From: Promethearchaeota archaeon
Lineage (GTDB): Archaea; Asgardarchaeota; Lokiarchaeia; Sigyniarchaeales; SOKP01
Assembly: GCA_030603385.1 (NCBI GenBank)
Contig: JAUVXW010000016.1
Coordinates: 1-64,000 of the forward strand
DNA length: 64,000 nucleotides
Direction of reading: 5' to 3'
The position numbers and the translations under genes are program-made. A model generated the notes under the pieces. That model was not told the DNA's origin. It did not search any database and worked only from the letters and a program-made list of their open reading frames with translations. Shown here one piece after another: positions 1 to 64,000 of the stretch. Each line of letters begins with the position of its first letter. Positions within the stretch are counted from its first letter, which is position 1.

Positions 1-1
1 G

Positions 2-442
2 ATACCACTAATGATTAACAATGCTTTAAATAACAAAAATTTACCCGTTTATGGTAAAGGAATTAATGTGAGAGATTGGCTTCATGTAAAAGATCATTGT
101 ATAGCTATTCTAAAAGTATTAGTAGAAGGAAGAATTGGAGAGATTTACAATATAGGAGGAGATTCAGAGATTGCTAATATTGAATTAGTTGAAAAGTTAT
201 TAAAAATTTTAGATAAACCCCAATCATTAATAAAATTTGTAAAAGATAGACCAGGTCATGATTTAAGATATGCAATGAATCATGATAAAATAACAAAAGA
301 GTTACATTGGAATCCTGAAGTAGATTTTGAAAAGGGATTAAAAATGACTGTTGAATGGTATATTTCTAATAGAATATGGTTAGAAAATGTAATAACTAAA
401 GAGTATTTAAAATTTTATGAGAAACAATATAAAAATAGATAA
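2..442 (+). CDS. rfbB: dTDP-glucose 4,6-dehydratase, C-terminal part (5' truncated by window)
   Basis: LPVYGKGINVRDWLHVKDHC, GEIYNIGG and DRPGHDLRYA are RmlB/RfbB motifs; frame open to window edge. Confidence 0.9.
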   Translation: MPLMINNALNNKNLPVYGKGINVRDWLHVKDHCIAILKVLVEGRIGEIYNIGGDSEIANIELVEKLLKILDKPQSLIKFVKDRPGHDLRYAMNHDKITKELHWNPEVDFEKGLKMTVEWYISNRIWLENVITKEYLKFYEKQYKNR

Positions 443-712
443 TCGTATACTATAATCATTAATAATAAGCATAAATGGATTTTTAGGTTCCAATTTAGTT
501 CTTCTGAAAGAAATTAATTTTGAATAGAATTTTTACAGCTAAAGGAGAAAATGGTGAAGATATACCATATTATTGGGTTATTAAATCAAATCTTAATCTA
601 TTCTAAAAAGTTACCAAACCTAACAGTAATTTAAATTACTGTTTTAGGAAGTTTTGTAAATATTTTTAAGAAGAAGGTCTATGTTTCTTATATGGAAAAT
701 AACACATAATTT

Positions 713-2386
713 GTGAGAAATAACTTGGATAAACAAAGAATTCTAAAGGAAGCCCAAATAATAGCAAAAGAATTTTCTTTTTGGATGGTTTCGGGAAACA
801 TAGCCCATTTGTATGGTTATGTTTATGAAATCCCAGAAAAGAAATTTGAATTAGAAATAAAATTTGATGAAACTTTTCCAAATAATCCCCCTCAATTGTT
901 ATATCATGATGAAATTAAGGAGGTATTAGGAGAAATTCAATTAGAAAAACATAAACATTGGACACCAGAATCTAAAGTTGTTGACATTATCAAGGAATTG
1001 AAGTTAAAAATTCAAGAAGCAATTCAAATTCCTAAAACAATAACAGAAGAAGAATTGAGTTCCTTAAAGACTAGTGAAAAATTTGATGATTCTTTAGAAA
1101 CTGAAGAATATACTACACCAGATCTAAATGCTTACCCTCCAGATTATCAATCAGAAGATTACATAGTACCTTCAGATACTAATAACAATTTATTTTATAC
1201 TGAGCAAGCATCTGCAGATTTATCAGAAAATTATGATGTCAAATCTCTTGATGAACCTTTCTTTGATGAAACAAAACAGTTAAACTTAGAATTATCTACA
1301 GAATTAGGATTGATTCAACAAGAGTATGCATATGATCAAAAAGGTTCAAATGCTGCTGAAATAAATGTTTATATTACAATTACACTTACAAAGACTTTCA
1401 TTATTTCAATAGATTTTACACATTACCCTGAAAGACCTGTAATAACTTTTCCAGATGAGGTAAAAAAAATCTTACGGGATCCTTATAGAACTTTAAACAC
1501 TTTAAGAGAATGGAGTTCCAAAAAACCACCACATATTGTAGATGTCCTGCATGAATTAGAGAAAAAACTATTTTTCATAAAAGAAATTGAAATGCAATCA
1601 AAAAGGATTGCAGGAGAATATCAAAGCGAAAAAATTCCTGGAAGTTTGACAGCTCTGAAAGTCCACTTAATGACTTATGGTTTTAAGGAATATACCATGG
1701 TTATAGATTTAGAGTCTTATCCAAATCCTCCTGTTATAGATTTATCATCCGAATTGCAGCAAATTATCCAGATTTCGACTACAGAATTAGACGCTTATAA
1801 GAATTGGAAAGAGAACGAATCTGAACCAGTTGAAATAGTAAGAGAGATCTCTTGGTTAGTAGACAAGAATTCTAGAATAAATTTTGAGATTGATCTATTG
1901 AAAGATCATTATAAAAACATAAAATATGAACCCTCGACAGCGATTTTACATGTAGAAATGAAAGGAAAAATGAAAACTGAAGATCTTACTTTTGAATTTC
2001 AAATTAATTTACCGATTGATTATCCGATGAAAATGCCGGAAGTGAAAGTGGTAAACGAATTCGAACTCGAAGCTCATGAGAAGATAAAAAATGATTTACA
2101 TGCCTCATTTGATGACTTTTTTAAAGAATGGACACCCTTTAGTTATCTTGTTGATTTATTTAATTTAATTTCTAAGAAAATTTTCGAAGTATCAGTTGTA
2201 TCGTGTGTTATATGCCATAAAATCGAATGTCCGAGTTGTTCTAAAAAAATTGCTGGTGACAACAACTGTCATGCCGAATGCCCACATTGTGAAAAGCATT
2301 ATCATCTTCACTGTTGGCAGCAAACTGTTAAATCTTTTGGCAAATGTGGCTTTTGTCTTAAAACTCCTCCTCCTAGCATGATGTAA
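713..2386 (+). CDS. Tandem E2-like (UEV/RWD) x4 + C-terminal RING (C4HC3) protein, putative E3 ubiquitin ligase
   Basis: Four ~95-aa units each with [FY]PxxP-type turn (FPNNPP, YPERP, YPNPP, YPMKMP) followed by W + helix (HWTP, EWSS, NWKE, EWTP); C-terminal CPSC..CPHC-x4-H-x2-C..CGFC; no Cys before the Zn region. Confidence 0.75.
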   Translation: MRNNLDKQRILKEAQIIAKEFSFWMVSGNIAHLYGYVYEIPEKKFELEIKFDETFPNNPPQLLYHDEIKEVLGEIQLEKHKHWTPESKVVDIIKELKLKIQEAIQIPKTITEEELSSLKTSEKFDDSLETEEYTTPDLNAYPPDYQSEDYIVPSDTNNNLFYTEQASADLSENYDVKSLDEPFFDETKQLNLELSTELGLIQQEYAYDQKGSNAAEINVYITITLTKTFIISIDFTHYPERPVITFPDEVKKILRDPYRTLNTLREWSSKKPPHIVDVLHELEKKLFFIKEIEMQSKRIAGEYQSEKIPGSLTALKVHLMTYGFKEYTMVIDLESYPNPPVIDLSSELQQIIQISTTELDAYKNWKENESEPVEIVREISWLVDKNSRINFEIDLLKDHYKNIKYEPSTAILHVEMKGKMKTEDLTFEFQINLPIDYPMKMPEVKVVNEFELEAHEKIKNDLHASFDDFFKEWTPFSYLVDLFNLISKKIFEVSVVSCVICHKIECPSCSKKIAGDNNCHAECPHCEKHYHLHCWQQTVKSFGKCGFCLKTPPPSMM

Positions 2387-2459
2387 TTAAAATGTTAAAG
2401 AAAAAAAATTTTAATTTTTTACATAAAATTCTATATATAAATAATTATATAAAAAAAAA

Positions 2460-3665
2460 TTAAAGGTAATCATCAAGATTACCTAAAAACTTTTTTCCCG
2501 TCCAATAATAGGCTGGTGGCATCTTTAAGCCCCACTTTCTAGCATATCGGCCTATAGTAGTTCTGCCTATCTCGATACCGAATTTTTTTCGATGCAATTT
2601 TGCGATCTGAATCTTTGGCATTTTAAACAGAAGAATTTGAAGCTGTTCTCTTGAAAACATAAATTTTTCTCGGCGCATTGCTCTTGCTCTTTCTAGTTGC
2701 TCAACCCTTAATTTAGAATCTATTAATTTAATTCTTTTCCTTCTTAAGCTAAAATCATATTTATACAACATTTCATTAAATAAGTCAGCTGTTAAAAACA
2801 TCATATACTTAGTCTTTTCATCTCCATTTTTAGTTATATATTTCTGTTCACTTATTTTTGAATTAAGTCTAAATTTCTTTTTTATTTGATACAAAAATTT
2901 ATAACTGTTTGAATATATTCTCGATGATCCTTCTTCTCCATCACCATCAAAATATCCGAGAAGGAATGCCATATAAAGCTCACGAACTCGCTCATTATGA
3001 ATATCGCCTAAATCTGGCAAAGTTATAAATTCTGCCTTTTTGCCCTTGATTAATCCTTTATCCAAAAGATGCCCTATAAAACAGGAATCCTGAAAGCGGA
3101 TTAAAACAGTTGTAGTTTCAGAACTGTCATCTCTAATTCTGTTTTTATAAATTATATTTGACAGCTCGAATCCAATTGCCTTCGCAAATCTTAATACTAA
3201 GATTTCATCTTTAAATCCTATTTCTATTTGTATACCTCCCCTTTTTGTAATATGCCCTTCTGCGTAAACCCAGCCAAGCCAATATGCCTTTTCTTTTGAA
3301 TCAATTATATCAAAATAATCTAAGTTGAGATTAGGATTATAGTTAAGAGTAGATTTTGCAAACTTCTTTAGAGTGTTAGCTTGGCAATATCGTTTGAAAA
3401 TCCAATCAAAATTTGATTGCTGGTATTTGTGTTTAAAATAACTTCTTAAACTTGCCTTATATCCTTCTAACACATCCTCAGCAATTAAATAAATTTTTTC
3501 ATTCTTAGCATAACCTACCACTAAAGTCTTCTTACTTTCATAATGTCTCCCTCTCTGACCAGAAAGGAGTTCACTCATTATTTTATTAGTGACTATTATT
3601 CCAGGCATTAATTTCTGAGCTTCTTTCTTTAAATCATCTAAAAATTCAATAGTATTGTAGATCAT
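2460..3665 (-). CDS. Free-standing two-motif LAGLIDADG endonuclease-like protein with C-terminal HTH-like segment
   Basis: AYWLGWVYAEG and AFLLGYFDGDG motifs; C-terminal QIAKLH...IGRTTIGRYARKWG. Confidence 0.75.
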   Translation of the reverse strand: MIYNTIEFLDDLKKEAQKLMPGIIVTNKIMSELLSGQRGRHYESKKTLVVGYAKNEKIYLIAEDVLEGYKASLRSYFKHKYQQSNFDWIFKRYCQANTLKKFAKSTLNYNPNLNLDYFDIIDSKEKAYWLGWVYAEGHITKRGGIQIEIGFKDEILVLRFAKAIGFELSNIIYKNRIRDDSSETTTVLIRFQDSCFIGHLLDKGLIKGKKAEFITLPDLGDIHNERVRELYMAFLLGYFDGDGEEGSSRIYSNSYKFLYQIKKKFRLNSKISEQKYITKNGDEKTKYMMFLTADLFNEMLYKYDFSLRRKRIKLIDSKLRVEQLERARAMRREKFMFSREQLQILLFKMPKIQIAKLHRKKFGIEIGRTTIGRYARKWGLKMPPAYYWTGKKFLGNLDDYL

Positions 3666-4356
3666 GAAGAACCCTTTACTTTATAGATCAAAACTGTGTT
3701 TAGGCCTAATTTTTTAGGTTGTATTGCTCTAAATATTCCACTTTTTAATAATTTTAAATATAAAGAGTGTATTAATTTATAAGTTCAAATGATTAATGCT
3801 ATTTTAAGAATAAATGGAATTAAAAAAATCTCAATTAAAGATAATAATTTTAAAAGCTAATCCTTAAATTCTTAAAAAATTCGAATATGTCTTTATACTA
3901 TTAAGAAAAGGTATTTCTAAAAGAATTTTCTATAATTCTAAAACTAATTCAAACAAAGTTCAATTTTAAAAAATTGTAATCTTTAGAAATAGATTTTGTT
4001 CACGAGTGTTCTAGCATAAAACAATGCCAAAATTAAAGATTGACACTCCAATTGAATGATTTTGTAGTATTGTTAAATTGAGAATTTCCCTATATAAGTT
4101 TTTAGGTGAATATTCGAGCCTCGAATTTCTTTGGTTTTTTATTAGCCATATTATATTGGGTATTTGGCGTTTTCAGTACTACACTAATTCTGTCTTAGAT
4201 AGGCTCCAGAAATTATTTCCAATTGAATTAAAAGTTTTTCTCTTATTATATTACATTTGCGTTTAAATCTGGTACTTCTTGCTAATATGTATATAAAGTA
4301 TACAATAAATTTTTTAGTTTAAACTTCTTTTTATTAACATTCACATTTTAATTTAG

Positions 4357-7300
4357 ATGATTCTCGTGGAAGTATTGGAAAAGAAACTGAATCTTAAAGA
4401 ATTGGAAGAAAAAATTCTAGAATTTTGGGAAGCACAAGATATATATTCAAAAATACGAAAAAAAGAAGAAGGCAAAGATATATGGCGTTTTATTGATGGA
4501 CCTCCCTATACTACGGGTTCGATTCATTTAGGAACGGCTTGGAATAAAATTCTAAAAGACTATTTAATTAAGTATAAACGGATGCAAGGTTTTAAAGTCA
4601 CAGATACACCGGGATACGATACTCATGGGTTACCTATAGAAGTTCAGATGGAAAAAAAACTTGGGTTTAAGAATAAACAAGAAATTCAAGAATATGGTAT
4701 TGCCAAATTCATAGAGAATTGTAAGGATTATGCTAAGAAAAATATAAAAATTATGAATGAACAGTTTAAACGTTTAGGATGTTATTTTTGGAACTGGGAT
4801 AATCCATACATTACGTATAAAAATAGCTATATCGAGGGGATCTGGTGGACGTTAAAAAAGGCATGGGAAAATGGATTACTTTATCAATTTTATAGACCTT
4901 TAAACGTCTGCCCGAGATGCGCTACAGCACTTGCAAAGCATGAACATGAATATAAAATTATTACAGATGTAAGCCTATTCCTTAAAATAAAATCTGCTGA
5001 TATGAAAGATACATATTTTATCATTTGGACTACAACGCCATGGACTTTAGTTGCTAATGAGGCTATAATGGCAAATCCCTATGCTGAATATGCCAGAGTG
5101 AAAATTGAAGATTTAGATGAATATTGGATTCTATCTAAAGCCTCGATAGTACATTTAATTTCAGGAGAATTAGGATATAAATATGCAATCGTAGAAGATT
5201 ATCTTGGTGAAGACTTAAAGGGTTGGAAATATATTCACCCATTATTAGATGAAGTTCCTTATCAGAAAGAATTAGCAAAACAGAGTGAAACTGTTCATAC
5301 AATAATTCTATCTGAGGAGTATGTTTCTGCTTCAGAAGGTGTTGGTTTGGTTCATTCTGCGCCTGGTCATGGACCTGAAGACTTTGAAGTAGGAGTAGCA
5401 AATAATATTCCTGTTTTTACACCAGTAAATATAAGAGGCATTTACACTAAAGAAGCAGGAAAATATGAGGGTAAGTTTGTTTTCGATGCTAACGAGGAAA
5501 TTCTGGAAACTTTACGAAAAAAAGGAACTCTTATATTTACTAGCGAGGTAGAGCATGAATATGCTCACTGTTGGAGATGTGATTCTAAATTAGTATACCA
5601 AGCCACTAATCAATGGTTTTTTAAAACAGAAAGCCTTGTTCCTGAACTATTAGAAAAAAATAGTGAAATTTATTGGGTTCCAGATTGGGCGGGAAATAGA
5701 TGGTTCAAAAGTTGGTTAAGCAGTTTGAAAGATTGGTGTATTTCTCGACAGCGTTTTTGGGGTGTACCATTAAGTGTTTGGATATGTGATAACGAAGATT
5801 GTAAAGATATTACTGTTATAGGTTCTCGATTAGAATTGATGGAAACAGCCGGGAGATGCCCTGAGGATCTGCATAGACCTTGGATAGATGAGGTTACTTG
5901 GAAATGTAAAAAATGCAATTCTGGAATTAAAAAAAGAATTCCTGATATTTTAGATGTGTGGTTAGATTCTGGTTCTGTGGTGTGGGCTGCTCAAGAATAT
6001 TATAGTGGAGAATCTGAGAATTTTGACTCATGGGTTTCAGCAGACTTTATCCTAGAAGGAAAAGACCAAATCAGAGGGTGGTTCAACAGCTTATTATGTA
6101 GTGCTATGGTGTCGTCAAAACGTAAAAATTATAATGCCTGTTATATGCATGGTTGGACATTAAGAGATAAGGTGAAGATGAGTAAATCAAAAGGTACTCA
6201 AATTTTCCCCGAGGATCTCATAGAAGGTACTCTTGATGATTTACAGAAGAAAAAGTCCTATTCCAATATTAAAGGAATTGAAACTTTTCGCTACTATTCA
6301 ATTGGAGTAACACAACCGGGCCGGGATTTCAATTTTAATACAAAGGAATATGCTGACACATATAAAATAATCAACACTATATGGAATATCTATGTTTATG
6401 CAAGTGAAAAATTAAATTTAGCGCAATTTGATAGATCAAAAATAATATTTGATGAAGGAAAATTAGGTTTATTAGATAAATGGTTGATTTCAAGGTTAAA
6501 TTCTACAATTAAAAGAGTAACTGAATTATCTGATAACTTTAAGCTCCCCTGGATAACCGGCGAACTTAAAGAATTTATTATCAATGATATTAGCAGATGG
6601 TATATAATGTTGAATCGAGAAAAATTGGATATTTATTCTGATAGCCCAGATAAATTCACAATAATGACTGTGTTATTTGATATATTATTTAAAGTCATAT
6701 TGCTATTAGCACCAATTAATCCAATGTTAACTGAGGAAATTTATCAAAAAATATTCAAACCATATATGAGTTCAATAGGTTTAGAAGAAACTGATAGCAT
6801 TCATTTACATAATTGGCCTAAAGTTGACGAGAAAAAAATTAACATTGAATTAGAAGATCAGATGCTTTTCACCAAAGATTTAATTGAATTTATCCGTGCC
6901 TTAAAGGAAGAAAATAAAATAAGAATGAGATGGCCAAATAAAAGAATAATTATTGAACCAAAAGAAGGAATGCCAAAAATATCTTTCCCAGAGATAATTA
7001 AAAAGGTCGGAAATGTAAAAGAGTTAGCGATTAAGGATTCTGTAAAATCAGATGATAATTTAATTAAAGTAGAATCAAAATATTGCAATATTTATTTGGA
7101 TACCAGCCTTGATGATGAATTATTAGCCGAACGCGTGATAAATGAATTAATAAGAAACATACAATATTCTCGAAAGAGAAACAATTTCAAAGTGGGGGAA
7201 AAAATTGCTTTATCAATTGGAACGAATTCAGAATATTTAAAGGATTACATTGAAAGAAATGTAGAAATACTTTCTGAAAGAGTAACTGCTCAAATTCTTG

Positions 7301-7506
7301 AGTTAAAACAGGATGATCTTACGAAAGAGAAAGATAAAGTTTTTGGACAATTGAATCTTTGCACAAATAAGACTTGTTCCGCTTCATTGAAGGAGAACAT
7401 CCTCTCAAAGCTAGAAAAAAATACAGAGACTAATTGCCCATATTGTAAAACGAAATTAACAAAAGAGGGTATTAAAACCATAACGTTCAATTTTCTTAAA
7501 ATTTAA
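4357..7506 (+). CDS. ileS: Isoleucine--tRNA ligase (archaeal/eukaryotic type)
   Basis: DGPPYTTGSIHLGT (HIGH), WTTTPWTL, DWCISRQRFWGVP, EGKDQIRGWF, KMSKS; start may be GTG 4366. Confidence 0.97.
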   Translation: MILVEVLEKKLNLKELEEKILEFWEAQDIYSKIRKKEEGKDIWRFIDGPPYTTGSIHLGTAWNKILKDYLIKYKRMQGFKVTDTPGYDTHGLPIEVQMEKKLGFKNKQEIQEYGIAKFIENCKDYAKKNIKIMNEQFKRLGCYFWNWDNPYITYKNSYIEGIWWTLKKAWENGLLYQFYRPLNVCPRCATALAKHEHEYKIITDVSLFLKIKSADMKDTYFIIWTTTPWTLVANEAIMANPYAEYARVKIEDLDEYWILSKASIVHLISGELGYKYAIVEDYLGEDLKGWKYIHPLLDEVPYQKELAKQSETVHTIILSEEYVSASEGVGLVHSAPGHGPEDFEVGVANNIPVFTPVNIRGIYTKEAGKYEGKFVFDANEEILETLRKKGTLIFTSEVEHEYAHCWRCDSKLVYQATNQWFFKTESLVPELLEKNSEIYWVPDWAGNRWFKSWLSSLKDWCISRQRFWGVPLSVWICDNEDCKDITVIGSRLELMETAGRCPEDLHRPWIDEVTWKCKKCNSGIKKRIPDILDVWLDSGSVVWAAQEYYSGESENFDSWVSADFILEGKDQIRGWFNSLLCSAMVSSKRKNYNACYMHGWTLRDKVKMSKSKGTQIFPEDLIEGTLDDLQKKKSYSNIKGIETFRYYSIGVTQPGRDFNFNTKEYADTYKIINTIWNIYVYASEKLNLAQFDRSKIIFDEGKLGLLDKWLISRLNSTIKRVTELSDNFKLPWITGELKEFIINDISRWYIMLNREKLDIYSDSPDKFTIMTVLFDILFKVILLLAPINPMLTEEIYQKIFKPYMSSIGLEETDSIHLHNWPKVDEKKINIELEDQMLFTKDLIEFIRALKEENKIRMRWPNKRIIIEPKEGMPKISFPEIIKKVGNVKELAIKDSVKSDDNLIKVESKYCNIYLDTSLDDELLAERVINELIRNIQYSRKRNNFKVGEKIALSIGTNSEYLKDYIERNVEILSERVTAQILELKQDDLTKEKDKVFGQLNLCTNKTCSASLKENILSKLEKNTETNCPYCKTKLTKEGIKTITFNFLKI

Positions 7507-7759
7507 TCAAAAAATCAAGGATAAATCCTTTTTTTACTAAATTATAAAAGGCTCATAGAATAATAAATATTAGCCATACCTATCAAAAAGAAGTAAATAA
7601 TAGTAACCGCAACTGTGAAATCCTTACTTGCATTAATTTGAATTGAAAATTTAAATAGTTAAAAATTCAGTTAAGCACTTGAAATAAAAATACGAACGTA
7701 AAATACTCGAATAATCACTTATAAAAACATTTAAATAAAGAAGTGTCAAAGTATATATT

Positions 7760-9871
7760 ATGTCAAGTAAATCTAAATTAATAATTGGAATTGTTATGCT
7801 AGCACTTGGTGCTGGTTTAATACCAACTGGTTTTTTAACAAATGATTATCTAAGAGATGAAGTTTATGATGGAGTTCCTAGAGCGCTTCGAACAATCCGA
7901 GATGACGGCGTTGAGGGTTTACTGCCACAAATACCAGTTCTATCGACACCAGATGTTCTTAAGGGAATCTACGATAACGCTATAGAGGAATTAGAAAATT
8001 TTGTAGTCTTAAGGAGTACTACCGGTGTACTAAGAAGTATCTGGCAGGCTATGTTTGGATATTGGTTGTTACCTTACGACTGGGCTTATGTGATTGATGC
8101 TGCAGCATCGGCAAGAGTATTTAATCAAACAATCGCAGCAGCACCTGATGAGGGGACATTTTTTAATTCTAGTGCTTTTTGGGCTAATATAGGTGGTTCA
8201 TGGTTTCCTGGTATAGCAGCTTATACAGGATATGATTTGAATTTCACTTTTCATCCTCGAGAAAGACTTTTAAGAGTGGGTTCGGATGATGTTTATCTTC
8301 CAGGTATCCCAGCTTTCCTGCCTACTGTAGACATGGGATCAGGGTTTGGAAAATACCAAACAGTAACGTATGGTCTCAATTTCTCAGCTAATCCTGGAGA
8401 TGATTATGTACTAGATTACATAATGGGTGAGTACTACATCGATGGACTTCACGCAGAAGCTATTGCTAATTATACACAAGCGCTGGTATATTATTATGTT
8501 CCCTTTGCGGGCGGATGGGACGCAGCCTATCCTGGACTCAGTTATACAGAAGCAAAAGATCCTAGTATTGGATTTTATCAACAATGGGCAAATGCTACCT
8601 ATATCCAAGAGGGGATTGATCTTCATGAATTTTTCGGGTATAACTGGTGGGGTGAGTCAAGTGTTGGTCCTGATTTTGGTGAACATGGACAAAAAGGTCT
8701 TGAAGCAGGAGTTACTTTTTCATCAGAATCTCCTGAAACTGTAAGAGTACCCACTAATATTCCCTTAGCTACTGCTTCTTGGCTTTGGTGGAGTGGTGAT
8801 AGTAATTCTTTTACAAATGATGCTGGATTTCTAAAATGGATGAATGCTTCTGAGGCTACAAATTTGAAGACTTACTTCAGTCTTGATGATACTCAATATA
8901 ACCAGGTTCTAAATTGGTTAAACTTCTTTATGACTAATGTGACCCCCGTAGCGCTTGAATGGCAGGGAGCAGATGTCCGTGATATAGCACAAGGATTTTT
9001 CGAACAGCAGTGGGCAAATGGTACAATCCAAGGTAACGTCGAGCTTTCTGACGGATTTCTAAATGAGTTAAGCCCAACATTGGCGGGTGCTCCTTATTTC
9101 GAAATAGGGTTACCAGTTGAAAGTAATTTGACTCTTGCCCAAACGATGGCGCTTTGGAATTTAGGTAGCGATAAGACATTTTTCTTTAGCGATTCTTTTA
9201 ATTCAATTTGGTATCCTGCATTAAATAATGATAACGCAAGTCAAGCTTTCATAATGTCGGAATTTGGCCTTGATCCTGGTGAATTAGCAGCAGTTCTAGG
9301 CTGGTTAGGTGCTTTAATAGGTCTTGATCCAACGACGGGTCGAATTACTCAGATAATTGAAATTGAAAAAGGTGCTCCATTAGCAACGATTGTTCTCCTT
9401 GCGGTTTATGAGCAATGGGCGAATGGTACTATTAATGGAGAAGTTGCTATTCCCGACGGATTACTCAGCAGACGATCTCCTCCTATTTATGGCCCACCCT
9501 ACTTTGAACTCGGGTTAATGTACCCTATTGGTATAACCGTGGCACAAACTATGGCACTGTGGAATGAAGCTAGCGAATACTCCTTAGTTACTGGTAGTGG
9601 AATTAATAAATGGTATAGTGCAAAAGCTGGAAATACAATCTATGATGATCTAAAGACACAAAATGGATTAGGTGATATCCAAATGGGTGCTATTTTAGAA
9701 TGGTTGCCAGTATTTCGCGATGTAATCGCAAACAAACTCGGAGAGGATGATAAGAATTTACCTATGACCCCTTATGCATTAGGTGAAACATTAGTTCTCA
9801 GTTTAGGTATCGGCGGTGGAGCTTTAGCTGCTCTTGGTGTAGTACTGCTTATATTATCAAGAAGATCATAA
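7760..9871 (+). CDS. Surface glycoprotein with N- and C-terminal TM helices and three ~140-aa internal repeats
   Basis: Hydrophobic termini flanked by basic residues; repeats beginning QQWANAT / QQWANGT / EQWANGT; many N-x-S/T sequons. Confidence 0.7.
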   Translation: MSSKSKLIIGIVMLALGAGLIPTGFLTNDYLRDEVYDGVPRALRTIRDDGVEGLLPQIPVLSTPDVLKGIYDNAIEELENFVVLRSTTGVLRSIWQAMFGYWLLPYDWAYVIDAAASARVFNQTIAAAPDEGTFFNSSAFWANIGGSWFPGIAAYTGYDLNFTFHPRERLLRVGSDDVYLPGIPAFLPTVDMGSGFGKYQTVTYGLNFSANPGDDYVLDYIMGEYYIDGLHAEAIANYTQALVYYYVPFAGGWDAAYPGLSYTEAKDPSIGFYQQWANATYIQEGIDLHEFFGYNWWGESSVGPDFGEHGQKGLEAGVTFSSESPETVRVPTNIPLATASWLWWSGDSNSFTNDAGFLKWMNASEATNLKTYFSLDDTQYNQVLNWLNFFMTNVTPVALEWQGADVRDIAQGFFEQQWANGTIQGNVELSDGFLNELSPTLAGAPYFEIGLPVESNLTLAQTMALWNLGSDKTFFFSDSFNSIWYPALNNDNASQAFIMSEFGLDPGELAAVLGWLGALIGLDPTTGRITQIIEIEKGAPLATIVLLAVYEQWANGTINGEVAIPDGLLSRRSPPIYGPPYFELGLMYPIGITVAQTMALWNEASEYSLVTGSGINKWYSAKAGNTIYDDLKTQNGLGDIQMGAILEWLPVFRDVIANKLGEDDKNLPMTPYALGETLVLSLGIGGGALAALGVVLLILSRRS

Positions 9872-9904
9872 AAATGTTAAAAAATCATAAAAGAAACAAC
9901 TAAA

Positions 9905-9958
9905 ATCTTTTTTTTATTTAATTTTTTATTTCTTTTTTTTTAGCCAATTCTCATTTTT
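9905..9958 (+). terminator. Oligo-T tracts, probable archaeal terminator between convergent genes
   Basis: Several long T runs directly after the stop of 7760..9871. Confidence 0.4.
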
Positions 9959-11014
9959 TTATTTTGTTTTAACTAGAGCTTCTCTACTGTAAAAATCTAA
10001 CCAATAATTATACATCTCTTTAAGTGTTGCTTCAATTGGAATCGTTGGTTCCCATCCCAATTCGGTTTTAATTTTTGAGCCATCACCTATAATTGTATCC
10101 TCATCTACCTTTCTTAATTTTTGAGGAACATTCTCTACAACTTCAATTTTTTTTTTAGAGAAACTTAAAATAATGTTTAAGAGTTTACGAATTTGAATTT
10201 TTTTACTAGAGCATATATTATATGTTTCACTTGGCTTTCCTTCTGTGGCAGCTAGCCATATTGCATATATTGAATCTTTAATATCGGTGAAATCTCGATA
10301 TGGATCTAAATTTCCTACTTGAATTACAGGATCAGTCAATTCTAATTCGATTTGAGCAACTTTCCTCACAAAATCTGAAGGAGCATCGTTGACTCTTCGA
10401 ATTCCTGTCTGATTAAAGAACCTAAGATTAATAATTTCTATTCCAAAATTTATGTAATATTGACGAGCTAGGAGTTCTGCAGCAATTTTGCTAATACCAT
10501 AAGGATGCAATGCCAAGAGGGGATCACTTTCTTTTAATGGTCTATTAAGTTGAGTGCTTGTACCATATTCTGCGCTTGTACAAGCTAATATAACTCTCGT
10601 TTGTAGTTCGTTTTTTTTTATCGGTTCAAATATATTTATTGTTCCGACAACATTAGTCTCAATTGTACCTACAGGATCTTCCCAAGATGGTGAAATATAT
10701 GGTTGTGCTGCGAAGTGAAATATAAATATTGGATTAACTTCTTTAATTATTTTTTCCAATAACATAGCATTATTTACATCACATTCAAGAATAGTTAATT
10801 TTTTATTATCTGTAGGTATAATTATTGATTCTCCTAAGAATTCGAGTTTCTCATCATTAGTAAATGTTAATTTACCCTTAGTGTAATGAGATAGGTTCCT
10901 ATAGATTTGATCTGGTCTCTCTATAGCATAGATTTCAAATTTTTTTGCTATACAAAAATCAATTAAATGTGCCCCGATAAATCCATTCGCTCCTGTAATA
11001 AGGATTGTTTTCAT
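9959..11014 (-). CDS. GDP-mannose 4,6-dehydratase / GDP-6-deoxy-hexulose reductase (Rmd-like) extended SDR
   Basis: GANGFIG, HFAAQ, YGISK, GNLDPYRDFTD. Confidence 0.8.
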   Translation of the reverse strand: MKTILITGANGFIGAHLIDFCIAKKFEIYAIERPDQIYRNLSHYTKGKLTFTNDEKLEFLGESIIIPTDNKKLTILECDVNNAMLLEKIIKEVNPIFIFHFAAQPYISPSWEDPVGTIETNVVGTINIFEPIKKNELQTRVILACTSAEYGTSTQLNRPLKESDPLLALHPYGISKIAAELLARQYYINFGIEIINLRFFNQTGIRRVNDAPSDFVRKVAQIELELTDPVIQVGNLDPYRDFTDIKDSIYAIWLAATEGKPSETYNICSSKKIQIRKLLNIILSFSKKKIEVVENVPQKLRKVDEDTIIGDGSKIKTELGWEPTIPIEATLKEMYNYWLDFYSREALVKTK

Positions 11015-11230
11015 TTTTATTCACATAAGTTAATTCTGATTGGATTATTCTTTTTGTCATAACTATAATCAATACTGATAAATTTTGATTTTAACATAGT
11101 TTATAAGATTTTATTAAAAATAAGGAATTTGATAATTCAATTATGAGAAAAGTAGCAGTTTCTGTACATGCAATTTTTTAATATTATATAGAATAAATCT
11201 AATTAATTTTAAATCATTGAATAAAATATT

Positions 11231-12202
11231 ATGAACTTTAAAGGAAAGAATATTTTAGTTACTGGAGCGGCGGGATTTATTGGTAGTAATTTAACATATG
11301 AGTTACTTAAATTAGGAGCGAATGTAATTGGGATTGATAATTTATTTAATGGATTAATCGAAAATTTAGAGGAAATTTTAGAAAATAAATCTTTCAAGTT
11401 TATAAAAGGAGACATAAGAGATTTTAACTTTTTGCTGGAAGTATTTAAAGATATTGATATAATTTACCATGAGGCTGCATTTACAAGTGTCCCCCAATCA
11501 ATATTGATGCCAGAATCTTGTAATGACGTCAATGTAAATGGGACCCTAAATATTTTAAATGCGGCTAGAAAAAAAGATGTGGAAAAGATAATTTATGCTT
11601 CAAGCTCTTCTGTATATGGAGAAACTCCTTCTCTTCCTAAAGAAGAAGATATGCCAAGAATACCAATCTCTCCTTACGGCGTATCAAAAATGACATGTGA
11701 AGCATATATGCAAGTTTTCCATCAAGTATATGGAATGAAAACTGTTTCTTTACGCTATTTTAACGTTTTTGGTCCAAGACAAAAAGACTCTCCCTATAGT
11801 GGAGTAATAGCAATTTGGTTAGGAAGAATTATTGATAATAAAGAATTAATAATATTTGGGGATGGGGAACAGTCAAGAGATTTTACTTATGTTAAAGATG
11901 TTGTTCGGGCAAATCTCTTGGCAGCAGAACATGAAATTTCGGGAGAAATCATAAATTTAGGCGCGGGATCTCCAATCACCCTAACAGAGTTAGGAAAATT
12001 AATGTTAAAACTTACAAATAAAGAAGAGTTAAAAATAGTTTATTCAGATCCTAGATTAGGGGATATTATGCATAGTTTTGCAGATATTTCTAAAGCTAAA
12101 GAACTTTTAAAATTCCAGCCAAAATATACCCAAGAAGAAGGATTAAGAGATTATTTTAAATGGTATTGTAAGAAATATAATAAAAACTTAATAATAAGTT
12201 AG
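11231..12202 (+). CDS. UDP-GlcNAc/UDP-glucose 4-epimerase (WbpP-like) extended SDR
   Basis: GAAGFIG, YASSSSVYG, SPYGVSK, LRYFNVFGPRQ. Confidence 0.85.
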   Translation: MNFKGKNILVTGAAGFIGSNLTYELLKLGANVIGIDNLFNGLIENLEEILENKSFKFIKGDIRDFNFLLEVFKDIDIIYHEAAFTSVPQSILMPESCNDVNVNGTLNILNAARKKDVEKIIYASSSSVYGETPSLPKEEDMPRIPISPYGVSKMTCEAYMQVFHQVYGMKTVSLRYFNVFGPRQKDSPYSGVIAIWLGRIIDNKELIIFGDGEQSRDFTYVKDVVRANLLAAEHEISGEIINLGAGSPITLTELGKLMLKLTNKEELKIVYSDPRLGDIMHSFADISKAKELLKFQPKYTQEEGLRDYFKWYCKKYNKNLIIS

Positions 12203-12269
12203 AAATTTGTAAAGAGAAATAAACTTAGATATTATAACATTTATAAATTTTATTTTAGGAAGATCAACT

Positions 12270-13577
12270 TTAAGAACTAAGTTTATAAATACATCTCCCA
12301 CTTTTCATTTCCCAAATTAACTCAGCTTTATTTAAACAAGAATTCTCAAGTATAAAATTTACAAATTGATCTGGGGTGTAATTAATATAACCCCTTATGT
12401 TTTGAAGTTCTCTTGGATTATGAGCCCCAAAAAACATTTCTTTAACTTTAAGTCTATTTAAGAATTTGATTAGATTTAAATATGTATTCTTTCTCTTTAA
12501 AAAATGATGAAATATAAATAAAGCTAATACTACATCGAATACCGGCTCTCTACTTTGGTAATATTTAAATATTGATTTGGGAATTATCTTAAACTTCTTA
12601 TTTTCTGCTTTTCTTAATTTTTTTAAGAAATATACATAATACAAATTTTCTTCTACACCATAACAATCAAACCCTTCATCCTCCATTTTATGGCAAAAAT
12701 ATCCTAAGTTCGTTCCGATATCGAGAAGTGTTCCTTTAGAAATAGAAAGATTTTCTTTAATTAAAAAAAAACGCTCATCTCCATATTTAAAGGGAAAATC
12801 TTGAAGATCAATATGTGTAACTTTTTGATAAAACATATTATGGCGAGAGAAATAACTTAATTTCTCTTTAAAGCTCATCCATTTTTTATGTCTTACCTTA
12901 ATCTTAGTAGGAATCTCAGGAAGATCTATTGCTTTAGCTAATGAAAGTCCAAACTCTCCATCAACTAATAAAAGCTGTCCATCTCTACCTATATTTATAA
13001 TAATATCATCCAAAATCGTTGATATTTCTAATTTTTCATATAGTTCTTTAGAAGAAGAAAGCTCATTTTTCAATTTACTACTATTCTTTTTGATTTTGGA
13101 ATATAAATCTTCTACTCCACTAAGCTTTTTGGCCCATTCGTCTTTATTTTTGCACCCCCATCTAATCATTCCATTAGATATATCATTTTGAACATTTTGA
13201 AAATATTTTATTTCATCCCATTTCTTCCCTTCACTAAATCTCTGTTTAAAAGCTTGATAAACAGGTAAATCTTCAAATGATTTTTTTTGCTGATCCCATT
13301 TCCCTCTCTTTATTCGGGAGTAAGTATCCCCCTTTTTAAAACCATCTCTTAAATAATACTGTATTTTTTGAGGATTTACATAAGATATTTTGTCAAAATC
13401 TAGTTTGTTAATGTCATATTTTAATTGTCCTATTAATTCTAGAATTTTTTTTTCTATTATAAATTTAAATCTATGAAAAATGTTCCATCCAATAGCTAGT
13501 GGCATACCTATAAAAGGAAGATTATCATTCAGGTCCACAATAAGGTTTTTCGTCTTAGAAATTAAATTCCTCATCAT
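12270..13577 (-). CDS. ParB/Srx-like domain (degenerate) fused to class I SAM methyltransferase, paralog B
   Basis: IGRDGQLLLVDGEFGLSLAK; LLDIGTNLGYF; FDVVLALFIFHH; start taken at ATG 13577 to avoid overlap with upstream paralog. Confidence 0.65.
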   Translation of the reverse strand: MMRNLISKTKNLIVDLNDNLPFIGMPLAIGWNIFHRFKFIIEKKILELIGQLKYDINKLDFDKISYVNPQKIQYYLRDGFKKGDTYSRIKRGKWDQQKKSFEDLPVYQAFKQRFSEGKKWDEIKYFQNVQNDISNGMIRWGCKNKDEWAKKLSGVEDLYSKIKKNSSKLKNELSSSKELYEKLEISTILDDIIINIGRDGQLLLVDGEFGLSLAKAIDLPEIPTKIKVRHKKWMSFKEKLSYFSRHNMFYQKVTHIDLQDFPFKYGDERFFLIKENLSISKGTLLDIGTNLGYFCHKMEDEGFDCYGVEENLYYVYFLKKLRKAENKKFKIIPKSIFKYYQSREPVFDVVLALFIFHHFLKRKNTYLNLIKFLNRLKVKEMFFGAHNPRELQNIRGYINYTPDQFVNFILENSCLNKAELIWEMKSGRCIYKLSS

Positions 13578-13638
13578 TGTTATAGAATAATTATTATTAA
13601 TTATGTTTAAAGTTATCTGAAAAATTATAATTTGTACT

Positions 13639-14985
13639 TTAGGAAGACGTAGCTCCAGTTGTAAGTTTATAAAGGGATCTACCAGTTTTTGTTTTCCCAA
13701 TAAACTTAGCTTTATTTAAACAAGAATTCTCAAGTATAAAATTTACAAACTCATCTGGTTTGTAATTTCGATAGAATTTTTTATTTTTAAATTCTTTACG
13801 ACTATGGCAACCTAAAATTAATTCTTTAACCTTAAGTCTTTTTAAAAATTCAATTAGATTTAAATAAGAGTCTTTTGTCTCTAAAAATTTATGAAATATA
13901 TTAAAAGCTAGTACAACATCGAAAATAAGCTCTTGATTTTTATTATATTCAATTATAGATTCTGGAATTATCTTAAACTTCTTATTTTCCACTTTTTTCA
14001 ATTTTTTTAATAAATACATAAACATCCGATTTTCTTCCACTGCATAACAATTAAATCCCTCGTCCTCAAATTTATGGCAAAAATATCCCAAATTTGCACC
14101 AATATCAAGAAGTGTTCCTTTGGAAATAGAAATATTTTCTCTAATGATATCAAAAGGGATTTCTCCTTGTTTAAAAGGAATATTTCGAAGATCTGGATGT
14201 GAAAGAACTTGATATGGCTTTCCGCGTTGATAGTTTCTGAAAAAAAAAATTAAATTTTTTCTAAAATCCATCCATTTTTTATGTCTTTTAATAATAGTAA
14301 TTGGCACTTTAGGAATATCAAGTAATTTGGCTATTGAAAGTCTATGCTTTCCGTGTACAATTAAAAACTGTCCATCTCTGCCAATATCTACAGTTATATC
14401 ATCAAAAATTGTTTTAATATCGAATTTTGCTAACCAACTCTTGGAAGAAGAAAGCTCCCTTTTTGGTTTAATACCATTCCTTTTAATTTCATAATATAAT
14501 GAATCAAATCTCCTAAACAATTCATCCAATTCTTCTTTATTAGTAAGTCCCCATCTTATTATTCCGTTAGATATATTACGTAGTAAATATTGATAAAGAT
14601 TAGTATCTTCCCACTTTCTCCCCTCTTTAAATCTCTGTTTAGATGTTTGATAAAGAGATGTATTTTCATATGATTTTTTTGATTGATCCCAATCTCCATC
14701 TAATATTCGAGAGTAATGATACCAATGTCTATCCCGAAGGCCGGTTACATATTGTATTTTCTTAGGATCTACCCAATAAGTTTTATTAAAATATAGTTTG
14801 CCATATTTCGATCGGTTTTTTAATAATAGAAATTTTTTTCCTATTATAAATTTAAGACTATAAAGAAGATGATATCCAAATACTAGATACCTTCCTATAG
14901 AAGGATATTTATCTTCCATATTATAAATAAACTCTATCATAGGTCTAAGTTTATTTAGAATATTTTCAAAAATCTGAAACTTCAT
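13639..14985 (-). CDS. ParB/Srx-like domain fused to class I SAM methyltransferase, paralog A
   Basis: IGRDGQFLIVHGKHRLSIAKLL (ParB/Srx G.HR motif); LLDIGANLGYF; FDVVLAFNIFH. Confidence 0.7.
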   Translation of the reverse strand: MKFQIFENILNKLRPMIEFIYNMEDKYPSIGRYLVFGYHLLYSLKFIIGKKFLLLKNRSKYGKLYFNKTYWVDPKKIQYVTGLRDRHWYHYSRILDGDWDQSKKSYENTSLYQTSKQRFKEGRKWEDTNLYQYLLRNISNGIIRWGLTNKEELDELFRRFDSLYYEIKRNGIKPKRELSSSKSWLAKFDIKTIFDDITVDIGRDGQFLIVHGKHRLSIAKLLDIPKVPITIIKRHKKWMDFRKNLIFFFRNYQRGKPYQVLSHPDLRNIPFKQGEIPFDIIRENISISKGTLLDIGANLGYFCHKFEDEGFNCYAVEENRMFMYLLKKLKKVENKKFKIIPESIIEYNKNQELIFDVVLAFNIFHKFLETKDSYLNLIEFLKRLKVKELILGCHSRKEFKNKKFYRNYKPDEFVNFILENSCLNKAKFIGKTKTGRSLYKLTTGATSS

Positions 14986-15182
14986 AAATTTTAATTTGGA
15001 AATAATTGTTATTATTCTCTATCAAATTATAATAAAATTTATATAACTAAAAAAGATACAGTTTAAAAATTTTTTCAAAGTGTAATATCTATTATTGAAT
15101 TAAAAGATTCCGATGTTTTAATAAATTTCTCGTTAGTTTATAAAAAAAGAAATCTGATAAAAAATGTATTTATAATATACGA

Positions 15183-15640
15183 TTAAATTTCTGGCAGATG
15201 GAGACAAATTTTATCATTGACAATTGAATTGCATTTCCTACATTTTGAGAAAGATCGAAACCCAATAGGTTCAATCCCTAAATCTGGAAACTGATCAAAA
15301 ATTTTGAGAGCATCATAAGGGCCATAATATTATGTATCTCATTTCAGTTTCAAAAGTGCTTAAAATAACCCGATCTTTTGGATAGTATTCATCAATTAAA
15401 ACTCGATAAGATTCTATTTTAACTTCATCTAAGATATCTCCAAACTTCTTTTTACCAATTACAGGATTAATGAAAAGGCCATCACAATAAGTTAAACCAG
15501 CCTTCTGTACATATTCATGACCCAAATGAGGAGATTTCTTGTTTGAAACACTACTACTTTATCCCATTTCTTCTCTTTAAATAAAACTCTTGTATCAATT
15601 GGTTTTAAATCTACTTGAGGAGGAGGAAGATCATCAAAGC
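15183..15640 (-). pseudogene. sat: Sulfate adenylyltransferase remnant
   Basis: VVVFQTRN / frameshift ~15532 / PHLGHEYVQK..INPVIGKKK..EMRY / internal deletion / YGPYDALKIFDQFPDLGIEP..CRKC. Confidence 0.85.
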
Positions 15641-15653
15641 ATATAAAGCTTAT

Positions 15654-16754
15654 TTAATCTAACAAAATCTTTTCTCTAATAATGTTTATAATTCTTTTTG
15701 CTGTGTTTCCATCCCATTTTTCAATTATTTGCCCTTTTTTATAATTATTAGATAAAATTCGATTAACATACATTTTAATTTTTTTAAAATCTTTATTAAC
15801 AATAGTATTTGTTCCTTTTTCAACCGTTATGGGTCTTTCTGTATTTTCACGTAGAGTTAACACAGGAATGTTAAGAAATGACGCCTCTTCTTGTATTCCT
15901 CCTGAATCTGTTAATATAAATTTAGAATTTTCCATTAAACTTAAAAACTCCAAGAATCCAACTGGTTCATTAATAAGAATATTTTGTTTTTTTATTTTAG
16001 AAATTAAATTAAATTTTTCCAAATTCTTCTTCGTTCTAGGATGAACAGGAAAGAATAATTTGATTTTTTCTTGAATATAATTCAAAATTTCTATAATTTT
16101 TTCTAAATCTTCTTTATTATCTACATTGGAAGGTCTATGACATGTAATTAATGCATATTTTTTTTTTTCTAAATTATATTTTTTAAGAACTTTAATATTC
16201 CTTGCTCTCTCTAAATTCATTAATAAATTATCTATCATGATATTTCCAACAAAAAAAATCTTTTCTGGAGAGATACCTTCTTTTTTCAAATTAATTTCCG
16301 CACTTTTTTCACTTGTAAATAAATAATCAGATAATTGGTCTGTTAAAATTCGATTAATTTCTTCAGGCATTCTAAAGTCGAAACTTCTTAGTCCGGCTTC
16401 AACATGGGCAACTTCTATGAAGAGTTTTTTAGCTACCAATGCGCATGCAATTGTAGAATTAACATCACCAACGACTATAACTAACTCTGGTGTTCTATCA
16501 GATAAAACTTTTTCAAATTCAATCATAATCTTTGCTGTTTGAATTGCATGGGATGCTGAACCAATATTTAAATGAATATCTGGTTCTGGTATCCCAAAAT
16601 TCTCAAAAAATATTTTAGACATATTATAATCATAATGTTGTCCAGTGTGTATTAACTTAAACTCTATATTTTCTTTTTGAAATTCTTGAATTAATGGAGC
16701 AATTTTCATAAAATTGGGCCTTGCTCCAGCAATTAAATAAATTAAATTTGGCAT
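15654..16754 (-). CDS. wecB: UDP-N-acetylglucosamine 2-epimerase (non-hydrolysing)
   Basis: GARPNFMK, HTGQHYD, HVEAGLRS, PEEINR, TDSGGIQEE, TERP. Confidence 0.95.
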   Translation of the reverse strand: MPNLIYLIAGARPNFMKIAPLIQEFQKENIEFKLIHTGQHYDYNMSKIFFENFGIPEPDIHLNIGSASHAIQTAKIMIEFEKVLSDRTPELVIVVGDVNSTIACALVAKKLFIEVAHVEAGLRSFDFRMPEEINRILTDQLSDYLFTSEKSAEINLKKEGISPEKIFFVGNIMIDNLLMNLERARNIKVLKKYNLEKKKYALITCHRPSNVDNKEDLEKIIEILNYIQEKIKLFFPVHPRTKKNLEKFNLISKIKKQNILINEPVGFLEFLSLMENSKFILTDSGGIQEEASFLNIPVLTLRENTERPITVEKGTNTIVNKDFKKIKMYVNRILSNNYKKGQIIEKWDGNTAKRIINIIREKILLD

Positions 16755-16932
16755 TCTAAATTTAAACTTTTAAATTGGTTTTAAGTAAGAAAAACTAAGA
16801 AATAAATTAAAACTTAATTAAATATAAAGGATTTTGAAAGAAACTTCTATTTGAATTTAAATTATTGATAAAATTAATATCTCATATAAAAATCTATAAT
16901 TTATTAAAAAACTTAAAGCAGTTTCCGTTAAA

Positions 16933-18108
16933 TTGAAGATAAAAATATTAAAAGATCTAATAAAAATAATTATTTCAAATCCACTTAATATTAACATTAT
17001 CTTAAAGGATTTGTTAAAAATTGATGCTAAACCTTACTCAAATCAATATCATTTACAAAAAGGGATTAAATGGTTAATTTTAGCATTTAATAAAACAAAA
17101 GATGATGGTATTTCTTCTGACTATTCATTAAAATCAGGTTGGAAACCTTCCTATCCCGAAACTTCGGGCTATATTATACCTACCTTGATTGAATATTATA
17201 ATATGACACATAAAAATTATATAAAGCATATTTGTAAAAAAATTGCAGAATGGTTAGTATCGATTCAGTTAGAAAATGGTGGATTTCAAGGAGGTTTGAT
17301 TGGTGAAATTATTAAACCCTCTATTTTTAACACTGGTCAAATAATGTTTGGATTAATAGCTGCTTATAAAGAATTTGATGATGAAAAGTATTTAGATAGT
17401 TTAGTAAAAGCTGGTAACTTTTTGGTACAAAATCAAGAAAATGATGGAAATTGGATAAATTATTGTTACAAAAACAAACCTCATACCTATAATGTTAGAG
17501 TTTCATGGGCTTTGTTAGAATTGTATAGAATCACTAAAATTGCTAAATATAAAAATACTGCTATTAAAAATTTAGATTGGGCTCTTATTCAACAAAAAAA
17601 TAACTATTGGTTTGAAAATAATGATCCAAACATTAAATCTAAACCATTGCTCCATTATATAGCTTACACAATTAGAGGTTTCTTAGAATCAGGATTAATT
17701 TTAGAAAACAAAAATTACATTAAAACTGCATTTAGTGTGGCAAATAAACTATTAAATTATTTTGAAAAGCATAATAAATTACCCGCAAGGTTTAATTCTA
17801 ATTGGGAAAGCACAGAATACTTTGCATGTTTAACAGGAATTGCTCAAATCAATATTATTTGGTTTAAATTTTATGATATTTATCATAACCAAAAATTCTT
17901 AATAAATACTCTCAAATTAAATAATTACTTAAAATCAACTCAGATTATTAATAAACATTACAAGGACGTTGATGGTGGTATTAAGGGATCAGATCCTATT
18001 TGGGGAAATTATATGAGATTTACCATTCTTAATTGGGCTGTAAAATTCTTTTGTGATTCATTACTTCTCGAAGAGAAAATAAAGGGAGAGTTAAATGATA
18101 ATGATTAA
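16933..18108 (+). CDS. Alpha/alpha-toroid (prenyltransferase/squalene-cyclase-like repeat) protein of glycan loci
   Basis: YPETSGYIIPTL, FNTGQ, QW-like repeats (IQLENGGF, NQENDGNW, QQKNNYWF). Confidence 0.65.
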   Translation: MKIKILKDLIKIIISNPLNINIILKDLLKIDAKPYSNQYHLQKGIKWLILAFNKTKDDGISSDYSLKSGWKPSYPETSGYIIPTLIEYYNMTHKNYIKHICKKIAEWLVSIQLENGGFQGGLIGEIIKPSIFNTGQIMFGLIAAYKEFDDEKYLDSLVKAGNFLVQNQENDGNWINYCYKNKPHTYNVRVSWALLELYRITKIAKYKNTAIKNLDWALIQQKNNYWFENNDPNIKSKPLLHYIAYTIRGFLESGLILENKNYIKTAFSVANKLLNYFEKHNKLPARFNSNWESTEYFACLTGIAQINIIWFKFYDIYHNQKFLINTLKLNNYLKSTQIINKHYKDVDGGIKGSDPIWGNYMRFTILNWAVKFFCDSLLLEEKIKGELNDND

Positions 18109-18110
18109 CT

Positions 18111-19100
18111 CTACTTTAAATATTCTTCTATCAATTCCAACGGATATAAGTTATTACTTTTTAAATAATCTTCCGTGGAGTAAATAGTAATCCCTATTTC
18201 TGCCAACTTTCTTAAATATATAATGAAATCCCTAAGATTAAACCACCAAGACTCTGCATTTCCTATTTCTCCATGATGTAATATCTTTAAATAATCAAAA
18301 ATCTCCTCCATATACTTACGAATAAAAGGATTTTTCTCTATTCTAGTTTTTGAGATTTTTGGATCATTTGGTTGAACCTCAACTTCGATTATATCACCAT
18401 TTTCTAATTTACATTTTAATTTATAGGTCTCATCGACTTTTACTTTGACTGGAAAAGCATCTTCCATTATGTCCTCTAGATAATGATATTGGGTAGTCCA
18501 AGCAATTGTAATTCCAAGGCCAAAAACTTTTCCATTCAACTCTATTATTTTTGCCCATGGCGAGTTTTTTCCACAAGTTCTATTACCTATATGATGGGTT
18601 TCAGTAACAAATTTAGAAAATTTTCCAAAAGCAGCAACAGAATGGCTTGGATGAATACTTCTATGAATTCCTTTGAATTTTAATAAAGCGTTTGGAATTG
18701 CTCCTGTATAGGCTTTACTTTTCTTATGATCAAAAACAAAATCACCACTTTTACAATGTTTTAATACTCCTCCTCTCATGGGGTTTGTTGGCATTACTAA
18801 AGTCCCCTCTTCCCCTATTACTTCAAGTAATGCTTCAACTACAGTTTTAGGACCTCCTTTAACAAATCTAATACTGCTAAGTGAGCTATGTACCATTACA
18901 ACATCTCCCCTTTCCAACCCAATCTCTTTGAAACCCTTAATTAAATCGACTTTAGTAAAGTGTTTCGATGTCTTTTTCAATGTTTTTTTTTTCTTTTTCG
19001 ATTTTAAACTCTTTTTAATCTGAGAACCCTTTTCTTTGAATTTTTTGAACAATTTTCCACCGTATAAATAAAAATACTTTTTTATACTAAATATTTTCAT
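18111..19100 (-). CDS. AAC(3)-family N-acyltransferase
   Basis: GDVVMVHSSLSSI, GTLVMPT, RSIHPSHSVAAFG, SPW. Confidence 0.85.
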   Translation of the reverse strand: MKIFSIKKYFYLYGGKLFKKFKEKGSQIKKSLKSKKKKKTLKKTSKHFTKVDLIKGFKEIGLERGDVVMVHSSLSSIRFVKGGPKTVVEALLEVIGEEGTLVMPTNPMRGGVLKHCKSGDFVFDHKKSKAYTGAIPNALLKFKGIHRSIHPSHSVAAFGKFSKFVTETHHIGNRTCGKNSPWAKIIELNGKVFGLGITIAWTTQYHYLEDIMEDAFPVKVKVDETYKLKCKLENGDIIEVEVQPNDPKISKTRIEKNPFIRKYMEEIFDYLKILHHGEIGNAESWWFNLRDFIIYLRKLAEIGITIYSTEDYLKSNNLYPLELIEEYLK

Positions 19101-19102
19101 TA

Positions 19103-19792
19103 TTAGACTCTTAAGCCTCCATTAACATGTATTACTTGACCAACTAAATATTTTGATGATATTATATAATTAATAACCTTAAAAATTTCATCAGGATCTC
19201 CAAAATTTTTCAAAGGAATTTTCTCTTTAACCAATTTTTCGATTTTTTCACTCAATTGTAATCCCATTCCTATCTTAAAATAACCTAAAGCAACAGCATT
19301 TACAAATACTTTTCTTTTATGAAGACACTCTAAAGCAAAAGATTTAGTGAATGCCTCAACACCACCTTTTGCTGCTACGTAATTAGAAGCACCAATCATT
19401 CCTGTGCTTCCTAAAATACTCGAAACATTTATAATATGCCCATTATCAACTATTTTTTCAATTCCATATTTACAAGACAAGAAAACAGTCTTTAAATTTG
19501 ATGTTATTACCCTATCCCATTCTTCCTCACTCATATTACATATTAAATTATTCTCAATAGTTCCCATAACATTAATTAAAACATCTAATGAATGAATTTC
19601 TGAAAAGATTTGTTTGGTTTCTTCCTCATTAGTAAAATCACATTTAAAAACCTTTGATTTTGCTTTCATTGTTTCATAAATAGAATTTTTCGAAGTATTA
19701 TATGTAAGATAAAGCTCATTTTCTTCATTGTCAAATTCCTTTGTTAGATACCTGCCAATACCTCCGCTTGCACCACTTATCATAATTTTCAT
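19103..19792 (-). CDS. FabG/PhaB-like short-chain dehydrogenase/reductase
   Basis: GASGGIG, NVSS, YVAAK, GQVIHVNGG; stop 2 nt before AAC(3) start. Confidence 0.85.
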   Translation of the reverse strand: MKIMISGASGGIGRYLTKEFDNEENELYLTYNTSKNSIYETMKAKSKVFKCDFTNEEETKQIFSEIHSLDVLINVMGTIENNLICNMSEEEWDRVITSNLKTVFLSCKYGIEKIVDNGHIINVSSILGSTGMIGASNYVAAKGGVEAFTKSFALECLHKRKVFVNAVALGYFKIGMGLQLSEKIEKLVKEKIPLKNFGDPDEIFKVINYIISSKYLVGQVIHVNGGLRV

Positions 19793-19924
19793 TTAACTGA
19801 CCTATCTAAACTAAATTAATTTTAAATTTAATTCCAAGTCGTAATAACTAAAAAAATTAATAATAGAGTTTAAATTTTCTTTTTAAGAATAAAAAATATT
19901 TTTATCATCTAAAGCAACTTAACA

Positions 19925-20785
19925 ATGAAATATATTTGGAAAATCGTAAACAAAATTTGGAGTTATTTATTTACGAAAGAAAGATTAATGCATAAATTAG
20001 AAAGCGCTGATGATTATGCATTAAAATCAGTAGCAAATGCACTAAGAAATGTTTTAAATTATATTATCCTTGATGCAGAAAAAGACTGGGTGGAAAAAAT
20101 AGAATTAATTAGAAAAGAGCTATTGAATTCAAAAAAAGTAATAACAATTGAAGATTATGGGGCACATGCTCCTAATTTAAATTTGACTGATGAAGATATG
20201 TACAAGGGGAAAATATTAAAAAAAACCGTAGGTGAAGCAACAAAATCTAGTATTTCATATAACAAAGGATTTCTATTATTTAAATTAATCAGAGAATTCA
20301 AACCATCTTTTTGTTTAGAACTTGGAACAGCTTTGGGTATCTCCGCTTCATTTCAATTAGCGGCACTAGAAATGAATAATAAAGGAAGATTAATAACTAT
20401 TGAAGGAGCTAAGTCGGTAGCAGAAATTGCTAGAGAAAATTTTAAAAAGTTAGGATTATCAAGAATTTATAGCGAAATTGGTAGATTCCAAGATATTTTA
20501 GAATTAGTTATTAATGAAGTTAATCCTATAGATTTTGTTTTTATTGATGGACACCATGATGAATACGCCACTTTAAATTACTTTGAAACAATATTTCCCT
20601 CTCTTTCTGATAATGCTATACTAGTATTTGATGATATAAGATGGTCAAAAGGCATGAAAAGAGCTTGGAAAACTTTGATTAATGATGCACGTTTTAAATA
20701 TACGATAGATTTATTTAAAATCGGCATTTGTATTATTTCAAATTCAAACAATAAAAAAGAAAGTTTTAAATCATTTTTAAAGTAA
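19925..20785 (+). CDS. Class I SAM-dependent O-methyltransferase (Methyltransf_24-like)
   Basis: LELGTALGIS, FVFIDGHH, LVFDDIRW. Confidence 0.85.
   Translation: MKYIWKIVNKIWSYLFTKERLMHKLESADDYALKSVANALRNVLNYIILDAEKDWVEKIELIRKELLNSKKVITIEDYGAHAPNLNLTDEDMYKGKILKKTVGEATKSSISYNKGFLLFKLIREFKPSFCLELGTALGISASFQLAALEMNNKGRLITIEGAKSVAEIARENFKKLGLSRIYSEIGRFQDILELVINEVNPIDFVFIDGHHDEYATLNYFETIFPSLSDNAILVFDDIRWSKGMKRAWKTLINDARFKYTIDLFKIGICIISNSNNKKESFKSFLK
20451..20514 (+). repeat. 64-bp exact direct repeat, copy 1 (copy 2 at 21605-21668)
   Basis: taggattatcaagaatttatagcgaaattggtagattccaagatattttagaattagttattaa occurs at both positions. Confidence 0.9.
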
Positions 20786-20789
20786 ATGG

Positions 20790-21245
20790 TGAATCTTTAT
20801 ATATTGAACCAGGAAGTTTATATGCATTATCAATGAATTTTTTTCATTATAGGGAAAGGTTAAGACTAAATGACCCTCTTTATTTAGAAGATTAAACATA
20901 TTCAGAATTGCAGCTTCATGGTTCTTTATATGTTCCAAAACGCTAATACATATGATAAAATCAAAAGTTTTGCTTAGTTTAGATTTTGTTATATCATCAT
21001 TAATTATATAAATGTATATTAAATATTTGTTTACTCCAATAATCTTGAATGTTATCAATTGCTGTAACTAAAAAACCACAAGTTCTAATTAAACTAGGAA
21101 GTGTTGTTAATCATGTTCAAATATCAAGCACTGTTCTTGGCCATTCTTCTGTTAATGTTTTAAATACAAAACGATATTCTATAGATCTCTCTGACATCCT
21201 TTTGAAATTTTGGTTTTCATATTCTCTTTTACTTCTTTTTTTGTA
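20790..21245 (-). pseudogene. Class I methyltransferase pseudogene
   Basis: ERSIEYRFVF..VLDI*T*LTTLP..VTAIDN then frameshift into DDIT..FDFIICISVLEHI..GHLVLTFPY; TGA at 21117-21119 and 21111-21113. Confidence 0.75.
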
Positions 21246-21276
21246 ATATATCCTAATAAAAGGTCTTATTAAAAAT

Positions 21277-21500
21277 TCAAAAAGCTTCAATGAAAATTCC
21301 TCTCTTTCCTATACCTAAAAAAGTATTGGTAAATAACATTAATTTAAGAATATTTGAATAAATTAAATAAGATTCTCCGTATATAAAAAATAAAAAAAAT
21401 TCAACACAAAAGAATAATATTCCTGTTAATAATGCAAAAGAATATATTAGTATTAAATTATACAATTTTTTAATCTCTTCATTTTTATTCTTAGCTATTT
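21277..21500 (-). pseudogene. Fragment of a flippase paralogous to 22946..24568
   Basis: LYNLILIYS..TGILFFCVEFFLFFIYGESYLIY matches LYNLVLIYS..TGVLFLCTEFFLVFIYGQSYLIY of the intact flippase. Confidence 0.75.
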
Positions 21501-21507
21501 TTCATAC

Positions 21508-21930
21508 CAGACAGCTGCATTAGAATTGAATAATAGATAAAAATTAATAACAATCGAAGGATCAAAATCAATAGCAGAAATCACCAGGCAAAATTTTAAA
21601 GATCTAGGATTATCAAGAATTTATAGCGAAATTGGTAGATTCCAAGATATTTTAGAATTAGTTATTAAACCTATTGATTTAATTTTTATAGATAGTCATC
21701 ACGAAGAAGTTACTACTTTAAACTATTTCAAAATAATAGTGCCATCACTTTCAGATCATGCAATACTTGTATTTAATGATTTAAATTGGTCAAAAGGTAT
21801 GAAACGGGCATGGAAAGCAGTGAATAGTGATAATCGAATAAAATTTTCTATAAATTTAATAAAAATTGGTATATGTGTTATTTCGAAATCTAAAAACAAA
21901 AAAAGAAATTTCAAACTATTACTTATATAG
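21508..21930 (+). pseudogene. 5'-truncated duplicate of methyltransferase 19925..20785
   Basis: QTAALELNNR*KLITIEG..; C-terminus nearly collinear with the intact gene; in-frame stop at ~21538. Confidence 0.8.
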
Positions 21931-22010
21931 AATATCTCTTAAAAATTTAAAATTGTTATCCTTATGAAAATCTTAAAAAAAAAATAACATTATGATTTAA
22001 TTTATATTAT

Positions 22011-22913
22011 ATGAAAAAAGAAAGAGAATTTTATTCTTACATCTATAATAGTAAAAATTATTTTTATGGCTTAGAATCAGAAAGAATTAATAGAATTTTA
22101 AAGAGAATTCCAAGTAAAGGTAGTATTTTAGAAATTGGATGTGGTGATGGAAGACTCCTCAATAAGATAAATGCAGATTTTAAAATTGGAATAGATTTTT
22201 CAATAAAACCTTTAATTCATGTTAAGACTTTAACGTTTGCAGCAAACGTTAGTAATCTCCCTTTTTCTAATAATAGTTTTGACGTAGTAATATGTGCTGA
22301 AGTTCTAGAACACTTAGATAATACAACCTATAACAAAACTCTTCATGAAATATTGAGAGTTTCTTCTCGATATATATTAATATCTGTTCCCTATAAGGAA
22401 AATTTAAATCAAAGAACCGCAAAATGTAAAAATTGCAATCGTTTTTTTAATGTAAGCTTACATTATAGAGCTTTTAATGAGGTTATGTTTGAAAAACTAT
22501 TTCCAGATGCCTATATTATTTTAATTGAAAAATTTGGGTATAGAAACATTTTTCCTTACAATTTTAATAAATTAGAAAGATTAACAGGTAATTATTTTAT
22601 CAAAAAAGAAATAATATGTCCTCACTGTGGAAAAAAAGACCCATGTAAGAGAAAAAATATAATAGGGAAGTTTTTAAACTTCATACTAATTATATTAAGA
22701 AATCTCTTTTTCTTTTACAAAAAGAAAAAATGCATTTGGATTTTAGCTATTTTTGAAAAAAGAGAACATCGGATTATTAAGAATTTTAAAATTGAAGATA
22801 TTTTGATATGCCCATTATGTTTTAAAAGAATCACTATTAAAAATAATATAGCAAGATGTAATGAAGGGCATGAATTTTATTATATAGATAAAATCTTAGA
22901 TCTAAGAGCATAA
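22011..22913 (+). CDS. Class I methyltransferase with Zn-ribbon inserts and C-terminal Trm112/RlmA-like Zn finger
   Basis: ILEIGCGDG, FDVVICAEVLEHL, CKNC, CPHC, ILICPLC..RCNEGHEF..ILDL. Confidence 0.8.
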   Translation: MKKEREFYSYIYNSKNYFYGLESERINRILKRIPSKGSILEIGCGDGRLLNKINADFKIGIDFSIKPLIHVKTLTFAANVSNLPFSNNSFDVVICAEVLEHLDNTTYNKTLHEILRVSSRYILISVPYKENLNQRTAKCKNCNRFFNVSLHYRAFNEVMFEKLFPDAYIILIEKFGYRNIFPYNFNKLERLTGNYFIKKEIICPHCGKKDPCKRKNIIGKFLNFILIILRNLFFFYKKKKCIWILAIFEKREHRIIKNFKIEDILICPLCFKRITIKNNIARCNEGHEFYYIDKILDLRA

Positions 22914-22945
22914 ATTTTCAGTTTTTAATAATTTAAGAAGTCATT

Positions 22946-24568
22946 TTAATCTCTCACTATTTTCTTCAATAAGTTCATACATTTTCTAATAAAAATATGA
23001 GTCTTTGTATTTTTATCAAAAAAAGCTTTAATATATTCAATGTCTTTAGTAGTGAATACTTTTAAAATTACTAACAAAAATAAAAATATAAATATAAATG
23101 TGCAAATTGATAACAAATTTAATTTTTGGAAAAATGATAAGTTAAGTTTTTGAAGAATTAGATAATTTATTTTATCTAAAATTAAAATTTCTAAAAGCCA
23201 TACTGCCCCTAAAGCTATAAAAAATGTTAAAAACAAAAATATTAATTTGATAACATTTAATTTAATTTTTCCAACTTTAATACTTAATACTAAAGCAATA
23301 ATTGAAATTATTAAATTACTTATAATAATGCCAAAAATCCCCCATAATAATCCAAAATTTATTAGAAATACCAAAAAGATTGGTATTCTTATTATAAAAG
23401 CAATTATCCTATAACTTAACATTATTTTCGTTTTTCCAATAGATAAAATCAATGCTTCAAAAGGCATTCCTATGCTTAAGAATATTAGAGTGAAAAGCAT
23501 TAAATTAAAGATTTTTGCATAGATTAAATAAGATTGTCCATAAATAAAAACCAAGAAGAATTCAGTACATAAGAATAATACTCCTGTTATTAATGTTAAT
23601 AAAAATATCGAATATATTAGTACTAAATTATACAATTTATTGATTTGATCATAATTATTTTTAGCGTTTAATCCTGAAAAAGTTATAATCAATGGATCAG
23701 AAAAAGTTCGAGCAGCATTGGAAGAAACACCAATATAATTTTTCGAAATATTAAAGCCTGTTACTATTTCCACTGAAGTAAATGTTGCTATTGATTGAGT
23801 TTGGATCTCTGACCAAATTTCAGTGAAAAACCTTCCCAATCTGATAGGTCCACCATAATTTAGAGTTTTACTAATAAAATCTTTAAAATCTTCATTTCTT
23901 TTTTCTGTATGTTGAATTGTAGTATATTTTATAATTACAATTAAACAACTTAAAATGAATGGAAATAAAAATGATAAAAGATTAATGTACGCCACAATTT
24001 CAATTTTAAGAGGGTTAAAAAAATAGAAACAAAATATTAAAGCGCTTATGTTAAAACAATATCTAATCAGTAATAATAAAAAAAGAACATTAAACATATT
24101 TAATCCTCTATAAATTGAAGCTAAAACTTTATTTAAACTCAAAATTACTATAAGGGGAGACAAAATTATTAAAAGATTTGTATAATCTTTTAGAGTAGTT
24201 GTAAATATTTGACTAAAAAAAAAAAATAAAAATAAACTGATGAGGAATAATGGACCTATAAATAATAATTTTAAGTAAATAGCTTTTTTTATGAAATATT
24301 TTAAATCACTATATTCTTTTAAAGCTAAATATCTTGGGATATGATAATTTAGAGTTGCGTCTAGTCCCGGAGGGAAAAAGCTTGAAATAATATTAAAAAT
24401 TGCAATATATGAAAGAGTTATGATAAGAAAACCCCACAATTCTTTAGATATTAATCTTGCTAATAGAAATGAAGTTACTAATGAAAAAAAAAAAGATCCA
24501 TAAGAATTTAAAAAAGAGTAAAGCGAATTTTTAACTAAAATTCTATGATCTCTCGTGATTTTTGACAT
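22946..24568 (-). CDS. Oligosaccharide flippase (Wzx/MOP family)
   Basis: Polytopic membrane protein (roughly 14 TM), N-terminal KNS..LLARLISKELWG pattern, located in glycan locus. Confidence 0.85.
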   Translation of the reverse strand: MSKITRDHRILVKNSLYSFLNSYGSFFFSLVTSFLLARLISKELWGFLIITLSYIAIFNIISSFFPPGLDATLNYHIPRYLALKEYSDLKYFIKKAIYLKLLFIGPLFLISLFLFFFFSQIFTTTLKDYTNLLIILSPLIVILSLNKVLASIYRGLNMFNVLFLLLLIRYCFNISALIFCFYFFNPLKIEIVAYINLLSFLFPFILSCLIVIIKYTTIQHTEKRNEDFKDFISKTLNYGGPIRLGRFFTEIWSEIQTQSIATFTSVEIVTGFNISKNYIGVSSNAARTFSDPLIITFSGLNAKNNYDQINKLYNLVLIYSIFLLTLITGVLFLCTEFFLVFIYGQSYLIYAKIFNLMLFTLIFLSIGMPFEALILSIGKTKIMLSYRIIAFIIRIPIFLVFLINFGLLWGIFGIIISNLIISIIALVLSIKVGKIKLNVIKLIFLFLTFFIALGAVWLLEILILDKINYLILQKLNLSFFQKLNLLSICTFIFIFLFLLVILKVFTTKDIEYIKAFFDKNTKTHIFIRKCMNLLKKIVRD

Positions 24569-24683
24569 ATTTGATATTCTAATAACTCATTTAAACAATT
24601 TAAATCAATTTTAGATTAAAGATATTAAAAATAAATTATTAGTTTAACTATATTTTTTTAAATTTTAAATAATATTTTGATAT

Positions 24684-25961
24684 ATGGGATATAATAAAGA
24701 TTTTGAAATAGAAAATAAGTTTAAACCAAAAATATTTCATTTGCTCAATGTTTCTCTTCCAGATATATCTGGATATTCTATTCGAAGCCATAATATTCTT
24801 AAACATCAAAAGGAATATTGTTATATTTATGCAATAACAGAACCGGCTTATATTCAAAAGAAAACTCCAGATAATATTGAAAATATTTTATATTTCCGAT
24901 TTCTACCAACTAAAGGTTATCAATTATTTATCAATCCAAAAATAATAAAAATTGTGAGAAAAGCACAGATTTTAAATTGGTATTATCGTACAATTTTCAA
25001 AAACACACTATTTTCTCTAAAGAAATTAATTACTTTTTATAAACCCGATATACTACATGTTCATTCATCTAATTTCTATGGCTATTATATAAGTAAAATA
25101 GCAAAAAAACTTAAAATTCCTTTTATCTTTGAAGTTCGGGGTTTTATAGAGGATACACATGTAGGTTTAGGTATATTAAAACAAGGTTCCTTACAATACA
25201 ATAATAAAAAAAAGTTTAGGCTGAAAATAATCAAAAAAGCCGATGCAGTTATAACACTAGGACATGCTATGAAAAAAGAATTAATTTCTCAAGGTGTAGA
25301 TAAAAATAAAATAAAAATCGTACCTAATGGAGTTGATACAAAAGAATTACACCCAAAACCTCCCAAAATAACTTTAAAAGAAAAATTAAGCATTAAGAAC
25401 GAAAAAATACTAGGATACATAGGATCTATTCGAAGAATAGAGGGAATTGAAATACTTCTAAAAGCTATGGAAATTATTAAAAGAGAAATCAAAGATGTCT
25501 TTCTATTAATAATAGGTCCAGGTGATCCAATTTACATTAATGAATTAAAAATTATTGCTAAAAAATTAAAAATTAATAATTATGTTAAATTCCTAGGACC
25601 AGTTCCTAATTCTGAGATTGATGATTATTATTCAATTTTAGATATTTGTATTATTCCAAGATTAAATATTCGAGTAAATCAACTTGTAACACCTTTAAAG
25701 CCCCTTGAAGTTATGGCAATGGGAAAAGTATTATTGGTTAGTGATCTTCCTGCACTAAAGGAATTAGTAAAACCAGATATATCAGGTGAATTATTTGAGA
25801 CTGAAAATTCAGAGGATTTAGCAGATAAAATTATGAAATTTATCATTAATCCAGAGGAAACAAATCGATTGGGCCAAAGTGCTAGAAAATATGTTGAAAA
25901 CAATTATAGCTGGCAAAAAATTATAAAAAAATACATCTCACTTTATGAGAGTTTATTATAA
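24684..25961 (+). CDS. Glycosyltransferase family 4
   Basis: GYSIRSH, VPNGVD, GYIGS..EG, TPLKPLEVMAMGK. Confidence 0.9.
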   Translation: MGYNKDFEIENKFKPKIFHLLNVSLPDISGYSIRSHNILKHQKEYCYIYAITEPAYIQKKTPDNIENILYFRFLPTKGYQLFINPKIIKIVRKAQILNWYYRTIFKNTLFSLKKLITFYKPDILHVHSSNFYGYYISKIAKKLKIPFIFEVRGFIEDTHVGLGILKQGSLQYNNKKKFRLKIIKKADAVITLGHAMKKELISQGVDKNKIKIVPNGVDTKELHPKPPKITLKEKLSIKNEKILGYIGSIRRIEGIEILLKAMEIIKREIKDVFLLIIGPGDPIYINELKIIAKKLKINNYVKFLGPVPNSEIDDYYSILDICIIPRLNIRVNQLVTPLKPLEVMAMGKVLLVSDLPALKELVKPDISGELFETENSEDLADKIMKFIINPEETNRLGQSARKYVENNYSWQKIIKKYISLYESLL

Positions 25962-26041
25962 TGAGAAATATAAAGAAAACAAAGATATTTTATAATACAT
26001 AATGATATAATTAGACAATTATAAATCTATTTATCTGAGGT

Positions 26042-27241
26042 ATGTTTATGATTAATCTTTTAACAGAATTTCTTCAAACTATATGCAAATTTATATCCTC
26101 TGCTAATTTTGTTTTAATTCTCTTATTCTTTATATTATTTTCTCATTTAATTCTCTTTTTTGTAAGAGATAAAAATTATATTTCCGCATTAGAAAAAATT
26201 AAAGCTTTTAAGCCTCTTTCATTACAAGATTTTGATAATCTTCCTACCGTGAATATAATTGTTCCTGCTTGGAAAGAAGGAGAAATATTCAATGGTTGCT
26301 TATTACAAATTAGTAAATTGTCATATCCTAATTTGAAGGTTATTGTAAATGCAGGAGGATCTGATGAAACAATAAATATTGCGGAATCATTTAAAAAAAA
26401 TACGAAGTTTTCTGTTATTTATCAAAAAACTGGTCAAGGAAAGATAAAAGCAATCAATGATTGCTTAAGACATGTTTCCGAAGGGATTATTTACTTAATA
26501 GACGCTGATGTTATTCTTACCGATCAAATAATTCTTAATATTCTTTATTCTTTAATTTATGAGAATAACGAGGTCGTTGTTGCTCGTGTTAAACCACATA
26601 GTTCTATTCAAAATATGGATTTAGTCAAGTATTTAGAAATAAATCGAAATATTGATTTTTTAGGCAGTTTCTCCAATAAAGTAAATTATACGACTCAAAA
26701 TACAGGAATAAAACATGAAGTTATTAAAACAATAGGTAAATTCTCAGAAGGAAGATTATCTGATGATGGAATTTCTATGGGTTCAGATATTCTTTCAAAA
26801 GGTTTTCAAATTCATTTAATTGATAAAAAAGTTGAATCCTTTAATTACCCTTATAAAATTAAAGATTATTTTAAACAAAATTTAAGGTGGCTTGAAAATT
26901 CTTTATACACACCTTATAAAAACCGATTTTTAAAAAGGGTAAAATTTTTTGGCTTAGTTCTTATATCAATTTACATATTTATATCTCCTTTTTTATTGGT
27001 TTTTAATATCAATTTATTTTTAATTGGTTTAGTAATGCTTTTGAGTTCTTATTTAAAAAGAGTAAGAAAAACTGTTTTCTTTAAAATGACAAACTCAAAT
27101 GAGAATATTAAAATTTCCACTTTTTTTTATATCAAACTCGTTCTCTATATAATTATTGATTTATTGATGAATATCATCGTTTTTATTGAAATAATATTTT
27201 ACAGAAAGGCCTATAAAAAAAGGAAAAATCTTTTTGGTTAA
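26042..27241 (+). CDS. Membrane-bound glycosyltransferase family 2
   Basis: IIVPAWKE, GKIKAIN, IDAD, SDD, QNLRW (QxxRW); TM segments at both ends. Confidence 0.85.
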   Translation: MFMINLLTEFLQTICKFISSANFVLILLFFILFSHLILFFVRDKNYISALEKIKAFKPLSLQDFDNLPTVNIIVPAWKEGEIFNGCLLQISKLSYPNLKVIVNAGGSDETINIAESFKKNTKFSVIYQKTGQGKIKAINDCLRHVSEGIIYLIDADVILTDQIILNILYSLIYENNEVVVARVKPHSSIQNMDLVKYLEINRNIDFLGSFSNKVNYTTQNTGIKHEVIKTIGKFSEGRLSDDGISMGSDILSKGFQIHLIDKKVESFNYPYKIKDYFKQNLRWLENSLYTPYKNRFLKRVKFFGLVLISIYIFISPFLLVFNINLFLIGLVMLLSSYLKRVRKTVFFKMTNSNENIKISTFFYIKLVLYIIIDLLMNIIVFIEIIFYRKAYKKRKNLFG

Positions 27242-27343
27242 AAAATTTATTTGAATTGAAAATCAGAAATTTTTTACAATAAAATTCATGTTTTACTATA
27301 ATTTATAAAAATTTAAAAAAAAATCTTATAAGTGATATAAAAC

Positions 27344-28075
27344 ATGAAATTACCTGCGTCTTTAAGGAAACTGCTTAATATTTTTTATCAGAACATTTAT
27401 ATTAACATGATTTATAAGAAGTTAAGTAGAAATAAAGGATTTAAAGACGACATTACCAATAATTTTCACAAACTCTTTTATAATGCCTATGCTGTGGAAG
27501 GCACATGGAAAGATATGAAATGGTTAGGAGTAAAAATCTTAAAAAATCCATTTGATTTATGGATATTTCAAGAAATTATTTTTAGATTAAAACCAGATGT
27601 TATTATAGAATGCGGGACGAAATATGGCGGTAGTGCATTATATTTTGCCTCTTTATGCGACTTATTAAATAATGGTAAAATAATAACAATTGATATTAAA
27701 GATCACAAAAATAAACCACAACATAAAAGAATTAAATATTTACTTGGTTCGTCTGTTTCTGAGGAAATTATCTCAAAAGTAAAAGAAAATATAAGCGAAA
27801 ATGACAAGGTATTAGTTATCCTTGATTCAGATCACAGAAAAGAACATGTATTGAAAGAATTAAAAGCCTATAATCTTTTAGTAACAAAAGGAAGTTATCT
27901 CATTGTAGAAGATACACATTTAAATGGGCATCCAATAGATCCTCTATTTGGACCAGGTCCAATGGAAGCAGTCAATGAATTTTTAAAAGAGAATCAAAAT
28001 TTCAAAATTGATCTTACGAAAGAAAAGTTTTACATGACATGGAATCCAAGGGGTTATCTCAAAAAGATAAATTAA
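27344..28075 (+). CDS. CmcI-family (sugar O-)methyltransferase
   Basis: KNPFDLW, KPDVIIECGTKYGGS, VILDSDH, YLIVEDT. Confidence 0.9.
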   Translation: MKLPASLRKLLNIFYQNIYINMIYKKLSRNKGFKDDITNNFHKLFYNAYAVEGTWKDMKWLGVKILKNPFDLWIFQEIIFRLKPDVIIECGTKYGGSALYFASLCDLLNNGKIITIDIKDHKNKPQHKRIKYLLGSSVSEEIISKVKENISENDKVLVILDSDHRKEHVLKELKAYNLLVTKGSYLIVEDTHLNGHPIDPLFGPGPMEAVNEFLKENQNFKIDLTKEKFYMTWNPRGYLKKIN

Positions 28076-28094
28076 TCTTGATTTTATAAAAATT

Positions 28095-29267
28095 TTACTT
28101 ACTTATTTTCTCAATTAATTCTTTAAACATATTTATTTCTTGAGCCATAGAGTAATTTTGAACAACAAATTTTCTCGCTGCTTCTTGAAGCTCTTTAATT
28201 TTTTGAGGATTTTCTAGCCATATATCATACACTTCACTAATTTTTTCTTTTATTGCTCGTGGGTTCAGGTCATCGATAAAAAAGGCAAAATTTCTTCCTT
28301 TTAATAACTCAACTGATCCAATAGTTTTACTACTTATGATGATTAATTTTGATGCGAGTGCTTCCATGATAGCTCTTGGAAATGGTTCTACTCGTGAAGA
28401 AAATAAAAACACGTCATTTTGATTGTAATAACGCGCAATTTTTTCATTATCAATATAACCATTAAATTGTAAATCTTCCGGAAATCGCTGTTCTAATTCC
28501 TTTACTGCGGATTTTAACGGACCCATTCCACAAAATTCGAAGATCACTTGAGCTTTTTCACATTCTTCCAAGAAAATTTCAATTGCCTTTAATAAAACAG
28601 CAACACCTTTATGAACATCATCAAGAAAACCAATGTAGACAAATTTCAATTTGTTTTCTGGTTCTTTTTTGCTTTCTGCACTGGTAAATTTATTTAGTTT
28701 AATTCCATGTATTATATGAATAATCTTCTTTGGATTATAGAAATTCTCTAGATACTTCTTAGCATTTTCAGATAGAGCATGATGGTATATATTTCTTTTA
28801 AAAAAAGATAAAAAAAGAAGAGAAATTCGATATTTCAAATTATATAAAGAAAATAACTTATCACTATGCAAAGGTTTTCTATAACCAATAATAAATTTTC
28901 CTTTTCGATGTAATAAGCTAAAGAACATGAAAATTAAACTCTGCTTAATATCAGAGTAAGATAAATAAATGATTTCATTTCTTTTAATTAATTTGTATAA
29001 TTTAAAAAGGTCCCAGGGATAAGGAAAATTAAAATTTTTATTAAAAATAGTCAATGTAACAAATTTTACTCTTCCAATTTTTTTTAATCCTTTTAATTTT
29101 TTATTAATTGTCTCTTTTGATAATAATTTTTTACCAATAAAAATATTAGTATCCATCAACATTATATTATAAAATTCCTGCAAACCAGAAGCCAATTCTA
29201 TCGCGGAAATTTCTCCTCCTCTTCCATTTTCTAATCCAAGAGGATTAAAGATCAATACATTTGTCAA
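28095..29267 (-). CDS. Glycosyltransferase family 4
   Basis: GGE, HKG, SSRVEPFPRAIMEALA (E-x7-E). Confidence 0.88.
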   Translation of the reverse strand: MTNVLIFNPLGLENGRGGEISAIELASGLQEFYNIMLMDTNIFIGKKLLSKETINKKLKGLKKIGRVKFVTLTIFNKNFNFPYPWDLFKLYKLIKRNEIIYLSYSDIKQSLIFMFFSLLHRKGKFIIGYRKPLHSDKLFSLYNLKYRISLLFLSFFKRNIYHHALSENAKKYLENFYNPKKIIHIIHGIKLNKFTSAESKKEPENKLKFVYIGFLDDVHKGVAVLLKAIEIFLEECEKAQVIFEFCGMGPLKSAVKELEQRFPEDLQFNGYIDNEKIARYYNQNDVFLFSSRVEPFPRAIMEALASKLIIISSKTIGSVELLKGRNFAFFIDDLNPRAIKEKISEVYDIWLENPQKIKELQEAARKFVVQNYSMAQEINMFKELIEKISK

Positions 29268-29625
29268 ATCAAGTCAATACTCTAAAATAATAATAATTTT
29301 CGTTTATCTTATTATAGAATTTTATCCAAGATAAAAAATTTTAGGAATTTAATAAAAAATAATTCAAAGTAATTGAGTTCTTAACTTGAAAAATGACTGT
29401 AATTTATAAACACATAGATATTTAGAATTGTGGTTATCTCCTTGTATATTATCAAAAAATTATTTATAAACAAAACAAAAGTTTGTAACCTATTTGAGAA
29501 TTATATTTTAACATAAAGAGTATTTTCTATATTTTTTCTTAAAACTTTCATGAAAAAATTAAATCTATATTAAAATTCCTCTAAATAAATAACTTAAAAA
29601 AAAAATAAATTATAATAATGATAAT

Positions 29626-30777
29626 ATGAAAGATCTTGTTCCCATTGAAAAAGTAATAGAAGAAAATGTTCGAGTTAAAGAACTTGAAGATCAAGGATTT
29701 ATAATAAATCCTGAAAAATTAGATGAATATTTGAAAGAATTCAAGAATCGAACTAGTACTTCACCCAACAAAAACTATTGGAAAGATAAAAGAGCATTAA
29801 TAACAGGAATAAGTGGTTTTGCTGGCAGTCATTTAGCTGAACAACTATTAGATTTAGGATGTGAAGTTCATGGAACTATTCGACGACATGCTGTTCCTAT
29901 GCACGAAAATATAGAGCATTTAAGGGGTAAGGTATTATTACATGAAGCAGATATAACAAGCGCAGAAAGGATCCTTAGAATCTTTGAAGAAATTAGACCT
30001 AATGCTGTATTTCATCTTGCTGCAGAATCATTTGTGCCTACTTCCTTTAGAGAACCAGCTAGAGTAAGTCATAACAATATTATAGGAACTATCATAATAT
30101 TTGAAGCAGCAAGAAGGTTTGATGACGATTTAGAAAGTATTCAGGTCGCCTGTAGCAGTGAGCAATATGGACTAGTTGATCCAAATGAAGTTCCTGTATC
30201 AGAAAATTTGAAAACGAATCCCTTTCGACCAAGAAGTATTTATGGGATAACAAAAGTCGCCACTGAACAGATAGCGTGGTTATATCATAATTCCTATGGT
30301 GTTCCTAGTATAATTACAAGAGGATTTAATCATGAAGGACCAAGAAGAGGAATACAGTTTGTAACAAGTGTCATTCATCGACAAATTGTAGAAATTATAG
30401 AAGGGAAAAGGGATAATATTGTAATTGGAAATCCTAACGCTATTAGAGATTTCACCCATGTTAAAGATACTGTTAATGCATATATATTGGTTAGTGAAAA
30501 AAAGAAATATAGCGAACCATACAATGTTTGTTCTGGAAAGGGAATTATGATAGGCGACTATGTTGAATTAGCGAAAAAAACTTTTAACATTTCTGCTAAA
30601 GTATTTGTTGATCCAAACCGGTTGCGACCAAGTGAAGTCCCTTTACTTATCGGAAGAAATGATAAAATCTTCAACGAAACTGGATGGAAACCTGTACGTT
30701 CAATTATTGATATTATAAAAGATGGTGTTGAATACTTCCAAATACATCCAGAACAATTAGGAATTGAAGCACATTAA
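29626..30777 (+). CDS. gmd: GDP-mannose 4,6-dehydratase
   Basis: ALITGISGFAG, HLAAESFV, SSEQYG, YGITK, FNHEGPRRG, RPSEV. Confidence 0.8.
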   Translation: MKDLVPIEKVIEENVRVKELEDQGFIINPEKLDEYLKEFKNRTSTSPNKNYWKDKRALITGISGFAGSHLAEQLLDLGCEVHGTIRRHAVPMHENIEHLRGKVLLHEADITSAERILRIFEEIRPNAVFHLAAESFVPTSFREPARVSHNNIIGTIIIFEAARRFDDDLESIQVACSSEQYGLVDPNEVPVSENLKTNPFRPRSIYGITKVATEQIAWLYHNSYGVPSIITRGFNHEGPRRGIQFVTSVIHRQIVEIIEGKRDNIVIGNPNAIRDFTHVKDTVNAYILVSEKKKYSEPYNVCSGKGIMIGDYVELAKKTFNISAKVFVDPNRLRPSEVPLLIGRNDKIFNETGWKPVRSIIDIIKDGVEYFQIHPEQLGIEAH

Positions 30778-30826
30778 ATTAAATTTCTCTTTCAAAAATT
30801 TTAAAAAAATTGAAATGATTTTGTAT

Positions 30827-31543
30827 TTAGATATTCAATTCTTTTTTTTGAATTTGGATTAAATCTAAAATACCCTTTTCCCCCAATTCCATTATTTCAT
30901 CTAGTTTCTTTTTAGTGAAAGTAGCTCCTTCAGCAGTTCCTTGAATTTCAATAATTTCAGAATTCTCATTCATTACTAAATTAAAATCCACATCAACCTT
31001 AGAATCTTCAACATAGTTTAAATCAAGTAAGACTTGATCATCCTTTATCCCTAATGAAATTGCGGCTATTACCTTATAATCTGGAAAATCATAAATTAAT
31101 TGTTGATTATAGAGATAATTTAATGCATCAAATACTGCTATAAACGCTCCTGTTATTGAAGCACATCTAGTCCCACCATCCGCTTGTATCACATCACAAT
31201 CAATTCTTATTGTTCTTTCACCGAGTTTCTCATAATTGAAAGCAGCACGCATACTACGCCCAATTAATCGTTGAATTTCCATAGATCTTCCTCTATTAGT
31301 GTCTCTCTGATTTCTTACATGTGTTGCTCTTGGTAACATTGAATATTCAGCAGTAATCCAACCGGTTCCAGTATCAACTAGAAATCTTGGTACTGAATCC
31401 ATAACTGATGCGGTTACAATAACTTTAGTACTTCCTTGAGTTAATAGTACAGAACCTTCTGGATACTTAAGAAAATTTCTTTTTATCGTTGTTTTTCTAA
31501 TTTCATTAAATTTCCGTCCATCAAACCTTATATTCCCAACCAT
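30827..31543 (-). CDS. rph: Ribonuclease PH (bacterial type)
   Basis: GWITAEYSMLPRAT, EIQRLIGRSMRA, DCDVIQADGGTRCASITGA, IEIQGTAEG. Confidence 0.93.
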   Translation of the reverse strand: MVGNIRFDGRKFNEIRKTTIKRNFLKYPEGSVLLTQGSTKVIVTASVMDSVPRFLVDTGTGWITAEYSMLPRATHVRNQRDTNRGRSMEIQRLIGRSMRAAFNYEKLGERTIRIDCDVIQADGGTRCASITGAFIAVFDALNYLYNQQLIYDFPDYKVIAAISLGIKDDQVLLDLNYVEDSKVDVDFNLVMNENSEIIEIQGTAEGATFTKKKLDEIMELGEKGILDLIQIQKKELNI

Positions 31544-31679
31544 CTATAAAAAACCTAATTTTATCCGTCTAATAATCAGTAAAAATTTAAAATTCTTTAA
31601 TTAATGAAAAGAGTATATTATAATATATTTCGCTAAGTAAAAAAGTTACTAAAAATAGAAAATATGCCAAATTATATTA

Positions 31680-32780
31680 TTATACCATTGGATAAGACCC
31701 TAATATTTTACACCAGATTACATCCTCATTAATTTTTTCAAAAACCTGTACAACTTTCTCTTCATCTTTATTACCCTCAAAATCCATCAGAAAAATGTAC
31801 TCCCAACGTCCTCTTCTCCTTGGACGAGATTCAATTTTTAATAAATTAATATTTGCATCAGCAAAAATCTTCAATACACGATATAAAGCTCCTGGAGTAT
31901 GCTTTGTGACAAAGACCACTGAGGTTTTGATTTTTCCCTCTTTATGATCATTTTCTCTTTTAGAAATTATTAGAAACCTAGTAAAATTTAATGGGTTATC
32001 TTCAATATTAGTGCTTAGAACTTTCAAATTATAGATTTGGCTTGAAAATTCAGTTCCTATTGCAGAATACGATTCATCATTTAATTCTTGAACTCTTCGA
32101 ACTGCTTCAGCCGTTGAATTTACACTAATCAATTTAACATTGGGCAGATTAGTTTTAATCCAGATCCTAGTTTGAGCAAAAGCTTGAGGATGAGAAATTA
32201 TTGTTTGGATTTTTGATAAATCAGAGTTTTTCACAGATATTAGATTTTGAATAATTCTTAACTCAATTTCTCCGTATATGATGAGATTTTTCTCAATTAA
32301 TAAATCAAGTGTTTCCCTAACCGTGCCTTGAAGGCTATTTTCAATGGGAATGACTCCAAAATCGATTAGACCTTTTTCTACATTTTCGAATATTTCTAGT
32401 GAACTACTGGCTGTTCTTAATTCTGATCCTGCTTTAGGGAAAGATTCTAAAGCTGCTTGATGGGTAAAGGTTCCTTTTGGGCCTAAGTATCCAACTTTTG
32501 TTATCGAACCTTGAATTAACTTACTTGCGCTCATGATTTCTTTCCAAATAGCTTCTATGCTCGAATCTTTGAAAATAGATGACTTACTTTTCAACCTATC
32601 AATAATTTCCTTTTCTCTTTGTGGTTGAAACACCTTCATATCTAATCGATCTTTTAGATCTCCTATCGCAGCTACAATGTTCCCACGTTTGTTTAGGAGT
32701 TCTACAATAGTATCATCGATTTTATCGATTTCTTCCCTTAACTTTCTTAATTCTTTTTTCAAATTGTTTTGATTGTTCAT
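31680..32780 (-). CDS. pheA: Chorismate mutase/prephenate dehydratase
   Basis: LREEIDKID CM domain; YLGPKGTFT, PIENS, SHPQA, NFTRF, ACT domain IESRP. Confidence 0.95.
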   Translation of the reverse strand: MNNQNNLKKELRKLREEIDKIDDTIVELLNKRGNIVAAIGDLKDRLDMKVFQPQREKEIIDRLKSKSSIFKDSSIEAIWKEIMSASKLIQGSITKVGYLGPKGTFTHQAALESFPKAGSELRTASSSLEIFENVEKGLIDFGVIPIENSLQGTVRETLDLLIEKNLIIYGEIELRIIQNLISVKNSDLSKIQTIISHPQAFAQTRIWIKTNLPNVKLISVNSTAEAVRRVQELNDESYSAIGTEFSSQIYNLKVLSTNIEDNPLNFTRFLIISKRENDHKEGKIKTSVVFVTKHTPGALYRVLKIFADANINLLKIESRPRRRGRWEYIFLMDFEGNKDEEKVVQVFEKINEDVIWCKILGSYPMV

Positions 32781-32813
32781 ATCAGAATATTTAATATAAT
32801 TGATTTAAAATTA

Positions 32814-34505
32814 TTAATAATTAAAAAAGTGTTCAATATTTAGTTCAAATGCCGAAACAGGAAACTCTAGTTTAAAATTCAACAAAATTTCTGGATGTAG
32901 CTCACCAATTTCACCAATAATCAAATCTTTTAAATAAATTTCCCCATATCGACCATCGATATAACTTGGATTTTTCCCAGGTTTTATTTCATAATCATCA
33001 AAGTATCCAAGTGAAGTCATTATAAAGTCTAAAGAAGATTTTATTTCAGTATAATCTGCATCTTCATGATAAGAAACAGCAGATAAATGTACTTCTCTTT
33101 TAGTTCCTGTTTCTTCTTTTTTTGATAGTAAGATAACATCACCAACTTCAAATATTCTTATAGGTTTTTCTTCAGATCGATTTAAAAGCAAAGTATCCAT
33201 TAATTTAGGAAGTATCCTTGTTCTAGTTGTATTATACTCTTTAGAGACAGGATTAGCAATTTCAACAATTTCCCCAATCTCAGATTCTTGTTTCATATAG
33301 TTAAATTGCTTATCTGAACTTGCAAGAATGAAATTTATAACCTCTAAATATCCTGCCCCTATCATAATCTTTCTTATCCTATTTGAGTAGTCTTGTATTG
33401 GATGATATTGCCCTATACCCCCCTCGTGAATTGTAAGAGGTAAATTAAAGTAGCCATAACCAATAGCACATTCCTCAGTGAAGTCAATTGGATGCATAAG
33501 ATCCCCCCTATAAGCAGGTACTACAACATCTAAGTGTCCTTTCTTTTTAGATTTTTCTGCATCCATTCTAACTTTTTTAAAACATTTTATCATTTCTGAA
33601 GTTGATAAATTCAAACCAATAACACTATTAATATAATCAACATTAACTTCCCATTTTTTTGGTTCTAAATTAGGTGTGACTATTTCACTTTCTCCTTCAT
33701 AGTTTACTTTAACAGTCTCTAATTTTGCACCCATATCGGCTAATGTAGTAGATAGGATATTTAAAGCTAAGTTTATTGCATTAAAATCCGTACCAGTTAA
33801 ATCTAAAAATAAGTTTTTTGTTTCATCTGTTACCGTAGTAAGAACTCCATTTATAACAGGTGGAAAGGACAATACTTCGTTATTACTGTCAAAAATAATT
33901 GGATATACTTCTTTACCTTCTAAAATATGAGCATATTCAATACCCTTTTCATGTAATAATAATATCTCTTCTAAATTCATTGGATATCCATCCCCATGTA
34001 ATGGAACAAAGCTAACAGAATCTGGTTTTACAGCAGTATATCTGTAAGGAGAAACAACTTTATCTAAATCATGTACTCCAATTGCTACTTTTCTTCTATC
34101 CCTTCCAACCGCCCAATGTAAATGTTCTTGAATATTCATTAATGTAGCAACTTCATCTTCATCTAAATCAATATCACGAATAATTCCACAGACTATATAT
34201 GGTCGAACTTTTTTTACGCTGGGATCTACATTCAAGACTATGTCTCCTGAAATAACATCAAAAGATGGGAGACCTTCCTCAATTTCATAATATCCTTTAA
34301 GAGCTCTAGCAATACCTTCAGGACTAGAAAAATCTGGTCTATTAGGACTATATTCAACTTTTACTTTTTGTTCTTTCTCATTGATATCTTCCAAATCTAG
34401 ACTAATCCCTTGTAGATCATATTCTAATTCTTTCAGATCTAATTTTTTTCCGACTAATCTTTCTAATCTTTCAACTTTTAATTCAATTGTAGGCACATTA
34501 ATCAC
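32814..34505 (-). CDS. pheT: Phenylalanine--tRNA ligase beta subunit (archaeal type)
   Basis: PNRPDF, RRKVAIGVHDLD, SFPPVIN, GELHP; start probably GTG 34496 after AGGTGA. Confidence 0.95.
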   Translation of the reverse strand: MINVPTIELKVERLERLVGKKLDLKELEYDLQGISLDLEDINEKEQKVKVEYSPNRPDFSSPEGIARALKGYYEIEEGLPSFDVISGDIVLNVDPSVKKVRPYIVCGIIRDIDLDEDEVATLMNIQEHLHWAVGRDRRKVAIGVHDLDKVVSPYRYTAVKPDSVSFVPLHGDGYPMNLEEILLLHEKGIEYAHILEGKEVYPIIFDSNNEVLSFPPVINGVLTTVTDETKNLFLDLTGTDFNAINLALNILSTTLADMGAKLETVKVNYEGESEIVTPNLEPKKWEVNVDYINSVIGLNLSTSEMIKCFKKVRMDAEKSKKKGHLDVVVPAYRGDLMHPIDFTEECAIGYGYFNLPLTIHEGGIGQYHPIQDYSNRIRKIMIGAGYLEVINFILASSDKQFNYMKQESEIGEIVEIANPVSKEYNTTRTRILPKLMDTLLLNRSEEKPIRIFEVGDVILLSKKEETGTKREVHLSAVSYHEDADYTEIKSSLDFIMTSLGYFDDYEIKPGKNPSYIDGRYGEIYLKDLIIGEIGELHPEILLNFKLEFPVSAFELNIEHFFNY

Positions 34506-34506
34506 C

Positions 34507-36048
34507 TTATTTAAGATATGATTGTTGTCTTAACCAATTAATTGGGTTAATATAAAAATCTCTAATATCTTTCCGACCGTAATAAAGCATAGCGATTCTC
34601 TCAAGACCTTGACCCCATGCTAAAACACGTGTAGGTTCCTTAATCCCCCATGGATAAGTAACCTCTGGTCTAAATATCCCTGATCCGCCCATTTCTAGCC
34701 ATTCATCCAATTTATCATAATATACAGAAACTTCCATACTAGGCTCTGTATAAGGAAAAAATCCTGGTCTTGTTATGATCTTTTTGAAGCCCATTTTTCT
34801 ATAAAATTCTGATAGTAATCCAATTAAATCACATAGAGTAACATTATCATCAATCACAATTCCTTCTATTTGGGTAAATTCAGCTAGATGAGACTTATCA
34901 ACTTTTTCATTTCGAAATACTCTATCAACACAAAATACTTTTACTGGAACTTTTTCATTGTTTCTATAAAACTGAGCCAACCTACGCATTGTAGTGGCGG
35001 TAGTATGAGTTCTTAAAACTGTTTTCTTGGCAGTATTGATGTCCCATGCATATCTCCATCCAGAAGAGCCTGAATCACCTCCATTTTCATGTATTTCTTT
35101 TACAGCTAAAACTCTTTCTTTTTCTGGTAATTTTGCTGTTTTTGGATTATTAAGGTAGAATGTATCTTGCATTTCACGAGCGGGATGATCTTGAGGTTGA
35201 AATAATGCATCAAAATTATAAAAAGCACTTTCAATAATAGGGCCTCTTATTTCAGTAAAACCCATTGATAAGAAAATTTCTCTTATTTCATTTATTAGAT
35301 TAATTAAAGGGTGAATCTTTCCCGCTTTTAATAATGGACCAGGTTTGGAAACATCAAAAGGTTTTAAATCAAAATTTTTCCAGGTCCCTGAACTTAGCAT
35401 CTCAGAAGTTATTTTACTTACTTGTGTTAGCTCATTAATCTCCGAAATAGAGATCTTTTTACCTTTTTCAGTTAAGTATAGAATACGTTGAGTTTTACGA
35501 TTCTTTTCTATTAATTTTCTTTTATTTAGAACATCTATTAGCTTTTGGTCATCTTTAGAAAATTTAGAAAAATCAATTGCAAGATTTTCTTCAAATTTTT
35601 TTAAAACTTTTTCCAGTTCTGTTGGTGGAAACTCTTCAGCAACTATAAATATCTTGTTTTCCCCTGAAGCTTTGCTTTGACTAATCCACCTATTTTTTTT
35701 TAGATTTGAAATTCCAACATAAAAAATGTTTCTATCTAAATTTGATCGTTTCAGCAAGTCATCTAAAGTAATTTCTTTAATTTCATCTTTTATCATTATA
35801 TTTATTAATTTGCGTTCGGGTAATTCATTTTTCAAATATGCCCTCCCTTCATCATTTAAAGAAATCTGATATATATCTTCTTCTTTAAATCCTCCTAAAT
35901 TATGTTCAATGAAATCATTCACTGCTGACATAAGAACTATATAATCAATTCCCATTTCTTCAGCGACTTTAGTAGCTATTACATTAGATCGCTTTTTCTT
36001 AAGCAATTTTAGAATTTCAATCGTTCGTTTTTTAAGCTTGATTATCAT
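34507..36048 (-). CDS. pheS: Phenylalanine--tRNA ligase alpha subunit (archaeal/eukaryotic type)
   Basis: PQDHPAREMQDTF, LRTHTT, FRNE..H..EFTQ, FPYTEPS, GLERIAM. Confidence 0.97.
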   Translation of the reverse strand: MIIKLKKRTIEILKLLKKKRSNVIATKVAEEMGIDYIVLMSAVNDFIEHNLGGFKEEDIYQISLNDEGRAYLKNELPERKLINIMIKDEIKEITLDDLLKRSNLDRNIFYVGISNLKKNRWISQSKASGENKIFIVAEEFPPTELEKVLKKFEENLAIDFSKFSKDDQKLIDVLNKRKLIEKNRKTQRILYLTEKGKKISISEINELTQVSKITSEMLSSGTWKNFDLKPFDVSKPGPLLKAGKIHPLINLINEIREIFLSMGFTEIRGPIIESAFYNFDALFQPQDHPAREMQDTFYLNNPKTAKLPEKERVLAVKEIHENGGDSGSSGWRYAWDINTAKKTVLRTHTTATTMRRLAQFYRNNEKVPVKVFCVDRVFRNEKVDKSHLAEFTQIEGIVIDDNVTLCDLIGLLSEFYRKMGFKKIITRPGFFPYTEPSMEVSVYYDKLDEWLEMGGSGIFRPEVTYPWGIKEPTRVLAWGQGLERIAMLYYGRKDIRDFYINPINWLRQQSYLK

Positions 36049-36102
36049 AACCTTCAGTTGTTACACTTTATTCTTTCGTTATTATTTTTAAAATCTCAAA
36101 TG

Positions 36103-36118
36103 TTTATAAATCTTTCGT
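36103..36118 (-). promoter_or_regulatory. Probable BRE + TATA box of pheS-pheT-pheA operon
   Basis: Minus strand CGAAAGA-TTTATAAA about 55 nt upstream of pheS start. Confidence 0.45.
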
Positions 36119-36412
36119 GAATGAAATCGTTTAATTTTGCTCGTTCTTGAATTAGAACAAACATCTAACTTTTTTTATTTTTTAATAATTTAGCTTTAAG
36201 ATTTAGTAAATTAAAACTCATCCGCAGCCAAGGGATCAGTCTCTATATTGAATTTTTAATCCCTTGGCAAATTAAAGAAATTAACAAAAAATAGAGCTTG
36301 ATTGAGACTTACGTCTATATAGACAAGATAGGTTAATGAACACATAAATTTCTCTTCTCAAGCTATAATTACTTTTTAAAATAAATATAGAAATAATTGT
36401 TAAAAATTTTTT

Positions 36413-36859
36413 TTATTGCATATTATCTCTTATAGATGTAGAACTAATTTTCTTTTTGTTTTTATCTTTAATTATAGGAATCACAATAAGAATGAGTGGT
36501 TTTAATCCCATTTCTTCTCTGTTATTATTTAACTTTGAAGCATTTTCATATGTTTCTTGGCTTACAATTAATCCCTCATATTCCGGATCTTGAGCATATT
36601 TATTCATATCATCCCAATTTTTTATATCAACAATATTAATCCGCTTTAAATCTGCAATAGACTTAATATAAGTTTTCAGATTCTCTTTTCTGGTTTCATA
36701 ATCTTCTAATTTTGAAGCAAATTGCTTATTCTCTAAAAGATTCTGAGTGGTTAATCCAATCTCTATATAATCAGAAAGAGATAAAGCAGTTTTTAATAAG
36801 AATTTATGTCCTTCATGAAGATGATCGAATGTTCCCCCCAATCCAACTTTCTTTAGAAT
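36413..36859 (-). CDS. coaD: Phosphopantetheine adenylyltransferase (archaeal/eukaryotic type)
   Basis: KVGLGGTFDHLHEGH, IVSQET, ISSTSIR; start proposed at ATT 36859. Confidence 0.9.
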   Translation of the reverse strand: MLKKVGLGGTFDHLHEGHKFLLKTALSLSDYIEIGLTTQNLLENKQFASKLEDYETRKENLKTYIKSIADLKRINIVDIKNWDDMNKYAQDPEYEGLIVSQETYENASKLNNNREEMGLKPLILIVIPIIKDKNKKKISSTSIRDNMQ

Positions 36860-36890
36860 TAGACAATCACCTTATCGCTAAGACAAATTT

Positions 36891-37331
36891 TCATAATTTT
36901 TCCTTAGATTTCAGAATTTGTTTCGGCTTTTCTGCGGTTTTACTAGATTCAGTAGGTTTTTTCAATCTTACAGAATAAATTTGCTTAACCTCCATCATAT
37001 CATCGCATTTAACACATTTATCTATTTTGCTAAAAACAAAATCTCCTTTCTCATAATTTCTAACTTTTGTAAGTCCACATAGATTGCAGATTAAAATCGT
37101 CAACGTTTGTCTTATAGGTTCTGATGGTCTTTTTTGCATTTGTATCAACGTTGCACCTAAACAGATTAGCATAAATCCCATTGTCCATCCTGAAACTTCA
37201 TCAGGAAGAATCCCGGTATAAATAAAAAGTGCTCCTAAAATAATTAAAAATATAGAAAGTAAATTTTTTAGGACGCTTTTGAAAGTAATTCCTTTTTTTA
37301 ATATATCCTCGTCGTCTTCTTCTTCTATCAT
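36891..37331 (-). CDS. Conserved archaeal-type protein, two TM helices + C-terminal Zn ribbon
   Basis: Two hydrophobic helices; CNLC..R.YEKGDFV..CVKC. Confidence 0.65.
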   Translation of the reverse strand: MIEEEDDEDILKKGITFKSVLKNLLSIFLIILGALFIYTGILPDEVSGWTMGFMLICLGATLIQMQKRPSEPIRQTLTILICNLCGLTKVRNYEKGDFVFSKIDKCVKCDDMMEVKQIYSVRLKKPTESSKTAEKPKQILKSKEKL

Positions 37332-37451
37332 GGAAAATGTTCTAATATCTCGTTTTCTATGCTTAATAATCGAAAAGAATAAATAAATTTTGTTATTATA
37401 AAACCTTAATAGATAAAAGTATTCAATTTTAAGTTAAGGTATCTAACAAAA

Positions 37452-38594
37452 ATGTTTAGTATTTTTCAATTTGGTGCTGATGGAGCTGATCCGATAAGTT
37501 TAGTTATCCAACTTTTATGGTTTGTTCTTATTTTTGTAAGTATTTTTTATGGACAGAAAATTCAAGGTTGGAAAGCTGCTAAAGAAATACAAGGGGGATT
37601 AGAAAAATTAAAAAAATGGAATGATGAATGTAAGGAAATTTTGGTTAGTAATTTTAAAGAATTTGCTGATAAAAAGAAAACTCAAAAAGATTTAATGCTT
37701 CAACTTGAAGATTTCATTACTTTTGTTACAATTCCTCCTGTTTCACTAGATCCATATGGTATTATTTCAAAATTCGATCATGTTGTTGATGTTAGGGATT
37801 ACCGATTTAAAGAAGAAGTTGAGTTATTGGCACCGAAAGCTGATATTGTTCAAAGATATAATTTAGAGAATTTGTTGGAAGTTACAATGGCTATTGATTT
37901 TATATATAGACTTATAAGACATTATCTCATACTTGGTAAGAAATCAAAATCAATGATTTTACTATTACAAATCTCAATGCAATTAGGATTAATATTAAGT
38001 ATGGCAAAAGCCTATTATTATGCGGCAAAAGCTTTTTCAGAAGGGAGTCCCATTGGAGACGCTCTAGGCCCATTAGTCACTGCTAGCTTCGTAAGGGATG
38101 TTTCAGATGGAGAGGTGGAATCAAAAGAAATTGTTAGAGATACTATTGTACAAGAAGTGGATTTTGAAGATCGTAAGATTTTTGTAGTGAGGGCAAAAGG
38201 ACCTGGTGGAACCGTAGGAAAACTAGGGAAAGCTATTAAGATGCTGATTGATGAGCATGGTGACGAAATTTCTCGAATAATTATGATTGATGCGGGATTA
38301 AAATTAACAGGAGATAAAACAGGATCAATTGCTGTAGGTGTTGGTGCTGCTATAGGAGGAATTGGTATTGAAAAACATTTTATAGAAGAATCTTCTACAA
38401 GTAAATCAATTCCAATCGATGCTCTTATTTGTAAACAATCACTAGAAGATGCTATTACCACAATGAAGAGACCCATAACCCAAAGTGTGCCAAAATTTAT
38501 TGAAAAAATAAAGATGGCTCTGAGGAAAAGGACAGAAAAAGGCTCCAAAGTAATTATTGCAGGAATTGGAAACTCAATTGGAATAGGTATTTAA
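37452..38594 (+). CDS. DUF1512-family archaeal membrane-anchored protein
   Basis: PIGDALGP, KGPGGTVG, IDAGLKL..E/DKTG, GVGAAIGG, GIGNSIGIG. Confidence 0.8.
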   Translation: MFSIFQFGADGADPISLVIQLLWFVLIFVSIFYGQKIQGWKAAKEIQGGLEKLKKWNDECKEILVSNFKEFADKKKTQKDLMLQLEDFITFVTIPPVSLDPYGIISKFDHVVDVRDYRFKEEVELLAPKADIVQRYNLENLLEVTMAIDFIYRLIRHYLILGKKSKSMILLLQISMQLGLILSMAKAYYYAAKAFSEGSPIGDALGPLVTASFVRDVSDGEVESKEIVRDTIVQEVDFEDRKIFVVRAKGPGGTVGKLGKAIKMLIDEHGDEISRIIMIDAGLKLTGDKTGSIAVGVGAAIGGIGIEKHFIEESSTSKSIPIDALICKQSLEDAITTMKRPITQSVPKFIEKIKMALRKRTEKGSKVIIAGIGNSIGIGI

Positions 38595-38815
38595 TTATTT
38601 TACTTTTTATTCTGTTTAGTTTTTAATACTTTTTATTTATTTCACTCTTTAAAAACTGATCCGTTATAATCTTAATAGAATTTTTATAATCTCCTAAATG
38701 AGAAAATAGAAATTGTTTTATAATTAAGCAAATAAGATTACTTAATTGAACTAATTAATAAAATGGAATTAAAGTCAAAAAAAATATATATTACATGATT
38801 TGAGGTGTAAAGAAA

Positions 38816-40687
38816 ATTTACGGATATATGGGTAAAATTTTAAGAATTGATTTATCTAGTGGACAAATTACTGAAGAATTTCCTGATGAAGAAACATTAA
38901 AAATGTATTTAGGAGGATCAGGCTTAGCTACAAAATATTTAATTGATGAAACATCAAAAGGAATCGATCCATTAGGACCGGAAAATAAACTGATCTTTAT
39001 GACTGGACCATTAACTGGAACTCCATCACCTAGTACAGGAAGGTATAGCGTAGTTGCAAAATCACCACTTACAGGTGTCTGGGGACAGGCGAATTCTGCT
39101 GGTTTTTGGGGTCGAGATTTAAAAAGATCTGGCTTCGATGGGGTAATTTTTGAGAATATTTCCCCCAAACCAGTATATCTTGTCACTGAAGATGGGAAAG
39201 CAGAACTCAGAGATGCATCGCACCTCTGGGGTAAAAATACTTCAGAAACAACAAGGATAATAAGAGAAGAATTAGGTGAAAAATTCAATGTGTCTTGTAT
39301 TGGTATTGGAGGAGAAAATTTAGTCAAATATGCAGCTATTATGAATGATTGTGATAAACCGAATTATGGAAGAGCTGCTGGAAGATGCGGGATGGGTACG
39401 GTTATGGGATCCAAGAAAGTTAAAGCAATAGCATCTAAAGGTACTGCTAAGATTGAAGTAGCAAAACCAGAGGAATATAAGGCAGAAGCTAAACAAAGGT
39501 ATGATTGGGTAAATCAGAGTATGTTAAAAATGACCCTTGAAGTATTTGGAACTGCTACAATGGTAGATTTGGTGAACATTAAGGGTGGTTTGCCGACGAA
39601 GAATTGGCAAACCGGAGTTTTTCCTGCCGCAGATAAAATTAATGGTACAGCAATAAATGAAACAATTCTCACGGGGCGTAAACCATGTTTTGCTTGTCCA
39701 GTAGCTTGTGGACGTATTGCAGAAATTAAAGAGGGAAAATATAAAAGCGCAGGTGAAGGTCCTGAATATGAATCACTTGGAGCACTTGGAACAATGTGCG
39801 GAGTTGATAATTTAGAAGCAATCACTTTGGCACATTTTCTTTGTAATGAATATGGTCTCGACGTTATATCTGCAGGCAATACAATTGGATTTGCTATGGA
39901 GTGTTATGAGAAAGGGATATTAACTAATGAAGACACCGGTGGTCTTGAATTTAATTTCGGTAACGCAGATCTCGTTATAGATCTTATTGCTAAAATAAGT
40001 AAAAGAGAAGGAATTGGGGATTTACTTGCTGAAGGAACAAGAAAGATGGCAGAAAAATTAGGGAAGGATTCTCACAAATTCGCTATGCATGTTAAAGGGT
40101 TAGAACTTCCTGCTTATGATAGTCGGGCCGCGAAAATTACTGGATTAGCTTATGCTACGGCAAATCGAGGTGGGTGTCATATAACAGGTTATATTGAAGG
40201 ACCAGCATTCTTATCAATGCCTTTTATGATTGTAGAAGATGCCATGGTTGGGGATGTTCTTTCAGAAAATCCGGAAGATACTAAGATTGTTAAAGATTTC
40301 GAAGATGCGTTTGGTTTATTTGATGCTATTGGAGGTTGTAAATTTATGGGTATGGTTTTAACTTCAGAGGATTGGGCAGCACTCATAGAAAAACTTTTAG
40401 GTTATGATTTTTCTAAAGAAGATTTTGCTAAAATGGGTGAAAGGCTATATAATTTAGCTAGAATTTATAATATAAGAGAAGGAGTCACTAGAGCTGATGA
40501 TACGCTTCCACCACGGTTGTTAGAGGAACCTATGCCTGATGGCCCAGCTAAGGGAGAAACTGTAAACTTAGATCCTTTATTGGATGCATATTATGAATAT
40601 CGTGGATGGGATAAAGAGACGGGGAAACCAACTAAGGAGAAATTAAAAGAACTAGGGTTGGAATGGGCGATTAATGAGATATACTAA
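38816..40687 (+). CDS. aor: Tungsten aldehyde:ferredoxin oxidoreductase
   Basis: KSPLTG, GRCGMGTVMGSK, CFACPVAC, GPEYE, NRGGCH, DDTLP; start ATT 38816 or ATG 38828. Confidence 0.95.
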   Translation: MYGYMGKILRIDLSSGQITEEFPDEETLKMYLGGSGLATKYLIDETSKGIDPLGPENKLIFMTGPLTGTPSPSTGRYSVVAKSPLTGVWGQANSAGFWGRDLKRSGFDGVIFENISPKPVYLVTEDGKAELRDASHLWGKNTSETTRIIREELGEKFNVSCIGIGGENLVKYAAIMNDCDKPNYGRAAGRCGMGTVMGSKKVKAIASKGTAKIEVAKPEEYKAEAKQRYDWVNQSMLKMTLEVFGTATMVDLVNIKGGLPTKNWQTGVFPAADKINGTAINETILTGRKPCFACPVACGRIAEIKEGKYKSAGEGPEYESLGALGTMCGVDNLEAITLAHFLCNEYGLDVISAGNTIGFAMECYEKGILTNEDTGGLEFNFGNADLVIDLIAKISKREGIGDLLAEGTRKMAEKLGKDSHKFAMHVKGLELPAYDSRAAKITGLAYATANRGGCHITGYIEGPAFLSMPFMIVEDAMVGDVLSENPEDTKIVKDFEDAFGLFDAIGGCKFMGMVLTSEDWAALIEKLLGYDFSKEDFAKMGERLYNLARIYNIREGVTRADDTLPPRLLEEPMPDGPAKGETVNLDPLLDAYYEYRGWDKETGKPTKEKLKELGLEWAINEIY

Positions 40688-40717
40688 GTAAAACTTCCAG
40701 CTTTCTATTAAAAAAAG

Positions 40718-42439
40718 GTGAAAATGATGGGTGAAGAAAAGAAACTAACTTATGCAGATAAACCATGGCTAAAATCTTATTCTGTAGGACCTTTTAAACT
40801 CAAACATACTATGGAACCGTACCCTAAAATGAATGTTTACAAGTTTCTTGAAGATAGCGCAACAAATTTCCCGGATAATATTGCATGCGTTTATTTAGAT
40901 GATGAGATTACCTATAAAGATTTAAAATTAAAGGTTGATAAGTTAGCAAATGCTTTTATTGATTTGGGTTTGAAAAAGGGAGACACCGTAGCATCAGTCC
41001 TTCCATCATGTCTTGAGTTCATTTTAGTAGATTATGCTGCAATGAAAATGGCTGCAATACATGTGCCTTTAAGTATTTTACATAAAACTGATGATTTAGT
41101 ACATGAGTTAAAAGAAAGTAATGCTAAAACGGTAGTATGTTCGTACAGGCGCCTTGAACGCATCTATGAAGTAAAAAATGAAGTCGAAATTGAAACTGTT
41201 ATTTATACTCCAACAAAATTATTTCCTGATTACAAGCTCCCTGAAATGAAGGATATATCAGAAGAAGGTTATTATTCTTTAGATGATTTATTAGAGAAAT
41301 ATGATCCACTCGAAAAAGCAATTGAAATAGATCCTGTGGAAGATATAGCTCTTCTACCTTTTACTGGTGGCACAACAGGACTTCCAAAGGGGACAATGAT
41401 AACTCATTATAACATTACAACTAATGTACTTCAATTAATGCATTGGATGTTGGATCCTATAAAACTCGGGGTAATTGGGAAAGCAGCTATAGTAATTTGC
41501 GTTCCTATTTTTCATGCGTATGGACATTTTACAATACATTCTTGTATTTCGATGGGATTAAAAATGTTATTAATGGATCCAAGAGATATGGTAAGGATTG
41601 CTGAAGTTATAAAAAAGATTCGCCCCTTTATGGTGATTGGTGTTCCTGCTCATTATATGAGGTTTATAGATTTAGATCTTCCTAAGGCGCCCATTTTCTA
41701 CTTATCTGGAGCTGCACCAATGCCCCCTGATCTTGCTGACCAATTTGAACAAAAAACAGGCGTTCCGATGGCTGAAGGGTATGGAGCGACAGAAACATGT
41801 GCCGCTTCAACTGTTAATATTTCACCACTATCTAAGATTACAGGATTTATGGCTTCGAAGAAAAATGGTGTTGGTGTACCTTTACCAGACACAGAAGTAA
41901 AAATTGTTGATCCAGAAACAAGAGAGGAAACGCCTTTTGGTGAATCCGGTGAGATATGGATCCGTGGACCACAGATAATGAAAGGATATTGGCCAACACC
42001 AGGTAGTGGTTTAACTGATGATGGATGGCTTCCTATGGGTGATATAGGAAGAATGGATGAAGATGGTTATTTCTACATTGAAGATCGTATCAAAGATATG
42101 ATTAATGTATCAGGAAATAAAGTTTATTCAAGATTGATTGATGATATTTTACATGAACATCCCGCAGTAAGCGTAGCAGGTGTAATAGGAGTTCCTGATC
42201 CAGAACGACCTGGTAGTGAAAGAGTTAAGGCGTTTATAACGCTAAATAGAGAATCTGAGGGAAAAGTTACTGAACAGGATATAATCAACTACTTAAAGGA
42301 TAAAGTTAAACCTTATGCTGTTCCTAAGTATGTGGAGTTTAGGAATGATTTACCTTTGACATTGGCAATGAAACTCTTTAAACGGAAACTCAGAAACGAA
42401 GAAATTGCTAAAATGAAAGAAAGAGGAGAAATCAAGTAG
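40718..42439 (+). CDS. Long-chain fatty acid--CoA ligase (AMP-forming)
   Basis: FTGGTTGLPKG, EGYGATE, GDIG..DEDGYF, DRIKDMI; start probably ATG 40724/40727. Confidence 0.9.
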   Translation: MKMMGEEKKLTYADKPWLKSYSVGPFKLKHTMEPYPKMNVYKFLEDSATNFPDNIACVYLDDEITYKDLKLKVDKLANAFIDLGLKKGDTVASVLPSCLEFILVDYAAMKMAAIHVPLSILHKTDDLVHELKESNAKTVVCSYRRLERIYEVKNEVEIETVIYTPTKLFPDYKLPEMKDISEEGYYSLDDLLEKYDPLEKAIEIDPVEDIALLPFTGGTTGLPKGTMITHYNITTNVLQLMHWMLDPIKLGVIGKAAIVICVPIFHAYGHFTIHSCISMGLKMLLMDPRDMVRIAEVIKKIRPFMVIGVPAHYMRFIDLDLPKAPIFYLSGAAPMPPDLADQFEQKTGVPMAEGYGATETCAASTVNISPLSKITGFMASKKNGVGVPLPDTEVKIVDPETREETPFGESGEIWIRGPQIMKGYWPTPGSGLTDDGWLPMGDIGRMDEDGYFYIEDRIKDMINVSGNKVYSRLIDDILHEHPAVSVAGVIGVPDPERPGSERVKAFITLNRESEGKVTEQDIINYLKDKVKPYAVPKYVEFRNDLPLTLAMKLFKRKLRNEEIAKMKERGEIK

Positions 42440-42589
42440 TAACTATTGAAATATATGAAATTTACTAATTTGAAAATATTTTTTATATTTTTTTTTAATA
42501 AAAACTAGAATATTTATAACACTCTTTATTAAATAAAATATACAAATAAATAACCTATTTAAAAATTAAGCGAAATTTACTTATTTTGA

Positions 42590-43021
42590 GTGATAATTAT
42601 GAAATTTGGAACTCCGGAATGGGCAAATGCCTATTGCAAAGCTATTAATGAAAACGAAAACTATAGAGATGCTGCCGACGAAAATGGTTTTCCTCCTAAT
42701 GGCTGGGAGGGTGATTTTCTCTTTGTCATAGACCCTTCAGGGAATTTAGATCATGAGATTAGGATGTTTGTAGGACTTTATCATGGTGAATGTACAGGAG
42801 CAAGAATATTAGATGAAGGAGAAGAAGTAGACGCGGAATTTGAATACTCAGGATCATATGACTCATGGGTGCAAGTCTTAAAAAAAGAATTAGATCCAAT
42901 ACGTGGTTTGCTCGCAGGTAAATTTAAACTAAAAGGCGATATGGCTAAAGTTTTAAGAGCTACAAGAGCAGCACAGGAACTTGTTGTTTCCACCACAATG
43001 ATTGAGACTGAATTTTACTGA
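42590..43021 (+). CDS. SCP2 sterol/lipid-binding domain protein
   Basis: FGTPEW..INEN..Y, LDPIRGLLAGKFKLKGD; start probably ATG 42599. Confidence 0.85.
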   Translation: MIIMKFGTPEWANAYCKAINENENYRDAADENGFPPNGWEGDFLFVIDPSGNLDHEIRMFVGLYHGECTGARILDEGEEVDAEFEYSGSYDSWVQVLKKELDPIRGLLAGKFKLKGDMAKVLRATRAAQELVVSTTMIETEFY

Positions 43022-43088
43022 AATAAAGAAAATTTATTTAATCTTTTTTCCTTTTTTATCATATCTTAAATACTCTTTTTAATTTGAA

Positions 43089-43898
43089 ATGGATAACTAC
43101 AAAAGCAACATCTTTGAATTAACGAAAAAACAAGTTTTCTTTTTTGACTTAGATGGAACCATATATTTAGGAAAAAAATTATTTAAAGGTGTTCCGGAAT
43201 TAATTACATCATTAAAGAAAAATGATAAGTACTTCTTTTTCCTCTCAAACAATTCAAGTTTATCAACAAGTGATTATCTTAAAAAATTAAATGCTTTTAA
43301 TCTAAATATTACTCGTAACCATCTTATTTTATCACAACATCCAACATTAGATTACCTAAAGAAAAATAGATTTAGAAAACTATTTTTAATGGGTACTCAA
43401 TCACTCAAAAAAGAATTTGAACGAGAAGGGTTTAAATTAACTGAAGACGATCCTGAAATTATTGTTCTTGCATTTGATAAAGAATTAACCTATGAACGGC
43501 TAGCAAAAGTAACCCAATTTCTTTTAAAAAAGGATTTTCCTTATATTGCTACTCATCTTGACAATAGATGCCCTACTGAGAAGGGATATATTCCAGATGC
43601 TGGTGGCATAGCGGCTTTATTACATAAAGCAGTAGAAAGGATGCCAAGAGTTTTTGGGAAACCAGATAAAGAAATGCTTTTGTTTAAATTAAATGAATTA
43701 GAGATCTCAACTAAAGATGCTGTAATATTTGGTGACAGGCTTTATACAGATATTAAAATGGGTAAAAATGCTGGAGTGTCGACTTGTTTGTGTCTTTCAG
43801 GGGAATCAACTTTAGATATGATAAAAAATGGTGAATATAAACCCGATTTCATTATAAATGGAATTTGGGAGCTTTTAAATGAATTTAATAAAATTTAA
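43089..43898 (+). CDS. HAD-IIA (NagD-like) phosphatase
   Basis: FDLDGTIY, LSNNS, GKP, GDRLYTDI. Confidence 0.92.
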   Translation: MDNYKSNIFELTKKQVFFFDLDGTIYLGKKLFKGVPELITSLKKNDKYFFFLSNNSSLSTSDYLKKLNAFNLNITRNHLILSQHPTLDYLKKNRFRKLFLMGTQSLKKEFEREGFKLTEDDPEIIVLAFDKELTYERLAKVTQFLLKKDFPYIATHLDNRCPTEKGYIPDAGGIAALLHKAVERMPRVFGKPDKEMLLFKLNELEISTKDAVIFGDRLYTDIKMGKNAGVSTCLCLSGESTLDMIKNGEYKPDFIINGIWELLNEFNKI

Positions 43899-44052
43899 TT
43901 GACTAGCTTTAATTTAAAATTTCAATTTTAGTAAGATTTTTTTCATTATTGTAATTACTATATATTGTAAGTTATTATCATAAAAAATAAAAATATGAAA
44001 TTCTGTTTTTAATTTGTTAAATCTTGATGATTAAAGAGATTGGTATAAAAAA

Positions 44053-46746
44053 ATGACAACTAGTGAAAAAAATAAATTTATTTATGACTTCACCGAAGGA
44101 AATAAAGATTTAAAGAATTTGCTTGGAGGAAAAGGTGCAAATCTGGCCGAAATGACAAAACTAGGTCTAAATATTCCACCTGGTTTTACTATTACCACTG
44201 AAGCTTGCCTAATTTATTTTCGTGAACCTGAAAAAGTCATGAAAGAATTAGAACCTAGCGTAATGAAGAATTTAAAAGCTCTGGAAGAAAGTTCAGGAAA
44301 AAAATTTGGTGACATGAAAAATCCTTTGTTAGTGAGTGTCCGAAGTGGTGCTCCAATGTCCATGCCAGGGATGATGGATACTGTTTTGAATCTTGGTTTA
44401 AATAATCAAAGTGTTTTAGGTTTAGCTGAACAAACTGAAAATCCCCGCTTTGCATATGATTCATATCGTAGATTTATCCAAATGTTTGGTGACGTTGTAA
44501 TGGCTATTGGAGCTGAAAAATTCGAGAGAATTTTGACGAAATATAAAAGATTAATAGGAAGAGATGCTCAAGATACAGATTTAAAAGTTACTGATCTACA
44601 AAAAATAATAGCTGATTATAAGGCATTATATGAAAAAGAAATTGGCTCAGCATTTCCTCAAGATCCACTTAAACAATTATTTCTTGCAATAGATGCCGTA
44701 TTTAAATCTTGGAATAATAGACGAGCTATTACATATAGAAGAATCAATAATATTCCTAATTTTGGTACTGCTGTAAACATTCAAGTAATGGTGTTTGGCA
44801 ATAAAGGAGAAAATTCTGCTACAGGTGTCGTGTTTACGAGAGATCCATCAACTGGGGAGAATAAAAAGTTCGGTGAATATTTAACTAATGCTCAAGGAGA
44901 GGATGTTGTTGCTGGTATTCGAACTCCAAAAAAATTAGAAGTTATGGAAGAAGAATTCCCAACAATATATACTCAATTATTGGACACAATGGATAGATTG
45001 GAAAAGCATTATAGAGACATGCAAGATATTGAATTTACAATTGAGGATGGAAAATTAAATATTTTACAGACCCGAAATGGTAAGCGTACTCCTTCAGCAG
45101 CTGTGAAAATTGCTGTTGATATGGTTAAAGAAGGATTAATTACAAAAGAAGAAGCAATCATGAGTCTGGATCCTAATAAAGTTTCAAAATTATTATTTAA
45201 AAGTATAGATGAGAGTGCTATTGTCCATGTTTTGGCTCATAGTATTAATGCTTCCCCTGGTGCTGTTTCTGGAATAGCTATTTTTGATCCTGATACTGCA
45301 GAGGAATTAGCAAACCAAGGAGAAAATGAAATCATACTTTGTCGACCACAGACAAAACCTGAAGATGTCCATGGATTATATGCATCTAGTGGTGTTTTAA
45401 CACAATTTGGTGGAAAAACGTCTCATGCTGCTGTCGTTGCCAGAGGTATGGGTAAACCTGCAATTGTAGGGGCTTCAGATATAGAAATCGATGAAGAAAA
45501 CAAAGAATTCAGGGTTGGAGAAATGGTTATTCATGAAGGAGACTACATAACTATTGATGGAACTACTGGAAAAGTCATAGAAGGGATAGTTCCATTAATT
45601 GAACCTGAAATTAAGGATGAATTTTTAGAATTATTACAAATAGCAGATGAAATTAAAACTCTCGGTGTTAGAGCTAATGCAGATACACCTCTTGATGCTC
45701 TAAAGGCTTTAGAATTCGGTGCCGAGGGAATTGGGCTTTGCAGGACAGAACATATGTTTATGGCACAAGATCGCTTGCCCACAGTTCAAAATATGATATT
45801 AGCAAGGACCAAAGAAGTACGGCAAGATGCTCTAAATAAAATTTTACCTTGGCAAAAACAGGATTTTTATGAAATTTTCAAAATAATGGAAGGAAGACCA
45901 GTAACAATCAGATTATTAGATCCACCTTTACATGAGTTTCTACCTGAATTATCACTAGTTCAATTGGAAAGACAAGAACTCAAAATGACTAATGCCTTAT
46001 CAAAATCTTTATTAAACACAAGCCCCTTAGACGAAGAAATTAAGAAAAAGAATAAAGTTATTAGCCTAATTAGATCACTCTCTGAGGAGAATCCCATGAT
46101 GGGCTTAAGAGGTTGTAGATTGGGAATTGTATGGCCTGAGATCAATGAAATGCAAGTTAAGGCAATATTTCAAGCCGCCTGCGAACTCAAACTACAAGGA
46201 ATCAATGTAATGCCTGAGGTTATGATCCCTCTTGTAGGAATGCTCTCTGAATTGCAATACGTGAAAGCACAATTAATGCAGGTCGCATTAGAAACTATTA
46301 ATGAATATGATGTAGAACTTGATTATAAATTTGGGACTATGATTGAAATCCCAAGAGCGGCTTTAACGGCTGACGAAATTGCTATTGAGGCAGAATTTTT
46401 CTCATTTGGTACTAATGACTTAACACAGATGACTTATGGTTTTTCTCGCGATGATGCAGAAGGAAAGTTCTTACCCGTATATTTGAATAAGGAGATATTA
46501 GAAGATAATCCATTTGAGATTTTAGATCAAGAAGGAGTGGGACAATTAATGAAGATGGCAATTAAACTTGGGAAGAAGGCTCGGCCAGATTTAAAAACCG
46601 GAATATGTGGTGAACATGGAGGAGAGCCAAGCTCAATAAAATTCTCTCATGATATAGGATTGGATTATGTTTCTTGCTCCCCATTTAGAATTCCAGTTGC
46701 TCGGATTGCCGCTGCTCAAGCAGTTATTGAAAATAAGAAAGAATAG
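44053..46746 (+). CDS. ppdK: Pyruvate, phosphate dikinase
   Basis: LLGGKGANL, SMPGMMDT, GKTSHAAVVAR (phospho-His), GLCRTEHM, GICGEHGG. Confidence 0.98.
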   Translation: MTTSEKNKFIYDFTEGNKDLKNLLGGKGANLAEMTKLGLNIPPGFTITTEACLIYFREPEKVMKELEPSVMKNLKALEESSGKKFGDMKNPLLVSVRSGAPMSMPGMMDTVLNLGLNNQSVLGLAEQTENPRFAYDSYRRFIQMFGDVVMAIGAEKFERILTKYKRLIGRDAQDTDLKVTDLQKIIADYKALYEKEIGSAFPQDPLKQLFLAIDAVFKSWNNRRAITYRRINNIPNFGTAVNIQVMVFGNKGENSATGVVFTRDPSTGENKKFGEYLTNAQGEDVVAGIRTPKKLEVMEEEFPTIYTQLLDTMDRLEKHYRDMQDIEFTIEDGKLNILQTRNGKRTPSAAVKIAVDMVKEGLITKEEAIMSLDPNKVSKLLFKSIDESAIVHVLAHSINASPGAVSGIAIFDPDTAEELANQGENEIILCRPQTKPEDVHGLYASSGVLTQFGGKTSHAAVVARGMGKPAIVGASDIEIDEENKEFRVGEMVIHEGDYITIDGTTGKVIEGIVPLIEPEIKDEFLELLQIADEIKTLGVRANADTPLDALKALEFGAEGIGLCRTEHMFMAQDRLPTVQNMILARTKEVRQDALNKILPWQKQDFYEIFKIMEGRPVTIRLLDPPLHEFLPELSLVQLERQELKMTNALSKSLLNTSPLDEEIKKKNKVISLIRSLSEENPMMGLRGCRLGIVWPEINEMQVKAIFQAACELKLQGINVMPEVMIPLVGMLSELQYVKAQLMQVALETINEYDVELDYKFGTMIEIPRAALTADEIAIEAEFFSFGTNDLTQMTYGFSRDDAEGKFLPVYLNKEILEDNPFEILDQEGVGQLMKMAIKLGKKARPDLKTGICGEHGGEPSSIKFSHDIGLDYVSCSPFRIPVARIAAAQAVIENKKE

Positions 46747-46868
46747 TTTCTTGTTTATTCTATTTCTTTTTAATATAAAGTTAAATAAGAATAATCTTAT
46801 ACTAAAACGTTGTATACTGTAAAATTCGAAAAAGTTTTATCGAATTATTTATTTACTAATTTATAAAA

Positions 46869-47990
46869 TTGTTAGGTAAAGACTATATGCCTCTAACTTT
46901 AGATGAAAAAATTTCTTTATTAAAGGAAGTTGGAGAAGAAATTATTGATTTAGATGAATTAAGAGATTTAATTCAATGGAAGGCTGATCATAATGAAGAA
47001 ATTTATGCTTATGATGGATTTGAACCTTCTGGGATATTACATATTGCTCAAGGACTTTTAAGAGCTATTAATGTTAATAAAATCACAAAAGCAGGAATTA
47101 AATTCAAATTTTTAGTTGCTGATTGGCATGCTGCTGCGAATCTAAAATTTGGTGGAGATTTAGAAGTTATTAAAAAAATAGGAGACTTTTTAATCGAAAC
47201 ATGGAAAGTTTGCAACATGGATTTAAGCAATGTTGAATTTATTTATGCTTCAGATTTAGTTAAAGAACCACCATACTGGCAACTAGTATTGAAGATAGCT
47301 ATTAATAGTTCTTTAAATAGAGTTAAACGATGTACTCAAATAATGGGGAGAAGTGAGTCAGAGCAACTTGCTGCTTCCCAAATTTTATACCCTTTAATGC
47401 AAGCAGCAGATATATTTTATCTTCCTACAGATATATGCCAACTAGGAATGGATCAACGAAAAGTAAATATGTTGGCAAGAGAAGTTGCTAAAAAGATAAA
47501 TAGACCAAAACCAGTAGCAATTCATCATCATATGTTAATGGGTTTATATAAACCGCCTTCAACAAACTTAGAAGGAGTAGATAGGACGATAGAGATCAAA
47601 ATGTCAAAATCAGACCCAGATTCTGCAATTTTTATGTTAGATTCTCCACATGATGTGAAACGTAAAATAAATAAGGCATATTGTCCTCAAAAACAAATCA
47701 TTGAAAATCCTGTTTTAGAATATTGTAAATATATTATATTTGAACTTATCGATGTCTTTAAAGTAAAGAGACCTGAAAAATATGGTGGTAATATTGAATA
47801 TTCCTCCTATGAGGAGCTAGAAATAGATTACCAGAAAGGGAAGTTGAATCCACCTGATTTGAAACCAGCAGTTATAAAATATTTAAATCAATTTCTAGCA
47901 CCTGTAATAGAACATTTTGAAAAAGATGTAAATGCCCATAAATTATATGAATTTGTTCAAGCAGAATCTAAAAAATATAAAGCTAACTAA
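46869..47990 (+). CDS. tyrS: Tyrosine--tRNA ligase (archaeal/eukaryotic type)
   Basis: YDGFEPSG.LHIAQG, YPLMQAADI, GMDQRK, KMSKS; start probably ATG 46887. Confidence 0.96.
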   Translation: MLGKDYMPLTLDEKISLLKEVGEEIIDLDELRDLIQWKADHNEEIYAYDGFEPSGILHIAQGLLRAINVNKITKAGIKFKFLVADWHAAANLKFGGDLEVIKKIGDFLIETWKVCNMDLSNVEFIYASDLVKEPPYWQLVLKIAINSSLNRVKRCTQIMGRSESEQLAASQILYPLMQAADIFYLPTDICQLGMDQRKVNMLAREVAKKINRPKPVAIHHHMLMGLYKPPSTNLEGVDRTIEIKMSKSDPDSAIFMLDSPHDVKRKINKAYCPQKQIIENPVLEYCKYIIFELIDVFKVKRPEKYGGNIEYSSYEELEIDYQKGKLNPPDLKPAVIKYLNQFLAPVIEHFEKDVNAHKLYEFVQAESKKYKAN

Positions 47991-48012
47991 AAATAAATAA
48001 AGGAGTATAGAA

Positions 48013-49479
48013 TTGTCAGGTAATCATGTAGTTGACATATTTTTGAATCCAAAATCAGTAGCAGTAATTGGAGCATCAAAGAACCCCATGAAAGGTGGGC
48101 ATCGTATTATAAATAATTTAATTGTCAACAATTATAAAGGAAAAATTTTTCCTGTAAATCCAAATTCAGACGGTGAAATATTCGGTTTAAAATTTAAGAA
48201 ATCGATATCAGAAATTGAAGAAGAAGTCGATTTAGCAATTTTTTATGTAGGTAACCATATTATTCCGGAAATATTAAGAGATTGTATCAAGAAACGTGTT
48301 AAAGCCGCACTAATTGAAACGTCAGGATTTGAAGAAGTGGGGGAAAAAGGACTTAAATTGAGAGATGAAATATTGAAAATAACGGATAATTTTTCTAAGA
48401 TACGGATTGTAGGTCCGAATTGTATGGGACTCACAAAGATTGATGGGGATAGTGATAGTGAAGAAAGAGGAGGCTTTTTTTCAGGTTTCGGTGTTTTTGA
48501 TAAATATCGACGAGGAAACATCGCAATTATAACTCAATCAGGGATGTTAAATGGAGGATATCTAATGAATCTAATGCGAAATTATCCTGAAGTAGGAATT
48601 AGATATTCATGTTCAATAGGTAATAAAATGGATTTAAGTGAAATAGAATTTTTGGAGTACTTTCTTGATGATCCTACAGTAAATGTTATAGTTTTATATC
48701 TTGAATCATTTAAAGATCCTCGGAAATTTATTGAATTATGTAAGAAAACGAAAAAAATTCCTAATAAAACGATTATATTATTAAAAGGGGGAACTACATC
48801 TTTAGGGCAAAAAGCTTCTTTAAGTCATACAGGTTCGCTAGCAGAAAGCAAAAAACTAATCAATGCTATAATTAGACAATCAGGTGTAATTCAAGCAGAA
48901 AGTTTGCACGATTTATTTCAATTCGCGAGAACATTTTCAATGATATATAAATCTGGAAAAAAATTACCTATATATGGTAAAGTATCTATGATGGCAGGAT
49001 CTGGTGGAGCTGGCACTATTTCTGCTGATCTAACAATGAAATATGGATTAACCTTTCCAATCATGGGAGAAAAGACATATCAGGTTCTGAAAGATCTCTA
49101 TCCTGAATGGATGCCTCCAAATCGATTCGCACTTCTAGATTTATGGCCAACATTTGAAAAAGCGATGATGAACAAGGTCAGTCAAAAAGATGTAATGACA
49201 AAGATTTGGAAGGCAGTATTAGATGATCCTAATATTGAGGGAGTCTTCAATATGATGTTCATATCAAAACGATTTAGTAATAGGTATGATGTTGAAGCAA
49301 TGACACAGTATAAAACAGATAAAATAATATTTATGTGGATGGTTGGTGATATTCACGGAGTTCAGCGTATGACAACATTATTTAATAAATTTAATATACC
49401 CACCTTTCCAACATTGGAAGAGATGATAAGAAATTTTTCGATATTAGTTCAAGAATCAAAAAATAAAAGCAAGAAGTAA
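48013..49479 (+). CDS. Acyl/acetate--CoA ligase (ADP-forming) alpha-subunit-like protein
   Basis: PKSVAVIGAS, GPNCMG, TQSG, SIGNKMD, SHTGSLA, SGGAG. Confidence 0.88.
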   Translation: MSGNHVVDIFLNPKSVAVIGASKNPMKGGHRIINNLIVNNYKGKIFPVNPNSDGEIFGLKFKKSISEIEEEVDLAIFYVGNHIIPEILRDCIKKRVKAALIETSGFEEVGEKGLKLRDEILKITDNFSKIRIVGPNCMGLTKIDGDSDSEERGGFFSGFGVFDKYRRGNIAIITQSGMLNGGYLMNLMRNYPEVGIRYSCSIGNKMDLSEIEFLEYFLDDPTVNVIVLYLESFKDPRKFIELCKKTKKIPNKTIILLKGGTTSLGQKASLSHTGSLAESKKLINAIIRQSGVIQAESLHDLFQFARTFSMIYKSGKKLPIYGKVSMMAGSGGAGTISADLTMKYGLTFPIMGEKTYQVLKDLYPEWMPPNRFALLDLWPTFEKAMMNKVSQKDVMTKIWKAVLDDPNIEGVFNMMFISKRFSNRYDVEAMTQYKTDKIIFMWMVGDIHGVQRMTTLFNKFNIPTFPTLEEMIRNFSILVQESKNKSKK

Positions 49480-49491
49480 ATCAGATATATC

Positions 49492-50124
49492 ATGGTTCGA
49501 ATATTATGTATAGGAGATTCTCATATACCTAATCGGGCTAAAGATCTTCCTGAAAAAATTTATATTAAGTTAGATAATTTAACCAAAGAGGGCCTTTTTG
49601 ACTTTACCTTCTTTACTGGGGATGTTATTAAATTCCCAAAATTATTAGACTCCTTGAACCTAAAGACTAAAAAAAAATTATATATAGTTATGGGAAATAT
49701 GGATTACTACTATGATAATCGAAATGCCCCAATATATCAAAAATTAGAGGTTATTTTTGAAGATAAAGATAAGATGACTTTAGGCTTAACACACGGAACA
49801 CAAATTAGACCGCGAGGAGACCATTCTCAATTAGAAAATCTTGCTATTGAAAAAAAATACAATATAATAGTTTCGGGTCATACACATAAAGAAGAGATTT
49901 TTCTTACAGATAAAGGAATTCTATTGATAAATCCAGGAAGTGTTACGGGAGCATGGTCATTTGTAGCTAGTGGTGTTCCTTCTTTTATTGAATTAAATGT
50001 AAATGAATCAACAAAAGAAATACTTATAGATCTTATTCAAATTGATAAACGTTCAAGAGAAATCATTGCTTTAAAAAGTAAATATTTCTTTCAAAATAAT
50101 CGAATTACTGATTCTCTAATCTAA
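49492..50124 (+). CDS. Vps29/MJ0936-like metallophosphoesterase
   Basis: IGDSHIPNRA..LP, TGD, GNMD, THG, SGHTH, INPGSVTGA..PSF. Confidence 0.88.
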   Translation: MVRILCIGDSHIPNRAKDLPEKIYIKLDNLTKEGLFDFTFFTGDVIKFPKLLDSLNLKTKKKLYIVMGNMDYYYDNRNAPIYQKLEVIFEDKDKMTLGLTHGTQIRPRGDHSQLENLAIEKKYNIIVSGHTHKEEIFLTDKGILLINPGSVTGAWSFVASGVPSFIELNVNESTKEILIDLIQIDKRSREIIALKSKYFFQNNRITDSLI

Positions 50125-50532
50125 AACAAGAATCTTAGGAAGTTTTAATAATACTCCAAGATTCCTCTTTCCATTTGAGCTTTTTGAAAATCTTAATTTT
50201 CTATATCCAAAACTATTTTTTTTCATCATCATATTGAGTATAGAATTCTCTCCATTTGAAAAGAATAACATATCTTCAGGAGTCATCATTAATTCTAAAT
50301 CATATTCCTCTAATCTTCCTCTATTTAAGGAGTAATTTCCTTCTTTTGCCAATAAATTTACCCAAAAATAGTAATCTTCATCAATTTGAAGACCTAAATT
50401 TATTTTTGCATTAAAATTATTTAGTAGTTTCTCATTTTTGGGATTCTTCTGTTTATCAATTATTATGCTTTCAATAGTTTGTTGAAATGTAATAAAAAGA
50501 TTTTCTTTTTCTTCTTCTTTCATTCCTACCAA
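50116..50532 (-). CDS. SCP2-like lipid-binding domain protein (divergent)
   Basis: Size and pattern (..GRLEEYDLELMMTPEDML..NG..) resemble SCP2 fold. Confidence 0.5.
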   Translation of the reverse strand: MVGMKEEEKENLFITFQQTIESIIIDKQKNPKNEKLLNNFNAKINLGLQIDEDYYFWVNLLAKEGNYSLNRGRLEEYDLELMMTPEDMLFFSNGENSILNMMMKKNSFGYRKLRFSKSSNGKRNLGVLLKLPKILVLD

Positions 50533-50713
50533 TTTCCTAATCTCTTAATTTTATTTTTGAATTAATTAAAGTACTAAAATTCTTGATATAATTTTTGATT
50601 TATGTTTTTATTAATTTATTAAATTTAATAAAAATAAAAATACTATTAACAAATTAAGCAAGAACTTCTAATTTTTAAATTTAAAACGCAAATTTTGAAG
50701 GTGAAAAATAAAA

Positions 50714-51913
50714 ATGTGGCATTTCTATTGCCCTAATATTACATATGGAGAGGACGCACTAAATTTTATAGAAAAAATCAAAGGTGAAAAATGCTTTATT
50801 GTGACTGATAAGGTTGTTGAAGAATTAGGTTATTTAAAGATTCTAACAGACAAACTTGATAATTTTGGAAAGAAATATACTGTATTTACTGATGTTATAC
50901 CAGATCCTCATGAAGAAGATGTAATTAAGGGTAAAGAAAAATGTATTGATTATGCACCTGATTTAATTATTGCATTAGGTGGGGGTTCTGTCATAGATAC
51001 TGCAAAAGCAATTTGGGTTATGTATGAATATCCAGATTATAACCTTGATAACATTAATCCCTTTGATGAAAAATTATATGATTTTGCAAATAAGGCAAAA
51101 ATGATTGCTATTCCAACTACTTCAGGAACAGGTTCGGAAGCTACATGGGCAGCAATTATTTCTAGATTTCAAGATGGTGCTTGGAGAAAGATGTCATTAC
51201 CCCATATGTCATTAGTTCCAACATATGCGATAGTAGACCCTATCTTTCCTAAGGGGATGCCTCCAGCCCTTACTGTTAACACAGCATTTGATGCATTAGC
51301 ACATGCTATAGAAGCATATATATCTAGTTGGAGAAATGAATTTTGTAATGCTTTAGGAATAAAAGCTATCGAACTTATTTTTAAGTATTTACCAATTGCC
51401 TATAAAGACGGAAATAATATGGAAGCTAGAGATTTTCTGCATCAAGCATCTACTATGGCAGGTTTAGCTTTTAGCAATTCTCAGCTTCATATAGGACATG
51501 CTATGGGTCATAGCTTAGCTGCTGTATTTCCCATTCCCCACGGTCAAACAGTAGGGCTTTTTCTTAAATATATTACACAATACTGTTTAAATGATCCAGG
51601 AGAGATTAATGAATCTATTGAAGTCTATTCAACTTTAGCAAAAAAATTGGGTTGGGCAAAATGGGATTATCCCCCTAAGAAAGCATCTTATATAGTAGTT
51701 GAAAAAATTAATGAACTCCAAGATAAAGTGGATTTTATCAAAAATATAAAAGATTTGGGAATAACTCAAGAAGATTTTAACAATAATTTAAATAAATTGA
51801 TTGGTTTATGTTATCAGGATCCGAGCAGTGTTATGGCCCCAAGAACCCCAAATAAAGAAGAATTTACTAAGCTTTATACTTATGCGTATGAGGGAAAAGA
51901 CATCGACTTTTAA
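50714..51913 (+). CDS. Iron-containing alcohol dehydrogenase
   Basis: ALGGGSVIDTAK, IPTTSGTGSE, DALAHAIE, HAMGH, PHG. Confidence 0.95.
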   Translation: MWHFYCPNITYGEDALNFIEKIKGEKCFIVTDKVVEELGYLKILTDKLDNFGKKYTVFTDVIPDPHEEDVIKGKEKCIDYAPDLIIALGGGSVIDTAKAIWVMYEYPDYNLDNINPFDEKLYDFANKAKMIAIPTTSGTGSEATWAAIISRFQDGAWRKMSLPHMSLVPTYAIVDPIFPKGMPPALTVNTAFDALAHAIEAYISSWRNEFCNALGIKAIELIFKYLPIAYKDGNNMEARDFLHQASTMAGLAFSNSQLHIGHAMGHSLAAVFPIPHGQTVGLFLKYITQYCLNDPGEINESIEVYSTLAKKLGWAKWDYPPKKASYIVVEKINELQDKVDFIKNIKDLGITQEDFNNNLNKLIGLCYQDPSSVMAPRTPNKEEFTKLYTYAYEGKDIDF

Positions 51914-52084
51914 ATTTTAATTTTTCTTTACTTTTTTTTAATGTCTGTTTTAATAATTTTGCATTTTTTCTTCAATACAACTAAAAATTTTTACTGATAA
52001 AAATAAATATAGCGAGATGATATTATCTTTTTATAGCAATCTTAAATATAGAATTATTAGAAAATTAATAGATTATAAATAAAT

Positions 52085-53818
52085 ATGAACATTCCTGAGA
52101 TGGAAAGAGAAGCACTAGAAATATTGGAAGCGCAGATTGAAGGTACTATGCCGGAGATCTCAGAGTTAGAGCGTTATAAGCTTGGTTTTTGCATGTTAGA
52201 TGGGCATGTTACGGGTTTGAGTCTCTTTTCTTGTGGGTTATCTTACATTCCAAAAACAATTGAGTCTTTGTCTTTTATAAAAGAAATCTATTTAAGAGGT
52301 AACATCTTAAGTTCGATTCCTGATGAATTATGCTCTTTACCTGTTCTACAAATACTTGATATCAGCGAAAATCGTTTGAATAAATTACCAGAATTAATAA
52401 GATCCCTTTCAGCTCTTAAAGAGCTGCATTTGGAATCAAATCATTTGAAAAATTTACCAAACTCAATAGGTGATCTTAGATCCTTAGAGATCCTAGATTT
52501 AAGCGAAAATGAATTAATTGATCTTCCATCTACTTTGGGAAGTTTAGATAAATTAAAAACCTTAGATTTAAGTAATAATGAAATAGTGGAATTACCGGAT
52601 TCTATAGGGAAGCTTAATTCACTGGAAACATTTTATTTAGGAAATAATAAATTGAATAATCTTCCTGAATCAATTGGTTCATTACCATCCCTTAAAAGAC
52701 TAAATCTTAGAAATAATAAATTAATAAGTCTTCCAGAGTCCATTGGAGAACTAGTTACTTTAACTTCATTATTTTTAAAAGGAAACTTTTTAAAAAGCTT
52801 GCCAAGTTCAATCAGAAAATTAAATTGTTTGAAATATCTGGGATTAGCATCGAATCAAATAAATTCACTGCCTAATACTATTGGTTCACTTTCTTCTCTG
52901 GAGAATTTAACTATATCATCGAATGAACTACTCGAACTACCTTCTTCAATAGGATCTCTTAAAAAGCTGTTAAGGCTTGAATTAACTGATAATAAACTAC
53001 AGAATTTACCTGATTCGATTGGTGGTCTTTCTTCTCTAAATATACTTAGGTGTGACCGAAATCAAATAAATAAAATTCCAGACTCAATTGGAGAATTGAA
53101 TTCACTTGAATCATTAAAATTGGATATTAATGCTATAAATAGTTTACCAGATAGTATTGGTAAATTAAAACTTTTAAAAGAATTAATTCTGTATGATAAC
53201 AAATTGGCTGATCTCCCAGAGTCCATTGGAAATCTTTCATCATTAGAAGTATTAGATTTGAGTAAAAATGAATTAACAAAGCTTCCTGAATCGATTGGTT
53301 CACTTGATTCACTTTTAGATATAGATATATCTACAAACAAATTGACATATATCCCTCCTTCAATAGGAGCTTTATCACTGCTAAAAAGTTTAATTTTAGG
53401 TTTTAATCGATTAGTAGATGTTCCAAAATCAATAGGTTTTCTCACTACATTGGAAGTTTTAGATTTAGGTAAAAATCGTTTAAGTTTTATTCCAGAGACT
53501 TTAGGATCTCTAACATCTCTTAAGCATTTATATCTCTATTATAATGAATTGAGTAGCGTTCCAGAATCTATAGGGTCTTTACAATCATTAAAATACTTAT
53601 ATTTAGGAAATAACAAACTAATAATACTTCCAGAATCAATTGGAAGATTAAAATCTCTAAAATATTTATTCTTAAGAGCAAATTATTTAGCTGAATTACC
53701 AGAATCACTAGAATTACTCCCATCCTTAAAATATTTAAATATTGAAAAAAATAATCTTAAGGGTTATCTTGATTTTTTACATAAATTAGAAGTTAGAGGA
53801 ATTAAAATTTTGAAATAA
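52085..53818 (+). CDS. Leucine-rich repeat protein (22 full 23-aa repeats + 1 partial)
   Basis: Consensus sLxxLxLxxNxLxxLPeSIGxLx repeated without indels. Confidence 0.95.
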   Translation: MNIPEMEREALEILEAQIEGTMPEISELERYKLGFCMLDGHVTGLSLFSCGLSYIPKTIESLSFIKEIYLRGNILSSIPDELCSLPVLQILDISENRLNKLPELIRSLSALKELHLESNHLKNLPNSIGDLRSLEILDLSENELIDLPSTLGSLDKLKTLDLSNNEIVELPDSIGKLNSLETFYLGNNKLNNLPESIGSLPSLKRLNLRNNKLISLPESIGELVTLTSLFLKGNFLKSLPSSIRKLNCLKYLGLASNQINSLPNTIGSLSSLENLTISSNELLELPSSIGSLKKLLRLELTDNKLQNLPDSIGGLSSLNILRCDRNQINKIPDSIGELNSLESLKLDINAINSLPDSIGKLKLLKELILYDNKLADLPESIGNLSSLEVLDLSKNELTKLPESIGSLDSLLDIDISTNKLTYIPPSIGALSLLKSLILGFNRLVDVPKSIGFLTTLEVLDLGKNRLSFIPETLGSLTSLKHLYLYYNELSSVPESIGSLQSLKYLYLGNNKLIILPESIGRLKSLKYLFLRANYLAELPESLELLPSLKYLNIEKNNLKGYLDFLHKLEVRGIKILK

Positions 53819-53942
53819 TAACCTTTCCTTCTTCCTTATTCTCTTCGTGAAAATGTATTTCAAAATGAACAAATTCAAAATAAGGAGAAACATTATTCTT
53901 TTTAAGATAGGTATCTAAAAAATAATATAATTTAAATATTAA

Positions 53943-55982
53943 ATGCCGTTAGATAAAAGTATGGATATTTCAAAAGCGATGAGTATTAAATTATCTTCCG
54001 AGCTACCATCATATCCAAAATTCATTGAGGGAATAAGACGAGCACCATCAAGAGGTTATCTACTTAATCCTTCACAAACAAAATTAGCGTTAAAGAATGC
54101 ATTAAGATATATTCCTACATCTTTACATGAAAAAGTGGCATCAGAATTCTTAGAAGAATTAATAACAAGGGGCAGAATCTATGGTTATAGATTCAGACCT
54201 GAAGGAAATATAAAAGCTAAACCTATCAACGAATATGTTGGAAATATACTTGAATGTAAAGCCTTACAAGTTATGATTGATAACAATCTCGATTTTGACG
54301 TGGCTCTTTATCCATATGAATTGACAACTTATGGTGAAACTGGGCAAGTTTTTCAAAATTGGATGCAATTTAAATTAGTTAAAATTTATCTGGAACAAAT
54401 GACTGAAAATCAAACACTAATTATAGCCTCTGGGCATCCAGTTGGACTTTTTCCTACATCATTACATGCTCCTAGAGTAATTTCAACTAATGGTTTAATG
54501 GTGGGTATGTTTGACAACGCAGACGATTTCGCAATAGCAGCAGCTATGGGTGTAGCTAATTATGGCCAAATGACAGCCGGTGGATGGATGTATATCGGTC
54601 CTCAAGGAATTGTGCATGGTACTTATATTACGTTACTAAATGCAGGAAGGTTATACCTAAATATACCTCAAAATGAAGATTTAAAAGGTATTTTATACAT
54701 TTCATCTGGACTTGGTGGAATGAGTGGAGCACAAGCGAAAGCAGTGGAAATTGCTGGTGGAATCGGTGTTATTGCTGAAGTAGATAAATCAAGGATAAAA
54801 ACAAGATATGATCAAGGATGGATTTCTAAAATTTCTGATGATTTGGACGAGATCTTTCAATGGGTTGAAAATGCGAGAAAATCTGGTGGACCACTCTCAA
54901 TAGCATATCATGGAAATGTTGTTAATCTTTGGAAATATATAGTAGAAAATAACATCATGGTAGAACTGGCATCTGATCAAACTTCCTGCCATGCCGTTTA
55001 CGAAGGTGGATATACTCCGTTTCAAATTAGTTTTAAAGAAGGTAGAGATTTGATTAAAAATGATATTGATCGATTTAAACAATTGGTTGATGAATCTTTG
55101 AAGGAGCAATTTAAACTTATTAATATAATGACTAAAAAGGGTACTTATTTTTGGGATTATGGTAATTCTTTTCTGAAGGCAGTATACGATGCAGGAGTCA
55201 AAGAAATAGCAAAGAATCAAACTAATCCCTCTGAAGGATTTATTTTTCCATCTTATGTAGAGGATATAATGGGGCCTATATGTTTTGATTATGGCTATGG
55301 ACCTTTTAGATGGGTTTGCCTTTCTGGAAAAGAAGAGGATTTAGATAAAACTGATCAAACTGCAATGATTTCTATTAACCCAGAAAGAAGAGCTCAAGAT
55401 AGAGACAATTATATTTGGATAAGAGACGCAAAAAAAAATAATCTAGTAGTAGGTACAAAAGCTAGAATATTATATGCTGATGCTGAAGAGAGAATTGAAA
55501 TAGCATTAAAATTTAATAGTTTAGTAAGAAGAGGAAAAGTTGGACCTATAATGCTCGGAAGGGATCACCATGATGTTTCTGGAACAGATTCACCTTTCAG
55601 AGAAACATCTAACATAAGAGATGGAAGTAATGTGATGGCAGAAATGGCTATACACTGCTTCACGGGAAATGCAATCAGAGGTATGACTTATGTAGTTCTT
55701 TCCAATGGTGGTGGAGTGGGCATAGGGAAATGCTTTAATGGCGGATTTGGGTTGGTGTTAGATGGCTCTGAAAAAGTTGATAATGTAATAAGGAATTCTG
55801 TTGAATGGGATGTCATGGGTGGAATTGCAAGAAGAAGTTGGGCTAGAAATCCTCATGCTTATGAAACAGCATATAATTGGAATATTAAGAACAAAGAAAA
55901 AGGTCATATTACCCTTCCATTCATTGCAGAAGATAAGATTTTAGATAATATAGTAGAAAATTTCTTTGAAAAACTTAAATAA
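53943..55982 (+). CDS. hutU: Urocanate hydratase (long, eukaryote/Bacteroidota-like form)
   Basis: YGQMTAGGWMYIGPQGIVHGT, GLGGMSGAQ, SDQTSCH, GRDHHDVSGTDSPFRET. Confidence 0.97.
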   Translation: MPLDKSMDISKAMSIKLSSELPSYPKFIEGIRRAPSRGYLLNPSQTKLALKNALRYIPTSLHEKVASEFLEELITRGRIYGYRFRPEGNIKAKPINEYVGNILECKALQVMIDNNLDFDVALYPYELTTYGETGQVFQNWMQFKLVKIYLEQMTENQTLIIASGHPVGLFPTSLHAPRVISTNGLMVGMFDNADDFAIAAAMGVANYGQMTAGGWMYIGPQGIVHGTYITLLNAGRLYLNIPQNEDLKGILYISSGLGGMSGAQAKAVEIAGGIGVIAEVDKSRIKTRYDQGWISKISDDLDEIFQWVENARKSGGPLSIAYHGNVVNLWKYIVENNIMVELASDQTSCHAVYEGGYTPFQISFKEGRDLIKNDIDRFKQLVDESLKEQFKLINIMTKKGTYFWDYGNSFLKAVYDAGVKEIAKNQTNPSEGFIFPSYVEDIMGPICFDYGYGPFRWVCLSGKEEDLDKTDQTAMISINPERRAQDRDNYIWIRDAKKNNLVVGTKARILYADAEERIEIALKFNSLVRRGKVGPIMLGRDHHDVSGTDSPFRETSNIRDGSNVMAEMAIHCFTGNAIRGMTYVVLSNGGGVGIGKCFNGGFGLVLDGSEKVDNVIRNSVEWDVMGGIARRSWARNPHAYETAYNWNIKNKEKGHITLPFIAEDKILDNIVENFFEKLK

Positions 55983-56040
55983 AAATTAAAGGTCCATTAA
56001 CTTATTTACGAGCATGATAAAGAATTAAAGGGGAGACTTT

Positions 56041-57552
56041 ATGGAAAACAATTTTCGATATGGAATAGATAAGTTAACAGTAAATATAGCATTGAAAATA
56101 GCTCACGATCAAATAAGAGGTGTTTTAACAAAAGAAACAAAGGCAAAAATAGAAAAGAGTTTTAAAGCAGTTCAATCAATAGCTAAAGGAGATCGATTAG
56201 TGTATAGCATTAATACAGGATTTGGATCACTGTGTACTACTAAAATTTCAATGGAAGAAACAGGAATGTTACAGGAAAATCTTCTTAAAAGCCATAGTGT
56301 AGGTGTAGGTTCTCCAATAGACAAAGAACTTTCAAAATTAATGTTAATTCTAAAAGTACAAGCTCTTTCTAAAGGTTATTCTGGAAGCTCATTACAAGTT
56401 GTGGAAAGAATTTGTTGGCATATTGAAAATAATTATATTCCATTAGTACCTGAGCAAGGTTCAGTTGGGGCTTCAGGAGATTTGGCACCATTAGCACATT
56501 TATTTCTACCATTGATTGGATTAGGTTACTTAACAAGGGATGGCAGATCTTACATTGAATCTGAAAAAGTTTTAAAAGAACATAACTTAGAACCTCTAAA
56601 ATTACAAGCAAAAGAGGGGTTAGCTTTAATCAACGGAACTCAATTTATTGCTGCTCATGCTATAAAAATTGTTGAAGATTTTTCAAGGGCTCTTGATCAC
56701 GCTGATCTTATTGGTGCTTTAACTCTTGAGAGTTACCTAGCATCTCCGCAACCTTTTGCTGAGAAATTAATAGAATTAAGACCGCATAGAGGAAGTTTAT
56801 TGGTAGCAAAAAGGATGAGAAGATTTTTACAAAATTCTCAATTAGTAGAATCCCATAAAGATTGCGGGCGAGTTCAAGATCCTTATTCCATAAGATGTAT
56901 TCCCCAAGTTCACGGTGCATCAAGAGATGCACTATACCATTTAAATGAGAAATTAGAGTGTGAGTTAAATTCTGTTACCGATAACCCAATCATTTTTAGT
57001 GAAAATGAAACATATAGTGGAGGAAATTTTCATGGACAACCGCTTGCTTTACCTTTAGATTATGTGAGTCTGGCTGCATCTGAAATTGGAAATATATCTG
57101 ATCGTCGAGTTTTTTTGTTACTCGAAGGGAAATGGGGATTACCTTCCTGCTTAATCAAGGATGCAGGATTAAACTCTGGTTTCATGATGATACAATATAC
57201 TTCAGCGGCTCTAGCTAGCGAAAACAAATCTCTTTGCTTTCCTGCCAGTGCAGATAGTATTCCTACAGGAGGAGGACAAGAAGACCATGTAAGTATGGGT
57301 TCAATTAGTGCAAGAAAAGCTCTTAGAATTATTAACAACCTCGAAAATATTCTTGCTGTTGAACTCCTATGCGCAGCACAAGCATTTGATTTTAGAAGAC
57401 CCTTGAAATCCAGTAAAATTATAGAAGAATGCCACAAGTACATACGAGACAAGATACCTCATATTTCTGAAGATAGAATTTTATCTAAATATATTAACTC
57501 TGCAAGAGAAATTATAAAGAGTAATGAATTATTAAAAATTGCCCAAAAATAA
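56041..57552 (+). CDS. hutH: Histidine ammonia-lyase
   Basis: INTGFG, GSVGASGDLAPL (MIO), QDPYSIRC, GGNFHG, QEDHVSMG. Confidence 0.97.
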   Translation: MENNFRYGIDKLTVNIALKIAHDQIRGVLTKETKAKIEKSFKAVQSIAKGDRLVYSINTGFGSLCTTKISMEETGMLQENLLKSHSVGVGSPIDKELSKLMLILKVQALSKGYSGSSLQVVERICWHIENNYIPLVPEQGSVGASGDLAPLAHLFLPLIGLGYLTRDGRSYIESEKVLKEHNLEPLKLQAKEGLALINGTQFIAAHAIKIVEDFSRALDHADLIGALTLESYLASPQPFAEKLIELRPHRGSLLVAKRMRRFLQNSQLVESHKDCGRVQDPYSIRCIPQVHGASRDALYHLNEKLECELNSVTDNPIIFSENETYSGGNFHGQPLALPLDYVSLAASEIGNISDRRVFLLLEGKWGLPSCLIKDAGLNSGFMMIQYTSAALASENKSLCFPASADSIPTGGGQEDHVSMGSISARKALRIINNLENILAVELLCAAQAFDFRRPLKSSKIIEECHKYIRDKIPHISEDRILSKYINSAREIIKSNELLKIAQK

Positions 57553-57568
57553 TTAGAGTTGTACTGAT

Positions 57569-58873
57569 TTGTTTGTAGCATCGACTTATGTGAAAAAAGA
57601 AATGTTTTTAGAAAGTGAACCCGATCTTGTGATTATTCATGCAAATGAATTAATTACGATGAATACTGCTTTTGGAGCTCCAAGAAAAGGCGAAAGTATG
57701 TCAGAACTGGCTATTTTTTATGATGGCGCGATAGCAATTAAAGATGACAGAATTATTTTTGTAGGAAGTACTGACGAATTAATGTCAAAATTTTCCTTTG
57801 GAGAAATAACAAGAAAGATAGATGCTTCGAATAAACTAGTTACACCTGGATTTGTCGATCCCCATACACACATTATCTTTGATGGGACTAGAGAAAATGA
57901 ATTATCTATGAAACTAAAGGGAAAATCATATCTCGAAATTCTCAAGGAAGGAGGGGGTATATTAAAAACTGTTCGAGAAACAAGGAATGCTCCAATAGAG
58001 AAATTAATAGAAAACGGTAAAAAAATTTTATATCGAATGATCTCGTATGGTACAACTACTCTTGAAACAAAATCAGGTTACGGGCTAACTACTGAAAGTG
58101 AAATAAAAATTTTGAAAGCTATTAAGGTTTTAAATGAAGTACACCCTATAGATATAGTTTCAACTTTTTTAGGTGCCCATGCGATACCAACGGAATACGA
58201 AAATAGAGCAAATGAGTATGTTGATCTCATAATTTCTGAAATGATTCCGAGAATTGTTAAAGAAAATCTTGCTGAATTTTGTGATGTATTTTGTGAAAAA
58301 GGTATATTTTCTATAAAACAAACAAGAAAAATATTAGAAACTGCTAAGAGATATGGATTAACTCCTCAAATTCATATCGATGAGATTGTAGATACATACG
58401 GTGCGAAGTTAGCGGCAGATATAAATGCTATTCAAGCAGGACATTTATTAAAATCAAACGATGAAGGTTTAAAAGCAATGGCAGAAGCTGATGTTATTGC
58501 TACACTCTTACCTGGGACCCCTTTCTGTTTAATGTCTAATGAATATGCACCAGCTAGAAAAATGATTGATCTAGGTATACCTATTGCTTTAGCAACGGAT
58601 TTAAATCCTAATTGTTGGACGGAATCAATGCAAATGATTATTGCATTAGCTTGTTATAATATGCGACTCTCACCTGCAGAAGCATTAGCTGCTTCTACTA
58701 TAAACAGTGCTTGCGCACTCCAAAGGCAAGATGAGATTGGAAGCTTAGAAATTGGTAAAAAGGCGGATTTAATTATATTTGATGTTCCTAATCATAATTT
58801 TCTTCCTTACCAATTTGGTGTAAACTTAGTGTCAATGGTTGTAAAAAACGGGAAGGTTGTGGTTGATATTTAG
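57569..58873 (+). CDS. hutI: Imidazolonepropionase
   Basis: PGFVDPHTH, GGGI, KSGYGL, FLGAHA, DVFCE, ATDLNP. Confidence 0.97.
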   Translation: MFVASTYVKKEMFLESEPDLVIIHANELITMNTAFGAPRKGESMSELAIFYDGAIAIKDDRIIFVGSTDELMSKFSFGEITRKIDASNKLVTPGFVDPHTHIIFDGTRENELSMKLKGKSYLEILKEGGGILKTVRETRNAPIEKLIENGKKILYRMISYGTTTLETKSGYGLTTESEIKILKAIKVLNEVHPIDIVSTFLGAHAIPTEYENRANEYVDLIISEMIPRIVKENLAEFCDVFCEKGIFSIKQTRKILETAKRYGLTPQIHIDEIVDTYGAKLAADINAIQAGHLLKSNDEGLKAMAEADVIATLLPGTPFCLMSNEYAPARKMIDLGIPIALATDLNPNCWTESMQMIIALACYNMRLSPAEALAASTINSACALQRQDEIGSLEIGKKADLIIFDVPNHNFLPYQFGVNLVSMVVKNGKVVVDI

Positions 58874-58891
58874 AATATAACCTCGAAAATT

Positions 58892-59809
58892 TTAAAAATC
58901 AAAATAATGCTCTAATAAATGCTTTTCTTCGAGCTTTTGAGGGGTGTCAAGTTGTAAATAATACTCTAAAGAGGTTAACACAGCATCTAAAGGTAAAACC
59001 CCTACTAACTCTGTTCCAATAATTGACACGCCATAACGAGCAGCTTCAATTCTTACAAGCTCCATTTGTCTATAAAGAGGTGTTTTCCTATAATTAATAT
59101 TACTAATCCCAACTTGAACGTAGTTTTTTTTAGCTAGTTCTGTTCCCATTGCTTTAATGTTAACTAAACCACCAGAGCGAAGATGAATAGCTTTTGCAAC
59201 TTTTTTAGCCACTTTGATATCTTTTGTTCCTAGATTAATGTTAAAGCTTATTAATGGAGGTCTAGCACCTGTTATCATAGCACCTGCAGTAGGATGAAGC
59301 TCAGGTGGACCAAAATCAGGTTTTCTTTCAGGATCGGTTTTAATACTCTCCTTTAGTCCTTCATATTCTCCTACACGAATGTTATCAATGTTTTTTCTTT
59401 CCATTTTTCTTGCTGATTCTTCATAAAGGTATACGGGAATTCCTTCTTGTGCCATAGTTTCAGCAAACTTGATAGATAAATCAATGCATTCTTCTATACT
59501 GACATTCTGTGCGGGAACAAAAGGAACAACATCAATTGCTCCAATCCGAGGATGTTGCCCTTTATGTTTATTCATATCAATTAAATCAATTGCTTTCTTA
59601 GCAGCAACCACATTGGCTTTTAAAACCGCATCAGGCGTTCCCACAAAGGTAACAACTGCTCTATTATAATCTGTATCGTACTGAACATCAACAATACGTG
59701 TATTAGGGGTGTTCTTAATTTCCTTTACAATTTCTTCAATTTTCTCTCCATCAACCCCCTCACTATAGTTTGGGACAGATTCTATAATTTTCTTTTTTCC
59801 TTTCTCCAT
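58892..59809 (-). CDS. ftcd: Glutamate formimidoyltransferase (stand-alone FT domain of FTCD)
   Basis: ESVPNYSEG, NRAVVT, GQHPRIGAIDVVPFVP, PDFGP, HPTAGA..GAR. Confidence 0.93.
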   Translation of the reverse strand: MEKGKKKIIESVPNYSEGVDGEKIEEIVKEIKNTPNTRIVDVQYDTDYNRAVVTFVGTPDAVLKANVVAAKKAIDLIDMNKHKGQHPRIGAIDVVPFVPAQNVSIEECIDLSIKFAETMAQEGIPVYLYEESARKMERKNIDNIRVGEYEGLKESIKTDPERKPDFGPPELHPTAGAMITGARPPLISFNINLGTKDIKVAKKVAKAIHLRSGGLVNIKAMGTELAKKNYVQVGISNINYRKTPLYRQMELVRIEAARYGVSIIGTELVGVLPLDAVLTSLEYYLQLDTPQKLEEKHLLEHYFDF

Positions 59810-59973
59810 AAAACCAGCCTTTATTAAAAAAATCTAAAGTTAATATAATATTTATGAAAAGGTAAAATTAAATTTTATCTATAATGAGTAGACTTTTTTA
59901 TAATAAGTTTTATCAGTGAATTAATACAAATCTATATATTTCTTCTAACTTTAAAAGTTTAAATTCATATAAA

Positions 59974-61089
59974 TTGATAATAAAAATGCAGATTGGTAGA
60001 TATATTTTATTAAGGGATAAATATCTAGAAGGGTTTACTACTTTTTCTGAACAAACCATAAGGTGTTATCGAACATCAATAAATAGCTTTGGTAAATTTA
60101 TTAATTTTAAAGATATCTTTGATCCAAATGATATGAAGAACTACTTGAATTCTAAAGAATTCAAAAAACTCCAAATCTCAACTCAGAATTTATATAGAAT
60201 AAAATTATCGAAATTCTTTTTATGGATCGGATTCAGGAAAAGCGAGATTGCTGAATTACTGAAAAAGAAAAAAGATATCAAAAAAACATTGCAAAAAAAT
60301 GATCTTTTAACAAAAGAAGAAATTAGATTCATCTTAGGTAAAATGAAGAGACCAATTGATAAAGCCATATTCATGATGATTTTAGAAACTAAAGGTAGAA
60401 AATCAGAAATTAGAAAATTGAAAATTAAGGATGTTGTATTTTATGAATCCTATGCTATGGTATATATAAGAAATTCAAAAACCTCACAAAGAAATATCCC
60501 AATTGTCGAAAGTATTCCTTATCTTACTCGATATTTAGAGGATCATCCTTTAATAGACGATCTTGAAGCTCCATTTTTTATAACCCTCTATGGAGGAGAA
60601 TTTAAAGGTTATTCTGAGAATGCTTTTAATGGAATTTTTAAAAGATATACTAAAAATATGAAAAAAAAAGTATATCCACATCTACTAAGACATACTGGAT
60701 TAACTGAAATGGCCAAACATCTTACAGAATTTCAATTAAAACAATTAGCAGGTTGGACTATGGATTCTAAACAAGCTTCAAGATATGTTCATTTATCAAA
60801 TCAAGACTTAGAAAATAAAATGCTTGAACTACATGGTATAAAACCTCCTGAAGAACAAGAAGAAGTTAAGCATATTGAGATAATTCGATGCCCAAGATGT
60901 GATTTTGCTAATAGTGACCTAGATAAATATTGCTCCAGGTGTGGAAGTGTTCTAGATATTAAAACGGTAATTAAACACCAAGAAAAAGCAAGAGAATTAG
61001 AAGAAATAATAAGCGCTTCAGAAATTAAGCAATATATAGATAAATTATTCGAAGAAAAAGTCTTTAATATCCTTGATAAAAAAGCGTAA
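59974..61089 (+). CDS. Tyrosine recombinase/integrase with C-terminal Zn ribbon
   Basis: GRKSEI (R), SKT (K), HLLRH, GW, RYVH (Y); CPRC..CSRC; start probably ATG 59986. Confidence 0.93.
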   Translation: MIIKMQIGRYILLRDKYLEGFTTFSEQTIRCYRTSINSFGKFINFKDIFDPNDMKNYLNSKEFKKLQISTQNLYRIKLSKFFLWIGFRKSEIAELLKKKKDIKKTLQKNDLLTKEEIRFILGKMKRPIDKAIFMMILETKGRKSEIRKLKIKDVVFYESYAMVYIRNSKTSQRNIPIVESIPYLTRYLEDHPLIDDLEAPFFITLYGGEFKGYSENAFNGIFKRYTKNMKKKVYPHLLRHTGLTEMAKHLTEFQLKQLAGWTMDSKQASRYVHLSNQDLENKMLELHGIKPPEEQEEVKHIEIIRCPRCDFANSDLDKYCSRCGSVLDIKTVIKHQEKARELEEIISASEIKQYIDKLFEEKVFNILDKKA

Positions 61090-61090
61090 T

Positions 61091-61255
61091 TTACTCGCTC
61101 CATTTAATCTCTTCAGCAATTTTTAACAATTCATCAACATTTAATTTACTTAAATCTCCACTAACATGAATATGAAATGTTTTAGCTATAATTTCAACTT
61201 GTTTTTCAAAAAGCTTATCTAAATCTTCTTTATTTTTTTTATAATAAACACCCAA
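61091..61255 (-). CDS. Small hypothetical protein (54 aa, MGVYYKKNKEDLDKLFEK...IKWSE)
   Basis: Manually translated TTG-start ORF whose stop abuts the integrase stop. Confidence 0.4.
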   Translation of the reverse strand: MGVYYKKNKEDLDKLFEKQVEIIAKTFHIHVSGDLSKLNVDELLKIAEEIKWSE

Positions 61256-61514
61256 AAAGTAAATTTTTTAATTGAATTTTTAATGAGTTGATATCTTTAT
61301 TGGATTAATCTAAAATACACCCTAATTTTTTATGTTTTTTAGGTCCGCTTTTATTATGGTTAGAATTGTAAAGAACCAATTTCTTAAGATTATACTAAAT
61401 AGGTAAGATTTTTTTTCTTGAAGTCTTTATTTCTGATGAGTAGAACAAATTTTAAGGATTATAAAAGGTAAGATTATTTAAAAAAAGAAAAAAAATTAAA
61501 ATCAAATAGTCAAT

Positions 61515-62270
61515 TTATAGATTTGTAAATATATATCCTATATCTTGATTTGAAAAGTGATCAACTGCTATTTTTCCAAATCTACTACTTATAACAGAGC
61601 CAAATCTCTCTTTCCAAGGAGAACTAATAGAAATTTTGGTATATTTTATAATTTCAATTAAATTTTCTAAGTCTTTTTTAATTGAAACAAGTGTTTGTAT
61701 ATCAGCATAACTCCAATTATCTCTCAATTCCTTATGAGGACATAATAGAAAGTAGTTTCTATTTTTAAATTGAAATATACTCCGTATATACTCAATAAAT
61801 TTTTGTTTTTCTTTTGTTCCTAATTTATCAAAATTTTGTTTTAAATCAGTTGGATTTTCAAAATTTACTTTACTTCTTGTTTTTTTGGTAGCCAAGGTTT
61901 CTACAAAAGTTTGAAGTAATTTATAACTTAAAATCTTGAGTGGAAAAACAGGTAATACATATAACCTTGTTGTTTCTCTTTTTGGAATATCACACGTGTA
62001 ATTACTAATAATTAAACCTATAGGTTCTTTAAGTTCGAGATTTAAAAAACTCTTTGGATAATCAACAAGGATATCTCCCTGTTCCATCTCATATTCTTCA
62101 GACTCTTTAAATAAATTGAGATTGGTATTAACTTTAAGGTTATCGATTTGGCTATCTCCTGTTATATTTGTTAAAAATGTGATACCATCTTTTTCTGTAT
62201 AAAAAGATTTAGTTAACTTCTCGATAGAAGATTTGACGTCTAAATCCTTTTGATCATTTTTCTTCGCCAT
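61515..62270 (-). CDS. Hypothetical protein with PemK/MazF-like signature, putative toxin/effector
   Basis: EQGDIL..P, GLIISNYTCDI, YVLPVFP, NYFLL, ADIQTLVSI, SSPWKERF..RFGKI. Confidence 0.5.
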   Translation of the reverse strand: MAKKNDQKDLDVKSSIEKLTKSFYTEKDGITFLTNITGDSQIDNLKVNTNLNLFKESEEYEMEQGDILVDYPKSFLNLELKEPIGLIISNYTCDIPKRETTRLYVLPVFPLKILSYKLLQTFVETLATKKTRSKVNFENPTDLKQNFDKLGTKEKQKFIEYIRSIFQFKNRNYFLLCPHKELRDNWSYADIQTLVSIKKDLENLIEIIKYTKISISSPWKERFGSVISSRFGKIAVDHFSNQDIGYIFTNL

Positions 62271-62770
62271 TAATAGTCATCATCGACAATTTCTTCCTCT
62301 GTAAGAATATCGTCCCAAAAATCTTTTGGTATATCGATTTTAAAAATCTCTTTATCAATGATAGACTCTTTTTTATCTTTTTGTTCCGTTAATTTTTGGA
62401 AATTCTCATTAAATTCTCTTATTAATTCAAAATTATTATTAAATCTTTTAAGTTCTTCAATTAATCCTTCAAAGACATTGAATGTTTTATTAGAGCTCTC
62501 TAATAACTCTTTTAATTGATCTTCATTAAAATCTTCTTTAATTTGTTCTCGAAATTTTTTTACGGTTTCACTATCAAAATATAATTTAGTTATTGTTTCT
62601 AATACTTCTTTAGCATCATCGGAATGTAGTGCTAATTCTTGTTTTATTTTATCAAAGGGATTAATTTCTGGTTTAATAATAAATTCTTCTTCGGGGGGAA
62701 TTTGACCTGTGTTTATTAGGTAATTCATAAGTTTTTGTTTAGCATCCGATCTTTTTAACCTTTTACTCAT
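62270..62770 (-). CDS. Hypothetical helical protein with acidic C-terminus
   Basis: 166-aa ORF, TAATG overlap with downstream gene, ATGA overlap with upstream gene. Confidence 0.65.
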   Translation of the reverse strand: MSKRLKRSDAKQKLMNYLINTGQIPPEEEFIIKPEINPFDKIKQELALHSDDAKEVLETITKLYFDSETVKKFREQIKEDFNEDQLKELLESSNKTFNVFEGLIEELKRFNNNFELIREFNENFQKLTEQKDKKESIIDKEIFKIDIPKDFWDDILTEEEIVDDDY

Positions 62771-63534
62771 ATAATTTTCAACTCCTCCATTAATTCGTTA
62801 AATTTATTTAGATTTGTTATTAAAATATCCTGTAATTTATTTTCCATTATGGATAATTTTGAATCTGGATATATAAACGAACATAATATATTATTTGAAC
62901 TCTGGTGTAATGAAAAGAAATATTTATTCTCTTCTTCATCAATTTCAAAATTAACATCTTCAAAAACCATTTTTTTTGTATTTAATAAACTTTCTTCAAT
63001 AATCTTACTCATACTCTCTATTTTTGGTTCTCCCTTTAGTTCAACTCCAAATATTACAGAAACTTCATTTAATTTAGGGATTTTCTCTTCTAAAATCTTA
63101 GGGATGAGAAACATCTTAATTAATAAATCAACTTGATCTAAATCACTTAAATTTATTGGTTCTCTTTTTGTTTCACTTTTCCTTGGATAAGAAGGCATTA
63201 TTCTCATACTTTTGTCATTCCCTCGGTAAAACATCCTTCCAGATCGCGAAAAATCTTTGGGATATGAGAGAGTAATTTTTTTCTTACTTAAAAAAATCTC
63301 GAAATCCTTAGAACTTAAAGTTAAATTTGGAGTAATTCCTAATTCTGGTATTATTTCCTCTATTATAGAAATTTTATCTAAGTTGTAATCAACAGTTATG
63401 TCTTTAAAATCCAGTAAAGTTAATTTTGATAAAATGTCTTTTATATTTGTTGATTTATCTGATTCGATGAATCTAAATGTTACATTAAAAAAACTAAGAT
63501 TTTCTAATAGTTTAGGTTTTTCCTTCTTTCCCAT
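62767..63534 (-). CDS. Hypothetical alpha/beta protein (possibly TIGR04255-like)
   Basis: 255-aa ORF heading the coupled three-gene operon; family guess from size, pattern and context only. Confidence 0.55.
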   Translation of the reverse strand: MGKKEKPKLLENLSFFNVTFRFIESDKSTNIKDILSKLTLLDFKDITVDYNLDKISIIEEIIPELGITPNLTLSSKDFEIFLSKKKITLSYPKDFSRSGRMFYRGNDKSMRIMPSYPRKSETKREPINLSDLDQVDLLIKMFLIPKILEEKIPKLNEVSVIFGVELKGEPKIESMSKIIEESLLNTKKMVFEDVNFEIDEEENKYFFSLHQSSNNILCSFIYPDSKLSIMENKLQDILITNLNKFNELMEELKII

Positions 63535-63667
63535 CTCTTTATTAATTATAATATTGATTTAAAGTACAAAAATTTTTGTATTATGTTAATATTTGTTAGA
63601 ACTTAAATTTTTTATAAAATCTTTTATCTTTCCATTTTTTTAAAAATTCATTCACTTCCTTATTATA

Positions 63668-63820
63668 TTAATTTTCTTTTTCTAATAATAATTTATTTGC
63701 TATTAATTTAGTAACAGGATCTTCAATTTGGTTAATAACTGATTTAAGATCTTCAGGAGTAAGATCTTTTTTCCACTCTTTTATTTTTTTTTCTAAAGTT
63801 GATTTTTCTTGTAAAGTCAT
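63668..63820 (-). CDS. Small hypothetical protein (50 aa, MTLQEKSTLEKKIKEWKK...EKEN)
   Basis: Manually translated; AGGAGG upstream; ATGA overlap with upstream ORF. Confidence 0.55.
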   Translation of the reverse strand: MTLQEKSTLEKKIKEWKKDLTPEDLKSVINQIEDPVTKLIANKLLLEKEN

Positions 63821-63999
63821 CTATACATACTTCCTCCTGGATCTGTTTTAACTTCGATTGTTTGTTCCTGTGGTTTTACTAAATTTGTTATTGATTTTGC
63901 CATTTCTTTAATTCCCTTGGCCATCTCAAACATAGCATCTTTAAGCTCGGAAATTTCTGTTTCAATATTTTCAAGTTTGTTTGGCATATCAAAATAAGA
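63817..63999 (-). CDS. C-terminal part of hypothetical coiled-coil protein (truncated by window)
   Basis: ..MPNKLENIETEISELKDAMFEMAKGIKEM..DPGGSMYR*. Confidence 0.55.
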   Translation of the reverse strand, partial: SYFDMPNKLENIETEISELKDAMFEMAKGIKEMAKSITNLVKPQEQTIEVKTDPGGSMYR

Positions 64000-64000
64000 T

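Follow-up and report, generated by a model that had tools for sequence, protein, structure and literature searches.

A Lokiarchaeia protein of four enzyme-dead E2 folds and a putative three-zinc RING finger, a probable ubiquitin ligase

Introduction

The archaeal E3 ligases of the reports consulted here are RING proteins, and the available parts of these reports describe no array of pseudo-E2 domains (PMC5654768, PMC9192718, 10.1101/2023.07.25.550441). Described archaeal UEVs, those of the Asgard UEV-Vps23 proteins included (PMC9192718), are single domains on Vps23 or Vps28, and a fusion of several pseudo-E2 units to a RING goes unmentioned in the same accessible text (PMC5654768, PMC9192718, 10.1101/2023.07.25.550441). 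Only a single Asgard RWD-like sequence was given by Tromer et al. 2019 (PMC6601020).

Here we analyse a gene on contig JAUVXW010000016.1 of a Promethearchaeota archaeon (GCA_030603385.1), of which positions 1 to 64,000 make up the window, and all coordinates refer to it. A sequence-only reading had proposed that the product carries four E2-like units followed by a RING, and that such an architecture had not been described in archaea. The latter agrees with our literature search, which covered journals outside subscription and found no published description of the family.

Results

The gene and its family

The open reading frame at 713-2386 on the plus strand is genuine and encodes 557 amino acids. 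Translation probably starts at the TTG at 725, since the conserved Met of the homologues falls there. The features are the following.

713..2386, plus strand: whole open reading frame, four pseudo-E2 units and a putative three-zinc RING, 557 aa, likely start TTG at 725
725..1024, plus strand: unit 1, a cysteine-less UBC fold with Gln at the catalytic position (Z 11.8, rmsd 2.2, 98 residues aligned to an E2)
1025..1282, plus strand: acidic disordered linker, 22 D/E against 5 K/R in 86 aa (AlphaFold model)
1103..1144, plus strand: conserved linear motif inside the linker, consensus EEYITPDLNAYPPD (homologue alignment)
1283..1573, plus strand: unit 2, pseudo-E2/RWD-like fold (AlphaFold model)
1574..1867, plus strand: unit 3, pseudo-E2/RWD-like fold, nearest to unit 2 with an HH score of 114 (model and profiles)
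1868..2200, plus strand: unit 4, RWD-like fold immediately before the RING (matches RWD domains at Z about 11, with rmsd 2.6-3.1 over 101-107 aligned residues)
2204..2359, plus strand: putative three-zinc RING (ligand conservation and alignment to RBX1)

Pfam recognises UQ_con in two stretches of the product (E 1.4e-9), as well as RWD and UBC_like. Searching the PDB with the single sequence or with close homologues gave weak E2 matches only, and a promoter scan was no better than chance. The family belongs to the Lokiarchaeia. Its full-length homologues number 322, and those that carry a name come from Asgard archaea, for the most part Promethearchaeota/Lokiarchaeota. The survey of Asgard genomes that had been suggested was run on a sample of 301 from the phylum, and strong matches are restricted to the protein's own class, where they occur in all six sampled families. 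In this class 65 of 101 genomes match the family, a few of these genomes through a single unit only.

Four pseudo-E2 units

The [FY]P turns claimed from the sequence lie exactly where they had been placed, at residues 55, 238, 336 and 437 (nt 875, 1424, 1718 and 2021). The motif-plus-Trp pattern occurs four times, and none of 20,000 shuffles had it three times or more. An AlphaFold model built from 96 sequences folds the protein into four alpha/beta units (residues 7-104, 192-286, 288-397 and 403-496), which bears out the proposed E2-like folds. Units 1 and 4 match E2, UEV and RWD structures with Z 10-12, the matches of unit 4 to UEV domains being at Z about 11. Units 2 and 3 are hardly covered by the structural matches and were assigned through their secondary structure, through Foldseek matches to tandem RWDs and through profile similarity to unit 1 (HH 85 and 69).

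That the units are catalytically dead also holds. The earliest Cys of the protein is C498, no unit has a Cys or an HPN, and Q76 aligns with the catalytic position of E2s in a column where Cys is not among the common residues of 96 homologues. Both the fold and the absence of Cys and HPN place the units in the inactive (UEV/RWD) part of the UBC/E2 superfamily. Cys305, present in some homologues, was considered as a hidden catalytic residue and rejected, because it belongs to strand 1 of unit 3, the present protein has Ser there, and distant members do not retain it.

Units 1-3 group together in profile comparisons, with HH scores of 68-114. Against profiles of Asgard E2s, units 2 and 3 score 23-32 and units 1 and 4 score 56-68. 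The simplest reading of these profile scores would be that units 1-3 are duplicates that arose within archaea. In the model, long shared helices connect units 2, 3 and 4, as in tandem RWDs, and CENP-O and Knl1 are among the Foldseek matches of the whole model.

Between units 1 and 2 the AlphaFold model is disordered (residues 107-189), and unit 1 is missing from the three-unit orthologues in other orders. The strict pattern of the linker motif is found in 110 of 127 four-unit proteins and in none of 15 distant homologues that have no domain of the unit-1 type. Unit 1 on its tether and the TPDL..YPP motif of the linker occur together, and we hypothesize that the pair was added in Lokiarchaeales and may serve regulation or extra binding.

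Domains like unit 2 also occur singly in other proteins, fused to JAB, longin-like or ABC-ATPase domains. One fusion with Prok-JAB is found in the same genome (L005:7780-8439, on G000:C6), and lone domains of this kind follow longin-like N-termini in P0210, P0219, P0223, P0224 and P0180.

The zinc finger

The C-terminus had been read as a C4HC3 RING. The RING type stands, but the finger is not only C4HC3, as the extra ligands would form a third zinc site in the register of RBX1/APC11. Ten Cys together with H531 and H533 are invariant among 96 homologues. From these we infer the sites C498/C501/H531/C534 and C523/C526/C545/C548, and a third, C506/C509/C519/H533, in RBX1 register; the assignment is drawn from alignment and co-variation and not from coordinates. 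A profile of 42 fingers searched against the PDB gave Pirh2 (7e-6), RBX1 (2e-5), RBX2 (5e-4), Ltn1 (8e-3), APC11 (1e-2) and PHD (2e-2); the best 45 matches are RING proteins only, and FANCL is not among the best 60. In the alignment to RBX1 (E 2e-5) all three zinc sites, with their twelve ligands, are in register. The inserted CxxC and the His/Cys at 533 co-vary among sequences that are kin and not independent, with both present in 173, neither in 21 and 2 discordant, and the joint gain or loss of the third-site ligands extends to the close homologue P0153. Family members with two zinc sites match Prok-RING_1, one of them above the cut-off. Given the alignment, the co-variation and these last matches, the finger is predicted to be a RING of C4HC3 type whose core is Prok-RING_1-like and whose third zinc site is of the kind seen in RBX1/APC11.

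The eight conserved ligands have RING spacing, and the central helix is there as well, as a long helix at 532-542 in the model. As to a possible cross-brace topology, the model is confident (pLDDT 87.9), and the Foldseek alignment to Ltn1 covers the finger. A likeness of FGKC to the FGEC of FANCL had also been pointed out, and this we reject, because orthologues read INKC, IKKC or IGKC.

The residues of the first E2-contact loop are kept, V499-I500 being invariant and equivalent to A43-I44 of RBX1, and few parts of the protein are as conserved as the RING face. At other docking positions residues are replaced: the position of RBX1 W87 holds an invariant Thr538, CPxC is CGFC (Pro to Gly546), and Leu occupies the linchpin position, which follows the last ligand. 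Distant family members retain CPxC.

The same three-zinc finger is found at the end of the unrelated proteins P0174, P0179, P0183, P0186, P0199 and P0205, among them membrane proteins with beta-helix-like ectodomains and one leucine-rich-repeat protein, and seems to be a mobile module. Other variants (P0147, L101:8001-10076, as well as P0144, P0167 and P0169) have an extra N-terminal RING, with the fourth pseudo-E2 unit present or absent.

Gene neighbourhood

The gene and its close relatives adjoin ileS and sugar-nucleotide genes, a neighbourhood that is uninformative on function, and within their own order they are not beside ubiquitin genes. The gene is separated from ileS by a reading frame at 2460-3665 on the minus strand for a 401-aa LAGLIDADG-like protein, which was probably inserted recently, since ileS is directly adjacent in two relatives (G201 and G228). 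Between ileS and the sugar-nucleotide cluster, at 7760-9871 on the plus strand, there is a gene of higher GC for a 703-aa membrane-anchored protein that has no Pfam match.

Other orders of the class, probably the Helarchaeales, carry two three-unit paralogues. In the tree the copy linked to E1 clusters with our protein, and the clade of the other paralogue, 'b', is separate at 96/95. The copy of our type comes after a nucleotidyltransferase and immediately upstream of E1 in three genomes (G240, G305 and G302), and in G303 it is immediately upstream of E1-E2-JAB; the orthologue in G301 has no linkage to ubiquitin genes. The 'b' paralogue is upstream of another RING gene in five loci. Distant homologues have a similar context. 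P0147 is the last gene of a Ubl-E1-E2-JAB operon and the sole RING-bearing gene there, P0163 is the first gene of a Ub-E1-E2-JAB-RING operon, and P0157 overlaps a JAB gene.

Two ubiquitin-like cascades

Two sets of ubiquitin-like genes have to be told apart. The A set is Ub-E1-E2-JAB-TM-RING and is found in the genome under study on contig C41. In the B set the E2 (E2B) retains both HPN and Cys, and the Cys is followed by an insert of 13 residues, which we take to match the loop of Cdc34/UBE2G in place and length; the best PDB matches of E2B are Ubc1/Ubc4. Genes of the B set are widespread in Lokiarchaeia (L081:5303-5821, L081:7151-8740, L071:7743-9752 and relatives), and E2B is found in 85 of 101 genomes of the class and in 25 of 28 of the same genus.

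The E1, E2 and JAB genes linked to the homologues are closest to B in each case. This is clear for G303 and for P0147, the E2 of whose operon is 53% identical to E2B against 33% to E2A, and narrow for P0163 (37% against 32%). A link to the C41 operon was considered and rejected, because the genes linked to homologues score better against the B set. E1B and E2B were not found in the assembly of the genome under study, which is 94% complete. Strict co-occurrence of the family with E2B is absent, many genomes of the class having E2B without a family match.

A complex model of the RING with the E2B of the same genus scored 0.41 against 0.00 for the best control, the runs agreeing in at least 82% of contacts and the partner having a pLDDT of at least 87. 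Of 80 solved pairs 58 reached that mark, and of 110 mismatched pairs 2 did; 7 of these solved pairs and both mismatches had scores of 0.60 or less, and a RING with an E2 is a textbook pair that can pass complex modelling by memorisation. Read in this way, the model lends weak support to docking of E2B on the RING.

Near E2B and JAB genes in G303 and G304 there is also a gene for a vWA (Ssl1-like) protein with a C-terminal RING-like finger (L007:5322-6515; L071:12184-13365), which resembles TFIIH p44 or Rpn10.

Discussion

We consider it likely that the protein is a single-chain RING E3 ligase of the second ('B') archaeal ubiquitin-like cascade. What is seen directly is the fold, the ligands and the linkage of the genes. 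From these the RING would dock charged E2B and promote transfer of the ubiquitin-like protein, and the rigid units 2-4 could be an arm that holds substrates or partners, like the RWD arrays in FANCL. An E3 had already been proposed in the sequence-only reading, and the proposal is strengthened by the adjacency of homologues to E1, E2 and JAB genes, next to the finger being of RING type. It is also supported by an Asgard (Helarchaeia) E1/E2/RING cascade that works in vitro (10.1101/2023.07.25.550441). Against it speak the partly replaced E2-docking residues (Thr538 for Trp, CGFC for CPxC, the linchpin Leu), the ileS and sugar-nucleotide neighbours that the gene has within its order, the unlinked orthologue in G301, the E1B and E2B that were not found in an assembly so nearly complete, and the patchiness of the family in the class in comparison with E2B.

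The loss of the canonical Trp, Pro and linchpin would be easier to understand if the protein served the B cascade without catalysis, as a scaffold or adaptor that binds ubiquitin in the manner of BRCC45/BABAM2 or a UEV, with pseudo-E2 units that bind ubiquitin-like proteins, the JAB protease or E1 and with a RING that is a degenerate module for interaction or dimerisation. Second in the Foldseek list is BRCC45 (E 2.6e-6), which itself scaffolds JAB-protease complexes. The Pfam BRE model matches 6 of 40 members, a JAB gene is the only partner of P0157, the same genome has a fusion of JAB with a unit-2-like domain, the P0163 operon has another RING gene, and Asgard UEVs bind ubiquitin (PMC9192718). 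We nevertheless find this fairly unlikely, as the first E2-contact loop is invariant, the distant members have CPxC, the RING face is so well conserved, and P0147 brings the only RING of its operon. That the finger is of another class altogether, PHD, C1 or Rubicon-homology-like, with the protein working outside ubiquitin transfer, is very improbable. Weak Pfam matches to RH_dom (8 of 42 members at E of 0.1 or below), C1_1 and PHD, and the unrelated membrane proteins that end in the same finger, would fit such an idea, but RING structures beat PHD by about three orders of magnitude, one two-zinc member is above the Prok-RING_1 cut-off, and the operons of homologues are those of ubiquitin-like systems.

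Orthology to FANCL or Ltn1/Listerin, in the sense that the eukaryotic RWD-RING ligases descend from this archaeal family and share with it a function in the repair of DNA or the quality control of ribosomes, is quite improbable. The likeness to FANCL, BRCC45 and Ltn1 that had been noticed did return as the top fold matches in Foldseek, with FANCL first for the whole protein (1.7e-6) and Ltn1 for unit 4 and the RING (8e-6). The profile of unit 4 and the RING spans the RWD-RING junction of yeast Ltn1 (1.5e-5) and FANCL (1.3e-4), FANCL is the best eukaryotic match in ESM features (0.90, 170 shared), and the two-zinc members share the ligand spacing of Ltn1. The TM-scores are however 0.15-0.36 with rmsd of 11-24 A, so the Foldseek matches reflect repeated folds in the same order, and units 1-3 resemble one another above anything else tested. 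FANCL_C matches no family finger scanned, FANCL_d1 matches 2 of 40 members at E of 2e-4 or more, and the HEAT repeats of Ltn1 are missing. With the profile of unit 4 and the RING, Ltn1 has no advantage in score over RBX1 and plain E2s, the E values at the Ltn1/FANCL junction (1e-5 to 1e-4) being no better than those for RBX1 alone, and the family is strongest in Lokiarchaeia rather than across Asgard. A broader idea, which we hold to be distinctly unlikely, is that eukaryotes took the RWD-RING module of FANCL and Ltn1, the three-zinc RBX1/APC11 RING of cullin and APC/C ligases, or both, from this archaeal family, which would also define a second archaeal cascade of E1B, E2B, JAB and E3, hitherto unrecognised and older than eukaryotes.

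If the reading as a B-cascade ligase is true, archaea would already have E3s that bear substrate adaptors, a three-zinc RING like that of RBX1, and tandem RWD arrays of the sort that serve in the kinetochore, FANCL and BRCC45. Since the gene context names a candidate cognate E1, E2 and JAB, the origin of the eukaryotic RWD-RING ligases becomes directly testable.

Comparison with known systems

FANCL, with its ELF, double RWD and C4HC3 RING (PDB 9a0j_L, 7kzp_L, 3k1l), is the best fold match to the whole protein, and the two have in common tandem cysteine-less UBC folds with a C4HC3-type RING directly C-terminal to them. Unlike FANCL, our protein has four units, the first of them detached by an 85-aa acidic linker, and a putative third zinc site; ligands 3 and 4 are spaced C-x2-C instead of C-x4-C, the central helix is without Trp, and units 1-3 look like duplicates made within the lineage. 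Judged by the C-x4-C spacing, the helix Trp and the FANCL_d1-d3 profiles, the family does not have the FANCL-specific finger. A closer look-alike of the FANCL finger is found in a protein of Jordarchaeia/Freyarchaeia (P0272, L049:4006-4884, also L047 and L048) with two pseudo-E2 units and a two-zinc RING, which has the C-x4-C spacing and the helix Trp and matches FANCL_C with E 0.0012. Its gene runs towards E1 and E2 genes in convergent orientation, with JAB-like, AAA ATPase and SMC-like genes nearby; a PDB search with the Jordarchaeia profile failed to return FANCL.

Ltn1/Listerin (PDB 8aaf_e, 9gy4_F) shares the direct joining of an RWD to a C4HC3 RING and the C-x2-C-x4-H-x2-C spacing, and is the best fold match to unit 4 and the RING, with a continuous profile alignment. 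Our protein differs in its three further pseudo-E2 units, in the putative third zinc site and in the Thr that stands for Trp. At 557 aa and with no helical repeats in the model, it also has nothing of the N-terminal domain and HEAT-repeat body of Ltn1 (about 1500 aa, 60S binding). The protein thus resembles FANCL and Ltn1 in layout and fails the tests specific to each of these families.

With RBX1, RBX2 and APC11 the protein has twelve ligands in register, among them those of the inserted CxxC and the HxHC motif and the additional Cys. The core is C4HC3 where theirs is RING-H2, and what it is fused to is pseudo-E2 units, where theirs has a cullin-binding strand. Pfam zf-rbx1 stays under its cut-off on the family fingers (best 23.9 against 31 bits), a search of the query genome for cullins found none, and the third zinc site may be convergent with that of RBX1/APC11. 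BRCC45/BABAM2 (BRE; PDB 6gvw_C) is likewise an array of dead E2 folds, second in Foldseek and with weak Pfam BRE matches, but it has no RING. With the archaeal cascades of E1, E2 and small RING proteins our protein would share the chemistry of the pathway, and the type of operon is the same (PMC5654768, 10.1101/2023.07.25.550441).
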